Below, piece by piece: positions 1-64,000 of a stretch of DNA of 64,000 bases. Position numbers and translations under genes: made by a program. Source of the stretch: Vulcanimicrobiota bacterium (lineage in GTDB: Bacteria > Vulcanimicrobiota > Vulcanimicrobiia > Vulcanimicrobiales > Vulcanimicrobiaceae). The stretch covers positions 128,001-192,000 of the forward strand of contig CAWHWQ010000005.1 in NCBI GenBank assembly GCA_963833095.1, read 5' to 3'. The notes beneath the pieces are model-generated. The model was given only the letters and a program-made list of their open reading frames with translations. It was not told the origin of the DNA and did no database searches. Each line of letters begins with the position of its first letter. Within the stretch, counting starts at the first letter, position 1.

Positions 1-499
1 CCACGCCGAGAGGTTCGCGGAAGTGATACGCGACGGTTTCGTCGTCGAGCTGCGTTAGCGCGCCCTCTTCGGCTCGTAGGCATGCCGCGAAATACCGGAA
101 GTGATCGGCTGCAAGCGGGACGTCGGCCCCAAGCGTTTCGCGAATAGGCTTTCCGTTGTCCATCGTCTCGACGCGAGCCAGTACCTGGAGGTTTTCATCG
201 ATTCGATCCGCGATCGCGTTGAGGACCGCGGCGCGCTTCGCAGGCGAGGTCTTCCCCCATGCTCGCTTTGCCGCATGAGCGGCGTCCAGCGCGAGTTCGA
301 TGTCCTTGGGACTCGAACGCGCAAATTCGGCAAGCGGCAGGCCGTTGATCGGGCTGGTATCGACGATATAGCGACCGTCGACCGGCGGCACGAATTTGCC
401 ACCGATGAAGTTATCGTAACGCGGCTTGAGGCAATCGCGTTCGCGCACGAAGGCGAGTGCATCTTGGAACAGATCGCGCGTTTGGGTTGAGGTGGACAC
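1..499 (-). CDS. Aldehyde dehydrogenase (AldB/ExaC-like), 5' part, runs off the window
   Basis: Not in the ORF track. Manual translation from GTG 499 (SD AAGGAG upstream): [11 protein letters not shown]...[20 protein letters not shown]...[37 protein letters not shown]...YHFREPLGV, a typical ALDH N-terminus. Confidence 0.9.
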
Positions 500-527
500 T
501 AGAGTCTCCTTCGGTTTTTCTAAAAAG

Positions 528-1631
528 CTACTTGAAAAGAATCAGCGGTTTTAGAACGCCGTCGAGCTTACGATCCATGATGTCGAAGGCTTTGGCCATA
601 TCGCTGAAGTCAAAGGTGTGCGTCGTCAATTTTGTTGGATCGACGGTGCCTTGCTCGAGCAGGCGCAAAAGACGCTTCATTCGCAAACTGCCACCCGGAC
701 AAAGTCCGGTACGAATCGTCTTGTCGGCCATCCCGACGCCCCACGCGACGCGGGGAATCTGTACGTAGTCGCCTGACCCGTGATAGCCAATGTTGGAGAT
801 GGTGCCACCGGGCTTGGTTACATCAACGCACCATTCGAAGGTCTGCTGCGCACCGAGTGCTTCGATCGCCGTGTCGACGCCGATGCCGCCCGTTTCCGCT
901 AGGATCCGCGCGACGGGATCTTCTTTCTTGAAATCGACGACGAGATGCGCGCCATATGCTTTTGCCAGCTCGGCGCGCTTAGGATCGGTCTCGACGGCAA
1001 TAATGAGCCCGGCTCCGCGAAGCTTAGCACCGACCGTCGCCATCAGACCCACGGGTCCTTGCGCGAAAATCGCGACCGTGCCGCCGATCGGAATATTGCC
1101 GTGCTCGGCGCCAAGAAAGCCGGTCGAGAGCATATCGGCACAGTAGACGGCCTGCTCTGACGTAACGCTCTCGGGAATGATCGCCATATTGGCGTCGGCC
1201 TCGTTGACGTGGAAGTATTCGGCGAAGACGCCGTCCTTCACGTTGGCGAATTTCCAACCGGCGAGCGCGCCGCCGGACTGCGACGAGTAGCCGTTTTGCG
1301 CTTCCTGCGAGCCCCAATCGGGGGTGATTGCGCCGACGACCACGCGATCGCCGATCTTGAACTGTTTGACCTCCGCGCCGACCGCGTGCACGATGCCGAC
1401 GGCCTCGTGCCCGAGCGTCAGGTTCTCGCGCGGGCCAACAGCACCGCGTACGGTGTGGGAGTCTGACGTACAGATAAGCGCATGCGTCGTCTTGACGATC
1501 GCATCATTCGGGCCGGGCTGCGGAATAGGTTTGACCAAGAACCCGGTATGCTCGAGGCTGAGCATACAGAAAGCCTTCATCGTCGCTACCGGCGCTTGCG
1601 GTCGCGGCTTTTCGAGTTGTGTTTGAATCAC
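528..1631 (-). CDS. Zn-dependent NAD(P) alcohol dehydrogenase (secondary/isopropanol ADH-like)
   Basis: ICTSDSH, GHEAVG, DMLSTG, GPVGL and LCPGG motifs; SD AAGGAG before GTG. Confidence 0.9.
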
Positions 1632-1727
1632 TGCAAATTCTCCTTAACAGAGCATCTCCAGTGTAGGCGCGAGAACGGGAAGAACGAGGAAGGCCGTTCT
1701 CGGTTCCTTCCCATTCGGAACTGCGCC

Positions 1728-3002
1728 TTATGTCTTGATGAACCACGACGCGACCGTCCCGGCCGCGCTAGCGAGCATGAGGACGAACGCTAGCCAGAGC
1801 CATACGCGAGCGCTTCGCGAGACGACTTTGTCCTTGAGCACGCGGGGGTCGCTTGCAATGCGGATGATCGCGTAGATCAGCGGGACCGCCGCGACGCCGT
1901 TGAACACCGCCGACCAGAACAACGCTTTGATCGGATCGACGTGGACCACGCCCATGAGCGTGCCGGCCACAACACCGAGGATGATAATGCCGTAGAATCC
2001 GCGCGCGCGCCACGGCTTGACGTCGAGCCCTTCGCGCAATCCCAAGAGTTCGGAAAACATGTACGCCGACGAACCGGCCAGCACCGGGACTGCGAGTAAT
2101 CCGGTCCCGACGATCCCAAGGGTAAAGAGCGCATAGGCGAAGTTTCCGGCCAGCGGACGCAGCGCTTCCGCGGCTTGTTGCGCTGTTGCAATGTTGGCCG
2201 AGCCGTGTGCGCCAATCGTCGATGCAGTGGTCACGATGATGAAAAACATCACCAGATTTGAAAAAATCGCGCCCGTGTTGGCGTCCGCATGAAGGTCGCC
2301 GAGCGAACGCGATTCCAGGTGCGCGTCCTTCTTGCGTGCTTGACGCTCCTCCGCGGTCATTGACGTCTGCCAAAAGAAGAGATATGGCGTAATCGTCGTT
2401 CCGAGCGCGGCCGTAAGCGTCGTCAGCCAGGCGGCATTCCAGCGAACGTGCGGGACAATGGTATTCAAAAGCACGGTCGGCCAATGCGGATGGACGATGA
2501 ACGCGGTGACCACGTAGGCGAGCAGTGAGGCGCACAGCCATTTCATCACATTCGCGAAAGAACGATACTTGAAAAAAACCTCGGCGACGATCACGACCGC
2601 AGCGAAGAAGACCAACCATAGCGTTTGCGGCAAGCGCACGAGCAGATGCGCTGCGGCGGCCATCGCGTCGAGGTCCGCACCGATGTTGAACGTGTTGGCC
2701 AGCCCGACAAGGACTGCAAGCGCTAGGGCAAGCGGCCGCGGCATGCTCCGGGCCAGCGACGACATCAACCCCGCCCCGGTCACGAAGCCAATGCGCGCGC
2801 ACGTGCCGTCGATGACCGCCATCATCGGCGTGGTAATAACGGCCGTCCACAGCATCGAGAACCCAGTCGATGCGCCGGTGATTGAGTAGGTCGCGATTCC
2901 CGAAGGATCGTCGTCGGCTGCGCCGGTGATCAGTCCGGGGCCCAGTGACTTTGCCCAATGTACAATACGGCGCCGGACGTCGGGATTCGCTCGGGTCGTC
3001 AT
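1728..3002 (-). CDS. NRAMP-family divalent metal transporter
   Basis: GPGLITGAADDDPSGIATYS and GTTITPYLFFWQ motifs; many TM helices. Confidence 0.88.
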   Translation of the reverse strand: MTTRANPDVRRRIVHWAKSLGPGLITGAADDDPSGIATYSITGASTGFSMLWTAVITTPMMAVIDGTCARIGFVTGAGLMSSLARSMPRPLALALAVLVGLANTFNIGADLDAMAAAAHLLVRLPQTLWLVFFAAVVIVAEVFFKYRSFANVMKWLCASLLAYVVTAFIVHPHWPTVLLNTIVPHVRWNAAWLTTLTAALGTTITPYLFFWQTSMTAEERQARKKDAHLESRSLGDLHADANTGAIFSNLVMFFIIVTTASTIGAHGSANIATAQQAAEALRPLAGNFAYALFTLGIVGTGLLAVPVLAGSSAYMFSELLGLREGLDVKPWRARGFYGIIILGVVAGTLMGVVHVDPIKALFWSAVFNGVAAVPLIYAIIRIASDPRVLKDKVVSRSARVWLWLAFVLMLASAAGTVASWFIKT

Positions 3003-3050
3003 TCCGTAGTTCTTCCCTTCAGCTTCTTATCCACACGGCATGATGGCCTC

Positions 3051-3530
3051 ATGGCACGACTACATCAGCGCCGCTACCTCAAATGTCCGTACAATCGCGC
3101 GCGCGATTTGCTCGCGGAGTCGATTGCGGATGCGCTCCAAAGGGGCGACGGGCGCCTCTTACACTTAAACTTCGCGTTTCCCGCCGTGATGAGCGTGGAG
3201 CTGGGCAAGGATGTCATCGTCAGCGTCAAGCCGGTCGCGGATCCCATGCACTTCGACGAACCGTGGAATCTGCACTGGGCACCCGTTAGCGGTTTATACC
3301 CGGTTTTCGACGGGATTCTCACCATTCGGGCTGACGAATCCTACGCAAGCGCGATACTCGAACTGGAAGGTACGTACGAGCCGCCGCTCGGGCTTGCCGG
3401 GATGATCTTCGATGCGGTACTCGGTCAGCGCATCGCGCACGAAACGGCACGCGAACTCTTACGCAAGCTCGCCGCAACGATCGAAACGCGATACCGCGTG
3501 ACCGAAGACGAAAAAACGCCGGCGCCCTAG
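3051..3530 (+). CDS. Hypothetical protein, SRPBCC/START-like fold suspected
   Basis: Start moved to ATG 3051 to avoid overlap with NRAMP; C-terminal LEGTYEPPLGLAGMIFDAVLGQRIA motif shared with 7034-7453. Confidence 0.65.
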   Translation: MARLHQRRYLKCPYNRARDLLAESIADALQRGDGRLLHLNFAFPAVMSVELGKDVIVSVKPVADPMHFDEPWNLHWAPVSGLYPVFDGILTIRADESYASAILELEGTYEPPLGLAGMIFDAVLGQRIAHETARELLRKLAATIETRYRVTEDEKTPAP

Positions 3531-4213
3531 GCTTTGCGCATCTTGTAGCCGACGCCGTACACCGTCAGCACGAAGGTCGGTTCGTGCACGTTCGGCTCGA
3601 TTTTTCGGCGCAGGTTGTTGATGTGACGATCGAGGGTCCGCTCGAAAATCGAACCGTCATCACTGAGTTTATCGAGCAGTTGCGAACGCGTTAGCGCGAC
3701 CCCGGCGTTAAGCGCCAACACTTCGAGAAGACGAAATTCCGATGGTGTCAATTGGGTGGGCCGGTTGCCGATGCGCACCTCGTGCGCTTCACCGTCGATC
3801 TCTAAGTCCCCGATGCGAATAATCGAATGCGCACCGCGCGTTTCGGCAGTCGTGCGCGTGCGACGCAAGACCGCCCGAACACGTGCGACCACTTCGCGCG
3901 GCGAAAACGGCTTGGTGACGTAGTCATCGGCACCGATCTCGAGCCCGACAATCCGATCCACCTCGTCGGCGCGCGCCGTGACCACGATTGCCGGGATCCC
4001 GCGGTCGCGCACATCGCGAAGGATGTCGAGTCCGCTACCGTCCGGGAGGGCGACGTCGAGCAACATTAGATCCGGGCGGTTCGCCGCGAGCGCTGCACCT
4101 GCCTCAGCCACCGTGGTGCAGACCGTCGTGGCGAACCCTTCAGCCCGAAGATATTCCGCCAGAACCTCGCCGATCTGCGCCTCATCCTCAACGATCAAGA
4201 TCGTGTCTGCCAC
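3527..4213 (-). CDS. OmpR/PhoB-family response regulator (no adjacent kinase)
   Basis: ILIVEDE, LLDVALP, GADDYVTKPFSPRE, HINNLRRKIE, VYGVGYK; likely GTG start at 4213. Confidence 0.93.
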   Translation of the reverse strand: MADTILIVEDEAQIGEVLAEYLRAEGFATTVCTTVAEAGAALAANRPDLMLLDVALPDGSGLDILRDVRDRGIPAIVVTARADEVDRIVGLEIGADDYVTKPFSPREVVARVRAVLRRTRTTAETRGAHSIIRIGDLEIDGEAHEVRIGNRPTQLTPSEFRLLEVLALNAGVALTRSQLLDKLSDDGSIFERTLDRHINNLRRKIEPNVHEPTFVLTVYGVGYKMRKA

Positions 4214-4288
4214 GCGCCCTCCGAATGTTCCAGATCCCAAGAAGAGACCTTCCTCAAATACGCGCGAGCGGCCCGCTACCTTGGTTTT

Positions 4289-4414
4289 ATGAGCACAGAA
4301 GGCGACCGCGGGGACACGCCGCTCCCCGGAACGTTGACGTTCGTCCTTGGCGTGGGCGTAGCTTTTCTCATCGGATGGTTCGCGTTATTCGTCCTTCTTG
4401 CGGAGCGGTGGTAA
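4289..4414 (+). CDS. cbaD: Cytochrome c oxidase ba3-type subunit IIa (41 aa)
   Basis: Below the ORF-track cut-off. MSTEGDRGDTPLPGTLTFVLGVGVAFLIGWFALFVLLAERW*: one TM helix, stops 1 nt before subunit II, the expected position of subunit IIa. Confidence 0.8.
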   Translation: MSTEGDRGDTPLPGTLTFVLGVGVAFLIGWFALFVLLAERW

Positions 4415-4415
4415 A

Positions 4416-4883
4416 GTGCACGTTCACCGCTACGAACGCTGGTGGATGCTCTTCGGAATAATTATGCTCGTTTTGTTCATGGCGACGATTTTCGTAGCGG
4501 CATTCGCGGACAACATCAATCCACCCGACGGATCCCAAACGATCGATCCGGCGAAAGTCAACACGACGCCGCCGTTCGACCACCCCGGGTTGCGCAACCT
4601 CGGTAACGGGCGCTATGAGGCCTATTACGTCGCGTCGGTCTTCATGTTCACGCCCGCGAAGCTGCAGATTCCCGTCGGCGCAAACGTGACGTTCTACGTC
4701 ACCAGCTCTGACGTGGTTCATGGTTTCGAAATCGCGCAGACCGATGTCAACGCGATGGCGATTCCCGGGTGGGTAAACAGCACGAGTCATACGTTCCGCA
4801 CGGCCGGAACCTATCTGCTGGTGTGCAACGAGTACTGCGGCATTGGGCACCAAAACATGTACGGCACGATCGAGGTTAAATGA
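4416..4883 (+). CDS. cbaB: Cytochrome c oxidase ba3-type subunit II (CuA)
   Basis: Single N-terminal TM; SSDVVHGF and CNEYCGIGHQNM CuA motif; GTG start at 4416. Confidence 0.93.
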   Translation: MHVHRYERWWMLFGIIMLVLFMATIFVAAFADNINPPDGSQTIDPAKVNTTPPFDHPGLRNLGNGRYEAYYVASVFMFTPAKLQIPVGANVTFYVTSSDVVHGFEIAQTDVNAMAIPGWVNSTSHTFRTAGTYLLVCNEYCGIGHQNMYGTIEVK

Positions 4884-6517
4884 TGCGAGCAAGCGCGTCT
4901 TTGGAGGCCCAGAACCGCGTCGTTCTGGCCCACATTTACACCGCAACGATCGCGGTGTGCCTTGGCGCCGTCTTTGGCGTATTGCAAGGTTTTTCGCGTG
5001 CCGGCGCGATCGACGCGCCCGCGTGGTTCGACTATTACCGGATGTTGACCGCGCACGGCGTGCTGATGGCACTCGTCTTTACGACATTCTTTATCACGGG
5101 CTTCACGCTCTTTGCCACCTATCGGACGATTGCGCGCCCGGACCGCAGGCAAGCAGTTGGGTGGATCGGCTGGTGGATGATGCTGCTCGGCACCGCTACC
5201 GCCGCGATCACGATTTTGAGCGGCAATGCGACGGTGCTCTATACGTTTTATGCACCCCTCAAGGCAAGCCCCGCGTTTTATCTCGGCGCTACGCTGCTCG
5301 TGCTTGGGACGTGGGTCGTCGCCTTCGAGATATTCGAAAACGCCTATTACTATCGCCGGAATAACCCTGGGAAGCCGCTTCCCCTTCCGGTCTTCATGGC
5401 GTCCGCAACGTTCCTGATGTGGATCATCGCCACGCTGGGCGTCGTCGCCGAGATGGCGTTGCTCATTCCATGGTCGTTCGGCTGGACGCCCGGCGTCAAC
5501 GTCATGCTCACGCGCATGTTGTTCTGGTACTTCGGGCATCCGCTCGTGTACTTCTGGATCATGGGTGCATACATCATTTGGTATACGGTCATACCCACGC
5601 GATACGCTGGAAATATTTTCAGCGACGGGCTTGCGCGCCTCACGTTCCTGATGTTGTTGCTACTTTCTACGCCCGTCGGCATCCACCATGAGTTCACCGA
5701 GCCCGGCATCGCCTCGAATTGGAAGCTCTTGCACATGGTGATGACCTACGGCGTCGCGATCCCGTCGTTCCTCACCGCTTTTGCGATCTTCGCCTCGTTC
5801 GAATTGGCTGCGATCAAGCAGGGCAAACGCGGCTTCGTTGCGACCGTCCGTTCGCTTCCGTGGAATGACCCGTTCTTCTCGGCCGCCGGATACGGCATGC
5901 TGCTCTTTATCCTCGGCGGATTCGGCGGCATGGTGAACGCCTCGTACAGCATGGATACGTTGGTGCACAACACGATCTGGATCGTCGGCCACTTCCATGT
6001 CACCGTCGGCGGCCCCGTCGCGCTGACGTTCATTGGCGCGACCTACTGGCTGATCCCACGGCTCACAGGGCGTGAACTGTGGGGCCGCAGCATCGCGCTC
6101 TGGCAAACGCGCTTGTGGTTCATCGGCATGCTGGTGATGTCGCTTTCGATGCACTATGCCGGATTGCTCGGCGCGCCACGCCGAACTGCGTCCGTTGCCT
6201 ACGCGGGCGCGTCGGTCGCTCAGTCCTGGGAGCCCGCGATGTTGCTCGCCGCGGCAGGCGGGGCGATTCTTTTCATCAGCATCTGCTTCTTTGCCGCCGT
6301 CGCGATCGGCACGTTGTTCCAAAACGAGAAGACGCACGATATGAGCGCCGATTTCGCCGTCGCGGCGCCTGGGAGCGAGCGCGCTCCGGCGATGTTCGAA
6401 CACCTCTTCCGTTGGGGCCTCGTTGCGCTTATCCTAGCCATTCTCGCCTACAGCGGTCCGTTCATCGAACTCTTTCATAGCAACGCGTTCCTCGCACCCG
6501 GCATGCGCACGTGGTAA
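4880..6517 (+). CDS. cbaA: Cytochrome c oxidase ba3-type (B-family) subunit I
   Basis: TAHGVLMAL, WYFGHPLVYFW, GIHH, GHFH and GAPRRT haem-copper motifs. Confidence 0.95.
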   Translation: MMRASASLEAQNRVVLAHIYTATIAVCLGAVFGVLQGFSRAGAIDAPAWFDYYRMLTAHGVLMALVFTTFFITGFTLFATYRTIARPDRRQAVGWIGWWMMLLGTATAAITILSGNATVLYTFYAPLKASPAFYLGATLLVLGTWVVAFEIFENAYYYRRNNPGKPLPLPVFMASATFLMWIIATLGVVAEMALLIPWSFGWTPGVNVMLTRMLFWYFGHPLVYFWIMGAYIIWYTVIPTRYAGNIFSDGLARLTFLMLLLLSTPVGIHHEFTEPGIASNWKLLHMVMTYGVAIPSFLTAFAIFASFELAAIKQGKRGFVATVRSLPWNDPFFSAAGYGMLLFILGGFGGMVNASYSMDTLVHNTIWIVGHFHVTVGGPVALTFIGATYWLIPRLTGRELWGRSIALWQTRLWFIGMLVMSLSMHYAGLLGAPRRTASVAYAGASVAQSWEPAMLLAAAGGAILFISICFFAAVAIGTLFQNEKTHDMSADFAVAAPGSERAPAMFEHLFRWGLVALILAILAYSGPFIELFHSNAFLAPGMRTW

Positions 6518-6536
6518 TCGCAAAAGGAGACACATC

Positions 6537-7028
6537 ATGTTCACTACCATTCTCGTCGCCGTCGACGAATCCGATGCGTCCGGCACGGCACTCGATCTCG
6601 CGCGTCGCCTCGCCAAAGAAGACACCGCGAACCTGCTCTTAGTCAACGTCGTCGACGTTTCCAAGTACCTCCTCGTCTGCGGCTACGAGACGCCTTACCC
6701 GGTCGACACGATCCAGGTGATGCGAGACGCCGGCGCCGATATGCTCGGTGCCGCAAAGGCGCAGTGCGAGGCCGACGGCGTATCTGCGGAAACCGTCGCA
6801 GCCGAAGGCGACACATGCGACGAGATCCTGCGCATCGCAGGCGACAACCGCGTTGGACTGATTTGCATGGGTACGCACGGGCGAAAAGGTCTTGCCCATC
6901 TCTTCGTCGGTAGCGTTGCCGAGGGCATCCTGCGCCGCGCGAACGTGCCGGTCATTGTGACGCGCCCGGCCCAAAAACACGCGCACGACATCGACCGCCG
7001 CACGACTGCAGCGGTCACGGCAGCATAA
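6537..7028 (+). CDS. Universal stress protein
   Basis: ILVAVDES and MGTHGRKG...GSVAEGILRRANVPVIV; SD AGGAG. Confidence 0.92.
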   Translation: MFTTILVAVDESDASGTALDLARRLAKEDTANLLLVNVVDVSKYLLVCGYETPYPVDTIQVMRDAGADMLGAAKAQCEADGVSAETVAAEGDTCDEILRIAGDNRVGLICMGTHGRKGLAHLFVGSVAEGILRRANVPVIVTRPAQKHAHDIDRRTTAAVTAA

Positions 7029-7033
7029 GCGAC

Positions 7034-7453
7034 GTGCACCCCGGCAACCGAATCATTCGGGTGGACGCGTTCGCTCGGTGTCCATTCTCCGATGCGATCG
7101 AGCGGGCAGAGGCCTTCCTTGCGCAAGCGGCGGAGCGCGGACGCATCCAGGAATTGATCGTCGAAAGCGAAGTCAACGCGCTCGTCGTCGAGGATTATAC
7201 CGATAGCGTACGGCGCCACGAGGCGCTGGAGTTTCACTGGCGTCCGCGTTCCTCGCTATTCCCCGACGGTCACGCTCTTCTAACCGTGCGCCCTCACGCG
7301 CCGCAAGGCGCGCAATTGCAGCTCAGCATCGCGTATACGCCGCCATTCGGCGGTGCCGGCCGGCTGTTCGACGCGTGCATCGGACGACACATCGCATGGA
7401 TTACAACCGGCCTGCTCCTGCGCCGTCTGCGACGCGAAGTCGAGCGGCTATAG
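7034..7453 (+). CDS. Hypothetical protein, paralog of 3051-3530
   Basis: YTPPFGGAGRLFDACIGRHIA motif; follows USP by 5 nt. Confidence 0.6.
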   Translation: MHPGNRIIRVDAFARCPFSDAIERAEAFLAQAAERGRIQELIVESEVNALVVEDYTDSVRRHEALEFHWRPRSSLFPDGHALLTVRPHAPQGAQLQLSIAYTPPFGGAGRLFDACIGRHIAWITTGLLLRRLRREVERL

Positions 7454-8035
7454 CCACCAATGCGCGCCGAGCGCCATATTGAAGGTCGCGGCATACGTGC
7501 AGTACATCAGCCAGATCCCGGTCACCAGGTGGAAGAACCCGAGCGGCTTGGAGGAGTGGACTACGCCGAACCGTTCCAACCCCTCCGAGATGTACACGAG
7601 CACGAGACCCAAGAAGATCAGCGCTACCGGGATGTCTCCCGCCGTCCAAAAGACGAGGAGGCCCAACAGTGAGATCAAGGTAAACGCGATCGTCATCCAC
7701 CCGTCGGGCCCTGCGTCGCCGGCGATCAAGCGGCGTCCAGCCAGCGCAAACCAATGCACGCCGTAGGCCGTGAAGGCAAGCCCCGCCATATAGAGCGGCG
7801 CGCCCTTGAACACTTGAAACCAGGTTAATCCGACGAAAATGTATGTGCCGGCGACCAACTGCATGAAGCCGGGCATCCACACACCCCACAACCCCATGCT
7901 CCGGTCGACCTCCGGTGTCGAACGCGGCCAGCCGAAGAACTCTTGACCGCCGAAAATAAAATAGCCCGTGCCAAGCCCGAAAAAGCCAATCGCCAACGGC
8001 ACGTACGCTGACGGCTGGAGTGCGAACGTAGACAT
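7448..8035 (-). CDS. Six-TM small-solute channel (AmiS/UreI or SatP/GPR1-like)
   Basis: About 6 hydrophobic helices, PGFMQLVAG segment; exact family uncertain. Confidence 0.55.
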   Translation of the reverse strand: MSTFALQPSAYVPLAIGFFGLGTGYFIFGGQEFFGWPRSTPEVDRSMGLWGVWMPGFMQLVAGTYIFVGLTWFQVFKGAPLYMAGLAFTAYGVHWFALAGRRLIAGDAGPDGWMTIAFTLISLLGLLVFWTAGDIPVALIFLGLVLVYISEGLERFGVVHSSKPLGFFHLVTGIWLMYCTYAATFNMALGAHWWL

Positions 8036-8083
8036 GGGCGAATTGTACCGCAGGACGGCACGGCCTAAACCGGCCGCGGCTGC

Positions 8084-9085
8084 CTAGGAAACGTGCAAAA
8101 CGGCTGCCCCCCGCAGCTCGTCATGCTTGAGCATCGAGAGCGCGCGGTTGGCTTCGTCAAGCGCCATCGGCACGGTGAAGCTCTTGATCGGGATCTCGCC
8201 CGCGATCCGCAAAAACTCTTCGCCATCGGCGCGCGTGTTGGCCGTAACGCTGCGCAGTTCGCGTTCGTAGAACAGCTCGCGTTCGTAGTTGAGCGGCGGG
8301 ATGTCGGAGAGATAGATCCCGGCGATAGCTAAAATGCCGCCGCGATCGAGCGCGCGCAGAGCGGGCGGTACCAGTTGACCGGCGGGTGCAAACATAATGC
8401 CCGCATCGAGCGGTTTGGGCGGCGTATCCTCCGCTTCGCCGATCCAGTCGGCGCCGAGCTCATTTGCGAGATCCCGATGGATCCCGGCTCGGCTCATCAC
8501 GTAGACGGTGCACTTCCAATGCTTGAGTACCTGGAGCGCAAGATGCGCCGAACCGCCGAAACCATATAGCCCAACCGTCATACCGGGCTGCACGCCGGCC
8601 CGCTTGATCGCGCGAAAACCGATGATTCCCGCGCACAGCAGCGGCGACGCTGCTTCGTCGCCGATCGCGTCGGGCAGTGCGTACGCGTACGCCTCGCGCA
8701 CGGTTGCGAACTCAGCGTAACCGCCGTTGTGATCCCAGCCGGTAAAGCGCGCGTTCGGGCAAAGATTCTCTCGCTTGCGCAGGCAGAATTTACACGAACC
8801 GTCGGTTTCGCGCAGCCACGCGATCCCGACGCGATCGCCGAGCTTGAACCGCGCGCATGCGGCGCCCATGCGCTCCACGACGCCGACGACTTCGTGACCT
8901 GGAACGATCGAGGGATGTTTGGGCGGCAGGTCACCCTCGCTGACGTGCAGATCGGTTCGGCAGACGCCGCAGGTGCGCACGCGCACGAGCAGTTCGTCGT
9001 CCGCCGGCACGGGTTGCGCGAGATCTCTGAGCACAAGCGGATTGGTTTCGATCTGAGCCGGCTGCTCAAGCACCATGGCGCGCAT
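8084..9085 (-). CDS. Zn-dependent alcohol dehydrogenase
   Basis: CGVCRTDLH, PGHEVVG, structural-Zn region (DGSCKFC...NLC), LLCAGIIG, GFGGSAH; start MRAMVLE at 9085. Confidence 0.92.
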   Translation of the reverse strand: MRAMVLEQPAQIETNPLVLRDLAQPVPADDELLVRVRTCGVCRTDLHVSEGDLPPKHPSIVPGHEVVGVVERMGAACARFKLGDRVGIAWLRETDGSCKFCLRKRENLCPNARFTGWDHNGGYAEFATVREAYAYALPDAIGDEAASPLLCAGIIGFRAIKRAGVQPGMTVGLYGFGGSAHLALQVLKHWKCTVYVMSRAGIHRDLANELGADWIGEAEDTPPKPLDAGIMFAPAGQLVPPALRALDRGGILAIAGIYLSDIPPLNYERELFYERELRSVTANTRADGEEFLRIAGEIPIKSFTVPMALDEANRALSMLKHDELRGAAVLHVS

Positions 9086-9141
9086 TCCCAGCGTTTCGCG
9101 AGAACGGAGAGCTCCCACCTGTGGCCGAAATGGCCGAGCTG

Positions 9142-9759
9142 ATGTGCGGACGTTTTACTCTGACCGACCCCCTAAGCATCAGCGCACGGTATCCCCGGTA
9201 TCGCTTCGAGGAATTCAGCGACTATCGCTTACCGCGCTTTAACATCGCGCCGACGCAAGCCGTGCTCGGCGTCCGAAACGACGGTAAGAACGAAGTGATT
9301 CCGCTAGAGTGGGGCATCGACGGACGCATTAACGCGCGCGCCGAGACGGTCACCTCACGTCCGCTGGCTTTTCGCTGCATCATTTTTGCCGACGGCTTCT
9401 ACGAGTGGCGCGGCCGCAAGCCCGTCTATTTCACGATGAAGGACGAGCGTGTCTTTGCTTTTGCCGGCATCTGGACGCCGGTTACGGAGGGACCGGCGCC
9501 GTGCGCGATCGTCACGTGTCCGCCCAACGAATTGGTTGCCCGCGTGCACGACCGAATGCCGGCAATCCTGAGCGATGACAGCCTGGATGCATGGCTCACC
9601 GAGCGCGATATGGCTCCAGCACTTGCCCGAGCACTAATACAACCATACGATCCGAGCCTTATGCAGGCGCGTGACGCCTCGATGCGACTAAATAACGCGC
9701 GCTATGATGATCCGAAAGTCCTAGTCGACGACGACCCGGTCCAAAGGTCACTTTTCTAA
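9142..9759 (+). CDS. SOS response-associated peptidase (SRAP/YedK/HMCES)
   Basis: N-terminal MCGRF; FNIAPTQ, INARAET, DGFYEW and HDRMPAIL motifs. Confidence 0.92.
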   Translation: MCGRFTLTDPLSISARYPRYRFEEFSDYRLPRFNIAPTQAVLGVRNDGKNEVIPLEWGIDGRINARAETVTSRPLAFRCIIFADGFYEWRGRKPVYFTMKDERVFAFAGIWTPVTEGPAPCAIVTCPPNELVARVHDRMPAILSDDSLDAWLTERDMAPALARALIQPYDPSLMQARDASMRLNNARYDDPKVLVDDDPVQRSLF

Positions 9760-9810
9760 CAACAAGAACGCTTACACCAACAGGTGTTCCGCTGTGGGGG
9801 ATTCTCAAGG

Positions 9811-12219
9811 ATGATGAGCCGCCGTTTTCTTGCTGTTGCGTGCGTTGCCGCATTTCTGGGGAGCTGTACGCCGGGAACCAAACTCGGCGGCCCCCTGCCG
9901 GTCGGGAGTCCGACGCCCACCTCCACAACGCCGCCTCCCCCGCCGGGCTCGACAACGGCTCCGCTCACGTTCACGTTCGCGATGCCGACAGTCGCCTCGA
10001 TGAAAGCACGGCGGCCATTGCTCGCCTCGGCCAACACGCAGTCGCTCGCGATCTTCATCTATGCCGCCGGCTCACAGCCCGGATCGACGCCCACCGCAAC
10101 AGCCAATGTCGGTGCAAGCGCAACAGGCTGCGCGACGGCGGGGGCGCAGATCACGTGTTCGATCACGGTCACGGCACCACTCGGCAATCAGGAACTCGAG
10201 ATCGTCGCGATGAGCGGCCCCAACGGTACCGGAACAGCGCTTGGGAGCGTAACGCAAGCCGTTACGGTCGCGGCCGGTGCGGCACCAATCTCGCTGACGC
10301 TCAACGGCACGCCCGCGCTGATCAAGCTTTCACTCGAAACCCCCGTGCTTGCGCTTGGCACGTCCGGCACGTCGATTCTCGACGTCGACGCATATGATGC
10401 GACCGGCGCGTTGATCGTCGCGCCCGGCTCGTTTACAGCACCGCTCACCATCGCGAGCAGCTCGACGTCGGTCTCGCTGTCGACGGCGACCGCGAGCGCG
10501 CCGGGTACAAAAATCACCGTGACGTATGGTGGATCATCGAGTATCCCCTACGCGGTGCAATTCACTGCAACGGGCGGCGGCGTGCCGACGAGCCTCGTCG
10601 TCGGCGCGACGCTACTCTTTGAGCCAAGTCAAAGTATGGCGATTGTCAAGGGCGGTGGCGGAACCGCGTCGGTTTCTACCCTCGCTATCACCGCCCTCAG
10701 CCTGCCGGCCCAGGCCTTCACCTTCCTTACGAGCCCAACCACGCAAACATTTGCGACCGGCGGCTTTGCTGCGTTGCCCGACGGCGGTTACGCCGCAGCG
10801 GTAACAAACTACACGACGACTTGTTCGCTCGTGATCTATCCCGTCGGCTCAACGCAAGGGACGACCGCGATGACGTTTACGTACTCCGGCGGCACTTCCG
10901 CCATATGTCCGATCGCGAGCGAGCCGGCGACCGGTGATCTGCTCGTTGCCGATAATGGCGGCGGTTCGGAACTGACGGAGTATTCGGTTAGCGGGACGAC
11001 GGTCACCGCAACCGGAAGGACGATCACGGGCGTCGCGCCGATCGGCATCGCCGTCAACGCAACCGGTGCGATTGCGATAATTAATAGCGGCCATGTGGTC
11101 ACGTACGCTGCGGGTGCGTCGGGAGCCGCAGCGCCGAGCGGGTCGGCGAATCTCACGGTTGCGCCAAGTGGCGTTGCCATTGGGAGCGACGGCGCGGTCG
11201 ACGTGATCGCGCCTAAGAGCGGCGGCGGTTATACGATTAACGAATACGATGCAACCCTCGCGTCGCATGTGAGCGTGAACGAAGCGGCGGCGAGCGGAAC
11301 GACCATCACTCCTTACGGTATTGGCATCGACGCGTCGGATGAGGCGCTGGCACTTTACAGTGCAGAGAGTGCATCGATGACCGGCTCCGCTGTCGACGTA
11401 TGGGCACCCGGTTCACAGTCGGCGCCGGCGCGCACGCTAGCGTTGGGGGCTGTCGTGCGCGGGTTCAGCTTATTCGGTCCGATCATCGCGCCATCACCAG
11501 TTCCTCCCTCGAGCAACACTGCTGTGACCGGCGACATGATTGGCTATGCCGCGAACCGCGCGTGGACCTATCAGGTTGCCGCCGATTATTCCACACCGTA
11601 CTATGTCGGACTCTACGCTGACCCGAATCTTGTCAATGGTAACATTCGTCTCGTCGGGTTTGAGTCGTCATCGTCATCGCCATCGACCTTGTTTACCAGC
11701 AGTAACGAGATCGGTAGCCTCGACGTCACCCCGCTCAACGGTAGCTATCTCGCCGCGGCATTCGCATCCGTATCGAGCGGTACGAACGGTACGTCGGGTT
11801 CGGTCCCGGGTTCGCCCTTGCTCGTTCCAGGTTCGATGACGTTGGGGCAAGCGTGGAACCCGCTGCAGAATGCAGGCATCGCTGGGGCTGTGGGCGTGAC
11901 GGCGTCCGCGCAAGTCGTCGCCACCGGGAACGTCCCGGGAATCGCTGCCTGTCCGAGCGGCAGCCGTGGTGCGACCGTATCATATGCGGTCCAAATCGGA
12001 TCGCTCGTGCAAGCACCAGCGGTCGTGAGTTACGTACCCGGGTGCGGGATCACTGCGGTTCAAGCCAGCAGCGGTCAGACCAGCGTCGTCTTGCAGAGCG
12101 TAGGATCGATGCCGAGCCTCGGGCAGCTCGACGCGCCGCGCGGTCAACCGCCGATTGTCGCCGCACTACACGCGCTCTGGCAACGGACTCTTGGCGTGCA
12201 TCCACCGTCACACTTGTAG
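9811..12219 (+). CDS. Large S/T/A/G-rich surface lipoprotein with beta-rich (Ig-like and NHL/propeller-like) regions
   Basis: Lipobox FLGS-C, Pro/Thr linker, repeated P.G(I/V)A(V/I) blade motifs. Confidence 0.7.
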   Translation: MMSRRFLAVACVAAFLGSCTPGTKLGGPLPVGSPTPTSTTPPPPPGSTTAPLTFTFAMPTVASMKARRPLLASANTQSLAIFIYAAGSQPGSTPTATANVGASATGCATAGAQITCSITVTAPLGNQELEIVAMSGPNGTGTALGSVTQAVTVAAGAAPISLTLNGTPALIKLSLETPVLALGTSGTSILDVDAYDATGALIVAPGSFTAPLTIASSSTSVSLSTATASAPGTKITVTYGGSSSIPYAVQFTATGGGVPTSLVVGATLLFEPSQSMAIVKGGGGTASVSTLAITALSLPAQAFTFLTSPTTQTFATGGFAALPDGGYAAAVTNYTTTCSLVIYPVGSTQGTTAMTFTYSGGTSAICPIASEPATGDLLVADNGGGSELTEYSVSGTTVTATGRTITGVAPIGIAVNATGAIAIINSGHVVTYAAGASGAAAPSGSANLTVAPSGVAIGSDGAVDVIAPKSGGGYTINEYDATLASHVSVNEAAASGTTITPYGIGIDASDEALALYSAESASMTGSAVDVWAPGSQSAPARTLALGAVVRGFSLFGPIIAPSPVPPSSNTAVTGDMIGYAANRAWTYQVAADYSTPYYVGLYADPNLVNGNIRLVGFESSSSSPSTLFTSSNEIGSLDVTPLNGSYLAAAFASVSSGTNGTSGSVPGSPLLVPGSMTLGQAWNPLQNAGIAGAVGVTASAQVVATGNVPGIAACPSGSRGATVSYAVQIGSLVQAPAVVSYVPGCGITAVQASSGQTSVVLQSVGSMPSLGQLDAPRGQPPIVAALHALWQRTLGVHPPSHL

Positions 12220-15200
12220 GGGCTCCGGAGAAGCCGGTTTGTGAACGAGCTTCTCGTCCTTGCGGTCTTCCGGCGAGAAGCGTAAGTACATAATCGGGAT
12301 GAGCAGCAACGTGAGCACGAGCGAACTCGAGAGGCCGCCGATGACCACGATGCCCAGCGGACGTTCGGCTTGCGACCCGGGATCGAGTGCGAGCGCGAGC
12401 GGCAGCATGCCGGCGATCATGGCGAACGTCGTCATCACGATCGGACGGAACCGGTGGTGCGCGCTCTCGACGATCGCGTCCATTTTCGACATCCCACGGT
12501 CGCGGAGTTGATTGGCAAAGTCAACGAGCAGGATACCGTTCTTTGCCACCAAGCCGACCAGCATGATGCAGCCGATCAGCGAGAACAGGTTGAGCGTCTG
12601 CCGCGTGAGCGCGAGCGCGCCTAATGCGCCGACCACGGCGACCGGCACGGTGAACATCACGATGAACGGCGTCACGTAGCTGTTATAGAGTGCGACCATC
12701 AGGAGGTACACGAGGAGAATCGAGAGCAAGAGCGAGATGCTCATCTCGTAGGTCGTATCGGTGACTTGCTCTTGGTTGCCCCCGGCCACCGGTGATACCG
12801 TAATGTCGGCCGGCAGGTGCAGGGCGCGCAGGCGCCGCTCGTAATCGCGAATGACGTTCGAAAGCGTCGCACCCGGGGTAACGTTCGCCCCGATGAGCAC
12901 GACGTTGCGCCGCTCGAGGCGAATGATCAACGGGGGCGCCGGGACGTTTTGCAGATCGACGATGTCGCCGACGCGGATGATCGAACCGTTGTTGGCGCGG
13001 ATCGGAATCGCCGAGATGCCGGCCAAATTGTCCAAGTTCTTTTGCTCGTAGATCACCTGGACATTTTTGAGGCCGTCAGGACCGGTGAATTGCGTCGCCG
13101 TGTAGCCGCCGTAGGCGGCACGCACCGCAGTCGAGGCTGCGCCGATGCTCGCGTCGAGCGCTCGCGCCGCATTGCGATTGAAGTTCACTTCGATCTGCGG
13201 CGATTCGAGCGCATTCGAGGTCGTCGCGTCGATCACGCCGGGCGTCTTCTGCAACGCCGCGAAGGCTTGATTCGCGGCATTGGTCGGATCGGCGGTAGCG
13301 CTCTCGATCACGTAGCCGATCGGCTGCGAGATACCGCCCGAGGGATCGGTCGAGGGTACGCCGGTCACTTGCGCGCCCGGCAGCGCATCTTGAATCCGGC
13401 TCGCGAGCTGCTGCGACCAGTACTGGGTCGAGTTGTGCCGTCTGGTTTTCAAGAAGATGTGGATCTGCCCGATCGCGCCATTGTTGATGTAACCGGTAAG
13501 CGCGCCTTCGTAGGCGCCGGCGATCGCGGTCTCCGACTGCACGTCGGACACCTTGAGCACGATCTGCTCGGCTTGGCGCACCGCATTGCTCACCGCGACA
13601 AGCGGCGTGCCCGTCGGATAATTGATGTTGATGAACAATTCACCGCGATCGACCGGCGGATAATATTCGAAGCCCACGACGCCAAGCGGAATAAGCAGCA
13701 GTGCTACGACGAGACTTGCAAAGGAGAGCCACACGACAAGTGCGCGGCGTTCGAGCCCCCAGGTGAGCGCGGTTTGCGCGTACCACGTACGCACGCCGTC
13801 AAACCACTCGGTGAAACGATCGACCACGCCCCACGGCCGCCAGCGCGAAAAGAGCGCCCAGCGCCCCGAGAGCGCCGGCGTCACCGCAAAGGAGACGAAT
13901 AGCGAGGTCAGCGTCGCAACCGTTACGACCAAGCCGAACTCGCGCAAGAACAATCCGACTGAGCCCGGCAAAAACGAGAGCGGGAGAAAGACGACCACGA
14001 TGACCAACGTGATCACGATGGTTGCCACGCCGATCTCGGAGATGCCGTTGATGGCCGCCTCCTTGGGGTTCTCTCCTTCTTCTTGATGGCGCGAAATGTT
14101 CTCGAGGACCACGATGGAGTCGTCGACCAAGATCCCGATCATCAAGGTCATGCCCAGCAGCGAGACCGTATCGAGCGTGAAGCCCAAGACGTTCATCGCT
14201 GCCAGCGTCACGAGAAACGAAGCCGGCACCGCGATCATGACCACGACGGCTTTACGCCATGAACGCAGGAAGAACAGCATCACGACCGCGGTGATGAGGA
14301 TACCTTCGATCAGCGTGCGGGTAACGCCCGAGAGCAGATCTTCCGTGTAGGTCGACTGCACGTTGAGCACCGAGAACTTAATCCCGGGATACTGTTGCTC
14401 AAGACGTGGAATCTGCGCGATCACTGCGTTCGACGCGGTGACTTCACTCGAGCCGGCCGCCTTCTGCACGTCGAGTTCGATCGCAGGCTTTCCGTTGGTA
14501 TACGCGTAGACGCGCTGCGTTTCGTAGGCGTCTTGAATGTTGGCTATGTCGGAGATGCGATAGAGCCGCGAGGTGGCCGTCCACGGATAGACGCTCGACG
14601 AGCTCGACGTACTGGTTGCAGCGGTGGTCGAGTTGCCGAGAAGCAGGTTGGCGACGGTCGGCACGTTCTGCACGTCGCCGCGAATGTCCAGATTCGTCTC
14701 CCGATTGGGCTCATAGACGATACCGCCCGGCGCGCGCACGTTGTTGTTCGCGATCGCATTGATGACGTCGGTCAGCGTGAATCCGGATGCCGAGATCTTC
14801 TGCGGATCGACGTTGACCTGAATCGAGGCCGTGACGTTTCCGTTTTCTTGGACGTACGAGACACCCGGTACCTGTTCGATCGACGGCACGATGTCGTTGG
14901 TGACGATCGCCGAGAGTTGACCCAGCGAGTCGGTCGTGGATGACGCGGCGAGCGAGACGACCACCGCTTCGGATGGATTGTAGATAGAGATCTGCGGTGT
15001 CGATAGATCGCTTGGCAGCTGGTGCAGCGAATTCTGCACGCGTCCCTGCACCTGCACGAGATCGGTGTTCTCATCCGAGGTCAACGAGAAAACGGCGACG
15101 ATCGACGCCTGCCCCGGCTCGATCGAGGTTTCGACGTAGCTCAGGTCCGGTGCGCCTGCGATCTGGTCTTCGAGCGGGCGTACGATCGCGTCGCGCATTT

Positions 15201-15372
15201 CGGTCGTCGAGGCGCCATTGTAGGTAAGCAGCACTTGAATCGACGGGACGTCGTAGTTCGGCAATTGTTGTTTGACCAAACGGAAACCGGAGAGCGTACC
15301 CGCGATCAACACCAAGGCGAGAAAGACGGTAACGAGCGTCGGCCGTTCGACAAAGAGCCGCGTGAATCTCAT
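12208..15372 (-). CDS. RND efflux permease (AcrB/MdtC-like)
   Basis: Start MRFTRLFVERP at 15372; GILVDDSIVVLENI, KNGILLVDF and RFRPIVMTT motifs. Confidence 0.93.
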   Translation of the reverse strand: MRFTRLFVERPTLVTVFLALVLIAGTLSGFRLVKQQLPNYDVPSIQVLLTYNGASTTEMRDAIVRPLEDQIAGAPDLSYVETSIEPGQASIVAVFSLTSDENTDLVQVQGRVQNSLHQLPSDLSTPQISIYNPSEAVVVSLAASSTTDSLGQLSAIVTNDIVPSIEQVPGVSYVQENGNVTASIQVNVDPQKISASGFTLTDVINAIANNNVRAPGGIVYEPNRETNLDIRGDVQNVPTVANLLLGNSTTAATSTSSSSSVYPWTATSRLYRISDIANIQDAYETQRVYAYTNGKPAIELDVQKAAGSSEVTASNAVIAQIPRLEQQYPGIKFSVLNVQSTYTEDLLSGVTRTLIEGILITAVVMLFFLRSWRKAVVVMIAVPASFLVTLAAMNVLGFTLDTVSLLGMTLMIGILVDDSIVVLENISRHQEEGENPKEAAINGISEIGVATIVITLVIVVVFLPLSFLPGSVGLFLREFGLVVTVATLTSLFVSFAVTPALSGRWALFSRWRPWGVVDRFTEWFDGVRTWYAQTALTWGLERRALVVWLSFASLVVALLLIPLGVVGFEYYPPVDRGELFININYPTGTPLVAVSNAVRQAEQIVLKVSDVQSETAIAGAYEGALTGYINNGAIGQIHIFLKTRRHNSTQYWSQQLASRIQDALPGAQVTGVPSTDPSGGISQPIGYVIESATADPTNAANQAFAALQKTPGVIDATTSNALESPQIEVNFNRNAARALDASIGAASTAVRAAYGGYTATQFTGPDGLKNVQVIYEQKNLDNLAGISAIPIRANNGSIIRVGDIVDLQNVPAPPLIIRLERRNVVLIGANVTPGATLSNVIRDYERRLRALHLPADITVSPVAGGNQEQVTDTTYEMSISLLLSILLVYLLMVALYNSYVTPFIVMFTVPVAVVGALGALALTRQTLNLFSLIGCIMLVGLVAKNGILLVDFANQLRDRGMSKMDAIVESAHHRFRPIVMTTFAMIAGMLPLALALDPGSQAERPLGIVVIGGLSSSLVLTLLLIPIMYLRFSPEDRKDEKLVHKPASPEPLQV

Positions 15373-18300
15373 GATGCCTCCGCCTCCTTCGCGGGTGCAG
15401 TCGGTCCGAGCCACATGAAAATGACGGGAACCAGTACGAGCGTCAAGACCAGCGAACTGATCAAGCCGCCGATAACGACGACACCAAGTGCTTGACGCTG
15501 CGCGCCGCCGGGATCGAGCGCAAGCGCAATCGGCGTCATGCCGGCGATCATCGCGCACGTCGTCATGATGATCGGGCGGAAACGCTCCTTGGCGCTTTCG
15601 ATCATTGCGCTGACCCGGTCCATACCCTGCTCGACCATATGATTGGCGAAGTCAACCAGCAGAATGCCGTTCTTGGTCGCGAGACCCACCAGCAGCACCG
15701 TCCCGATCAACGAATAGAGGTTTAGACTCTGGCGGGTGATCGCGAGCGCCAGCAGCGCGCCGACCGTTGCGACCGGCACCGCGAACATGATAATGAACGG
15801 CAGGCGATAGCTGTTATAGAGCGCGAGCATCAACAAGTACACGAGAAGAAACGAGAGCAAGAGGCCCGCGCCCATGCCGAGCACCGTGTCGGAAAGATTC
15901 TGCTGGTTGCCGCCCGCGTTCGGCTTCACCTGAACCGTATCGGGCAGCTTCAGCGCCGCAAGGTTCTTTAAGAATCGGTTCTGCACGATCGAGAGCGCGA
16001 CACCCGGCGAGAGATTCGCTTGAACGTGCACGACAGTTTCGCGGTTGGTACGAGTCATCAGCGCTTCGGACGGATCTTGCACGAGCTTAGCGATATCGAC
16101 CAAATGAATGATTGAGCCGTTGCTGGCGCGCAGCGGCAGCGCGAGCAACGTCGCGATCGAGGTCTGGAAGCTGCGCGGGTAGATCACCTGCACGTATTTG
16201 ATGCCATGCGACGTCTGGATCTGCGCGGCCAGCGTACCGCCGAATGCCGCGCGAATCGCTGAAGCCGCCGTACCGATGTTGATATCGAACGCTCGGGCAC
16301 GGTCGCGATCGAAATCGATATCGATCTGAGGCGCCAGTTGCAACGCCGAACTGTTGACGTTGATCGCGCCCGGCGTCTCCTGCAGTGCCTGGAGCACTTT
16401 CGGCGCGTATTTCTCGGGCTGGTCGTCGGTCGAGGTCACCAGGTAGTCGATCTGTTGCGAGCTGCCACCACCTATTCCGGTCGCCGCCACCGATACGATT
16501 TTCGCTCCCGGTGCAATCTTGCTCGCCATTCCACCAAAGCGCTGCGCCCACGACTCGGTCGTGCCCTTGTGGTTGTCTTGCAAGAACACGTGCACTTGTC
16601 CGACGCTGCCCTGATTGACCGTTCCGCCGAACCCGCTTTGCGTCGCACCGGCCAACGCGGTCTGCGATTGCACGGCGGGGATCTTTGCCAACTCCTTCGC
16701 CATCTCGGCAATCTTGGCGTTGACGAACGCGAGTGGAGTGCCGGTCGGATAGGTGAACTGTATGAAGACTTCACCGCGATCGACCGGCGGCATGAACTCG
16801 AACCCGATGATACCCAGCGGAACGAGCATGATCGCCGCGATCACCGCGCAGAACGAAACGATGACGACCAAACGCGGACGCCCCAGGGCCCACGGCAAGG
16901 CGGTTTGCGCATACCACAGGCGCGTGCGTTCAAACAGTTGGCTGAAGCGATCGATGAGTTTTGGCGGCTTCCACGTGGAGAGCAGCGACCAATTGCCGGC
17001 CAGCGACGGCGTCACCGTGAACGAGATGAAGAGCGATGTCAGCGTCGCGGTCACGACCACGAGCGCAAATTCCGAGAGAAAACGGCCGACCGTACCGGGC
17101 AGAAAAGCAATCGGTAAAAACACCACGACGTCGACCAAGGTGATCACGATAGCCGCCGGACCGATCTGCGAGCGCCCTTTGATCGCGGCGTCTTTTGGTG
17201 GCTCGCCTCCCGCATGATGGCGCTCGATATTCTCGAGCACGACGATCGAATCGTCGACGAGGATCCCGATGATCAGCGTCATCGCGAGCAGCGAAACCGT
17301 GTCGATCGAAAAGTTGAACGCCCGCATCAGTGCAAGCGTCACGCCCAGCGATGACGGAATCGCGACGAGCACGACGATCGCGTTGCGCCACGAACGCAGG
17401 AAGAACAGCATCACGATCGCGGTGATGAAGATTGCCTCTGAGAGCGTGCGCACGACGCCGAAAATCTGGTCCTCCGTGTAGGCCGCCTGATTGTTGAGAA
17501 TCTGGAACTGAATCTGAGGATATTGTTTCTCGATGCCGGGTAGCGCTTTGAGCACGTTGTCCGCTGCCACGACTTCGCTTGCGCCCGTCGCCTTTTGGAC
17601 GCCTAGCGAGATCGTGGGAATCGTGCCGACGTAGCTGTATTGGCGCTGCGGTTCAAAACTGTCGATGACGTTCGCGATGTCCGAAATTCGCATTTGGCGC
17701 CGCGCATAGGTCCACGGATTGACGTTCGAAAGCGATGGCCCGGAATAACCGCCCCCGCCGCCACTCGAAGGAGCCGCGACCGTGGATGAGCTCACGGTCG
17801 CGTACTGCGGCGCGACCGACAGCTGGTACGTCGCCGCAGGCGCCGTGGGTTGCGGCTGCGTCGACTGCACCGGCAGCGACAACGTCGGGGGCGGCGTAAC
17901 GGCGGTTGGTGTCACGATACTCGACGTCGTCGAGGAGGATGAACTCGCCGAAGCGGGTGGCGCGGTCGGCGCAGCCGAGAGCGCCGCACTGCTCGACGCG
18001 TTGCCCGCAGCCGTCGCCGAGCTTAGGCTCGAAGACGCCGCGGACGGCGCTCCGGGAACGCCGGCGGCAACCGGCTCGCTATAGCTCGCGTTACCGAACG
18101 AGGTCGTGTACGAGGAGGCCGCCGAGATTAGGAGATTCTCTACCGAAGAACCGGTGGTGAGGTCGCCGCGCACATCGATCGTCGTCTCGTGTCCGGGAAG
18201 ATAGGCAATGCCGCCGGGCTCGCGGTTGTTGTTGTTCTGAATCGAGCTGACCACGTCGCTGAGCGTATAACCAGCCGAGGTGAGCAAATTCGGATCGACC

Positions 18301-18860
18301 AGCACTTCGAATGCGGGCGTGACTGCGCCGTTGGCGTTGACGTTTGAAACCCCGTCGATTTGCTCGAGCGCGGGCACGATGTCGTTGCTCACGATCGCCG
18401 ACATCTGCCCGGGACTGACAGCGTTTGAACTCAGTCCGATCGTCAGAACGGTCGCTTGGGCCGGATCGAACGTACCGACGGTGGGAGCGGGCATGTCGCT
18501 AGGCAGTTGCGATTGCGCGATCATGACGCGGCGTTGCACTTGCACCAGATCCGTCGTCTTATTGGAAGAGAGATTGAAGGTGGCGGTGATCGACGCCTGA
18601 CCCTGCTGAACCGTTGTGTTAATGTACGAGAGATTCGGAGCGCCGGCGATCGCGTCTTCGAGCGGTCGCACGATCGCATCGCGGATTTCCGTGGTCGATC
18701 CGCCCGGGTAGCTCGCGCGCACACCGACGACCGGAAAATCCACGTTGGGAAACTGTTGCTGCGTGATCGTCAGCACGCCGAAGGTGCCTACGACGGCGAT
18801 CAACGCGAGCATCACGAAGATGATCGTCGGCCGCTGGACGCAAAGCCGCGTGAGCCACAT
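15369..18860 (-). CDS. RND efflux permease (AcrB/MdtB-like) with a long low-complexity insertion
   Basis: GILVDDSIVVLENI, KNGILLVDF, RFRPIIMTT; stop overlaps next start (ATGA). Confidence 0.93.
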   Translation of the reverse strand: MWLTRLCVQRPTIIFVMLALIAVVGTFGVLTITQQQFPNVDFPVVGVRASYPGGSTTEIRDAIVRPLEDAIAGAPNLSYINTTVQQGQASITATFNLSSNKTTDLVQVQRRVMIAQSQLPSDMPAPTVGTFDPAQATVLTIGLSSNAVSPGQMSAIVSNDIVPALEQIDGVSNVNANGAVTPAFEVLVDPNLLTSAGYTLSDVVSSIQNNNNREPGGIAYLPGHETTIDVRGDLTTGSSVENLLISAASSYTTSFGNASYSEPVAAGVPGAPSAASSSLSSATAAGNASSSAALSAAPTAPPASASSSSSTTSSIVTPTAVTPPPTLSLPVQSTQPQPTAPAATYQLSVAPQYATVSSSTVAAPSSGGGGGYSGPSLSNVNPWTYARRQMRISDIANVIDSFEPQRQYSYVGTIPTISLGVQKATGASEVVAADNVLKALPGIEKQYPQIQFQILNNQAAYTEDQIFGVVRTLSEAIFITAIVMLFFLRSWRNAIVVLVAIPSSLGVTLALMRAFNFSIDTVSLLAMTLIIGILVDDSIVVLENIERHHAGGEPPKDAAIKGRSQIGPAAIVITLVDVVVFLPIAFLPGTVGRFLSEFALVVVTATLTSLFISFTVTPSLAGNWSLLSTWKPPKLIDRFSQLFERTRLWYAQTALPWALGRPRLVVIVSFCAVIAAIMLVPLGIIGFEFMPPVDRGEVFIQFTYPTGTPLAFVNAKIAEMAKELAKIPAVQSQTALAGATQSGFGGTVNQGSVGQVHVFLQDNHKGTTESWAQRFGGMASKIAPGAKIVSVAATGIGGGSSQQIDYLVTSTDDQPEKYAPKVLQALQETPGAINVNSSALQLAPQIDIDFDRDRARAFDINIGTAASAIRAAFGGTLAAQIQTSHGIKYVQVIYPRSFQTSIATLLALPLRASNGSIIHLVDIAKLVQDPSEALMTRTNRETVVHVQANLSPGVALSIVQNRFLKNLAALKLPDTVQVKPNAGGNQQNLSDTVLGMGAGLLLSFLLVYLLMLALYNSYRLPFIIMFAVPVATVGALLALAITRQSLNLYSLIGTVLLVGLATKNGILLVDFANHMVEQGMDRVSAMIESAKERFRPIIMTTCAMIAGMTPIALALDPGGAQRQALGVVVIGGLISSLVLTLVLVPVIFMWLGPTAPAKEAEAS

Positions 18861-20149
18861 TAGGGTTGTTGCTGGTTCTTCTGACCGGGCGACGCGCCGG
18901 GTGATGCCGACGGGACGACATTTTGCCCCGCGGCGATGCCGAGCTGACCATTGGCAACGACTCGTGTACCGTTCGCGATCCCGGTGACGATCGAGGTCTT
19001 TCCGTCGCTGCCGAGTTCGGTAACGGTCTGCTGCTTAGCATCGCCGTTCGCGTCGACGATCATGATGGTTTTGTGCGAATCGTCGAGAAACGCGGCGGTC
19101 GGAATCCCCGTGCCGCTCACCGTCGGAAGTTGGATCGTTCCCGTTACGGCCATGCCGGATTGCAGCCGGTCACCCGGATTCGCCGCGATGGCCTCGACGG
19201 TAAAGTTGGTCGAACCGGGCTGCACTTGCCCGAGCACCGCATTGACCCGGCCCTGATACGTCGCGTTGGTCACCCCGGAAACCGCAAGACTCACCGGCGC
19301 GCCACGCTGAATCGTGAACACGTTGGACGACGACGCATTGAGTTCTGCGTAAACCGGATCGAGTTGCTGCACGGTGAAGATCGTGCGCGACCCCGGGTAT
19401 TCGCCGGGATTGAGATTGCGGTTGACAATGACGCCGTCGACCGGAGAAACGATCGTCGCTTTGACGATTGAAGCTTCGATTTGATCGGCTTGCGCGTGCG
19501 CCGCCTGCGCATCAGCGATCGCCGAGGCAACCGTCGCGGCCTGAAGACCCTGCTGGTTATTGCCGTTGACTTGCGCGTTGAGCACGGCCGTGTTATAGGT
19601 TTGCTGGTCCTGCACGTAGGCGGCGTGCGCAGCCTCGAGCGTCGATTCCGAAACGTAGCCGCTCTTGTACAGCGAGTTGTCCTGATTGTAAACCAGCTTG
19701 GCGTTGTTCATCGCGGCCTGCGCGGCCGAAACGCTGTTGGTACCTTGGCCGAGGTTGAGCTGCGCTTGATACTTGGTCTGGACGGCACGCGCGTCGGCGG
19801 ACGCTGCGTTACTCTCGTCGGCGTTGTAATTCGCACGCAGATCCGTCGTATCCAAGATTGCGAGCACCTCGCCGCGGTGCACGTGATCGCCTTGGATCAC
19901 GTTGACGACGTCGGTCGGTTCGCTCAACGAACTCGAGATCGAGACGTTCTGATAGGGGGCGACGATCCCGGCGATCTGTGCCGTCGGCTTCACGGTTGCC
20001 GGTGCAGCCGTCACGGTCGGAATTGCCGCTGCGCCGGCAGGGCCGCTACCGCGGTGGTGGCGCTGGCTGCCCCCGCATCCGGCAAAGATAAGCGCAAGTC
20101 CCCCGAGCGCGGCACACAGAAGGGGCTTCTTAAAGCGGTAAAGCAGCAT
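18860..20149 (-). CDS. RND periplasmic adaptor (membrane fusion protein)
   Basis: Lipobox FAG-C, GDHVHRGEVLA, coiled coil, IVSPVDGVI, LQSGM; probable start 20149. Confidence 0.9.
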   Translation of the reverse strand: MLLYRFKKPLLCAALGGLALIFAGCGGSQRHHRGSGPAGAAAIPTVTAAPATVKPTAQIAGIVAPYQNVSISSSLSEPTDVVNVIQGDHVHRGEVLAILDTTDLRANYNADESNAASADARAVQTKYQAQLNLGQGTNSVSAAQAAMNNAKLVYNQDNSLYKSGYVSESTLEAAHAAYVQDQQTYNTAVLNAQVNGNNQQGLQAATVASAIADAQAAHAQADQIEASIVKATIVSPVDGVIVNRNLNPGEYPGSRTIFTVQQLDPVYAELNASSSNVFTIQRGAPVSLAVSGVTNATYQGRVNAVLGQVQPGSTNFTVEAIAANPGDRLQSGMAVTGTIQLPTVSGTGIPTAAFLDDSHKTIMIVDANGDAKQQTVTELGSDGKTSIVTGIANGTRVVANGQLGIAAGQNVVPSASPGASPGQKNQQQP

Positions 20150-20243
20150 CGCCGCAAAGGCTACGCCACCAGGCAGAGCGATTCCTGAGAGCGCTTGCTC
20201 ATTTGAACGATTTCTCAGCTTCATGCGGTACAGTGATACCGTT

Positions 20244-20717
20244 ATGAAGAGCTGGGTCAAACAGGCCCTGCGTACCATCCCCGCAGTGGCCGCTTCTATC
20301 GCTTTCCTCGGTTTGCCGAGCATTGGGCTCGCGCAGCAGTCGATGCCGAGCTACGCCGTGACCAAGATCGAGACGATCAAGGGCACCGTTTCGAGTTTTA
20401 ACGGGAAATATTCGATGTACGTGCGCGACGTGCGCGGCTACATCGATGACGTCACGCTGCATCAAGGCACGATCATCAACCCGACCGGAATCCGCCTGCA
20501 ACCGGGTTATCCGGTGACGATCTCCGGGCGGCCCAATGGTTCGACCTTTCTGGCCGATCAGATCGACACGCCCTTCCGCGTCGTCTACGGGTACGGCTAT
20601 CCCGCATACCCCTACTACGGCTACGGTTACGGCTACCCGTATCCGGCCTACGGCCTGAGCCTCGGCTTTGGGTGGGGTGGATACGGCGGTTGGGGCTGGG
20701 GCGGCCGGCATAGGTAG
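20244..20717 (+). CDS. Secreted hypothetical protein, small beta domain with Gly/Tyr/Trp-rich tail
   Basis: Signal peptide ending GLA-QQ; GTIINPTG...G.PVTISG; YGYGYP repeats. Confidence 0.7.
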   Translation: MKSWVKQALRTIPAVAASIAFLGLPSIGLAQQSMPSYAVTKIETIKGTVSSFNGKYSMYVRDVRGYIDDVTLHQGTIINPTGIRLQPGYPVTISGRPNGSTFLADQIDTPFRVVYGYGYPAYPYYGYGYGYPYPAYGLSLGFGWGGYGGWGWGGRHR

Positions 20718-20745
20718 CGGGCGCCCGCCGTCAAATTGTCGCTGA

Positions 20746-20883
20746 ATGTCGAACGCAACCACCACCGATGATAAGCGTAAGGCAGAACGGCGCGGAGGCG
20801 ATCGCCGGGTGTTGAACATCGCCGTGACCTCTGACCGACGTAGCGGAATCGACCGGCGCGAACGCGACCGGCGCGCCAACTAG
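20746..20883 (+). CDS. 45-aa microprotein with ERR/DRR repeats
   Basis: Manual translation MSNATTTDDKRKAERRGGDRRVLNIAVTSDRRSGIDRRERDRRAN*; no clear SD. Confidence 0.55.
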   Translation: MSNATTTDDKRKAERRGGDRRVLNIAVTSDRRSGIDRRERDRRAN

Positions 20884-21013
20884 CACCCAACGCTAGAACC
20901 GCGCGAGTAGGCCTCAGACAGCCCGCACACGAGGGCTCGAGTTTTCGTGTGCGCCGTCCAGGAGAATGCAAAGTCCGAGCCAATGAAGAGCATGCTTTGC
21001 ATTTGGATGGCCT

Positions 21014-21928
21014 ATGAACGTCAAAGACCTTCAGTACGCGCTCGCGCTCGAACGGCGGCGCAGCTTTAGCCGAGCTGCCGAGGAGTGCGGCGTGGCTCAG
21101 CCGACCTTGAGCGCCCAGATCCGAAAGCTCGAGAGTGAGCTCGGCGTGGAGCTCTTCGAGCGCGACGGCCGCACCCTTCGCGTCACGCCCGCAGGCGAGC
21201 TGATCCTCGATCAGGCACGGGTCGTGCTTGACGCCGTCGCTCGCATCGAGGAAGTAGCCCAATCTCGCGCCGACCCGATGGTCGGACCGATTCGCTTGGG
21301 CGTCATCCCGACGCTGGCTCCGTACCTTTTGCCGGGCATCCTCGGGCCGCTGCAAAGACAGCTCCCGGCTGCGCCGCTCGTCGTCGTCGAAGACATGACG
21401 CATCGCCTGCTCGAGTCAATTCACGCGGGGCGACTCGATGCGGCGCTGGTGGCCACCGATCACCGCGACGGAAACCTCTCGGAGATCGCGCTCTTCGACG
21501 AGCCGTTCAGCTTGGCGCTCCCCAGCGACGATCCGCTTGCGAAGCAAACGAGCGTTCGGGTCGAGGAGCTCGATCCGGCAGCGCTTATTTTACTTGCCGA
21601 CGGACACTGCTTGTCGGACCAGGCATTGGCGCTCTGCGGTCAGGCACGCGGCCGCGGCCTGCGTAGCGACCTCTCGGCAACCAGTCTGGAGACCGTGCTC
21701 AATTTGGTCGAGGCCGGCCTTGGGATGACGATCGTCCCCCTCCTCGCGCGGACGCACTTCCAAAGCCGCTTTACGCGCATCGTCTTTCGGCCGCTCGAGG
21801 GTCCGCACTCATCCCGCTCGATTCGCGTGATTCATCGTGCCTTTGTGCCGCGACGTCCGGCAATCGAGCGCCTCGCCGCGACGATCCGAGAGAGCGCGCT
21901 CGTAGGCGTTGCCGTCGAGAGCGTGTAA
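21014..21928 (+). CDS. oxyR: LysR-family hydrogen peroxide sensor OxyR
   Basis: SFSRAAEECGVAQPTLSAQIRKLE HTH; LGVIPTLAPYLLP; DGHCLSDQALALC with both redox Cys; ATSLET. Confidence 0.85.
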   Translation: MNVKDLQYALALERRRSFSRAAEECGVAQPTLSAQIRKLESELGVELFERDGRTLRVTPAGELILDQARVVLDAVARIEEVAQSRADPMVGPIRLGVIPTLAPYLLPGILGPLQRQLPAAPLVVVEDMTHRLLESIHAGRLDAALVATDHRDGNLSEIALFDEPFSLALPSDDPLAKQTSVRVEELDPAALILLADGHCLSDQALALCGQARGRGLRSDLSATSLETVLNLVEAGLGMTIVPLLARTHFQSRFTRIVFRPLEGPHSSRSIRVIHRAFVPRRPAIERLAATIRESALVGVAVESV

Positions 21929-21937
21929 GATGAGTTC

Positions 21938-22375
21938 ATGGCCGACGTGAATCGGGATCTTTTTCCGACTACGAAAATCAACGTGCCGAACCTCGTCCCG
22001 CTGATGGATCGTTTGCGCAACGATGCGCTCAAGCGCTCGATCACGGTGCTCCACGTGCGCACATCCGAAGAGGGCGAATGGATTTGCTCGACTGCGGCGG
22101 CGCGTCTTACGCGCGAACGCGTGCAACTGCTCGCTCCACAAGACGGCAGGGTGATCGATCTCGTCGAACAGGCCATCCGTGCAAAAATACCGATCGTCTT
22201 CGTGGGAGAGATCCGTCGCGAAGAGGATGCGCGCGCACTGCGCGCCGCAGCAACACTGGGCATCCGCACGGTCGGATTTTTGGTTCGCGACTCGCGCAAG
22301 GAAGCCCACGACACCCTGAGCATCCTCGGCGGGTGGAGCAGCTTCGACGTCGCGTTGCTCAGCGAAACCGCTTAA
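21938..22375 (+). CDS. Hypothetical protein, degenerate stand-alone PilT/VirB11-like ATPase domain
   Basis: IVFVGEIRREEDARALRAAATLG resembles Walker B region (ILVGEIRD..TA..A..AA.TG); no Walker A. Confidence 0.55.
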   Translation: MADVNRDLFPTTKINVPNLVPLMDRLRNDALKRSITVLHVRTSEEGEWICSTAAARLTRERVQLLAPQDGRVIDLVEQAIRAKIPIVFVGEIRREEDARALRAAATLGIRTVGFLVRDSRKEAHDTLSILGGWSSFDVALLSETA

Positions 22376-23235
22376 AGCTCGAGCACGCTCTCGTAGACCT
22401 CCACGCATTCACCGCCGGCCACGATCTGCTGCACGGCCGTCCCTTCGACGGTGAAGCGCGCATGTAAGACCGACGGCCGCTCCATCGCGTGGCCCTGATG
22501 CACTTCGAGCTTGGTGCGGCTGGGGTCGAGCAGGCGCCACCACCCAAGCGCCGCGCAAAGCGGTGCAATCGAACTGCCGGTCGCGGGATCCTCGCCGATT
22601 TTGCTCGCGAGGTCGGGAAACATCCGCGAGTAGGCCTTGCCGCCTTGGTAGCTTAGGATGAGCACGTTGCCTTCGCCGATGGTTTCGCTTGTCGCCTTGA
22701 CCAAGTCGCCGCGATCGAGCATGACCCAATCAACGTTCTGCTCGGTATCCAGCAAGACGATCAAGAACTCAACACCGCGCCCGCCGAAGACCTGCGGCGG
22801 CATCATGACGGTGGAAACGGGCAGCCCGAGAGCTTGCGCGACGGCGGCGCGATCGGCGGCCGGGCTAAGTGCTTCGGCCGGCGGTGGCGTCATCCAAAGC
22901 ATCTTGCCCTCCGTGCGCACGGGGATGATGCCTGCCTCCATTTCAAACGCCAAGTCCGGCGTGCCGCGACCCGAGTGCTGCAACACGAACGCCGTTCCCA
23001 ATGTCGGATGACCTGCGAATGGCAATTCTTTGCCCGGGGTGAAGATGCGCACGTGGTGCGTTGCGCGTTCGTCATTCGAGCGCGTCACGAACGTCGATTC
23101 GGAAAGGTTCATTTCGCGCGCGATCTTCTGCATCGTTTCGCCGTCGAGGCCCTCGGCGTCGAGAAACACGGCGAGCGGATTCCCGCCGAACCGGTGGGAC
23201 GTGAAAACGTCCACATGATATAAAGGCATCTTCAT
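22372..23235 (-). CDS. PhzF-family isomerase
   Basis: VDVFT...GGNPLAVF, MNLSESTFV, RIFTPGKELPFAGHPTLG, EDPATGS; start could be 23229, 23235 or 23241. Confidence 0.92.
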   Translation of the reverse strand: MKMPLYHVDVFTSHRFGGNPLAVFLDAEGLDGETMQKIAREMNLSESTFVTRSNDERATHHVRIFTPGKELPFAGHPTLGTAFVLQHSGRGTPDLAFEMEAGIIPVRTEGKMLWMTPPPAEALSPAADRAAVAQALGLPVSTVMMPPQVFGGRGVEFLIVLLDTEQNVDWVMLDRGDLVKATSETIGEGNVLILSYQGGKAYSRMFPDLASKIGEDPATGSSIAPLCAALGWWRLLDPSRTKLEVHQGHAMERPSVLHARFTVEGTAVQQIVAGGECVEVYESVLEL

Positions 23236-23983
23236 GACCATTCCACTCTACCATGCCGTTGCGTCCGGCGCACCCGATCCCGCGGCGATTTTCACGCGAG
23301 CGCAAACGGTCTGGAGCGCGCGAACGGAGCCGCCGTACGAGTCATTCACGTTGTCATGCGAAGACACGTTCCTCGCCGACAAATGCCAAGCCGGCACGCA
23401 GGTCCAGTTCATCGTGCGTTTAAGCGACGGCCGGACCTTCGCGCAAACAATCGCCGCAAATGGGCGCCCTGCAAGCGTGCTCTTGCGGGGCGGGTATATC
23501 GTCGGACCGGCCGGTGCACCGTTCGGGTTTTATCGCCGCTCCCCGGTTCCCGGCGCAACGATCGCTGCGCCGCCGCCGAATCTCGCAGAAGACCCGATGA
23601 CGACGATTGCAACGGTCGCCGCGGTCGATCGCGCGTACGCGATTACACTCGCTGGCACCGAGCTCACCGGCGCGTGCACGTGTTATCATCTACGCTTGCG
23701 CCCGCTGCGCGATCCGCAAGCGTACCCGCTTCGTGATCTCTGGATCGATACGATGACGTACAACGTGGTGCGCTTGACCTACGCGTGGCCGTACAATGGC
23801 ACCACCGCCTCCGTGACCTACGATTTTGCGCCGCTGGGTCCGCGGGCGATCTGGACGGTCGTGCACATTGACGCGCAGGCGGTCTCACACGGACTCTTTA
23901 CCACACATGTCGAGCGCGTCAGTGAAGGCTTGCAAAACATCGCGTTCCCGGAAAGCGAGCCCGATGCCGATTTCACGCCTTAG
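23234..23983 (+). CDS. Hypothetical protein (lipoprotein-sorting/LolA-like beta fold suspected)
   Basis: 249-aa ORF; YHLRLRPLRDPQAYPLRDLWID segment. Confidence 0.6.
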   Translation: MTIPLYHAVASGAPDPAAIFTRAQTVWSARTEPPYESFTLSCEDTFLADKCQAGTQVQFIVRLSDGRTFAQTIAANGRPASVLLRGGYIVGPAGAPFGFYRRSPVPGATIAAPPPNLAEDPMTTIATVAAVDRAYAITLAGTELTGACTCYHLRLRPLRDPQAYPLRDLWIDTMTYNVVRLTYAWPYNGTTASVTYDFAPLGPRAIWTVVHIDAQAVSHGLFTTHVERVSEGLQNIAFPESEPDADFTP

Positions 23984-24568
23984 TCACTGCTTCAAGTAAC
24001 GAAGCGCAACGCACCCCGACGTAAGAATCTTGGAATCAACAAGTTTCAATTGCAACGTCTCCTCCAAGCTAACACCGTCCAACAACCGTCGTCCTTCTCC
24101 CGCCACGATTGGCTGAACGACAAAATGAAATTCATCGACGAGACCAAGCTCTATGAGTTGTGAGGGAATGGCTACACCACCCGTTAAGATATTCTTACCT
24201 TGTTCTCGTTTTAGTTTGAGTATTTCGTCGTGAATATTCGTACGAACAAGTCGCGTATTTTTTGATTCAGTGCTGTCTAACGATTGCGAGAACACAACTT
24301 TGTTTATGGAGTCAAATGCTTGAGCGAATTCGTTCGCCGCTTTTGTCCCAGAACGATTTTTTGCGAGATCCGGCCAAAAAGGAACCATCAATTGATAGGT
24401 TTTGCGCCCGCATACGAGCAGATCTACATCTTGCAAGAGGCGCGTATGATATTCATATATCTCCTCACTACCTTCGATTGAACCGCCGGACGATCGCTCC
24501 ATGACTGTTTTGGTGTGGTCGCAGCAGCCATCTAAGGTAATGTTGATTGCGAAGACGACATTTCTCAT
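23984..24568 (-). CDS. Dihydrofolate reductase/RibD C-terminal family protein
   Basis: INITLDG, GRKTYQLM..FWP, KVVFS, GLVDEF, PIVAGEGRRL; visibly AT-richer than flanks. Confidence 0.88.
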   Translation of the reverse strand: MRNVVFAINITLDGCCDHTKTVMERSSGGSIEGSEEIYEYHTRLLQDVDLLVCGRKTYQLMVPFWPDLAKNRSGTKAANEFAQAFDSINKVVFSQSLDSTESKNTRLVRTNIHDEILKLKREQGKNILTGGVAIPSQLIELGLVDEFHFVVQPIVAGEGRRLLDGVSLEETLQLKLVDSKILTSGCVALRYLKQ

Positions 24569-25734
24569 TTTTGCCCCAGCCGCTGGACGATCTCGGATCG
24601 AAGATCCGCTCGCGTCGGAAATCCGTTGACGGCCATGAATAGGTCCGCTTCAGCAAGCAAACAACGCAAGACGTGCACGATCCCGTCGACGCCCCCAAGC
24701 GCGAGCCCGTAGGCGTAGGGACGTCCGATACCAACTGCGGTCGCGCCCAAGGCTAACGCCTTGATGGCATCGACACCGGTTCGCACGCCTGAATCGAAGA
24801 GCACGGGAATCTTTCCGGCTGCCTCGATCACGTCCGGCAACATGTCAATTGCCGCGATACCGCCGTTGGCTTGACGTCCACCGTGATTGGAGCAATAGAT
24901 CCCGTCCACACCACCGTCGATTGCTCGGCGTACGTCATCGGGATGACACACGCCCTTAACGAGCAAGGGGAGTTTCGTCAACGAGCGCAGCCATGGCAGA
25001 TCATCCCACGTCAACGGATTGCCGAATATTTTGGTCCACTGCATCGTGGCGGCTGCCACATCGTCTTGTGGACGTTTCGAAAGCATCGCGCGAAAACGTT
25101 CGTCGGAAAAATAGTTTTCGAGGCAGTGGCCTCGCAGCTGCGGAAAACTTCCCGACGCCAGATCGCGCGGGCGCCAACCTGGAATCCAGGTGTCGAGCGT
25201 GACGACGATACCCTTGAAGCCGGCGGCTTCCGCGCGCCGCACGAGGCTCTGGGCAAGGTCGCGATCCGTTGGCGTGTAGAGTTGAAAGAATCCCGGCGTA
25301 TCCCCAAAGTGCGTGGCAACGTCTTCGAGCCGATCGACCGATAACGTCGAGGCGACCATTGGGACGCCCGTGCGGGCTGCGGCTTGTGCTGTCGCAATAT
25401 CACCGTGGCCGTCCGGTGCGCACAAACCGATCACGCCAACGGGCGCCATGAATAGCGGCGTCGGAAGCTTGAGGCCAAACAGATCGATCGAGAGGTCACG
25501 CTTCGTCGCCGCTCTGAACATGCGCGGCACAATTCCCCAACGGTCGAACGCGCTGACGTTGAGGTCTTGCGTGCGTTCGTTCCCGCAGCCGCCCGCGACG
25601 TACGACGCGAGGCTTGGCGGCAATGCCGCAAGGGCCTTCGCTTCGAGTTCTTCGTAACGGATTGGAAAACGCGGATTATTCCCGTGCAACGCCGCCAGGT
25701 AAATCTCAAATTGAAAATCTCCGAAATTTGCCAC
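24565..25734 (-). CDS. FMN-dependent alpha-hydroxy-acid oxidase / lactate 2-monooxygenase-like
   Basis: MAPVG, FFQLY, VTLDT, SNHGGRQ, DSGVRTGVD, IGRPY. Confidence 0.92.
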   Translation of the reverse strand: MANFGDFQFEIYLAALHGNNPRFPIRYEELEAKALAALPPSLASYVAGGCGNERTQDLNVSAFDRWGIVPRMFRAATKRDLSIDLFGLKLPTPLFMAPVGVIGLCAPDGHGDIATAQAAARTGVPMVASTLSVDRLEDVATHFGDTPGFFQLYTPTDRDLAQSLVRRAEAAGFKGIVVTLDTWIPGWRPRDLASGSFPQLRGHCLENYFSDERFRAMLSKRPQDDVAAATMQWTKIFGNPLTWDDLPWLRSLTKLPLLVKGVCHPDDVRRAIDGGVDGIYCSNHGGRQANGGIAAIDMLPDVIEAAGKIPVLFDSGVRTGVDAIKALALGATAVGIGRPYAYGLALGGVDGIVHVLRCLLAEADLFMAVNGFPTRADLRSEIVQRLGQK

Positions 25735-25743
25735 AACGACTCC

Positions 25744-26448
25744 CTACACGACGGCAACGACGGTGACGTCCGCACTTTCCAGTGCTGCGCGAATCGCGCG
25801 AGCAAAGGTGAGCGCATGCGGACTGTCTCCGTGCAGGCAGATCGTTTCACCCGCTCCGGATCGCGCGAACGCCAGCGCCTGCGCGACCGCAGCGTCGGCG
25901 TCCTCGATCAACGCGCCGGGCTCTCCGCGCGGAACCAGCGACCCGTCGGCTTGATAACGGCGATCGGCGAAGACTTCGGCAATCGGCCGTAAGCCGAATG
26001 CGCGGGCGCTTGCAATTTGCTCACCACCGGCAAGAGCGAAGAGCGCAAGCTGCGGATCGACCGCGTGCACCGCGCGCGAGATGGCGTCGGCGACTGCGCG
26101 ATCGCGCGCGGCGACATTGTATAACGCCCCGTGCGCCTTGACGTGGCGCAGCCGGGCGTTATGCGCTTGCGCAATTACCGCGAGCCCGCGCACCTGCGTC
26201 ACGACGTCATCGAAGATCTCGTCGGGCGTTCGACGCAACACGAGCCGCCCGAAGTTTTCGCGATCCGGATACGAAGGATGCGCGCCGATTGCAACTCCAT
26301 GGCGTATCGCATCGCGCACGGTGGTCTCCATCGTCGCCGCGTCGCCGGCGTGCGCGCCGCAGGCGATATTTGCCGACGTGACGATCGCGAGCAGCGCGTC
26401 ATCGTCGCCGCATCCTTCACCAAGATCGGCGTTGAGATCGATGGTCAT
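25744..26448 (-). CDS. pxpA: 5-oxoprolinase subunit A (LamB/YcsF)
   Basis: [53 protein letters not shown]. Confidence 0.93.
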
Positions 26449-27287
26449 TACAGGTTGTACTCCACGAAGCGCACCTGCGCGCCAATCGGCGCTTGCGCCA
26501 GCATCCATAGATCTTCTTCGTGTACTACGCCGGCGAGCGGATATCCGCCGGTGGTCTGCGCATCGCTCATGAGCACGATCGGTTCACCTGAGGGCGGGAG
26601 CTGAATAAAGCCGGGGAAGACGGCGTGCGAGCGCATCGCGCCGATGTCGTGCGGCACGGCCGCACCTTTCAAGCGGTACCCCATGCGGTTACTTTCGTGA
26701 CCGACCGTCCAGATGCGTCCCCAGAGATGACCGCCGAGCGGTTGCGCCGACGCGCGAAGCACGGAAGCGGTGCGCGGCGGTTCGACAGCCCCACGGCGCG
26801 GTTCGCCGCGTGTCGCACCCAGCACGAGACGATCTCCTGCGCGCAAGGCTCGACCGGAAAAGCCGCCCATTGCGGCGGTGAGATCGGTCGTGCGCGATCC
26901 GAGAACGCGCGGCACATCGAGACCGCCCTCGATTGCGAGCGTCGTTCGCATCCACGCGCGTGGACGCCGCAGTACGAGTCGCGATTCCGCCTGCGCCGAA
27001 TGCGCAGCCCAGGTCGCGATCGGTCGACCGTCGAGCTCCGCGCTGCAATCCGCCCCCGCGAGCGCGAAATGCGCGGAGGATTCAAATGCGATGATGACGT
27101 CGCCGAGCACGATTTCAATAGCGGCGGCATCCTTGTCGTTCCCTACGAGTTCGTTCGCGATTGCATAGCTGCGCAAATCCATCGCCCCGCACCACCCGAC
27201 GCCTTGATGGCGCAACCCAAAGCGCCCGCGATCGACGATCAAGGTCTGCAAGCCGGCGCGCTCGATGGCGATCGCGCGTCCGTTCAT
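26448..27287 (-). CDS. pxpC: 5-oxoprolinase subunit C (allophanate hydrolase subunit 2 family)
   Basis: [33 protein letters not shown]; start MNGRAI at 27287. Confidence 0.9.
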
Positions 27288-27931
27288 GCCGGAACAAAGC
27301 GCACGCGGTCGCCTGGTTGGACCAGCGCGGCGGGTTCTCGACCCGGATCGAACATCCGCTGCGCGGTGCGACCGATGACGTGCCAACCTCCGGGCGAGTC
27401 GAAAGGATAAACACCGCTCTGCGCGCCGGCAATCGCAACCGATCCCGCCGGCACGCGGGTGCGCGGTTGGGCGCGGCGAGGAAGATGTAAACGCCCGTCG
27501 AGACCATCGAGGTAGGCAAAGCCGGGGAGAAAACCGATGAACGCAACCACATACGACCCCGAAGCGTGCAGCGCAACGACCGTATCCTCGGACAAGCCGC
27601 ACGCCTGCGCGACCGCCTGGAGATCCGGCCCGTCGACGCCGCCATAATCAACTGCAATCTCGATCGTGCGTTCGCTCGCGTTTTCGCCGATCGCGCGTCC
27701 CCACGCCGATTCAAGCTCGCCGCGAAGCGCGTCGTAGTCGACGCAGCGATGATCGAAGGCCAGCGTGAGATTTCCCGCTCCAACGACGGCTTCAGCGACA
27801 TGCGCCCAGCCGCGAGCCGCGCGAGCGAGCGCCCAGAGGCGCGGCTGCAGGCGCGCACCCGTCTCCGCGGCCTCCAGCACGATCGTCGACTGCCCAACTC
27901 GTCGAAAGTTAGGCGTTCCAAACTCTTTCAT
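27284..27931 (-). CDS. pxpB: 5-oxoprolinase subunit B (allophanate hydrolase subunit 1 family)
   Basis: YGGVDGPDL, GFLPGFAYL, PRTRVPAGSVAIAG, SPGGWHVIGRT. Confidence 0.9.
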   Translation of the reverse strand: MKEFGTPNFRRVGQSTIVLEAAETGARLQPRLWALARAARGWAHVAEAVVGAGNLTLAFDHRCVDYDALRGELESAWGRAIGENASERTIEIAVDYGGVDGPDLQAVAQACGLSEDTVVALHASGSYVVAFIGFLPGFAYLDGLDGRLHLPRRAQPRTRVPAGSVAIAGAQSGVYPFDSPGGWHVIGRTAQRMFDPGREPAALVQPGDRVRFVPA

Positions 27932-27972
27932 CAAAGAAGGCGATTCGCTATCGACGTCCGGAAGCACCGCTC

Positions 27973-28776
27973 ATGGATCCGCAGGAACCGGTCGTCACCG
28001 AGATCGTCGTCGACATTCCGGGCTGGCAGAGCGTCAAGCCGCGCATTCCCGATACGTTGCAGCGGCGAAATCTCGAGGCACAGCGGAGCGTGCGCGAGAT
28101 TGTCTTCGGCGCGCAAGACGGCATTCTCACGACGCTCGGCATCATCACCGGCGTCGGCGTCGCCGAAGGCGCGCGTTCGGCGGTCTTTATCAGCGGATTT
28201 CTCGCGATGCTCGCAGGCGCGCTCTCGATGGCGGTCGGCGAGTATTTGGGCGGCCGATCCGAACGCGAAGTGGTGCAAGCGACAATCGCGATGGAGAAGG
28301 CCGAAATGGCGGCCGATCCGCAGGGCGAGTTCGCCGAGCAAGTCGCTTATTATAAGATGAAAGGCTTCTCAGCTGAGGAAGCGCAGATGATCGTGCGCCG
28401 TCTCGCGCAGCATCCCGACATCTACCTTTATGAAATGATGCGTGACGAGTTCGGCATCGACCCACGCGTCGCCGACGATACCGATCTGCGCGCGCCGATC
28501 GCGATGGGGGGATCGTTTGCGTTAGGGTCGCTGGTGCCGATTATTGCCTACATCATCCCGCTCTCGATGATCGGCTCGACCATTCTCGCGCTCGTGCTCG
28601 CGGTCGCCGCACTTTTCGGCGTCGGATTCTATGCCGCGCGCAACACCGATCGCAATCCGGTGAGCAAGGGACTCGAGATCGTCGCCTTCGGCGTCGTCGT
28701 GTTCGTCCTCTCGTATCTCGCGGGCCACTACATTCCGCCGCTGTTCGGCCACGCGCCGGTTTCAGTGGGCGGATAA
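27973..28776 (+). CDS. VIT1/CCC1 family iron/manganese transporter
   Basis: REIVFGAQDG and AGALSMAVGEYL motifs, Glu-rich cytoplasmic domain. Confidence 0.9.
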   Translation: MDPQEPVVTEIVVDIPGWQSVKPRIPDTLQRRNLEAQRSVREIVFGAQDGILTTLGIITGVGVAEGARSAVFISGFLAMLAGALSMAVGEYLGGRSEREVVQATIAMEKAEMAADPQGEFAEQVAYYKMKGFSAEEAQMIVRRLAQHPDIYLYEMMRDEFGIDPRVADDTDLRAPIAMGGSFALGSLVPIIAYIIPLSMIGSTILALVLAVAALFGVGFYAARNTDRNPVSKGLEIVAFGVVVFVLSYLAGHYIPPLFGHAPVSVGG

Positions 28777-28777
28777 T

Positions 28778-29467
28778 TCAGGGCAACACTCCGTCAAACG
28801 ATTCTCGCTGATATGCGTCCAAAAACGCTTGCAATTCCGCGACTCGCTGCGCGCCCATCCGCTGCGCCGTTTTGGTGATCAACTTGGGCGGAATGTCGTG
28901 AATGAAGCTGCGTAGCGCTTTTATCGCATTCGCCGCGCTTGCTGCGGAGGCACCGGTGAGCGAAATCATTCGCACGGCACCGATCGCTCCGAGAAAATCG
29001 AGCGAGTCGGCATCATGTAAGACGATCGCATTGGGATCGCTGCCCGGGTCACTGTAGTACATGTGGCCCCGCATTGCCGCTTGCACGCTTGGAAACTTCG
29101 CCATCGGAAAGCCGGCATCGCGCAGGATCGATTCACTCTCGCGCGCGGCGACGTCGCCATGCTCACCCTTGGCTTGATAGGGCGCAAAGGCCGCCATATC
29201 GTGCAGCATACACGCAGCGAAAAGGACGTCGGTATCGATGGTAAGACCATCGCCTTTGGCGAGCTGGAGCGCGATTTGATAGTTGCGCTCGCCGTGCTGC
29301 CAACCCCAGGCCGGATGCGTGAACGATTTCCGCGCCAGCTCGTAGATCGTCACTTTCCAAGGCGCATCCAGCGGAATTCCGCTCGCGGTTGTCGGACTTG
29401 CGCATACCGGACTCGAGATCGCAAGCGCGAGCACCGCAAGGGTGATCGAACGGACCAAATTCTTCAT
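28778..29467 (-). CDS. HD-domain protein with predicted signal peptide
   Basis: H...LHDM...GH...HDADSLD motifs; N-terminus MKNLVRSITLAVLALAISSPVCA. Confidence 0.8.
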   Translation of the reverse strand: MKNLVRSITLAVLALAISSPVCASPTTASGIPLDAPWKVTIYELARKSFTHPAWGWQHGERNYQIALQLAKGDGLTIDTDVLFAACMLHDMAAFAPYQAKGEHGDVAARESESILRDAGFPMAKFPSVQAAMRGHMYYSDPGSDPNAIVLHDADSLDFLGAIGAVRMISLTGASAASAANAIKALRSFIHDIPPKLITKTAQRMGAQRVAELQAFLDAYQRESFDGVLP

Positions 29468-31454
29468 GGCTAGCGTCATTCAACGTATCGTCACCAGCGC
29501 ATTTCGGATCGAACGCAACGGGGTCGAGCCGGTCTTCGCCGTGCGCTCGGGCATCGGCGTCGCAGTCGCGCTCCTTGCCGGCTTTGCCAGCGGCGTCCCG
29601 ATCTATGCCGTCGCCGCCGGTATCGGCGCGTTCAGCGTGGGGTTCGCATCGCTGCAGGGCGTGTATCGCACACGCGCCGGCACGATGCTCGGCATGGCGT
29701 TTGCAATGGCATTATCGACGGCGGTTGCATCGCTCTGCTCGCATTCGGCCGAACTCGCGATCTTGGCGCTGGCGGTTTGGGGCTTTGGCTATGGGATGAT
29801 CGCCGCGCTCGGGCCAGGCGCCTCTGCGATCGGCGTGAATGCAACGACCGCGTTGATCATCTTCGAACGCTATCCAATGCCGCTACACGTTGCGGCAATG
29901 GTGGCGCTCATCATGTTTGGCGGCGGTTTGCTCCAGACGCTTTTGCTCGTCATACTCTGGCCGATTGAGCGCTATCCGCAAGAACGGCACGCGCTCGCCG
30001 ACGCCTATCGCGAGCTTGGCCAGTACGCGCAAGCCGGCGACGCGTCGACGCGTGTGCCCTCTACCACCGAGCTCATCGCGGTTCGTAAGACGCTAGCCGA
30101 TCCGCGGCCTTTCGGACGTCCGCTCGTACTCGCCGCGTTTCAGAGCCTCCTCGATGAAGCCGTTCGCATCCGCGCGTCGCTCGCGCTGCTTACGACCGTC
30201 GGCGGCGACAAGTATGCGCGCCTTCGTCCGGTGATCGCGCGAGCGCTCGATGCAATCGCGCGAGCGCTCGACGATGCGCATGCACCCGACGACGACGCGC
30301 TGTACGGCATGCTCAACACCGAGACGAACGATCCCAACCTGCGCGCGCTCTACGGACAGATCCGCGCTGCATGGCGATCCGCGAGCGTTCCGCTCGGCCG
30401 ATTCGCGTTGCCCGAACTCCACTATCCGACACGCCTGCCGAGCTTCAAGAGCTCGGTAACCGTGCTGCGCGAGCATTTCCATCTCCGTTCGGCGTTTGGG
30501 CGGCATGCGGTTCGCCTCGCTGTAACGCTCGCGGCAGCGGGCGTGCTTGGCGATATCTTGCCGGTTCAGCGCGGCTACTGGATCACCCTGACCGCCGTGC
30601 TCGTCTTGCGCCCCGATTTTACGACAACGCTCTCGCGCGGCGTTGCGCGCATCGCCGGAACAATCGTGGGCGTCGTCGCTGCCACGGCAATCGTCCTTGC
30701 CGTCCCGAATACACCGCATATCACGCTGGCACTGGCGATCTTCTTTGCTGCGATCAGCTATGCCGCGTTCCAACTCAATTATGGCATCTTCAGTCTGACG
30801 GTTACTGCGTACGTTGTTTTCTTGCTGGCGCTCTTAGGAACGCCCGAATCCACCGCAGTGCAAAACCGCTTGGTAGCGACAGTCATCGGGGGTCTCCTCG
30901 CGATTGGATCGTATCTTATCTGGCCAACCTGGGAGTCGCCGCGCACGGTCGCGAATTTGCGCGCGCTCATAAACGGCTCGCTCGACTACACGCGTCTTCT
31001 ACTCATCGGTTTGATCGATCCAAGCGCGCGCGACCTTACGAAGATGCGGGGAGTGCGCGCGAAACTCTGGAGCGTGCGTGCGAACGCAGGGGAATCGCTC
31101 GAGCGCATGCTCAGCGAACCCGGAGGCACCCACGAAATCGATCCGGACACCGCACTCGGCCTCATGGCCGCATCCGAGCGCCTCGGTCTTGCCAACACAG
31201 CGCTTTCGAGCCTCTATCAAGATTCGCAGACGGCGGCCTTTCCCGCGCTTGCACCGCTTGCGGCCGCGCTGGCGAGCGCCTCGATCGATGGAGCGACGGG
31301 ATTACGCGAGGCTTATGCGCAGGTCGCGAGCGCTCTCGAACCCGGCACCGATGACACGACGCAAGCGCTGCTCACGGCGTGCGACCGCATCGTCGACAGC
31401 ACGAACACGATTGTCGAACTGTGGGGAAGAGCGACGCCCGCGACGAAGCTCTAG
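29466..31454 (+). CDS. FUSC/YccS-family membrane protein
   Basis: RHAVRLAV, GYWITLTAVLVLRP, RIAGTIVG, RLVATVIG. Confidence 0.88.
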   Translation: MASVIQRIVTSAFRIERNGVEPVFAVRSGIGVAVALLAGFASGVPIYAVAAGIGAFSVGFASLQGVYRTRAGTMLGMAFAMALSTAVASLCSHSAELAILALAVWGFGYGMIAALGPGASAIGVNATTALIIFERYPMPLHVAAMVALIMFGGGLLQTLLLVILWPIERYPQERHALADAYRELGQYAQAGDASTRVPSTTELIAVRKTLADPRPFGRPLVLAAFQSLLDEAVRIRASLALLTTVGGDKYARLRPVIARALDAIARALDDAHAPDDDALYGMLNTETNDPNLRALYGQIRAAWRSASVPLGRFALPELHYPTRLPSFKSSVTVLREHFHLRSAFGRHAVRLAVTLAAAGVLGDILPVQRGYWITLTAVLVLRPDFTTTLSRGVARIAGTIVGVVAATAIVLAVPNTPHITLALAIFFAAISYAAFQLNYGIFSLTVTAYVVFLLALLGTPESTAVQNRLVATVIGGLLAIGSYLIWPTWESPRTVANLRALINGSLDYTRLLLIGLIDPSARDLTKMRGVRAKLWSVRANAGESLERMLSEPGGTHEIDPDTALGLMAASERLGLANTALSSLYQDSQTAAFPALAPLAAALASASIDGATGLREAYAQVASALEPGTDDTTQALLTACDRIVDSTNTIVELWGRATPATKL

Positions 31455-31457
31455 CAT

Positions 31458-33131
31458 GTGCCTGAATACGTGTATTCCATGTTTCGCGTCGGCAAAACGG
31501 TGCCGCCGAAGCGTCAGATTCTCAAGGATATTTCACTGAGCTTTTTTCCCGGCGCAAAGATCGGGATTCTCGGTCTCAACGGTGCGGGAAAGTCCTCGCT
31601 GCTGCGCATCATGGCCGGCGTCGATACCGAGTTCGACGGCGACGCCGCGCCCGCGGCGAATCTGACGATCGGTTATTTGGAACAAGAGCCCAAACTCGAT
31701 CCCGAGATGACCGTGCGCGAAGCCGTCGAGGAAGGCTTGGGTGAGTTGATCGCGGCGCGCAAGCGCCTCGAGGAACTCTACGCCGAGTACGGCGATCCCG
31801 ACGCCGATTTCGACAAGCTTGCCGAAGAGCAGTCCAAGCTCGAAGCGGTGTCTGCAAGCTGCGGGCGACGATCTCGATCAACAGCTCGAGATCGCGGCCG
31901 ACGCGCTGCGTCTGCCGCCATGGGATGCGAAGATCGGGCCGCTCTCCGGCGGCGAGAAGCGCCGCGTCGCGCTATGCCGTTTGCTGCTCTCGAAGCCCGA
32001 CATGCTGCTGCTCGACGAACCGACCAACCATCTCGACGCCGGAGAGCGTGGAGTGGCTCGAACAGTTCTTGCAGCGCTTTCCGGGCACGGTTGTTGCGGT
32101 GACGCACGATCGCTACTTCCTCGACAACGCCGCCGAGTGGATTCTCGAGCTCGATCGCGGGCGCGGGATCCCATGGAAGGGCAACTACAGTTCGTGGCTC
32201 GATCAGAAACAGGAGCGGCTCGCCGGAGAAGAAGCCGCCGAATCCGCGCGTCAGAAAGCGCTCAAGCGCGAACTCGAATGGGTGCGCCAAAACGCGAAGG
32301 GCCGCCAGTCCAAGAGCAAGAGCCGCATCGCGCGCTTCGAGGAGCTCTCGAGCTACGAGTATCAGAAGCGCAACGAGACGCAAGAGATCTTCATTCCGGT
32401 CGCCGAGCGCTTGGGCGAAAAGGTCATCGAGTTCAAGCGGCGTGCGCAAAGGCTACGGCGACCGGCTGTTGATGGACGACGTCAGCTTCGTCATTCCGCC
32501 CGGCGCGATCGTCGGCATCATCGGGCCCAACGGCGCCGGCAAGTCGACGCTCTTCCGTATGATCGCCGGGCAAAGAGCAGCCCGACGCGGGCGAGATCAC
32601 GATCGGCCCGAGCGTGAAGCTCGCGGTCGTCGATCAGAGCCGCGACGTCGCTCGACAACAGCAAGACCGTGTTCGAAGACGTCAGCGGCGGGCTCGATCT
32701 CCTGCAAGTCGGCCGCTTCGAGATGCAGTCGCGGGCGTATCTTGGCCGCTTCAACTTCAAAGGCGGCGATCAGCAGAAGCACGTCGGCACAGCTCTCGGG
32801 CGGCGAACGCGGCCGCCTGCATCTTGCCAAGACGCTGCTCACCGGCGCGAACGTGCTGCTGCTCGACGAGCCCTCGAACGACCTCGACGTCGAAACGCTG
32901 CGCGCGCTCGAGGATGCCCTGGGCGAGTTTGCCGGAACGGTTCTTGTCACCAGCCACGATCGCTGGTTCCTCGATCGCATCGCGACGCACATCCTCGCCT
33001 TCGAAGGCGACTGCCGCGTCGTCTTCTTCGAAGGCAACTATCACGAATACGAAGCCAACAAGATCAAGCGACTGGGCGAAGAGGCGGCGCGCCCCAACCG
33101 CATTCGCTACCGCCCACTAACGCTGAACTAG
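31458..33131 (+). CDS. ettA: ABC-F translational throttle protein EttA, split by about 6 frameshifts
   Basis: Fragments in alternating frames: [86 protein letters not shown]; probably assembly indels. Confidence 0.9.
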
Positions 33132-33274
33132 GCGTCGCGCACGGCGACATAGATCGCGCGGAAGGCTTGCGCGGTCTCCTCGTCATCCCAATCGCCGCTG
33201 TGGTTGTCCAGCATCGAAGCCGTCAACTCTGCGGCGACCTTCTTTAACTCGATCTGCTCCTGCGTGGATAACAT
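33128..33274 (-). CDS. 48-aa acidic helical hypothetical protein
   Basis: [20 protein letters not shown]...[11 protein letters not shown]; strong SD AAGGAGGAGG. Confidence 0.65.
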
Positions 33275-33540
33275 CACTCCTCCTCCTTCGACGAGAGTGT
33301 CTACAGCCACCATCGGGATTGGTTTCGCCGGGCGCTTCGATCGAAATACACCACAGCGATGCGCCCGTCACCGGTCTCGAATTTCGAACCAATGCTTCCT
33401 GACGTAGGTGTCGCCGCGGTCGTCTTTGGTCGAGCCGCTCACCCTCGTAGGTGAAAGCCACGGGCAGCGAGGGCTCTCCCTGCGCCAATGTGGAGACATC
33501 GAGCGCCTTCAGGCGCGATCGGTTTTCCGACGAATCCCAT
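33273..33540 (-). pseudogene. Disrupted DUF6504-like small protein
   Basis: Stitched frames read GEPSLPVAFTYEGERL...DTYVRKHWFE..TGDGRIAVVYFDRSARRNQSRWWL*TLSSKEEE*; frameshifts, apparent internal deletion and an in-frame TAG. Confidence 0.55.
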
Positions 33541-36500
33541 GCCGCGATGGTTTTGGCGAGGGCGTCGGTGACGGCAATGCATTGAAACGCGAGCCTAAAG
33601 CATCGAGCTCGTCGTGATACCGCTGCATCAGCGCCTCCTGCGCGCTGGTTGGTCCGTCGTAGGCGGTCGCCATGATGTGGCGCAGGTACGCGATCTGATC
33701 GATCACTTTGGCCGGCTGTTTATAGCCGGCGTTCTCGCTGCCGTTTCCGTTGCGCAGCTCATCAGCCAATGCGGCGTATTTCCCGCCGTGGCCCTTTAAT
33801 TTCGCGAGCCAGACTTCGCCGCGTTCCTGATCTTCGGCCAGCGATTCGAGCGCGTTGTACTGGGCCTGCAGTTGCGCAGTGGTCGCCTTCGTTTGCGGAT
33901 CGAGTCGCACGGTCAGCGGAACACTCAACGTCGCGCCACGCGCCTCCACGCGCACCGTGTAGGTACCGGGCAGCACCTGCGGTCCTTCGATCGTAAGCGG
34001 ATAAAAGACGTAGTACGGCCGCGAATCTTGCTTGGTGTTCGAATAGCCCGGTGCATCGGTCGCCAGATCCCACACGACGCGATTTAGACCGCCATCTGCC
34101 GTGCCGTCGAGATGGCGAATCACCTTCCCCGAGCGGTCGAGAATCTCGATCGCCACTTTTTCTTTTTTGGGCTTCTTCTTCGTCCCTCGCCTTGCTTGTC
34201 CTGAGCGAGCGGAGCGAGTCGAAGGGCTCGGGATGACAAGAGGCTTGAGATAGTACGAGATTACGGCGCCGTACGGCTTGTTGTCCGCGACGAACGCATT
34301 TTGCCCGATGTCGTGATAGGGACGCGCGGTGTAACGCCACGCGTCCGCCGGTGCAAAGAGCGCAACCTCGCCCTGCACCGCGCGCGCGAGGCCTTCGAGC
34401 GGCCCGATATCGTCGAGAATCGCAAAGCCGCGGCCGTGCGTTCCGGCGATCAAGTCGTTGGCGTCAGGTTGAATCTGCAGATCGTAAACAGGCACGTGAT
34501 TCATGCCGAGACGTGCGTCATGCCAGTGCGCGCCGCGATCGAACGACACCCACATGCCGTCTTCGGTTCCCGCAAAAAGGAGCGACGGTGCGCGCGGATC
34601 CTCGCGCACGACATACGCCCACAACGGCAACCCGGCATCGATCCGCGTCCAGGTCGAACCGCCGTCACGTGTGGTAAAAATGTAAGGACGCGTGTCGCCG
34701 AGTCGATGCGCGTCGAAGGTCACGTAGGCGACGTTTGCATCGATCGCCGACGCCTCGATCGACGCGGCGATCGCATGCGCGGGAACACCGGTGATGTTCT
34801 TGCCGACGTCACTCCAGGTCGCGCCGTCGTCGACCGTGCGATCGACGTGCCCATCGTCGGTTCCAACCCAAAGATTGCCGGCGTGCGGTCCTTGCGCGAT
34901 CGCGAAGATCGTGCAGTACGTTTCGGCGTTGGTATTGTCGTGTGTGATGGGCCCGCCGCTCGGCAATAGCCACGATGGATCGCACGGTTGCGTAAGGTCA
35001 GGACTGATGACGCTCCACGACTGCCCGGCATCGCGCGACCGGAAAAGGACGTTGCCGCCGTAGTAGATGGTGCCCGGCTCGCGTTGCGAGACGAGGAGCG
35101 GTGCGCTCCAGTTGAAGCGGTATTTCGAGCTGCCCGCGCCGGCACCGAATGTAATGACCGGCTGAGGCGAAATGTAGCGCGCCTCGCCGTCGCGCAAATC
35201 ACGCCGCGTCACATCGCCGAAGTGCGTGTCCTCATAAATGATGTCCGGGTCGCGCGGGTCGGGCAACACGTACTGCCCGTCGCCCCAATCGGAGATGTTC
35301 TTCCACGACCCGCCATCGACGCCGGTATCGTTCCACAGCGTGTTTGGCCCCCACCAGACTTCATGATCCTGCATCCCGCCCATCACGTGGTAGGGGACCG
35401 CGCGATCGTAGCCCACGCGATAAATCTGGCCGAACGGCATCGTATTGATGAACGACCACGTCTTTCCATCATCGTTGCTCAGATCGAATCCCATATCGCT
35501 GCCGAGCAGCACGCGTTTGGGATTGGTGGGATCGATCCACACGTCGTGATTGTCGCCGCCCGCCTCGACGCCTTTGAAATGTTTGCCACCATCGGTCGAG
35601 CGTTTGAGTTCGCCGGAAATATTCCACACCACGTTGGGCCGATCGGGATCGACCCGAATTTGGCTGAAGTAGAACGGACGAAAGACCAGATCCTGATCGG
35701 CATTGACCAAGCGCCACTGCACACCGCCGTCGTCTGAGCGATAGAGCATGCCTTTGCGCGTCGGGACGATCGCGTACACGACGTTGGGATGATGCGCGCT
35801 AATCGATAGGCCGACGCGATTGATGGTGCCGCCGGGAAGTCCGTCGTGACGGGCCGGATCGGTCAGCTTCGTCCAGTGCAGGCCGCCATCCGTCGAGCGA
35901 TACAAGCCGCTGCCCGGGCCGCCGCCGCGAAACGTCCATGGACGGCGCAGATAATCGAAGGTTCCCGCCAGTGCAACGTTGGGATTCTCGGGATCGAACG
36001 CTACGTCGCTGCCGCCGGTTGTCGGGTTGACGTACAACACGCGTTGCCAGCTCTTGCCGCCATCGCTGGTGCGATAGATGCCGCGCTGGCCGCCCGGCGA
36101 AAACTCGGGGCCCATTGCCGCAACGAGCGCGACGTCGGGATCCGTCGGATCGATCGCGATCTTGGCCACGTGTTGCGTGCCCGCAAGGCCCAGCGAGCGC
36201 CATGTTTTGCCGCCGTCGTTCGATCGGTACACCCCGTCGCCGAGCGCTGCGGTGTTGCGTGGAAATCCTTCGCCCGTGCCGATGTACACGATGCGCGGAT
36301 TTGACGGCGCAACCGCCACCGCGCCGATCGAGGTCGAGCGGCCGGCGTCGAAAATCGGATCGAACGTCATCCCGCCATCGGTCGATTCGTACAGTCCACC
36401 GGATGAATGCGCAAGATACATCGTGTTCGAATCGCCGGGCACACCTGCGACCGCATCGAGCCTGCCGCCCATGACAGCTGGGCCGATGACGCGCCACTTG

Positions 36501-36634
36501 AGCGAACCAAGATCTGCGGGCGAAATCGTCGCAGTCGGCCTCGTCTGTGCCGAGTACGCGGCATGTCGGACCGAGGGCACGGCGCAGCCGGAAACGGCGA
36601 TGCATGCAAACACGGCAAGACGACGCAGATTCAT
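33509..36634 (-). CDS. Secreted VPS10/BNR (Asp-box) repeat protein, glycosyl hydrolase-like
   Basis: Lipobox VSG-C, WRVIGPAVMGGR, many S.DGG.TW Asp-boxes, GGMQD, GTHGRG. Confidence 0.88.
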   Translation of the reverse strand: MNLRRLAVFACIAVSGCAVPSVRHAAYSAQTRPTATISPADLGSLKWRVIGPAVMGGRLDAVAGVPGDSNTMYLAHSSGGLYESTDGGMTFDPIFDAGRSTSIGAVAVAPSNPRIVYIGTGEGFPRNTAALGDGVYRSNDGGKTWRSLGLAGTQHVAKIAIDPTDPDVALVAAMGPEFSPGGQRGIYRTSDGGKSWQRVLYVNPTTGGSDVAFDPENPNVALAGTFDYLRRPWTFRGGGPGSGLYRSTDGGLHWTKLTDPARHDGLPGGTINRVGLSISAHHPNVVYAIVPTRKGMLYRSDDGGVQWRLVNADQDLVFRPFYFSQIRVDPDRPNVVWNISGELKRSTDGGKHFKGVEAGGDNHDVWIDPTNPKRVLLGSDMGFDLSNDDGKTWSFINTMPFGQIYRVGYDRAVPYHVMGGMQDHEVWWGPNTLWNDTGVDGGSWKNISDWGDGQYVLPDPRDPDIIYEDTHFGDVTRRDLRDGEARYISPQPVITFGAGAGSSKYRFNWSAPLLVSQREPGTIYYGGNVLFRSRDAGQSWSVISPDLTQPCDPSWLLPSGGPITHDNTNAETYCTIFAIAQGPHAGNLWVGTDDGHVDRTVDDGATWSDVGKNITGVPAHAIAASIEASAIDANVAYVTFDAHRLGDTRPYIFTTRDGGSTWTRIDAGLPLWAYVVREDPRAPSLLFAGTEDGMWVSFDRGAHWHDARLGMNHVPVYDLQIQPDANDLIAGTHGRGFAILDDIGPLEGLARAVQGEVALFAPADAWRYTARPYHDIGQNAFVADNKPYGAVISYYLKPLVIPSPSTRSARSGQARRGTKKKPKKEKVAIEILDRSGKVIRHLDGTADGGLNRVVWDLATDAPGYSNTKQDSRPYYVFYPLTIEGPQVLPGTYTVRVEARGATLSVPLTVRLDPQTKATTAQLQAQYNALESLAEDQERGEVWLAKLKGHGGKYAALADELRNGNGSENAGYKQPAKVIDQIAYLRHIMATAYDGPTSAQEALMQRYHDELDALGSRFNALPSPTPSPKPSRHGIRRKTDRA
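34183..34240 (-). repeat. REP-like palindromic element inside the VPS10 gene
   Basis: Minus strand GTCATCCCGAGC-CCTTCGACTCGCTCCGCTCGCTCAGGACAAGC-AAGGCGAGGGA; shares TCCTGAGCG...AGTCGAAGG with 42123-42163. Confidence 0.7.
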
Positions 36635-36658
36635 GTGCGCCGCATTCGCACTCGGGTA

Positions 36659-37996
36659 TTAGCTCTCCTCAATCGTCGGTTCGACCCCGGCGAACGCGAG
36701 TACGACACGCAGGCCGCTGCCGGTATTCACGAGCATCACCGTACCGTCCGAGCGTTCCACACCGCGCCGTACGATCGAAAGCCCAAGACCCGTTCCGTCG
36801 GTACCAACACTTGCATCGCCGCGATAGAAGCGGTCAAAAGCGTGCTCGATATCTTCTTCGCTCATGCCGGGACCGCGGTCTTCAACACTGACCGAGGCGC
36901 GCGTGCCATCGTGTTCGACGGTGACGTTCACCGGGCCCGAGGGCGCGTACTTGAGGGCGTTTTCGATCAGCGCGCTCAGCGCGTCGATGACCTCGCTTGG
37001 GTTAACACGAGCATAGGTTTCGCCGTTCGTACGGAGCTGGACACGATCGTATCCGCCGTCGCGAAACGTCGCGACGACATTTTCTGCGAGTTGCTTGACG
37101 TCCACCGCGTAGACGGCGCGCTCACCATGTTCGAGTCGCGCAAGGATGATCAGATCGTCGATGATCGCCTTCATCCGCCGGCTTTGCGCCAGCATGTTGG
37201 CAAAGATCGTCTGCTCGCGCGGCGTCTTGGCTTGCAGCGCGCTGACATGCCCCATCAGCACCGTAAGCGGTGTGCGCAGTTGATGACCTGCATCGGCGAC
37301 AAACTGCCGCATTTCGTCCATGGCTGCGGACCGCTCCGCAAACGCATCGGTGATTTGTCGCACGGCAGCGTTATAGGCGCGTGCAAGGTCGCCGATCTCC
37401 GTCCGCTGTCGCGTCGTCACGGCATGGGGCGTGAAATCTCCGGAAGCAAAACGCTCGAGGGCGCGCGTCGTGTTGAGCAATGGCTCGAGCGTTCGCCGAG
37501 CCACGATATTGGCGAAAAACCATGCCGGCACGAGCGCGAGGATATCAACGATGATCGCGCCGATTAGCCACTGCGTGCTGGTCGTCGCGACGTAGTCCAG
37601 GTCGGGGACGATGTCGACGCGCATCGTCCCGAACGCCACGCTTTGGGCCTGCGCGTGCGGCCCAATGCCGATTGACGAATCCGGGCCCGTTGCGAGCGGC
37701 GGCAGGGCAAACGGTCCCGAACCAAAGCCCTCGCTGGTCGCGAAGTTGACGCGCACGTGCAACCCACGCACTTGCGCTAGGACCAGCGCCTCCACGTCGA
37801 CCGGCGGCGAACCCGAAAGTGCGTATTGAAAGGCAGCGCGTGTAACCCGGAGCGACGCGAGGTTGACGTCGGCTACCACGATGTTGCGCGTCACGTCAAC
37901 GACGAAGAGCCACACGATCCCCGAGATTGTCAGTGCAAAGATCAGCCATGCGGCCAAGAACGAAGCAATGAGCCGAAGGCGGATCGACCGCAGCAT
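36659..37996 (-). CDS. Membrane sensor histidine kinase (HAMP-HisKA-HATPase)
   Basis: Two TMs, FVADAGHQLRTPL, ENALKY, DRGPGM, FDRFYRG, GTGLGLSI. Confidence 0.92.
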   Translation of the reverse strand: MLRSIRLRLIASFLAAWLIFALTISGIVWLFVVDVTRNIVVADVNLASLRVTRAAFQYALSGSPPVDVEALVLAQVRGLHVRVNFATSEGFGSGPFALPPLATGPDSSIGIGPHAQAQSVAFGTMRVDIVPDLDYVATTSTQWLIGAIIVDILALVPAWFFANIVARRTLEPLLNTTRALERFASGDFTPHAVTTRQRTEIGDLARAYNAAVRQITDAFAERSAAMDEMRQFVADAGHQLRTPLTVLMGHVSALQAKTPREQTIFANMLAQSRRMKAIIDDLIILARLEHGERAVYAVDVKQLAENVVATFRDGGYDRVQLRTNGETYARVNPSEVIDALSALIENALKYAPSGPVNVTVEHDGTRASVSVEDRGPGMSEEDIEHAFDRFYRGDASVGTDGTGLGLSIVRRGVERSDGTVMLVNTGSGLRVVLAFAGVEPTIEES

Positions 37997-38691
37997 TACT
38001 GTGGCGAGCGCAAAGCGTATCCCACGCCGCGGATCGTGTGGAGAAGCTGCTCCGCAAACCCATAGTCGATTTTATGGCGCAGGTACGAGATGTAGGTTTC
38101 GACCGCATTGCCGGTCACGCTGGAGTGATCGCCCCATACCTGCGCGATCAATTGTTCGCGCGTGAACACGCGGCGCGGTTCGCGCACGAACGTCGCAAGC
38201 AAGTCGAACTCGCGCGTGGTCAAGGTAATGGACCTGCCGTCGCGGACCGCGCGACGAGTATGCAGGTCGAGGGAGAGATCGCGGAAGGTCACGATTTCGG
38301 GTGATTCCAGTCGAGGACGGCGCAGCGCCGATCGCAGACGTGCGACCAGCTCGGGAATCTCGAACGGTTTGGCCACGTAATGATCCGCACCGCGATCGAG
38401 TCCGCGTACCTTATCGTCGGTTCCTCCCTTGGCGCTGACGATAAAGATTGGCGCTTGGGTTGTCCGGCGCAACTCGGGAAGGAGCGCGATGCCGTCGATC
38501 TTGGGCATCATGACGTCGAGCAAGATTGCGTCGGGTTCCCACTCGCGGACGAGGGCCAGGCCGCTGAAACCGTCAGGAGCGCTGCGGACCCGGAATCCGG
38601 CTTCAGCAAGTTCTAATTCGAGTAGCGTACGGATGTCGGGCTCGTCGTCGATGACGGCTACCCGGGGAATGAAGCTGTCCATGGTTCCCAT
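37996..38691 (-). CDS. OmpR-family response regulator (MprA-like)
   Basis: VAVIDDE, LLDVMMP, GADHYVAKPF, YISYLRHK, TIRGVGY; start 38691 or 38682. Confidence 0.92.
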   Translation of the reverse strand: MGTMDSFIPRVAVIDDEPDIRTLLELELAEAGFRVRSAPDGFSGLALVREWEPDAILLDVMMPKIDGIALLPELRRTTQAPIFIVSAKGGTDDKVRGLDRGADHYVAKPFEIPELVARLRSALRRPRLESPEIVTFRDLSLDLHTRRAVRDGRSITLTTREFDLLATFVREPRRVFTREQLIAQVWGDHSSVTGNAVETYISYLRHKIDYGFAEQLLHTIRGVGYALRSPQ

Positions 38692-38714
38692 GGTTCCCAA
38701 GGATAGGTTCCGAC

Positions 38715-38769
38715 GCTTGGGCCAGGCTTGGAACCCGCGCAGGCCGGCCCGCGTGCGGGGCCGTAGACT
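38715..38769 (+). promoter_or_regulatory. Candidate HiPIP-operon promoter: GCTTGG direct repeat (11-bp period) and -10 TAGACT
   Basis: GCTTGG at 38715 and 38726; TAGACT at 38764-38769. Confidence 0.4.
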
Positions 38770-38799
38770 CTGACTATGGCTGGAGAGGAGACCACCGTT

Positions 38800-39063
38800 A
38801 TGGATTCATCCAAACCCCAAACGCGCAAAGAGGCGCTCCGTACGCTAATCGTGCTGCCCGCAATGGCGGGCGCGATTGCGCTAGGCGCATCCTCGGCCGA
38901 CGCCGCGGCAAATAACCAGGCGCAGTTCAAATATCAAAACAAGCCGGGCACAAACGGCGAGAAATGCTCGGGTTGCAGTTTATTCAAGGCGCCCCACTCC
39001 TGTAGTGTGGTGACCGGAACGATCAGCCCGAACGGCTGGTGCATCGCCTGGGCCAAGAAGTAG
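38800..39063 (+). CDS. High-potential iron-sulfur protein (HiPIP), Tat-exported, copy 1
   Basis: TRKEAL Tat-like motif and ADA cleavage site; YQ...CSGC..F....C..V.G.ISPNGWC..W four-Cys motif; SD GAGGAG before ATG 38800 (alternative ATG 38776). Confidence 0.9.
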   Translation: MDSSKPQTRKEALRTLIVLPAMAGAIALGASSADAAANNQAQFKYQNKPGTNGEKCSGCSLFKAPHSCSVVTGTISPNGWCIAWAKK

Positions 39064-39064
39064 C

Positions 39065-39325
39065 ATGGATACATCCAAATCGCAAACGCGCAAAGAGGCG
39101 CTGCGCACGCTAATCGTCCTCCCCGCGCTCGCGGGTGCAATCGCCCTCGGCACCGGCACGGCCGACGCCTCCGATAACAAGAAGCAATTCCACTATCAAG
39201 ACAAGCCCGGACCCAGCGGCAGGAAGTGCGCGGGCTGCCGCTTCTTTCGAGCGCCGCATGGATGCAGCATCGTCAACGGCACGATTAGTCCTAACGGTTG
39301 GTGCATCGCCTGGGCCAAGAGATAG
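39065..39325 (+). CDS. High-potential iron-sulfur protein (HiPIP), Tat-exported, copy 2
   Basis: Same leader; YQ...CAGCRFF...GCSIVNGTISPNGWCIAW. Confidence 0.9.
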   Translation: MDTSKSQTRKEALRTLIVLPALAGAIALGTGTADASDNKKQFHYQDKPGPSGRKCAGCRFFRAPHGCSIVNGTISPNGWCIAWAKR

Positions 39326-40365
39326 CGCTCGTCTCGATCGCGACGGCGGTTCCACCGTACGCGCTCGAACAAAACGACGTTGCCGCTCGCGTCCACGCGC
39401 AATTCTCACGATCGCAAATCGTGCAACGCCTGATGCCCGTCTTCAACACGACCGGCATCAGGCGTCGTTATTCATGCGTACCGATTGACTGGTACTACGA
39501 CGCGCAGAGCTGGCCGCAACGCAACAGCGTGTATCTCGAAAGTGCGCAAGCACTGCTCGAAGGTGCTGCGCGGGATGCGCTGGAGCGCGCAAATGTACGC
39601 GCGGCCGACGTCGGCGCCGTGGTCGTCGTCTCGACCACCGGCATCGCCACGCCCAGTCTTGACGCGCGGTTGATCGAACCGCTCGGTCTCTCCCGCACGG
39701 TCAAACGCTTACCCATCTTCGGTCTGGGCTGCGTGGGCGGCGCCGTCGGTCTCGCGCGCGCGGCGGTGATGGCGCAAGCCGTGGCCCCCGCGCCCGTGCT
39801 ATTGCTGGTGGTTGAATTGTGCGCGCTTTGGTTTCGCCGCGACGATACCACCAAGAGCAACATCGTCGCGACCGCGCTTTTCGGTGATGGCGCTGCAGCA
39901 GCAGTTTTACGTGCCGGCGCCGATGGTCCACGCGTTCGAGCGTCAGGAGAATACACGTTTCCCGACACGCTCCGGGTGATGGGATGGGACGTGACCGGCG
40001 ATGGGTTGAGCGCCGTCTTTTCGCGCGACATTCCGCAGCTGGTGCAAAATCAACTCCAACCGGTTGTCGACGCCTACTTAGCGGAGTCGCAACTCACGCG
40101 CGCCGATATCGACGTATTCTTGAGCCACCCGGGAGGCACCAAAGTGCTCGACGCGCTGGAGTCGGCATTCGGCATCGAGCCCGGGTCCCTGCTTGACTCG
40201 CGCGCAGTGCTCACCGAGTACGGCAATATGTCGGCGGTGACGTTACTCTTTGTGCTCGAGCGCGCTCTGCGCGAAGGAGCCCTCACCCAATCGGCCTGGC
40301 GCCGGGCACTTCTCTCCGCGATGGGTCCGGGCTTTACTGCCGCGTTCGTTACCCTCGAACGATGA
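39301..40365 (+). CDS. Type III polyketide synthase (SrsA/BpsA-like)
   Basis: Catalytic triad FGLGC, HPGG, GNMS; ALFGDGA; MGPGF; start uncertain and overlapping HiPIP copy 2. Confidence 0.93.
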   Translation: MHRLGQEIALVSIATAVPPYALEQNDVAARVHAQFSRSQIVQRLMPVFNTTGIRRRYSCVPIDWYYDAQSWPQRNSVYLESAQALLEGAARDALERANVRAADVGAVVVVSTTGIATPSLDARLIEPLGLSRTVKRLPIFGLGCVGGAVGLARAAVMAQAVAPAPVLLLVVELCALWFRRDDTTKSNIVATALFGDGAAAAVLRAGADGPRVRASGEYTFPDTLRVMGWDVTGDGLSAVFSRDIPQLVQNQLQPVVDAYLAESQLTRADIDVFLSHPGGTKVLDALESAFGIEPGSLLDSRAVLTEYGNMSAVTLLFVLERALREGALTQSAWRRALLSAMGPGFTAAFVTLER

Positions 40366-40856
40366 CGCCGCTGCGCTGGATCGTCGCGATCGTGGCGCTG
40401 CTCCGCGTCGCGGAGTTATTCTACGCCGGGAGGAACACGCGCCGCTTGCTCGCGCGCGGTGGCATTGAAGTCGCACCCGAACAGTACCCGTGGTTCGTGG
40501 CGTTGCACGCCGCTTGGCTGCTATCGTTGCTCGTCTTCATCCCGGCGGATACGCCTGTCAACTGGTACCTGCTCGGCGTGTTCGCGCTCGCGCAAGTCGC
40601 GCGCGTCTGGATAATCGCGACCCTGGGCAATTTTTGGACGACGCGCATCATCACGCTCCCCGGGGCTCCGCTCGTACGCCGCGGCCCATACCGGCTTCTG
40701 CGTCATCCTAACTACGCGATCGTCTGTATCGAAATCGCGTCGCTGCCGCTCGCATTTGGCGCATGGCCGGTAGCGTTGTTCTTCACCCTTGCGAACGCAG
40801 GGCTCATAGCTTGGCGAATCCGCATCGAGGACGCGGCTCTTGATGCACGCCGCTAG
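40362..40856 (+). CDS. Isoprenylcysteine carboxyl methyltransferase family (SrsB/BpsB-like)
   Basis: LGNFWTTRI, GPYRLLRHPNY, RIRIED; coupled to the PKS via ATGA. Confidence 0.9.
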   Translation: MTPLRWIVAIVALLRVAELFYAGRNTRRLLARGGIEVAPEQYPWFVALHAAWLLSLLVFIPADTPVNWYLLGVFALAQVARVWIIATLGNFWTTRIITLPGAPLVRRGPYRLLRHPNYAIVCIEIASLPLAFGAWPVALFFTLANAGLIAWRIRIEDAALDARR

Positions 40857-41018
40857 CTGCTTGGCATATGTAGCATAACGACCGCATTGCAGCGAAAAAA
40901 CGGATATTCTTTCGCCAGGTGAAGCAGGCGGTTATTAATAATGGGTTAACGCATAGTTATCCAGCCTATTAGCAGCTCTACGTAGGAGGGGCTTACCACA
41001 CTCTAAAGGAGCAGAACC

Positions 41019-42065
41019 TTGAAACGATTAGCTATCACGCTAGGCGCAGCGCTCGTGCTGTGTACCATGGCGGGTGTCGGGATTGCTTCGGCGCAAACGA
41101 CACCGCCGGCATCAACGAGTACAAGCGGCAGCAACAGCGACACCAGCACAACCGTCGCGCAAGCGCCGGAAAAGAAACCAGCAGCAAAAAAACATCCGCT
41201 CGCGATCATTCACATCCAAGGGATGGCAACCTACATGGTCGGCAGCTCAGATCTGCCGCGTCCTAGTTACAGTTGCGCGGGTGGAACCTGCGGCGCGAAC
41301 GGCAATTATCAATTCGCCGACCCCATCGTGCATCTCAACTATGGCATCGTGATCCCGCTGGCCAACAAACTCACGCTCAGTTATGCTCACTCGTACATCA
41401 ACCAGAACCTGGGCCGGGTCACGACCATCACGAACGCCTATACCTACCAGGTGCTCAATGACGACCGCGTTGACGATGTCGGCCTGAACTACACGTCCGG
41501 CCAAGTCGCGCTCTCAGGCGGATGGCACCAGCGCGTGCGCATGTGCTGCGGCAACTCGGCACCAGGTGACGCTGCCAACCAGACCGCGTATCATTACCTC
41601 TACTTCCAAGGTGGCATCCGCGAAGGCGCGAGCAGCAAGTACTTTGGCAAGATGTTCGGATTGACGCTGCAAGAGGCGTTCGTTCCGCACAACACGACCC
41701 CGTACTTCACTTCGCCAAATTGCGCAAACGGCGCGGCCTCGTGCCCGATCGCGAGCGAGGGCGACAAGTGGAAGTTCACCTACACGCCCAACGTCACGAT
41801 CCCGATCGGTAACCCGAAGACCTCGACGTTCGCCGTCTTCGGCACCTATCTGAACAACTGGGACTACTTCCTCAATGCCCCGATCATGTATCTCTACAAT
41901 GAAGCGGACTATGGCTTCATCGTGAAGTTTCCCCCGGTATTCACGCTTACAGTGAACAACTCGAATCTATACCAATACCATCAGAGCAATCCGTTCTACT
42001 ACCCGAACACAATCAACCGCAACAAGTTGATCGTCGTTCTGGACGCCGCGCTGCCGATTATGTAA
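41019..42065 (+). CDS. Secreted hypothetical protein, probable outer-membrane beta-barrel
   Basis: SD AAGGAG with TTG start, signal peptide ASA-Q, aromatic/Asn-rich amphipathic strands. Confidence 0.65.
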   Translation: MKRLAITLGAALVLCTMAGVGIASAQTTPPASTSTSGSNSDTSTTVAQAPEKKPAAKKHPLAIIHIQGMATYMVGSSDLPRPSYSCAGGTCGANGNYQFADPIVHLNYGIVIPLANKLTLSYAHSYINQNLGRVTTITNAYTYQVLNDDRVDDVGLNYTSGQVALSGGWHQRVRMCCGNSAPGDAANQTAYHYLYFQGGIREGASSKYFGKMFGLTLQEAFVPHNTTPYFTSPNCANGAASCPIASEGDKWKFTYTPNVTIPIGNPKTSTFAVFGTYLNNWDYFLNAPIMYLYNEADYGFIVKFPPVFTLTVNNSNLYQYHQSNPFYYPNTINRNKLIVVLDAALPIM

Positions 42066-42085
42066 TAACTGCGGCGACGTAAACG

Positions 42086-42117
42086 AAAAGGCCCGGTGTT
42101 TTTCACCGGGCCTTTTT
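42086..42117. terminator. Bidirectional intrinsic terminator
   Basis: AAAAGGCCCGGTG-TTTTT-CACCGGGCCTTTTT between convergent genes. Confidence 0.9.
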
Positions 42118-42122
42118 CCTTT

Positions 42123-42163
42123 TGTCATCCTGAGCGTAGGCGCGAAGCGCCGTAGTCGAAGGA
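42123..42163 (+). repeat. REP-like element
   Basis: TGTCATCCTGAGCGTA-GGCGCGAAGCGCC-GTAGTCGAAGGA with internal hairpin; related to 34183-34240. Confidence 0.7.
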
Positions 42164-42174
42164 CCGGCGAGAGC

Positions 42175-42741
42175 CTACTCGAGATCGTTCGGATCCAGCA
42201 CGAAGGCCGTTTCGCATCCAGGGAATCGTAACTCGACCGTTTCCCACTCGCGTCGCGCGCCGTTGATCTCGATCGAGCGCCGGTACGGGTCGATGAGCAC
42301 GACGATCGCCGCGCCATTTTTGTGAAACGCGTCGATGCGTTCGCGGACCTCGCGGCGATTGTCGGTGCGGGAGATGATTTCGAAAACAACGTCGGGACAC
42401 AGCGGCGCGAAACGCTCTTGCTGATCCTCGGTGAGCGCATCCCACTTCCACTTCTGCACCCAAGCAGCGTCCGGACCGTACACGCTCGTATCCGGCAAGC
42501 GAAAGCCGGCCGAGGAATCGAACACGACGCCTTTGCCCTCGCGACGATTCCAGACGCCCAGTTCAAGCGTTAACACGCCGTTTCGGCGGCTGCTGTTGCT
42601 CCCAGCCGGCGGCGTCACGATAATATCCCCGTCGGCACTGCGCTCGAACGACAGCGAACGGTTGCGCAGATTAAGCTCGAGCAGGTCGTCGTCGGAAACG
42701 GGACCCACCCAGTGAATGCGAACGGCGTCAGCACCCATCAT
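42175..42741 (-). CDS. Uma2/DUF820 family PD-(D/E)xK endonuclease-like protein
   Basis: FDSSAGFRLPD...PDAAWV, LCPDVVFEIIS, LIDP. Confidence 0.9.
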   Translation of the reverse strand: MMGADAVRIHWVGPVSDDDLLELNLRNRSLSFERSADGDIIVTPPAGSNSSRRNGVLTLELGVWNRREGKGVVFDSSAGFRLPDTSVYGPDAAWVQKWKWDALTEDQQERFAPLCPDVVFEIISRTDNRREVRERIDAFHKNGAAIVVLIDPYRRSIEINGARREWETVELRFPGCETAFVLDPNDLE

Positions 42742-42814
42742 TTCCTCACCGTTATATCCCACCGAGTCCGCAAAAAACAAGGTTCCCGTTTAGGTGCGCG
42801 ACGACAAACGGGGC

Positions 42815-44002
<1,188 letters not shown>

Positions 44003-44006
44003 TGAG

Positions 44007-46107
44007 TTAATCTCCTTGGCCCTTGGGGCTTGCAGTTGCAACGAGATCTGCGAATTTGCCGTTCGATTCGGCGAGCTTTTTCAAGAGCGGAGCCGGCTCC
44101 CAGCCAAACGCTACGACCTTGTCGTAAACGTTCTTTACGCCGATCTCATCGGCGTACCACATCGGGCCGCCGCGATGCGGCGGGAAGCCGTAGCCATAAA
44201 CGTAGACGATGTCGATGTCGCCTGGGCGAATCGCAACGCCCTCTTCGAGCAGAAACGCGCCGCGATTGACCAGCGCGTAGATCAGGCGATCGCGAATCTC
44301 GTCGTCGGTCACTTCGCGCGGCGCGATGCCGGCCTTCTTGGCTTCTTCTGCGAAGAGCGCTTCGACGTCGGGATCCGGAATCGGCTCGCGGCCTTTGCCG
44401 ACGGCCTTGTCGTACTTGAAGTAACCCGCCCCGGTCTTCTGTCCGAGGCGATTGAGTCTCGACCAAACGATCGACGACGTTGCTGCGGCCCTTGGCCAGA
44501 TCGGCCTTCGATTGCTGGATGTGCCACGCGACGTCGATGCCCGAGAGATCGCTCATCGCGAACGGTCCCATCGGGAAGCCGAACTTCTTGGCGAACTTGT
44601 CGATGCGCGCCGGCGCGACGCCCTCTTCGGCGAGCGCGACCGCTCGCGAGCGTAGTCGAACACCATGCGGTTGCCGATGAAGCCGAACGCGTTGGCCGAG
44701 AGCACGGCGGTCTTGCGCAGCGCTTTGCCGAGTTTGAACGCGGTCGCCAGCGTTTGCGGCGACGTGTCCTTGCCGCGCACGATCTCGAGCAGCGGCATGA
44801 TGTTGGCCGGCACGAAGAAGTGCAGGCCGACGAACTTGTCGGGGCGCTTGGTCACCGCGGCCATTTCGTCGATGTCGAGCGTCGAGGTGTTGGAGGCGAG
44901 GATCGCTTCGGGCTTTACGATCGCGTCGAGTTTGGCGAAGACTTCTTTCTTCACGTCCATGTTCTCAAACACGGCTTCGACGACGACGTCGGCGTCGGCC
45001 AGTTCGTTCCAGTCGTCGGTGAACTGATCGACTGGCCGCGCTTCCAGGCTTCTTCTTGCGTCATGCGGCCCTTCTGCACTTGGTACATGAACATGCCCAT
45101 CACGGTCTGCCGCGCTTTGTCGACGGCTGCGTCGTTGGAGTCGACGACGTGCACCGGGATGCCGGCTTGCGCGAACGTGATCGCGATGCCGGTGCCCATC
45201 GTGCCCGCGCCGATGACGCCGGCCTTCTTGATCTCGAGCGGCTCCGCAGCCGGAAGGCCCGGGATCTTCGCGAGTTCGCGTTCGGCGAAGAACACGTGAC
45301 GCAGCGCTGCCGACGGCGGCCGAGCGCACGAGCTGTTCGAACAGCCGGGCTTCGCGCGCGATGCCGAACGGGAAGGTCAATTCGACCGCGGCTTCGACCG
45401 CGTCGATGAGCTTGTGCGCGGCGAATCCGCCGTTGTCTTCGGGCGGCACCATCTTGTGCGCCTGCGACACGACGAACGGCGCGGCTTTGGCGACGATGCC
45501 TTTGCCGAGGCACGGCTTGCGTCCGAGATGCGGCGCTTGCCGCCTGTCGCGCGAGGTTGATCGCGGCATCGAGCGGATCGCTCTCGACGACTTCGTCGAG
45601 GATGCCCAGTTCCTTGGCCTCGTCCATCTTGACGTTGCGCCCTTGAGCATGAACTCGAGCGCGGCTTGCGCGCCGATCAGGCGCGGCAAGACGTTGCGTT
45701 CCGCCGGCACCCGGCAGCAAGCCGAGCTTGATCTCGGGCAGGCCGACTTTCGCTTCGGCCGGCGCGACGCGATAGTCGCACGCGAGCGCGAGTTCGAGGC
45801 CGCCGCCGAGCGCGTTGCCTTCGATCGCGGCGACGTAGATTTTCTCGCTCTTCTCGATCGCGGCGATCACGTCGCGAATCGTCTTGGTTTCCGGCGTCGG
45901 CTCGGTGGCGAAGTCGTTGACGTCGGCGCCGCCCGAGAAGTGCCCGTTGGCGCCGGTGAACACGACTGCCGTGATACTGGTATCGGCCGCCGCGGCCTCG
46001 ACGATCGGCACGATCTCCGAGAAGGCGAACGAAAGCGCGTTGACCGGCGGATTGTCGAGCGTGAAACGCGCACGCCGTCGTGATCTTGCGTGCGTAATGG
46101 GCGCCAT
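44007..46107 (-). CDS. Bifunctional enoyl-CoA hydratase / 3-hydroxyacyl-CoA dehydrogenase (FadB/PimF-like), multiple frameshifts
   Basis: [75 protein letters not shown] spread over several frames. Confidence 0.88.
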
Positions 46108-46109
46108 GA

Positions 46110-47929
46110 TTACGCTAGCACCGCCGACTTACGATCGAGCTCGAATGCATCTTCGGGCAACGGTCATCACGTCGGCCGAGCCTTCCATGATCTGCTTCTT
46201 GTACTACGCGCCTTGCGACAGCACGTGCGACATGTAGAATTTCGCGGTCGCGAGCTTGGCTTGGTAGAACGGATCCTGATCGCCCGCGGCGATCTTCTCG
46301 GCCGCGATCTGCGCGGCGCGCGCCATCTGCCAGCCGCCGGCGACGACGCCCCACAGCTTGAGGTACGGCACCGAACACGCGAAGGCTTTGTGCAGATCGC
46401 CCATCGCGTTCATGCCGATCCACTGCGAGACTTCCGCCAGCGCGCGAGGCCCTTGAGCAGCGATTCGCCGACGGCTTTCACGTCGGCGTTCTCGTGGGCC
46501 GCGGCTTCTTTGGCGAACTTCTCCATCTTCTTGACCACGGTGGTCGCGGTCGCGCCCATGTCGCGGATCAGCTTGCGTCCGACGAGGTCGAGCGCCTGGA
46601 TGCCGGTCGTGCCTTCGTAGATCGTGGTGATGCGCACGTCGCGGTACTGCTGCGCGATGCCGGTCTCTTCGACGTAGCCCATGCCGCCGAAGACCTGCAG
46701 CGCGTTCGAGCACAGGTCGACGCGGTCTCGGTGCACCAGCCCTTGACGATCGGGATCATCAGCTCGACGAAGGCCTTGTGCTCCTTGCGCACCTTCTCGT
46801 CGGGATGCTTGTTGCGCAAAATCGAGCGAGGCGGCGGTGACGTAGGCGAGCGCGCGCATCGCTTCGATGTTGGCCTTCTGCCACATCAGCATGCGGCGCA
46901 CGTCGGGATGCTCGATGATGCGCACCGGCGTCTTATCGCGCGTGCGGCGTCGGGCAACTGGACGCGCTCCTTGGCGTACTCGAGCGAGTGCTGGTACGCG
47001 CGGTCCGCGACCGCATAGCCTTGCACGCCGACCGAGAAACGCGCCGCGTTCATCATGATGAACATGTATTCGAGGCCGCGATTGGCTTCGCCGACCAGAT
47101 AGCCGATCGCGCCTTTGCCTTTTTCGCCGAAGTTCATCGTGCACGTCGGGTTGCCGTTGATGCCGAGCTTGTGCTCGATGCCGGCGCAGACGATGTCGTT
47201 GCGCTCGCCCAGCGAGCCGTCGGCGTTGACCAGGACCTTCGGAACGATGAAGAGCGAGATGCCCTTGGTGCCTTCCGGCGCGTCGGGCAGACGCGCGAGG
47301 ACGAGGTGAATGATGTTCTCGGCCATGTCGTGCTCGCCGAACGTGATGAAGATCTTCTGTCCGGTGAGCAGGTAGTGGTCGCCCTCGGGCACGGCCTTGG
47401 TGCGAACCTGCGCGAGATCCGAACCGGCTTGCGGCTCGGTGAGACACATCGTGCCCGTCCACTTGCCGGAAACGAGATTCGGAATGTACGTCTGCTTCTG
47501 CTCTTGCGAGCCGCAGAGTTCGATCGCTTCGATCGCGCCTTGGTTGAGCAGCGGACCGTTGGCAAAGCCGATGTTCGCCGCGTTCCACATCTCGAGCGTC
47601 GGCCCGAGCAGGAGCGAGGGCAATCCTTGGCCGCCGTATTCGGCGGGAACCGGAAGACCGATCCAGCCGGCGTCGGCGAATTTTTTATAGGCTTCTTTGA
47701 AGCCTTTGGGCGTCGTGACCTCGCCGTCTTTCCACGTGCAGCCTTCTTTGTCGGCGACGCGATTGAGCGGATCGAGCACGCCGGTGGCAAACGCCGCGGC
47801 CTCTTCGAGAATCGAATCGAGCACGTCCGTCGTGTCCTCGAATCCGGGAAGTTTGGCGACTTCTTCGACGCCTGCGAGTTCGCGCAGGACGAACTGCATG
47901 TCGCGGAGGGGGGCGCGGTACGTGCTCAT
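46110..47929 (-). CDS. Acyl-CoA dehydrogenase, multiple frameshifts
   Basis: MSTYRAPLRD, MCLTEPQAGSD, KIFITFGEHD, EHKLGI, IIEHPDVRRML, QVFGGMGY, IYEGTTGIQA. Confidence 0.9.
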
Positions 47930-47952
47930 CGTGTCGTTTTCTCCCGCGTCGA

Positions 47953-48341
47953 TTAAGCGGCGCTGACGTTGTAGAGTTCGCTGCGCAGTCGAGCGACCGA
48001 GCCTGCGAGCATGTCAAGATACGGAAGCATGGCGGATTTGATGCGTTCGAGTCGCGCGCGGCCTTCTCGGTGATGCGGTAGAAGCGGCGCGAGCGTTTGG
48101 TGGGATGCTCCCACTCGCCGACGACGAAACCGCGCTCCTCTAAACGACGCAACAGCGGATAGATGGTGTTCGTATTCACCGCCAGAAGGCCGGCGCAGAG
48201 ATTCTCGATGCGGGCCATGAGGCCGGAGCCGTGGTCGGGCTCGTCGGCAAGCAAATGCAGGACCAAGACCGGGAAAACGGTCTTCGACTTGATCGGGCCC
48301 CGAAGGACCTCTTCGGCGGGGGCGACCTGCTTGGGACTCAT
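47953..48341 (-). CDS. PadR-family transcriptional regulator (3' frameshift)
   Basis: NTIYPLLRRLEERG..W....RSRRFYRIT. Confidence 0.85.
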
Positions 48342-48370
48342 ATTATATAGAATATTATTAAATCTAATAA
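48341..48370 (-). promoter_or_regulatory. AT-rich leaderless promoter with tandem palindromes (candidate PadR operator)
   Basis: TATTATATAGAATA followed by TATTAAATCTAATA; -10-like TATTCT 7 nt before ATG. Confidence 0.55.
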
Positions 48371-48465
48371 GAGTTCCACCCTGCCAGACATTGGTCGACT
48401 CCCAATGGCGCGAGCGGAGCCGCGCGACTTTTAGCCGGGCAAAGCTTTAGCTTTGCACGATAAAG

Positions 48466-50462
48466 TCATTGGCCGGGGCAGGACTGCCCGACGAGCAAGA
48501 TGCCCTTGAACGCGGCCCTGTCGCTGGTCGGGAAGGGTGCAGCGCCAAAAGGCTTCACGCAGTTCGAGGCAAGCAAGTACGCCATGATGGAGGCGTAAGT
48601 CGTCGGTGACAGCGAGCCGGGCGCGGTCAGCGGCATCTGCTTCGTAACGAACGTTCGCAACGCCGAGATGGTCAGATGCGATTGTCCGAATGCCGATCCG
48701 GCGAGCGCCGGTGCCGACACGCCTTGCAACTGCGCTCCGTGACAGGCCGCGCACGACTGCGTGTACGCGATCTTTCCCGCGGTCACTTGCGCTTGCGTAT
48801 AAGGCGCAGTTCCAGTTTGCATGACGCCGGAGGCAACGACGCTCGCGGCCGCGCTCTGTCCGGTTGTTCCATTGTGCACCGGGTTGGTTGCGCCGACACT
48901 GAACGCTATCACATAGTCGCCGTTCGTAGCCGGAAGATTCGGCGTCTTTTGATTTCCGGGCTCGCCGACCGTCACGACCAAATATTCTTGTCCGTCGATG
49001 CTGTATGACGAAAAAGGTGCGACGATTGCGCTGTGCGTCGCATACGTCCAGAGTTGTTTTCCGGTCTTGGTATCCAGCGCATAGAGATTGCCGGCGAGAT
49101 CGCTCGAGAACGTAAGGCCGGTCGAGGTCACCAGCGCGCCGCCCTGCGCTGGATAGGGCACCGGCGTTCGCCACGCAAGTTTTCCGGTTGAAACGTCCAC
49201 CGCGTTGACGATGCCCGTGCCGTCTTGACGTTTCGTCGGCGGGCCGCCGCGATAATTCTGTCCTTGTTGCCACGGCGGTTGTACCGCGTAACTCCGAAAA
49301 ACGCCGCATTCTTGTGTAACCGGGATGATGAAGTAATTCGTCGCGGCATCGTATGCGCCGCCGTTCCACTCCGCGCCGCCGCCATGATTCGGACAGGCTT
49401 TGAGTCCCGCCGGCGTCGGCGTCATGTCGAGCCCGTATTGATTGGCGACCGGCAAACGGTGCACGACCGCGCCGCTCGCGCGATCGAGAACGACGAAGTC
49501 ACCCGCTTTATCGGCGATCGCCAGGAGATGCCGGCTTTGCCCGTTCACCGTCCCGTCAAAGAGCACCGGCGGCATGGCGGGATCCGCATCGTGCGTATCG
49601 GGGTTGAGGATCTGGTAGTACCACTTCATCTTTGGCTGCGCGCCGGAGATATCGAGCGCGACCACCGAGTCACTGTAGAGATTCTTGCCCTTGCGCGTCG
49701 CGTCGGAGAAGTCCGGTGAGGCATTGCCCGGCGCGATGTAGAGTGTCTTGGTCGTTGGGTCAACCGACAATCCGCCCCAGAGGGCGGCGCCACCGTGTTT
49801 CCAGGAATCGCCGGGCCACGTCTCGTGGCCGGGTTCACCCTGCGCGGGAATCGTGTTCCATTGCCACAGCTTCGAACCGTCGGCAGCGTTGAAGGCTTGG
49901 ATGCTGCCGTTCCCGCCGAAATCGCCACCCGCGACACCAACCAACAACATCGTCTTATACGGATACACGGCCATCGAATACCAGTTGTTGGCCTGATTCG
50001 AACAGCCGGAAACGTTCCACACTTCTTTGCCCGTTGCTGCGTCGAGCGCGCGCACGCGGCAATCTTGCGTCGCGATAAAGACTTTATCAGCGGCGAGGCC
50101 GGCACCACGGTTCGTGGCAAAATCGAGAATCGCCGCTGGCGAGTAGGGCGAATCCCACTTCAGCGCCCCGGTTTTTGCGTCGAGCGCAAGCACGTGGTTG
50201 TGCGGAGTCGTGAGGTACATCACGCCGCTGGCAATGATTGGCGCGGCCTCTTGTTCGCCGACGTCGGCGAGCTGCGTGCTCCAGGCCGGCGCAAGCTGCG
50301 CGACATTTTGCGCCGTGATGGTCGACGTCACAGAACGATTGAAGCCAAGGTTGTATCCGGCGAGCGGCCAATCTCCCGCGGCCGCGGCGTTTGTCCCCGG
50401 TTGAACGATTGTGAGCATCCCGCCAGCATGGTGATCGCAAGAGCGACGGTGACGACCTTCAT
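48466..50462 (-). CDS. PQQ-dependent dehydrogenase beta-propeller with C-terminal cytochrome c, lipoprotein (frameshift near N-terminus)
   Basis: DWP..G, NRG, LDA.TG..W repeats, GNASP, NLYSDSVVALD, CPNHGGGAEW, CAACH...MP; signal MKVVTVALAITMLAG-C from ATG 50462 (SD GAGG) is out of frame with the main ORF. Confidence 0.88.
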
Positions 50463-50477
50463 ATCAGTCCTCGCAAT

Positions 50478-51072
50478 TCATGTGGTGGGATCCGGCAACT
50501 CCTTGAATGATTGTTTGACTCGATATTCACTATACGGATAGCGTGAGCGCAATTCCGCCCACTGCGTGAGCATCTCGTCGCTGTCGGGATCACGCCGGTA
50601 GCGAGTGACGCCGAGATAGTATTGCGCCTCGGGAGCCGCGTAACTCGTCGAGAAGCGGCGCAACACGTCGAGATAACAGCGCTCCGCTTCGTCCCACCGC
50701 TTCAAGCGCAAAAAGGCCAATCCAACGCGCACTGCAAACGCGCGACGAACTCGAACGGCGGCAAGAAGCCGTCCCAGCGATACATCTCGTAGCCGTCGGT
50801 ATTCATAATTCTGATATCCGGCGTCCAGATATGATGAATGGTGTGGAGAAACTGATTGTTCTTCGGGTCTGAGTTGTCGATCTGCACGGGGATCGCGTGC
50901 GCGGTGATCGCTTCTCTGACCAGGTCTTGTGGATACGTCACGGCATCCAGCGCTTGGCATCCCCCTCAACCGGGGTTAAAGATTCCAGGAGAACGAATTT
51001 TCGCTCGTCCTTTGCGCGTTCGAGCATGGCGGTATAATCATGCTGCCAAAAGTCCGCTTCTTGCGTTTCCAT
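50478..51072 (-). CDS. Thioredoxin-fold + TPR protein, putative selenoprotein (U-G-G-C)
   Basis: Stitched: METQEADFWQHDY..AKDERKFVLLE/FNPG-TGA-GGCQALDAVTYP...IWTP...GFLPP/..AAPEAQYYLG; TGA at 50966-50968; two single-base frameshifts. Confidence 0.75.
50930..50949 (-). promoter_or_regulatory. Candidate bacterial SECIS hairpin
   Basis: UGGAUGC-CGUGAC-GUAUCCA starting 16 nt after the in-frame UGA; G in the second loop position. Confidence 0.6.
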
Positions 51073-51135
51073 ATCGTAAGCCTATCACATACCGGCTATG
51101 CTCAGGCAACAGCGGTCGGGCAGACTCTGCCCTCA

Positions 51136-51713
51136 TGGGAGACTGCTACAGCCTTGCCCGGGCACTCGTTGTGCCCAATCGTCCGAACGGCGCCGGCGCG
51201 ATTTCTGCAACCCTGGAACGCTTCGGCAACGGCGCTCTTCGTTTTGCCCTCGATCGTCAGACACGTGTCGCGCCACTCCATCGCGGCGAGAAATATCGCG
51301 AGGCCTCGCCGGCGCTCGCACGCTTGGGCATCGACGTCGATGCGTGGCCCGCGCCGCCGGCCGGCCTCTTCGTGGTGGAGGAGCGCACCGTGTATCTGCG
51401 TTCGCGCAGCGCCATGACCGTCGCGCACGAATTCGGACATGCCCTCGACTGCGCACTCGGCAACGGCGTCTATCGTTCCGGCATCGATCCGCACATTCGC
51501 CGGCTCTTCATCGACGCGCGCAGTTTCGTAACGCCATACGCGGCCACCGGCATCGATGAATATTTTGCTGAGGCGCTCCGCGCGTTCGTGGAAGCGAACG
51601 ATCCCGCATCGCACTGGCCGCGCGCTACGAAGGCGCGCCTACGAAACATCGATCTGGGACTGTACGAATATGTTGAGCGCCTCTTCCGCGTTGATTTTAG
51701 CGCGGCGGCGTAG
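51136..51713 (+). CDS. Zn metallopeptidase, anthrax lethal factor/Pro-Pro endopeptidase-like
   Basis: VAHEFGHALD (HExxH), TPYAA and DEYFAE third-ligand motif; no signal peptide; probable start ATG 51136. Confidence 0.8.
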
Positions 51714-51717
51714 CGAA

Positions 51718-52086
51718 CTACCTTATCGGGTAGGCTTCGAAAGTGTTGCTTCCCACTTGCCTGGTGGAGCAGCGCGCCGCGTGCGATGCACTCACCGGTG
51801 CCCCGTGGACAACCCACCTGTCGCCCGCCAACGGGTAGCCGGCGTTTATCACGTAGACCTCGCACGGCGCATTTTTTCTCTGTGGATCGCGGAACAATAC
51901 GTACGCCTTTCCCCCGAGGCCCAAATCACACTTAAAGCTGGTAGGGCTGGAAAGACGGCACTGGTTGTAGGGGCTCTGCCACGCTGTTAGACCGAATTTT
52001 CCGTAAATATGGCAGGCGGCACTGGCGACGCCGGTGACCGCGAAGAGCGCAACAGCCAGCGCCACCAAAAAGCGACGTTCCTTCAT
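51718..52086 (-). CDS. Small secreted Cys-containing hypothetical protein
   Basis: Signal peptide ending ASA-A, 5 Cys, SD AGGAG. Confidence 0.7.
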   Translation of the reverse strand: MKERRFLVALAVALFAVTGVASAACHIYGKFGLTAWQSPYNQCRLSSPTSFKCDLGLGGKAYVLFRDPQRKNAPCEVYVINAGYPLAGDRWVVHGAPVSASHAARCSTRQVGSNTFEAYPIR

Positions 52087-52224
52087 TGTGCGAAACTCCT
52101 AGAAGCAGCCATTGACTCAGCTGCTTTTCTCCATCCTACACCGTCCTACGCCAACACTACAAGCTCGGTAGTTTTACGGCATCCCTAGACATCGGAATCA
52201 CGACTCCCATCCAATTCCACATAA

Positions 52225-52325
52225 TTGCCGAAGCGCTCCGCGCGTTTGTCGAGGCCAATGATCCCGCCTCGCACTGGCCGCGCGCGATGAAGCGGCGTCT
52301 ACAAACGATCGATCCCGAGATGTAA
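52225..52325 (+). repeat. Diverged copy of the 3' end of the 51136-51713 peptidase gene
   Basis: Encodes AEALRAFVEANDPASHWPRAMKRRLQTIDPEM* versus AEALRAFVEANDPASHWPRATKARLRNIDLGL at about 51566-51662. Confidence 0.9.
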
Positions 52326-52339
52326 TCGAACCTATGTCG

Positions 52340-52830
52340 GCAACGTTGGCGGAGCTGGAGGCATCGGCAGCGTGGTCGGTCCAACATCGGGATTTTGCCG
52401 ACGCTTCCGTCAACGAAGTGCGCGCTAACGGTGGTAAAGTTACGCGGATTATCGTCAAGGTCGTAGTAATCGAACGTAGTCGTCGCTGAGAGGTCGCTTA
52501 TTAGCTGCCCGACCATCGTGGCCGAGAGTAATTCCTCGATTGCAGGAACCGAGATCAATCCGTTCGGCAAGAAACGCCCAGCGTCGACGAAATCAACATC
52601 GCCATCAAGGTACGACGCCTGAAACACGACGCGATCGATTGTCACCGACGAAAGATTCAGGAACCGAACGCCGAGAATAGCCGCCCCGTTCTTACGACCG
52701 ATCCCGTGCGTACGACCCCTTTCAAAGAATGCAATGCATGAAACTATTCCGATCGGATCCTTTGTCGCATTGTCGATCGAAGCAGGAATCGGTGTGGCAT
52801 CGTTGTCGCGGTGACTCGATAAAGTGATCC
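52340..52830 (-). pseudogene. 5'-truncated remnant of a secreted beta-sandwich-type hypothetical gene
   Basis: PIGIVSC...VRFLNLS..IDRVVF...DAGRFLPNG...VSAHFVDGS; no credible start, abuts the truncated sigma gene. Confidence 0.45.
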
Positions 52831-53696
52831 GGTGCGTCGATCGACCCACTCGACAGCGCACACGAAAGGAGCGCAACACCTTCGGCGATTTCCGCCTGGT
52901 CCCAAAGGGTTCTGTCCTGGCTCGAAAGCGGGATCAACTCGCCACCACTTCCGGCCCGAGCCAAGCGTCTTGCATCGTTAAGCAGCATCAGGGCTAGCAG
53001 CCCCATCACGTTGCCATTATCCGGAAGTAGGCGTTGAAGCATGCGAGTCAAGCGGATCGCCTCGCGTGAAAGCTGCAAGACCTGCAACTGTGGGCCGGTG
53101 CTGGTAACGTAGCCTTCGTTGAAAATCAGATACAACACGTGCAAGACGGAGTGAAGGCGCGAGTTCCACTCCTCGCCGTTCGGCAAACGAAAGGGAATGC
53201 CCGAAGCCTTGATGCTCTGCTTCGCGCGACTGATACGTTGGGCCATCGTGGTCTCGGGAACGAGAAAGGCATTGGCGATTTGCGCTGTCGTCAAGCCCCC
53301 GACGGCGCGCAACGTCAAGGCGATGGCGGAAGACGCGCTTAGCGCCGGGTGAGCACACATGAAAAGCGACGCCAGCGAATCGTCCCGTTCCGGATCCGCG
53401 TCACACTCGCTCGCCGATAAGTAACCGAAATGAAGGGCCCGGCTCTCGCGTTGCCGGCGCGCCGACTCGCTGCGCTGGTGATCGACCATACGCCGCGACG
53501 CAACGCGGATCAACCACGCCCGAGGGTTCTCGGGAAGGCCCTCGCCCGGCCACTGAGTAGCGGCTGCAAGCAGCGCCTCTTGGACAGCGTCTTCGGCAGC
53601 GCTGAAATCGCCAAAACGCCGAGCCACCCAGCCGAGCACCTTCGGCGCCAGTTCGCGCAGAAGATGCTCGATTTGCGGCGTCAAGCCGGTCGTCAA
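52722..53696 (-). pseudogene. ECF42-type sigma factor truncated before its C-terminal TPR extension
   Basis: AEDAVQEA...WP..G.P.NPRAWL, CAHPAL, LTLRAVGGL, VLYLIFNEGY, QDRTLWD; homology appears to end near 52840. Confidence 0.8.
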
Positions 53697-54088
53697 ACGA
53701 ACTCTTCCGGTGGCCCGCTCATCACCTGCCGCACTTCAATAGGCATATTCAACGGCTTGCCACCGGCACCGGGCGCCGCCGACGCGCGTGCGGCGATAGC
53801 ATAGGCTGCTTCGGGCGTCTCGACCTCGACGATCCAAAAGCCGGCGAGAAATTCTTTGGACTCCGGGAAGACGCCGTCGGTGATCGGCTCCCCGTTCTTC
53901 CCGGCACGCACTACCGTGGCCTCATCGGGAAACGCCAGCCCTTCGGCACCAACGAGCACTCCCGACGCGGTCAGATCCTTGTTCAGGCCAAGCATGAAAG
54001 CGATATGCGCCTTGATCTCATCGCGCGACCAAGAATCAAACCCCTGGGATCCCGACTTCATCGTGTTCATCATCAAAATGTACTTCAC
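53693..54088 (-). CDS. YciI/DGPF-family protein
   Basis: MKYILM, ITDGVFPESKEFLAGFW, IEVRQV; coupled to the sigma gene. Confidence 0.9.
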   Translation of the reverse strand: MKYILMMNTMKSGSQGFDSWSRDEIKAHIAFMLGLNKDLTASGVLVGAEGLAFPDEATVVRAGKNGEPITDGVFPESKEFLAGFWIVEVETPEAAYAIAARASAAPGAGGKPLNMPIEVRQVMSGPPEEFV

Positions 54089-54134
54089 TGTTCTCCCTTT
54101 CGTTGTCCGCCCAAAATGGGCTTTACACGACCTA

Positions 54135-54161
54135 GTCGGAGCTCCGGGGCATTTCTCGACA
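54135..54161 (-). promoter_or_regulatory. ECF42-type promoter
   Basis: TGTCGA-N17-CGAC upstream of the YciI gene, matching the described ECF42 consensus. Confidence 0.65.
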
Positions 54162-54253
54162 TCGGGGCCCTAGCCAATTCCACGTAATCGCCGCGGCACT
54201 GAGTCCTTCGCATATATCGAGCGCGTTTTCAAAGCTGAATTCGCGGAAGCGGC

Positions 54254-54290
54254 TTGACTCCGAATTGGTATAAATGTACCATGGTACCAA
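54254..54290 (+). promoter_or_regulatory. Sigma70 promoter with overlapping TGGTA/TACCA inverted repeats
   Basis: TTGACT-N17-TACCAT; TGGTA-N6-TACCA and TGGTACCA. Confidence 0.7.
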
Positions 54291-54293
54291 ATT

Positions 54294-54563
54294 ATGCCGA
54301 CCAGTAAATCGCAAGTCAAGGAAGTCGAACGCGTGCAGACCGGCGTTCGAATAGAGAAGAATCTGCTCAAGGTCCTCAAGGGCGTTGCCGAGCTCCGAGA
54401 CATGTCTCTCGGAGAATTGATCGAGGGCATCGTCCTTCACGCACTCGAAGGGAAAGATCCCTTTTCGAAAGGGACGCTTCGGCAAATTGAAGAGTTACGC
54501 AAGCTCTACGGTCTCTCGCTTCGCGCCGGCGATAGTCACACGTTACGTGAAAACGTCCGATGA
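54294..54563 (+). CDS. Ribbon-helix-helix-like small regulator
   Basis: RVQTGVRIEK strand followed by helices LLKVLKGVAE and SLGELIEGIV. Confidence 0.7.
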   Translation: MPTSKSQVKEVERVQTGVRIEKNLLKVLKGVAELRDMSLGELIEGIVLHALEGKDPFSKGTLRQIEELRKLYGLSLRAGDSHTLRENVR

Positions 54564-55144
54564 GACCCTGGCTTTTGCTGGCGATCGGCGCATGTGTCGG
54601 AGGCGCTGTCGCCTTGATACCGGCGTTTGCCGCACACGTGCACTCCTTGCGTCATAATGCACAACGCGGCGCAAACGTCGTTCATACGAGTGTTACGTTC
54701 TCGTTCGTTGCGAAGGGATCGATGGCCGCGGTTGCACCGCTCTTCGGCGCGGATAAGGAACGCGCTTGGGCCCCCGGTTGGCAGCCCGACGTCCTGTGGC
54801 CCGCCGACGGCAGCGACCGATCGGGTATGATTTTCACCGTTGCCCATGGTCACACCCAAGCCGTTTGGGTCAATACGCGCTTCGATCTGCGTAGCGGCGA
54901 CGTCCAGTATGTCTACGTCGTGCCGGAGACGCTGGCTACGGTCATCACGATCGGGATGCGTCCCGACCATGGTGCGGCGCGCGTCACGGTTACCTACGAT
55001 CGCACGGCCTTGACCGCGGATGCGAACGCGCACGTGCTTGAACTTGCTGAGCACGACAAGCAAGCCGGGAGCGAATGGCAGCAGCAAATCAACAGCTTCC
55101 TTACTTCCGTCAACACTCACCAAGCGGGCGGATCAGGCGCATAG
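54560..55144 (+). CDS. Membrane-anchored SRPBCC-like hypothetical protein
   Basis: N-terminal TM; PLF...ERAWAPGW; VTYDRTAL; ATGA-coupled to the RHH gene. Confidence 0.65.
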   Translation: MRPWLLLAIGACVGGAVALIPAFAAHVHSLRHNAQRGANVVHTSVTFSFVAKGSMAAVAPLFGADKERAWAPGWQPDVLWPADGSDRSGMIFTVAHGHTQAVWVNTRFDLRSGDVQYVYVVPETLATVITIGMRPDHGAARVTVTYDRTALTADANAHVLELAEHDKQAGSEWQQQINSFLTSVNTHQAGGSGA

Positions 55145-55185
55145 CTGAGTTGCTAAGCTTCACCTTAGTAGTGTAGACTTAGCAT

Positions 55186-55617
55186 GTGCCCCGCCCTATC
55201 GCCGACGCCGCCAGCGAGAGCCTGTACGTCGCTCTTGCCCTCCTGGTCCGCCGGCTCAAACAGACGCGCGACGACACCCTCTCGGTTCCGGAAATCTCGG
55301 CGCTGGTTCGGCTCGAATCATCGGGCCCGGCCACGCTCACGGCGTTAGCCAAAATCGAGCGTATTAGCGCGCAGTCGCTTGGCACGACGCTTAGCGGCCT
55401 CAAATCGCGCGGGCTCGTACGGCGCGACGCCGATCCCGACGACGGCCGCCAGAGTGTCGTCTCCATCACGACCGCGGGGCGTACGATGCTTCGCAACCGG
55501 CGCAGCAACCGAGCGGCGCAGATGTCGCGCGCGCTGGCTGCGCAGTTTACCGCGCAAGAGCGCGCGACGCTGCGGGCTGCAGCGCCGCTGCTGGAACGGT
55601 TGGCGCACGCCCTGTAA
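55186..55617 (+). CDS. MarR-family regulator
   Basis: LAKIERIS..L..RGLVRR..DPDDGR..IT.AG. Confidence 0.9.
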   Translation: MPRPIADAASESLYVALALLVRRLKQTRDDTLSVPEISALVRLESSGPATLTALAKIERISAQSLGTTLSGLKSRGLVRRDADPDDGRQSVVSITTAGRTMLRNRRSNRAAQMSRALAAQFTAQERATLRAAAPLLERLAHAL

Positions 55618-57296
55618 TGCCGGCCGACCGCTATCGCTGGATCGCGTTGTCCAACACGACGCTTGCCATCTTCATGTCCGCGCTCGATGGATCGATCGTC
55701 ATCATCTCGCTGCCCGCGATCTTTCGCGGCATTCGCTTGGATCCGCTTGGCGCCGAGAACATCGGCTATTTGCTCTGGATGATCATGGGCTACATGCTCG
55801 TGCAAGCGGTGCTGGTCGTCACGCTCGGACGGCTCGGCGACATGTATGGACGAGTCAAGATCTACAACCTCGGCTTCGTCGTGTTTACGATCGCGTCGCT
55901 CCTGCTGTCATTCGATCCGTTCACCGGCGGTCACGGCGCGTTGTGGCTGATCGGCTGGCGGTTGCTTCAAGCGCTCGGCGGATCGATGCTCACCGCAAAC
56001 TCGGCGGCCATTCTCACCGATGCCTTTCCCAAAGATCAGCGCGGCTTTGCTCTGGGCATCAACCAAATCGCCGGTCTGAGCGGGCAATTTCTCGGACTTG
56101 TGGCCGGCGGCGTGCTGGCGATCATCGATTGGCGCGCGATCTTTTGGGTGAACGTTCCGGTCGGCATCTTCGGCACGGTGTGGGCGTATCGAAATCTGCG
56201 CGAGCAGGGGCATCATCGGTCCGCGAACATCGATTGGTGGGGAAATCTCACCTTTGCGTTGGGTCTGGGGGCCGTCTTGGTGGCGATAACCTCGGGCATC
56301 CATCCGTACGGAACCCACGCGATGGGCTGGACGAATCCGGCGACCTACGGTCCGCTCGTCGGCGGTATTGCGTTGCTCGTTGCATTCGTGTTCATCGAAC
56401 GGCGGGCTGCAGAACCAATGTTTGATTTGCGATTGCTGCGGATCCGCGCATTTTCGGCAGGCATTGCCGCTGTGCTCGCGGCGGCAATTGCTCGAGGCGG
56501 CTTGCAGTTGATGCTGGTCATCTGGCTGCAAGGCATCTGGCTTCCGCTGCACGGCTATTCGTATACGCAAACGCCGCTGTGGGCGGGAATTTTCTTGCTC
56601 CCGCTTTCGGCGGGCTTTCTGGTCGCGGGTCCGCTGTCGGGATATCTTTCGGATCGATTCGGGGCGCGCCGTTTCTCCACGACCGGATTGTTGGTCTTTG
56701 GCGCAGGTATGCTGGGACTGTTGTTCTTGCCGATCGACTTTTCGTACTGGACCTTCGCAGCGCTTATCGCCTGCGCGGGAATCGGCACCGGCATGTTTGC
56801 CGCGCCCAACACGTCTGCGGTCATGAGCAGCGTTCCGGCAGCTCAGCGCGGCGTTGCTTCAGGGATGCGCTCGACCTTTCAAAACTCGGGAAATCTGCTC
56901 TCGATCGGCATCTTCTTCTCGCTGATGATCGGCGTTCTCGCGAAAAGCCTTCCCCCAGCGATGATAGCTGGGCTCGCGCAGCAAGGCGTCCCGGTACACA
57001 TCGCAACGCAGATTGCCGCGCTTCCGCCGGTGTCGTCGCTCTTCGCGGCATTTCTTGGCATCAACCCGCTAGAGCATCTGCTTGCGCCCTCGGGCGTACT
57101 TTCGCATCTTTCCGCAACGCAGCGTGAGACGCTCACCGGAACGACCTTCTTCCCACATTTGATCGCGACGCCGTTTCATTATGGGTTGACGGCCGTCTTT
57201 ACGCTCGCAATCGCGCTGTCGCTCTTCGGCGCCGTCGCATCATTCATGCGCGGAAGCCGCGCGCGCAGCTTACCCGTTTCACCGCAGGAACCATAA
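55617..57296 (+). CDS. MFS drug:H+ antiporter (14-TM DHA2-like)
   Basis: LDGSIVIISLP, GRLGDMYGR, RLLQALGG, WRAIFWVNVP, SDRFGAR. Confidence 0.92.
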   Translation: MPADRYRWIALSNTTLAIFMSALDGSIVIISLPAIFRGIRLDPLGAENIGYLLWMIMGYMLVQAVLVVTLGRLGDMYGRVKIYNLGFVVFTIASLLLSFDPFTGGHGALWLIGWRLLQALGGSMLTANSAAILTDAFPKDQRGFALGINQIAGLSGQFLGLVAGGVLAIIDWRAIFWVNVPVGIFGTVWAYRNLREQGHHRSANIDWWGNLTFALGLGAVLVAITSGIHPYGTHAMGWTNPATYGPLVGGIALLVAFVFIERRAAEPMFDLRLLRIRAFSAGIAAVLAAAIARGGLQLMLVIWLQGIWLPLHGYSYTQTPLWAGIFLLPLSAGFLVAGPLSGYLSDRFGARRFSTTGLLVFGAGMLGLLFLPIDFSYWTFAALIACAGIGTGMFAAPNTSAVMSSVPAAQRGVASGMRSTFQNSGNLLSIGIFFSLMIGVLAKSLPPAMIAGLAQQGVPVHIATQIAALPPVSSLFAAFLGINPLEHLLAPSGVLSHLSATQRETLTGTTFFPHLIATPFHYGLTAVFTLAIALSLFGAVASFMRGSRARSLPVSPQEP

Positions 57297-57305
57297 GGAG
57301 CCACC

Positions 57306-57899
57306 ATGCCCGATACCGCACCGAAGATCGATCCCGCGCATGCGGCGCTGCTCATCATGGACTATCAGACGGGCATTCTCGCGATGGTCGAGAATGCCGA
57401 CGCGCTCGTGGCCAACGCTCAGCATGCCATTCGCTCCGTCCGCAGCCACGGTGGACACATCGGCTACGTTCGCGTTGCCTTCGCGCAAGCGGACTACGAC
57501 GCGATCCCCGAACGCAACAAGGGCTTCTGGGCGGCCAAATCATCGGGCCGAGATTTCGCAACCGATTCTCCGGTCACCGCGATCGACACGCGCATCGCGC
57601 CGCAAGACGGCGATATCGTTGTGCGCAAGACGCGCGTCGGCGCGTTTTCGACGACCGATTTAGCGCGGCAATTGAGCTCGCGTGGAATAGATACTTTGAT
57701 CCTTGCGGGCATTAGCACGAGCGGCGTCGTGCTCTCGACCATCCGCGATGCCGCCGACCACGACTATCGGCTCGTCGTCCTTGCCGACGCCTGCGCCGAC
57801 CCGCAGGCCGACGTACACACCCTGCTCATGGAGAAAGTCTTTCCGCGCCAATCCGACGTTGTGACGACCGGCGACCTCGACGCACTCTTTTCGCAGTAG
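57306..57899 (+). CDS. Isochorismatase/cysteine hydrolase family protein
   Basis: ALLIMDYQ, KTRVGAF, AGISTSGVVLST, DACAD; SD AAGGAG. Confidence 0.9.
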   Translation: MPDTAPKIDPAHAALLIMDYQTGILAMVENADALVANAQHAIRSVRSHGGHIGYVRVAFAQADYDAIPERNKGFWAAKSSGRDFATDSPVTAIDTRIAPQDGDIVVRKTRVGAFSTTDLARQLSSRGIDTLILAGISTSGVVLSTIRDAADHDYRLVVLADACADPQADVHTLLMEKVFPRQSDVVTTGDLDALFSQ

Positions 57900-57936
57900 C
57901 GAGTGGTTTCCAAGCGAGGCGTAGAAGCCTGGAGCG

Positions 57937-58716
57937 ATGGTCACGCGCTTACCCGTCGTCTTTTTCGGACACGGCAACCCGATGAATGCACTCGACAACA
58001 ATCCCTACGCGAAAGCATGGCAAGGGCTTGGTGAGCAGTTGCCGCGGCCACGCGCGATTCTCGCCATCTCGGCGCATTGGTACGTGCCCGCAACGCTCGT
58101 TACCGCGAATGAATATCCCCGCACGATCCACGACTTCGGCGGTTTTCCGCCCGAGCTGTACGCGATGCAGTATCCCGCTCCGGGCGATCTCGGCGTCGCT
58201 GCGCGCGTCACCGAGTTGCTCGCCCCGTACGACGCGATGGGTGACAAGGATTGGGGACTCGATCACGGCACGTGGTCCGTCCTCGCCCACGTCTATCCCA
58301 AGGCCGATATTCCCGTCGTGCAACTGAGTATCGATGAAACGCTTGGGCCGGCGCTGCACTTCGAGATCGGCACCGCGCTACGGCCGTTGCGCGAGGACGG
58401 CGTCATGATCGTCGCGAGCGGTAACATCGTGCACAATCTGCACGCGTTCGCCTGGGGGCGGCATCCGGTCAAGCCGTTCGACTGGGCGCAACGCTTCGAA
58501 ACCAAAGCGCGAGAACTTCTGGTCGCCCGCAATTTCGATCCGCTGATCGACTACGAATCGCTCGGCGAAGACGCGCGACTGTCCGCCCCGACGCCGGATC
58601 ACTACTTGCCGCTGCTCTATGCGATGGGCGCATCGGACGAGAACGATCGCGTAAGCTTCCCCGTCGAAGGAATCGACGGCGGTTCGGTCTCGATGCTCTC
58701 GGTACTCTTTTCTTAG
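57937..58716 (+). CDS. ygiD: 4,5-DOPA extradiol dioxygenase
   Basis: FFGHGNPM, ISAHW, HDFGGFP, GLDHGTW, SGNIVHNL, PTPDHYLPL. Confidence 0.92.
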   Translation: MVTRLPVVFFGHGNPMNALDNNPYAKAWQGLGEQLPRPRAILAISAHWYVPATLVTANEYPRTIHDFGGFPPELYAMQYPAPGDLGVAARVTELLAPYDAMGDKDWGLDHGTWSVLAHVYPKADIPVVQLSIDETLGPALHFEIGTALRPLREDGVMIVASGNIVHNLHAFAWGRHPVKPFDWAQRFETKARELLVARNFDPLIDYESLGEDARLSAPTPDHYLPLLYAMGASDENDRVSFPVEGIDGGSVSMLSVLFS

Positions 58717-59910
58717 ATGCGCACCGGCAAGGAGGCCCACATTGCTACGATCGTTCTCGTCAACATCTACTGGCTTCCACTCTCGCTGCAAGAAGCGGCC
58801 CTGCTCGCAATCGCGATTCCGGCGGCGCTCGTACGCCTAACACCAGAGAACCACGTCGCCACGTATGCGATTCTCGCGAGCCTTATCTCGGTGGTCGGTG
58901 TCTTTTTGCCTTGGCCGGTCGGTGCGCTCTCCGACCGCCTGCGCGGAACGGGAACGCCGCGTCAAGCGTTGGCTCTTGCGGGCGCCGCGATCAACGTTAT
59001 CGGGCTGGTGCTGGCTGCGAGCACGACGTCGCTTACAGCCTTTTGCGGCGCGATTATCTTAGCGACGTTTGGAGCCACGGTTAGCACTACCGCGTACCAG
59101 GCCATGCTGCCCGAAGCGATTGCGCGCGCGGCGTGGGGTGTGGCCTCGGGCGTGCGCGGTGCCGCAACGCTGATCGGCACCGTCTTCGGTCTTGGGCTCG
59201 GCGGCGCGCTCGCCCCCAACATTGTCTTTCTCACCTGCGCCGCCGTCGTCGCCATCGGCGCGGTGACGCTGCGCGGCCTTGTGCCGCGCGAACAAACCGC
59301 CGATGACCGAGCGCACATTCGCGACTGGCACGATTTTATCGTCGTCTTTATCGCTCGCGCCTGCATCGTCTTCGGACTCTCCCTGCTCACCACGTTCGTG
59401 CTTTACTTCTTCCGCGACGTGCTGCGCGTAGCCAATCCGTCGATGGGAACGGGAATTACCGGCATTGCGGCGCTGATCGGCGCGGCCGCGGCGAGCATCG
59501 CGCTCGGCGTCTTGTCGGATCGCGTGCGGCCGTATCGCAAAGTGATCACCGCATTGTGCGGCATTCCCATGACGGTTGCCGCTATGGGCTACGCGATCGC
59601 TCCGCACGAATCGTTGATTTGGATCTTCGCGCTGCTCTTCGGGATCGGCTACGGCGGCGTGCTCTCAACCGGATGGGCGCTCGCGCTCGATGCGATGCCG
59701 GCTATGCGCGACGTCGCGCGCGATCTTGGGATCTGGGGCATGGCGACGCACATTCCCTCGATTATCGCTCCGCTCATCGGCGGCGCGATGATTCGCTATT
59801 TCAACGGATCGTTCAACGGCTATCGCGCGCTCTTTGCTCTGGCCGCCCTCGCGTTTGCCATCGGCTCGTCATCGGTCCTTGCTGTTCGAGGAGAGGCGCG
59901 TGAAGGGTAA
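58717..59910 (+). CDS. MFS transporter
   Basis: About 12 TMs, GALSDRLR and GVLSDRVR motifs. Confidence 0.85.
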   Translation: MRTGKEAHIATIVLVNIYWLPLSLQEAALLAIAIPAALVRLTPENHVATYAILASLISVVGVFLPWPVGALSDRLRGTGTPRQALALAGAAINVIGLVLAASTTSLTAFCGAIILATFGATVSTTAYQAMLPEAIARAAWGVASGVRGAATLIGTVFGLGLGGALAPNIVFLTCAAVVAIGAVTLRGLVPREQTADDRAHIRDWHDFIVVFIARACIVFGLSLLTTFVLYFFRDVLRVANPSMGTGITGIAALIGAAAASIALGVLSDRVRPYRKVITALCGIPMTVAAMGYAIAPHESLIWIFALLFGIGYGGVLSTGWALALDAMPAMRDVARDLGIWGMATHIPSIIAPLIGGAMIRYFNGSFNGYRALFALAALAFAIGSSSVLAVRGEAREG

Positions 59911-61108
59911 CGAAATCCGGGCGGTCTCGCCGTGGTATCTCCAGCCGCTGCGCTGGATGGCCTACATTTGCGTCGCGTCCTATTACCGCGTCACGTGTCG
60001 GATTCGCTCATGGGGCGCCTTGCCGTACCACCGCGGGCCGACTCTGATCGTTGCAAACCATCAGCACGAACTCGAATCGCCGGTGATCGTTGCCGACCTT
60101 GGGCTACGATCGCTTTCTTGGCGCGACCCGATTTTCACCGTCTCGTCGCGGAGAATGTGGGAGCCGGGGTTCTTTGCCGAGCGTATCCCCTGGCTCGCGA
60201 TCGCGCGCGAGACGAATTTCGGTTGGCTCTTCGGCTCGATCGGCATGCAGCCGATCGAAAACGAGTTGCAATCACGCCCGTACGCGAGCATCGCCTACAC
60301 ATTGATCGGCTTGCATGGCGATCTACCGATTGAGAGCGTCTTGCGCGACAAGGCTCTCGCGCAACTTCCGCCCGGCATCGGCAAGCTCAGCGATTTGCTT
60401 ACCGCGCGCCACTTCGCGTTTGCGCGCTCCTACGTGCGCATCTCCGACCTTCTTGAACCGTATCGCGAAGGGGTAATGCGCGCAACGCGTGCGAGCATCG
60501 ACGCCGACATCGCGCATTTCGAGAATTTGCAGCGGGACGGCGCAACGATCTTTCTCACGCCCGAGGGCTTCTATAGCGGCGACGGCAAGATGCGCCCGCT
60601 GCGTGGCATTCTCGCGCGCCTCGTGCCGCTTGCGACAGTCTGGCTTGCGGCCATCAGCTACGATCCGTACGTCCGGCAACGGTTGACGATGCTCTATCGC
60701 GTAACACCGGCGACCGGCGATCTTCCGCTGGATACTCAGCTCAAGGCCGCGCGTCCGGTGACGACCAGCGCCCTACTGTGCACGTGGATTGCACAACACG
60801 ACGGAAGTTTCACCGCGCGCGATGCCGCTGCCGGTGTCACGCAGGAAGTGCAGCTTTTGCCGGCTGCCGCGTTCACGGTGCCGGAGTTACGCTCAAATCC
60901 CGATGCCGCCGTCGGAGACGCGCTGCGCGGGATGGTTCGTCTGCGCACGCTCGAGCTTCGCGACAGCGCTTACACGCTCACCTCGGAGCGCACGCACCCG
61001 CAATTTGCGCGCACACAAGATATGATCGCGTATCAGGTAAACTTTCACGCCGAAACGTTGGACGGGTTAGCGACGGCGCAAGGCGGCGGCAACCAGACGG
61101 CCGGCTAG
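59900..61108 (+). CDS. PlsC-like acyltransferase family protein
   Basis: PTLIVANHQHELE and IFLTPEG motifs; GTG start at 59900 after SD GAGGAG. Confidence 0.65.
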   Translation: MKGNEIRAVSPWYLQPLRWMAYICVASYYRVTCRIRSWGALPYHRGPTLIVANHQHELESPVIVADLGLRSLSWRDPIFTVSSRRMWEPGFFAERIPWLAIARETNFGWLFGSIGMQPIENELQSRPYASIAYTLIGLHGDLPIESVLRDKALAQLPPGIGKLSDLLTARHFAFARSYVRISDLLEPYREGVMRATRASIDADIAHFENLQRDGATIFLTPEGFYSGDGKMRPLRGILARLVPLATVWLAAISYDPYVRQRLTMLYRVTPATGDLPLDTQLKAARPVTTSALLCTWIAQHDGSFTARDAAAGVTQEVQLLPAAAFTVPELRSNPDAAVGDALRGMVRLRTLELRDSAYTLTSERTHPQFARTQDMIAYQVNFHAETLDGLATAQGGGNQTAG

Positions 61109-61672
61109 GTCTGCGCATTTCGGCGCTTCGCGCGAAAGCCACATGGCCTCGCCCCAGTTGCGCGGATTGAGAATCGCGCGGGCCGGATGCAGCCACGCAC
61201 TGGAAAGTTCGTTCTGCGGTGAGTCGAGGATCACGCGAACGACCGCAAGTGACTCGACGAGAATCCGTGCGCTCTCCATGTCGACCCCCGCGAAGCCGCG
61301 TTGCGCCCACACGGCGCGCTGCGCGCCGTTGATCAGGGTCGCGCTGGTGAGCAATGGTGCGTCCACCGGCACGCACCCGAGTTCTCGTGCCGCCCGGCGC
61401 AAACGCAGCGTCCAGTCCGGATCGCACTCGACCGTTACTCCGTCAGTCGTGCTGAGAGACGACGGGATCAGCACCGTTCCCGTCGGGAGATCCGTGCGTA
61501 AGCCGCCGGCAAGTCCGCAACTGATCGCAAGATGCCCAAGTGCCGACGCCCGGAGTCGCGCAAGGCCGATACCGGACTCGACAACCCGCGCTTGCGGCGC
61601 GTGGCGTCGCACCGCGCGCGCCTCGAGACTGGTCGCGGCGACAATCGCCGGCTCTTCAGGCGGCGTAGCCAT
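61067..61672 (-). CDS. hpnG: Hopanoid-associated phosphorylase
   Basis: SCGLAGGL, GVDMES, VRVILD; hopanoid cluster context. Confidence 0.8.
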   Translation of the reverse strand: MATPPEEPAIVAATSLEARAVRRHAPQARVVESGIGLARLRASALGHLAISCGLAGGLRTDLPTGTVLIPSSLSTTDGVTVECDPDWTLRLRRAARELGCVPVDAPLLTSATLINGAQRAVWAQRGFAGVDMESARILVESLAVVRVILDSPQNELSSAWLHPARAILNPRNWGEAMWLSREAPKCADLAGRLVAAALRRR

Positions 61673-62612
61673 GATCTCGATACCACACGATGGCGTTCAC
61701 CAGCGCATCGATGACGGGTCGCATGCGAACGCCGAGCGCCTCCTCCGTCTTCACTGAGTCAGCCGAGTCGACGAACATTTGCTTTTGCGACATCCGCACG
61801 CCTTCCAACGGAACGAAGGGCGTCGCACCGCTCACGCGGCAACGCGCTTCGTCAAACCAGGCCGCGGCATACATCAGCGGGACCGGCGCTCGCATGCGAG
61901 GCGCCGCGCGGCCGGTCAGCTCGGCAAGCAAATCCCACAGCGCATCGAAGCTGAAGTTCTCCCCGCCGATCACGAATCGTTCACCGATGGCACCGCGCTC
62001 GAGCGCGGCGACGTGCGCTTGGGCCACTTGCTCGACGTCGACGAGATTCATGCCGCCGCTCGCCGGCGGACGCGCAATCATCTTGCCGCGCATGAAGTCG
62101 ACGATCATCGCGCCGGTCGGCGTCGGTTTCCAGTCGCCCGTGCCCACCGGCGCAGTAGGCAGCACGGCGACGGTTGGGAGCCGGCTCGCAAAGGCACCGC
62201 GTTCTTGCACGATCTTCGATGCGTGGTAATCGAGTTCGTGGGAAGTAAACGCGTGCGTTTCTCCGTCGAGCGTCGCCGAGCTCGAGGTCAGCACCGCGCG
62301 TTCGACCCCGGCGAGATGCGCCGCTGCGAAGAGTCCCTCGGTGCCGAGCACGTTGGTCCGGCGCATCGCCGTACGGTCCCGCGGTCCGAACGAGTACTGC
62401 GCGGCGCAATGCACCAGATAGCGACAGCCGTCAAGCGCATGCGCCAGTGCGCCGGGCCGGTTCAGATCGCCGCTGACGATTTCAGCGCCTTCCACCGGCG
62501 CCATCGGCCCGCGGGCCAAAGCCCGGACGCGGTAGCCGGCATCAAGAAGCGCACGTAGAACGTGCGCTCCAACGAAACCTGACCCGCCTGTTAGGAAGAC
62601 TAAATCCCGCAC
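61656..62612 (-). CDS. hpnA: Hopanoid-associated NAD-dependent epimerase/dehydratase
   Basis: TGGSGFVG, YHASK, PTAPVG..D.KPTPTG. Confidence 0.85.
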   Translation of the reverse strand: MRDLVFLTGGSGFVGAHVLRALLDAGYRVRALARGPMAPVEGAEIVSGDLNRPGALAHALDGCRYLVHCAAQYSFGPRDRTAMRRTNVLGTEGLFAAAHLAGVERAVLTSSSATLDGETHAFTSHELDYHASKIVQERGAFASRLPTVAVLPTAPVGTGDWKPTPTGAMIVDFMRGKMIARPPASGGMNLVDVEQVAQAHVAALERGAIGERFVIGGENFSFDALWDLLAELTGRAAPRMRAPVPLMYAAAWFDEARCRVSGATPFVPLEGVRMSQKQMFVDSADSVKTEEALGVRMRPVIDALVNAIVWYRDHGYAA

Positions 62613-62627
62613 GATGGCGGAACCATC

Positions 62628-63635
62628 TTAACGGGTTCCAATTGCCGCGCGAATCGATTCCTTGATCGAACCGGTGGTCCGAATCACTGCCGTAGGCTCG
62701 TATCCGCAGTGCGCCATGCAGTTGTTGCAGCTGGGGTGCTTACCGCGACCGTACTTTTCCCAATCGGTCTCTTCGATCAATTCCTTGTACGTCTTGGCGT
62801 AAGGCGCGTCGCTCATCAGATAGCATGGACGCTGCCAGCCGAACACCGTGTAGCAGGGGATCCCCCACGGCGTGCACTCGAAATCGACCTTGCCCTCCAG
62901 GAAATCCAGATAGAGCGGACTATGATTGAGGCGCCACTCTTTGCGCTTGTCGCCGGCGAATGCCTCACGAAAAATATCGCGCGTGCGCTCGACGCCAAGG
63001 AAGTGTTCCTGATCGGGCGCCTTCTCGTACGCGTAACCGGGCGAGATTTGCATCATGTCGACTTTCAAATCGTTATTGAGATAGTCGAGCACGGCGCGGA
63101 TCGACTTAGCGTCGTCGCGATCGAAGAACGTGGTGTTGGTAATAACCTTGAAGCCCTTCGCTTTTGCAACTTTGATCGCGGAAATCGCTTTTTCGAAAAC
63201 GCCCTCGCGACAGACCGACTCATCGTGCTCCGCCTTGAGCCCGTCGAGGTGGATCATCCACGAAAAGTAGGGCGATGGTTTGAACTGATCGATCTTCTTT
63301 TCGAGCAGCAACGCATTGGTGCAGAGAAAGACGAATTTCTTGCGCTTGAGCAGTTCTTCGACGATCTGCGGCATTTGATCGTGGATCAATGGCTCGCCGC
63401 CGGCGATCGAGACGCACGGGGCGCCGCATTCATCGACCGCCGCCATACATTCCTCGACGCTTAGACGCTTGCGTAGCACGTCGGTCGGGTGCGAAATCTT
63501 CCCGCAGCCGGCGCAAGCTAGGTTGCACTGCAGCAGGGGCTCGAGCTCCAGGACGAGAGGATACTTCTTCTCGCCACGCAGCTTTTTACCGAAGATGTAC
63601 TTTCCGACTGTTAGTTTCTCTTGTAACGAACTCAA
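62628..63635 (-). CDS. hpnH: Adenosyl-hopene transferase (radical SAM)
   Basis: LEPLLQCNLACAGCGKI, AGGEPL, ISPGYAYE, CMAHCGYEP. Confidence 0.95.
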   Translation of the reverse strand: MSSLQEKLTVGKYIFGKKLRGEKKYPLVLELEPLLQCNLACAGCGKISHPTDVLRKRLSVEECMAAVDECGAPCVSIAGGEPLIHDQMPQIVEELLKRKKFVFLCTNALLLEKKIDQFKPSPYFSWMIHLDGLKAEHDESVCREGVFEKAISAIKVAKAKGFKVITNTTFFDRDDAKSIRAVLDYLNNDLKVDMMQISPGYAYEKAPDQEHFLGVERTRDIFREAFAGDKRKEWRLNHSPLYLDFLEGKVDFECTPWGIPCYTVFGWQRPCYLMSDAPYAKTYKELIEETDWEKYGRGKHPSCNNCMAHCGYEPTAVIRTTGSIKESIRAAIGTR

Positions 63636-64000
63636 TCGCGTCTCGCTTCTCGGTCGCCAGCGCCATCAAAGGGAAGACGTGGCGATACAGATGATAGTTC
63701 AGGTAGAAATCGCGGGGAAACCCGGTCCCCGTGAAATGCGGTTCTTCCCAGGTTCCATCGTGGGTTTGAGTCTCCTTGATATAGGCAAGACCCCGCTGCG
63801 CCGGCGCATGGTCGCCTAGCCCTGCGATCTGCAGCGCGTTGACCGCCCAGGCAGTTTGCGAGGCCGTGCTCGCACCCACGCCGGCAAACGATTCGTCGAC
63901 GTACGAATGACAGCTTTCGCCCCAGCCGCCGTCCGCGTTTTGCTTCGAGATCAGCCAGGCAGCGGCACGTTCGATCATATCGCTTCCGGTGCGCAACGCC
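63586..64000 (-). CDS. shc: Squalene-hopene cyclase, C-terminal part
   Basis: QNADGGWGE QW motif, STASQTAWA, TGTGFPRDFYLNYHLY..FPL. Confidence 0.95.
   Translation of the reverse strand, partial: ALRTGSDMIERAAAWLISKQNADGGWGESCHSYVDESFAGVGASTASQTAWAVNALQIAGLGDHAPAQRGLAYIKETQTHDGTWEEPHFTGTGFPRDFYLNYHLYRHVFPLMALATEKRDAIEFVTRETNSRKVHLR

Follow-up and report, generated by a model that had tools for sequence, protein, structure and literature searches.

A predicted thioredoxin-fold and TPR selenoprotein of Eremiobacterota, broken by assembly errors and truncated in public annotation

Positions 50478-51072 of the window (the whole stretch of 64,000 nucleotides that was analysed), read on the minus strand, are best explained overall as one intact gene that decodes selenocysteine (Sec) at a hairpin-directed UGA and encodes a thiol/selenol oxidoreductase with a TPR part, a reading that is very probably correct. 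With high probability, this is a genuine, intact gene for a selenoprotein. It represents a clean, well-supported case of a selenoprotein still truncated in public annotation, and it indicates selenocysteine use by members of Eremiobacterota, an uncultured phylum. Among CC-licensed papers in PMC and bioRxiv, no paper linking Eremiobacterota with selenocysteine or selenoproteins was found.

Gene layout

In the translations of the window, the thioredoxin-fold + TPR gene is broken across three reading frames. The N-terminal frame is opened by the ATG at 51072 (minus strand) and reads METQEADFWQHDY...KFVLLE. The middle frame carries the in-frame TGA, given here as an asterisk (FNPG*GGCQALDAVTYP..., and onward in the same frame FNPG*GGCQALDAVTYPQDL...RLQCAL), while the third frame is the C-terminal TPR piece ...AFLRLKRWDEAERCYLDVLRRFSTSYAAPEAQYYLGV...KELPDPTT, closing at the stop TGA 50480-50478. 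According to Pfam matches on these pieces, the thioredoxin-like domain belongs to the middle piece and the TPR repeats to the last one.

The earlier note, made from the letters alone, had stitched the pieces into a single thioredoxin-fold + TPR gene by two single-base corrections, at about 50980 and about 50725, with a TGA in frame at the first position of a CxxC-type site. This TGA is found at 50968-50966 (minus strand), in the context FNPG-U-GGC. Aligned with the window, 7 of 7 relatives have one base more after 50984 and one base more after 50724, and their frame is intact, so the stitched reading stands. When the two bases absent from the assembly are counted, the full gene has 198 codons and a stop. 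Its features, with the evidence for each in brackets, are as follows.

50478..51072, minus strand: whole coding sequence of the predicted thioredoxin-fold + TPR selenoprotein (three frames; alignment to 7 relatives)
50966..50968, minus strand: UGA, predicted to be read as selenocysteine, residue 36, first of the U-G-G-C redox motif (TGA in the same column in orthologues and metagenomes)
50957..50959, minus strand: TGC, putative resolving cysteine of the U-G-G-C motif (Cys in 41 of 42 full-length homologues)
50930..50949, minus strand: SECIS-type hairpin, with 5' arm 50949-50943, loop 50942-50937 and 3' arm 50936-50930 (fold and codon conservation)
50939..50941, minus strand: GTG within the hairpin loop, a false start of gene callers (ORF 50702..50941; database entries that begin V/M-TYPQ...)
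50983..50984, minus strand: assembly error, one base absent, which shifts the N-terminal piece against the Sec-containing piece (T or C in 7 of 7 relatives; base added in 4 of 4 runs)
50723..50724, minus strand: assembly error, one base absent, which shifts the thioredoxin part against the TPR part (base present in 7 of 7 relatives; added in 4 of 4 runs)
50478..50480, minus strand: TGA, true stop of the thioredoxin-TPR gene (frame reading)

As for the neighbourhood, the gene upstream encodes a divergent HExxH protein, for which Pfam gives no more than a weak match to M90, and the gene downstream differs between this genome and its relatives; neither offers a functional lead.

Frameshifts and assembly quality

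Public runs carrying this stretch were sought, and the four best were aligned on 50300-51300 as Logan contigs with depth 4-13. These four runs belong to one study, which possibly includes the source sample of the window, and the results concern contigs, not raw reads. In all four, the contigs add one base behind 50723 and one behind 50983, restoring on the gene strand GAT-ATC (Asp-Ile) and TTT (Phe), as in the relatives. Run X1 covers the whole stretch 50300-51300 with 0 substitutions, and no letter other than TGA occurs at 50966-50968 in the near-identical contigs of the four runs. Both frameshifts are assembly errors, not biology. The earlier note had asked for the TGA to be checked against reads, with the caveat that it might be a miscalled TGC or TGT; since the contigs of the four runs of this study keep the TGA and insert one base per frameshift, the caveat falls away, and the TGA is no miscall and the gene no pseudogene.

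Regarding the rest of the assembly, all four runs also drop 2 letters at 50404, which mends the out-of-frame signal peptide of a neighbouring PQQ dehydrogenase. The indel rate was assessed by counting frame changes in tblastn alignments, single-base gaps in blastn being too noisy at 87% identity to the nearest relative. Measured against that relative, 14 frame changes split 10 of the 29 orthologues compared near the C8 end, and in the part of contig C5 around the window 2 of 37 are split. On contig C1, two matches to the selB model lie side by side at 38199-39100 in two distinct open frames, one of 222 and one of 219 codons, in a place where the relatives have one 406-codon frame; we take this pair to be a split tuf. 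The MAG has local indel errors, so that its 'pseudogenes' are not to be trusted at face value.

Selenocysteine machinery

The host assembly (2.8 Mb, 8 contigs, 80.7% complete) contains selD at G000:C2:93046-93966, with 384.6 bits against a cut-off of 125 and no internal stop. In the same 80.7%-complete assembly, a profile search did not find selA, and nothing exceeded the cut-off for selB; the best RF01852 match for tRNA-Sec (44.8 bits, cut-off 47) is a tRNA-Ser, and aragorn reports 41 tRNAs with no SeC among them. This genome also has a gene for the formate dehydrogenase alpha subunit (fdhA, 1017 bits). Its canonical Sec site is written as TGA (...ARI-U-HSSTVPGLG...), and a GC-rich hairpin whose loop is GGUCU comes after it.

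All three genes missing here score over their cut-offs in 5 of 5 relatives searched, two of which are single-contig genomes and one of which belongs to another family of the class, and selA, selB and tRNA-Sec are clustered there within about 22 kb. The nearest relative has its sel cluster at 157-178 kb on a contig of 312 kb, whose positions 181-56427 show synteny with contig C8 here, from 55675 down to base 3; the rest of the relative's contig (~254 kb) has no counterpart here, save one 1.6-kb match. Synteny breaks off at the end of contig C8, about 100 kb short of the relative's sel locus, which points to an assembly gap and not a deletion: judging by this gene order, the sel locus would be absent because the assembly ends there. 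The earlier suggestion that the lineage decodes Sec is supported by the relatives and by selD and the Sec-type fdhA of this genome, with the three remaining genes unseen in the host assembly.

These data also bear on the reading that the gene is a decaying pseudogene, left to gather frameshifts in a strain that has lost its Sec machinery. Within 600 bases, the window has two 1-base deletions and a stop codon in frame; this would fit such decay, as would the failure to find selA, selB and tRNA-Sec in the host assembly. Decay is, however, very unlikely and already largely refuted. Both bases are restored in the contigs of 4 of 4 public runs, which also leave out 2 surplus letters at 50404, in the dehydrogenase gene next to it, and frame changes affect other conserved genes too, with 14 in the 29 orthologues near the C8 end and, presumably, a split tuf in the pair of selB-model matches at C1:38199-39100. 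Moreover, synteny ends at the C8 end, about 100 kb before the sel locus, as it would at a gap, and both selD and the Sec-type fdhA are intact.

Conservation of the TGA and cysteine homologues

A six-frame search of this genome and 40 relatives found the thioredoxin-TPR gene in 27 of 41 genomes, with exactly one in-frame TGA per match to the Sec-bearing part; the identities range between 91% and 45%. Of 25 further matches with one TGA, to 45% identity, 19 were inspected by eye. Relatives with the gene are classified as Candidatus Eremiobacteraeota, Vulcanimicrobiota or Baltobacteraceae. In the orthologue loci of related Eremiobacterota, TGA stands in the identical column in 19 of 19 cases with protein identity down to 55%, and the motif is FNPG-U-GGC throughout, except for FNPH in 2 loci and FSPT in 1. 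The 17 relatives with the whole gene have a stop-to-stop frame through the TGA of 196-276 codons, containing one TGA and no frameshift; the called coding sequence in the nearest relative is 195 aa long.

A profile-free HMMER search against 1.84 billion representatives gave 1398 matches at E <= 0.001. Among the best 150 of these 1398, 61 are short, with first residues at query positions 38-47, just past the Sec column, and full-length proteins are about as many. In 42 aligned full-length distant homologues, Cys occupies the Sec column in 36, Ser in 3, and Trp, Asn and a gap once each; at +3, 41 have Cys. The comparison with homologues that the earlier note had proposed for this column does not refute its reading, with Cys in 36 of 42 distant full-length proteins and TGA in every orthologue and metagenome locus counted.

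The metagenome loci come from a scan with the distant short form P0183 (33% identical to the query), which produced 41 loci. Three of them (L134, L137, and L138) turned out to be unrelated BamD-like TPR lipoproteins and were dropped from the TGA count. In the resulting set, which is biased to the hairpin-encoded motif in that one query pattern was MDTVTYPE, TGA occupies the Sec column in 38 of 38 family loci, six codons upstream of a false ATG start. An open, conserved N-terminal thioredoxin segment precedes the TGA in these 38 loci, and they differ in the x-x residues of the motif (UGGC, UGSC, UIGC, UGAC, UKGC, and UHGC).

With the orthologues and the metagenome loci taken together (19 and 38, respectively), all 57 of the other loci that were examined have their TGA in this one column. 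An ordinary CxxC thioredoxin-TPR protein whose TGC or TGT was miscalled as TGA has next to no probability against this count of independent loci from other genomes and metagenomes and against the four runs' contigs, which show no alternative letter at 50966-50968, even though the assembly does hold errors in this region and Cys forms of the family do exist.

Some public gene calls have W in the Sec column (P0131, P0296, P0304, P0307, P0314, and P0338), as would be expected if UGA were reassigned genome-wide in the lineage, to Trp or Gly, and the residue were not Sec. The W forms are, however, best explained as TGA probably read as Trp by gene callers using table 4. The thioredoxin-TPR gene itself stops with TGA, so that one UGA would be read as Sec and another as stop, which makes UGA decoding context-dependent and leaves no place for a genome-wide reassignment. 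Most table 11-delimited frames of one relative (G009) align full-length with this genome, and tRNA-Sec, selA and selB are present in the relatives. The probability of reassignment is accordingly negligible, and Sec is retained as the predicted residue.

Hairpin downstream of the UGA

On the minus strand, the hairpin consists of UGGAUGC (50949-50943), the loop CGUGAC (50942-50937) and GUAUCCA (50936-50930), i.e. a 7-bp stem and a 6-nt loop. The spacing is 16 nt from the UGA to the stem and 23 nt from the UGA to the loop, and loop position 2 is G, followed by U. The 7-bp stem-loop reported earlier at 16 nt past the TGA, with G in loop position 2, is thus exact in the sequence. The constraints on bacterial SECIS elements given in the Fig. 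2 legend of the 2026 review PMC13188914 are a loop of 3-9 nt, a stem of 4-16 bp, G in loop position 1-2, a UGA-to-loop distance of 16-37 nt and an MFE <= -7.5 kcal/mol; the same source credits the bacterial SECIS consensus to Zhang & Gladyshev 2005. With a 6-nt loop, a 7-bp stem, 23 nt and -8.3 kcal/mol, the hairpin lies within all the constraints stated there.

According to folding energies, the isolated hairpin reaches -8.3 kcal/mol, and 9 of 200 shuffles are at least as stable. In its 59-nt context it is no better than shuffles (z +0.94, 170/200), and the same holds for a 49-nt context (131/200). Thermodynamics alone does not give the element support. An Rfam scan of 50400-51200 at E <= 10 reported 4 chance-level matches and no SECIS family.

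Across 20 sequences, 95% of cells are paired, 5 of 7 pairs are invariant and one inner pair alternates between G-U and A-U, while the outermost pair is often open. Compensatory two-sided changes are seen in 0 of 7 pairs of these 20 sequences. Covariation is impossible in this stem, because each wobble base pairs with an amino-acid-fixed base: GAU (Asp) contributes its U, which pairs with the A in UAU (Tyr); UAU contributes its final U, which pairs with the A in GAU; and ACG (Thr) contributes its G, which pairs with the C of an Ala/Thr codon. The RNA evidence is therefore to be looked for in suppressed synonymous change. Since the wobble bases of the stem are tied to fixed partners, three stem codons are expected to be frozen and the loop wobble positions to drift, and this pattern is observed. 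In 58 of 58 sequences (50 distinct), codons +7, +10 and +11 are written with a single codon each (GAT, ACG, and TAT, respectively). In the loop, codon +8 is GCC, ACC, ACA or ACG and codon +9 is GTG in 32 and GTT in 26 of the same sequences, and Pro +12 is written with all four codons.

A count over 19 relatives gives the same picture. Among 47 conserved degenerate columns, 4 are single-codon columns and all 4 lie in the hairpin, which corresponds to 4 of 11 within +1..+12 and 0 of 36 elsewhere; the scoring stops at +94, where the locus of one relative ends early. As judged from these codon patterns, the hairpin is shown to be under selection. The conservation of the TGA and of the stem wobble bases is far beyond chance, the stability of the hairpin by itself being weak evidence.

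In comparison with the bacterial SECIS consensus, the hairpin here sits inside a conserved peptide motif, D-x-V-T-Y-P, and its stem is identical among sequences with only about one residue in three in common; SelB binding is putative. Eremiobacterota and distant metagenome members, whose proteins are about one third identical, have the same stem GGAUAC/GUAUCC and loop NGUNAC, and the database relatives of these distant members are named Desulfobacterota. It is conceivable, though somewhat doubtful, that this family, in its Sec form, has one of the best-conserved SECIS elements known in bacteria, fixed where it is because the codons of the conserved D-x-V-T-Y-P peptide spell it out. If so, either an ancient Sec form has been kept across phyla or the Sec allele has spread horizontally with its SECIS more than once, and Sec decoding would be a general, so far unreported, trait of Eremiobacterota.

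Public annotation

All 120 homologues among the matches listed are calls of 126-158 aa, covering 63-79% of the query, which agrees with the earlier expectation that standard annotation would miss the gene. The six homologues examined begin just past the TGA, with starts V/M-TYPQ.... Gene callers take the GTG of the hairpin loop for a start, and the result is a truncated 'TPR repeat protein' of ~150 aa; in the window, ORF 50702..50941 opens at this GTG. Most homologues of the Desulfobacterota form among the matches listed are likewise 126-158-aa calls, named 'TPR repeat' or 'hypothetical'. A dedicated model of the thioredoxin-TPR selenoprotein family would mend many hundreds of database entries.

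Taken literally, these 120 short calls would suggest that the UGA is a real stop and that the locus yields two products, a 35-residue peptide and a TPR protein of ~150 residues starting from a GTG/CTG inside the hairpin. Such an arrangement is extremely improbable, however, given that every locus examined conserves, in frame, the 35 codons ahead of the TGA and that the Cys forms encode both parts as a single chain. In addition, according to the structural model, the thioredoxin fold requires both strand 1, which the upstream part supplies, and helix 1, which the downstream part supplies, and the full-length read-through exceeds the Pfam cut-offs of both Thioredoxin_7 and Thioredoxin_2.

Protein fold and proposed function

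Regarding Pfam, a read-through orthologue scores 35.7 bits for Thioredoxin_7 and 28.7 bits for Thioredoxin_2 (PF13098), both against a cut-off of 27, and also passes TPR_6. The window's own frameshifted middle piece scores 24.8 in the Thioredoxin_2 (PF13098) test, below the cut-off of 27. The AlphaFold2 model, built with 43 sequences, has a pLDDT of 96.3 and a pTM of 0.91. It shows a thioredoxin fold with residue 36 between the strand 26-32 and the helix 37-46, followed by paired helices at 106-192. The best PDB matches reported by Foldseek are DsbD-gamma (1uc7), a Thermus thioredoxin, DsbH and similar thioredoxin-fold domains. By inspection, no signal peptide is seen in the Eremiobacterota form; metagenome member L098 has one.

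The protein is most likely a selenol/thiol-disulfide oxidoreductase with a partner-binding TPR tail, its chemistry and partner being put forward here as proposals. In the proposed mechanism, the minus strand of 50478-51072 would be expressed as one gene for a protein of ~198 residues, in which a TPR-like helical domain comes after a thioredoxin fold. The hairpin inside the coding sequence would recruit SelB with Sec-tRNA(Sec), and codon 36 (UGA) would be decoded as selenocysteine, so that a U-G-G-C redox centre would form at the N-terminal end of helix 1 in the thioredoxin fold. The selenolate may then attack a substrate disulfide or an oxidised thiol, and Cys39 would resolve the resulting selenenyl-sulfide, with the TPR part presumably serving as a surface that binds a partner or the substrate.

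Relation to known families

The 'Thiol:disulfide interchange protein' selenoprotein family, listed with PF13098 and a UxxC motif, is credited to Kryukov & Gladyshev 2004 in the 2026 review PMC13188914, and a 2022 review likewise lists it with PF13098 and UxxC. Zhang et al. 2006 (PMC1794560) report the family in Geobacter metallireducens, G. uraniumreducens and Syntrophus aciditrophicus, and supplementary file 4 of that paper contains three sequences of about 190 residues each, which read ...LLDFFNPG-U-IGCKQMDAV(T/A)YP...WTP...APEA.YL.GV...YPDSEW..RA.PY.LL.

The protein described here shares with this family the length of about 190 residues, the thioredoxin fold with a helical tail, the same Pfam families, and a UxxC motif with in-frame UGA in the thioredoxin fold. 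Compared by eye, it also shares the motif ...LLDFFNPG-U-x-G-C-x-x-(M/L)-D-A-V-x-Y-P... and the WTP and APEA.Y..GV blocks. The PMC1794560 sequences match P0349, the L111-type metagenome loci and this protein in motif, length and block order, again by eye only. P0349, a Cys form from Geobacteraceae, is by eye very similar to the G. uraniumreducens sequence of that paper, and the Eremiobacterota protein aligns to it over 179 residues with 35% identity (E 2e-39). As for differences, the published members are Desulfobacterota, whereas those here are Eremiobacterota/Baltobacteraceae of soil, drinking-water and peat metagenomes; x-x is I-G in the published sequences and G-G here, and the C-terminal ...PYRLL of the former is absent. 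This resemblance at the sequence level supports assignment of the gene to the 'Thiol:disulfide interchange protein' family. Family, motif and mechanism were predicted about twenty years ago; the new part is the lineage, together with the persistence of truncated calls of ~150 aa in the databases, and no new biological question is opened.

According to NCBIfam, none of 7 read-through Sec forms scores over any cut-off, with DsbD as the best match, below threshold. The NCBIfam selenoprotein models (VPGUxxT types 1 and 2, Trx7/PDZ, and TsoB) reach at best 26.6 against 275 (NF041383) and 49.5 against 805 (TsoB). No accession among the 10 NCBI-sourced relatives leads to WP_011366075.1. Regarding the tail, no mention of tetratricopeptide repeats was found among the papers listed on prokaryotic selenoproteins, with 0 occurrences in PMC13188914.

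Among structures, E. coli YbbN/CnoX (3qou) has the same order of parts, a thioredoxin fold and then TPR helices. It is at Foldseek rank 4 (E 5.5e-6, 194 aligned columns), with a poor superposition (TMq 0.41, rmsd 11.8). YbbN/CnoX has been described as a chaperedoxin. At about 280 residues versus about 198 here, YbbN is an analogy in architecture, not a member of the family. The DsbD gamma domain (1uc7) matches the N-terminal ~110 residues with E 2.1e-6, TMt 0.71 and rmsd 2.8 in Foldseek. In comparison with proteins of the DsbD gamma, Thioredoxin_7 and DsbH type, the protein here has no membrane domain and, by inspection, no signal peptide, carries predicted Sec in place of the first Cys, and has an added TPR tail.

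Second predicted selenoprotein gene and neighbouring genes

The genome assembly from which the window comes (G000) has, on its contig C8, a formate dehydrogenase alpha gene whose in-frame TGA occupies the canonical Sec site and is followed on its 3' side by a GC-rich hairpin with a 7-bp stem and the loop GGUCU. Judged by these sequence features, this is a second predicted selenoprotein gene of the assembly. It is listed here with the features that flank the thioredoxin-TPR gene.

C8:13701-16637, formate dehydrogenase alpha gene, TGA at C8:14172 (TIGR01553, 1017 bits)
Window 51150-51713, + strand, divergently transcribed ORF with a HEFGH zinc-peptidase motif (weak Pfam match)
Window 48466-50462, - strand, PQQ-dependent dehydrogenase, cytochrome c domain at its C-terminus (Pfam)
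Window 50404, - strand, assembly error in the PQQ dehydrogenase gene (contigs of 4 public runs)

The match of the divergent ORF is to Peptidase_M90 and is sub-threshold, with an E-value of 0.0077. In a relative's genome, G007, the antisense strand ahead of the thioredoxin-TPR orthologue has a translation which suggests that this neighbour is conserved there. On the other side, the PQQ-dependent dehydrogenase is recognised by Pfam PQQ (220 bits) and Cytochrome_CBB3, and its lipoprotein-like signal peptide (MKVVTVALAITMLAGC...) lies in a different frame from the gene body in the window. Two letters at 50404 are absent from the contigs of all 4 public runs, and dropping them would bring the signal peptide into frame. 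In the relatives, a gene other than this dehydrogenase lies downstream of the thioredoxin-TPR gene.

Variation within the family

Positions 509-1153 of metagenome locus L098 encode a distantly related Sec form with a signal-peptide-like segment at its N-terminus (MKNLILAAALLNFLIANS...), and on this ground some members are probably exported, unlike the Eremiobacterota form. Some full-length public gene calls of the family (P0131, P0296, P0304, P0307, P0314, and P0338) carry W at the Sec column (FFNPG-W-IGC). These entries, which would mislead surveys of Sec and Cys, probably stem from gene callers using a table in which TGA encodes Trp.

Public run X4 has a second contig, of depth 5.5, which shows 14 differences across the 187 bases of window positions 50774-50960 and stops short of the TGA codon. 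These differences suggest a co-occurring related strain.

Frameshift-rich patches

The assembly contains patches rich in frameshifts: near the contig end, C8 1-55675 shows 14 frame changes in 29 orthologues, compared with 2 in 37 in the surroundings of the window. Such patches may partly account, alongside missing DNA, for the 80.7% completeness of the assembly. At C1:38199-39100, two adjacent selB-model matches, each in its own open frame, resemble a split tuf.
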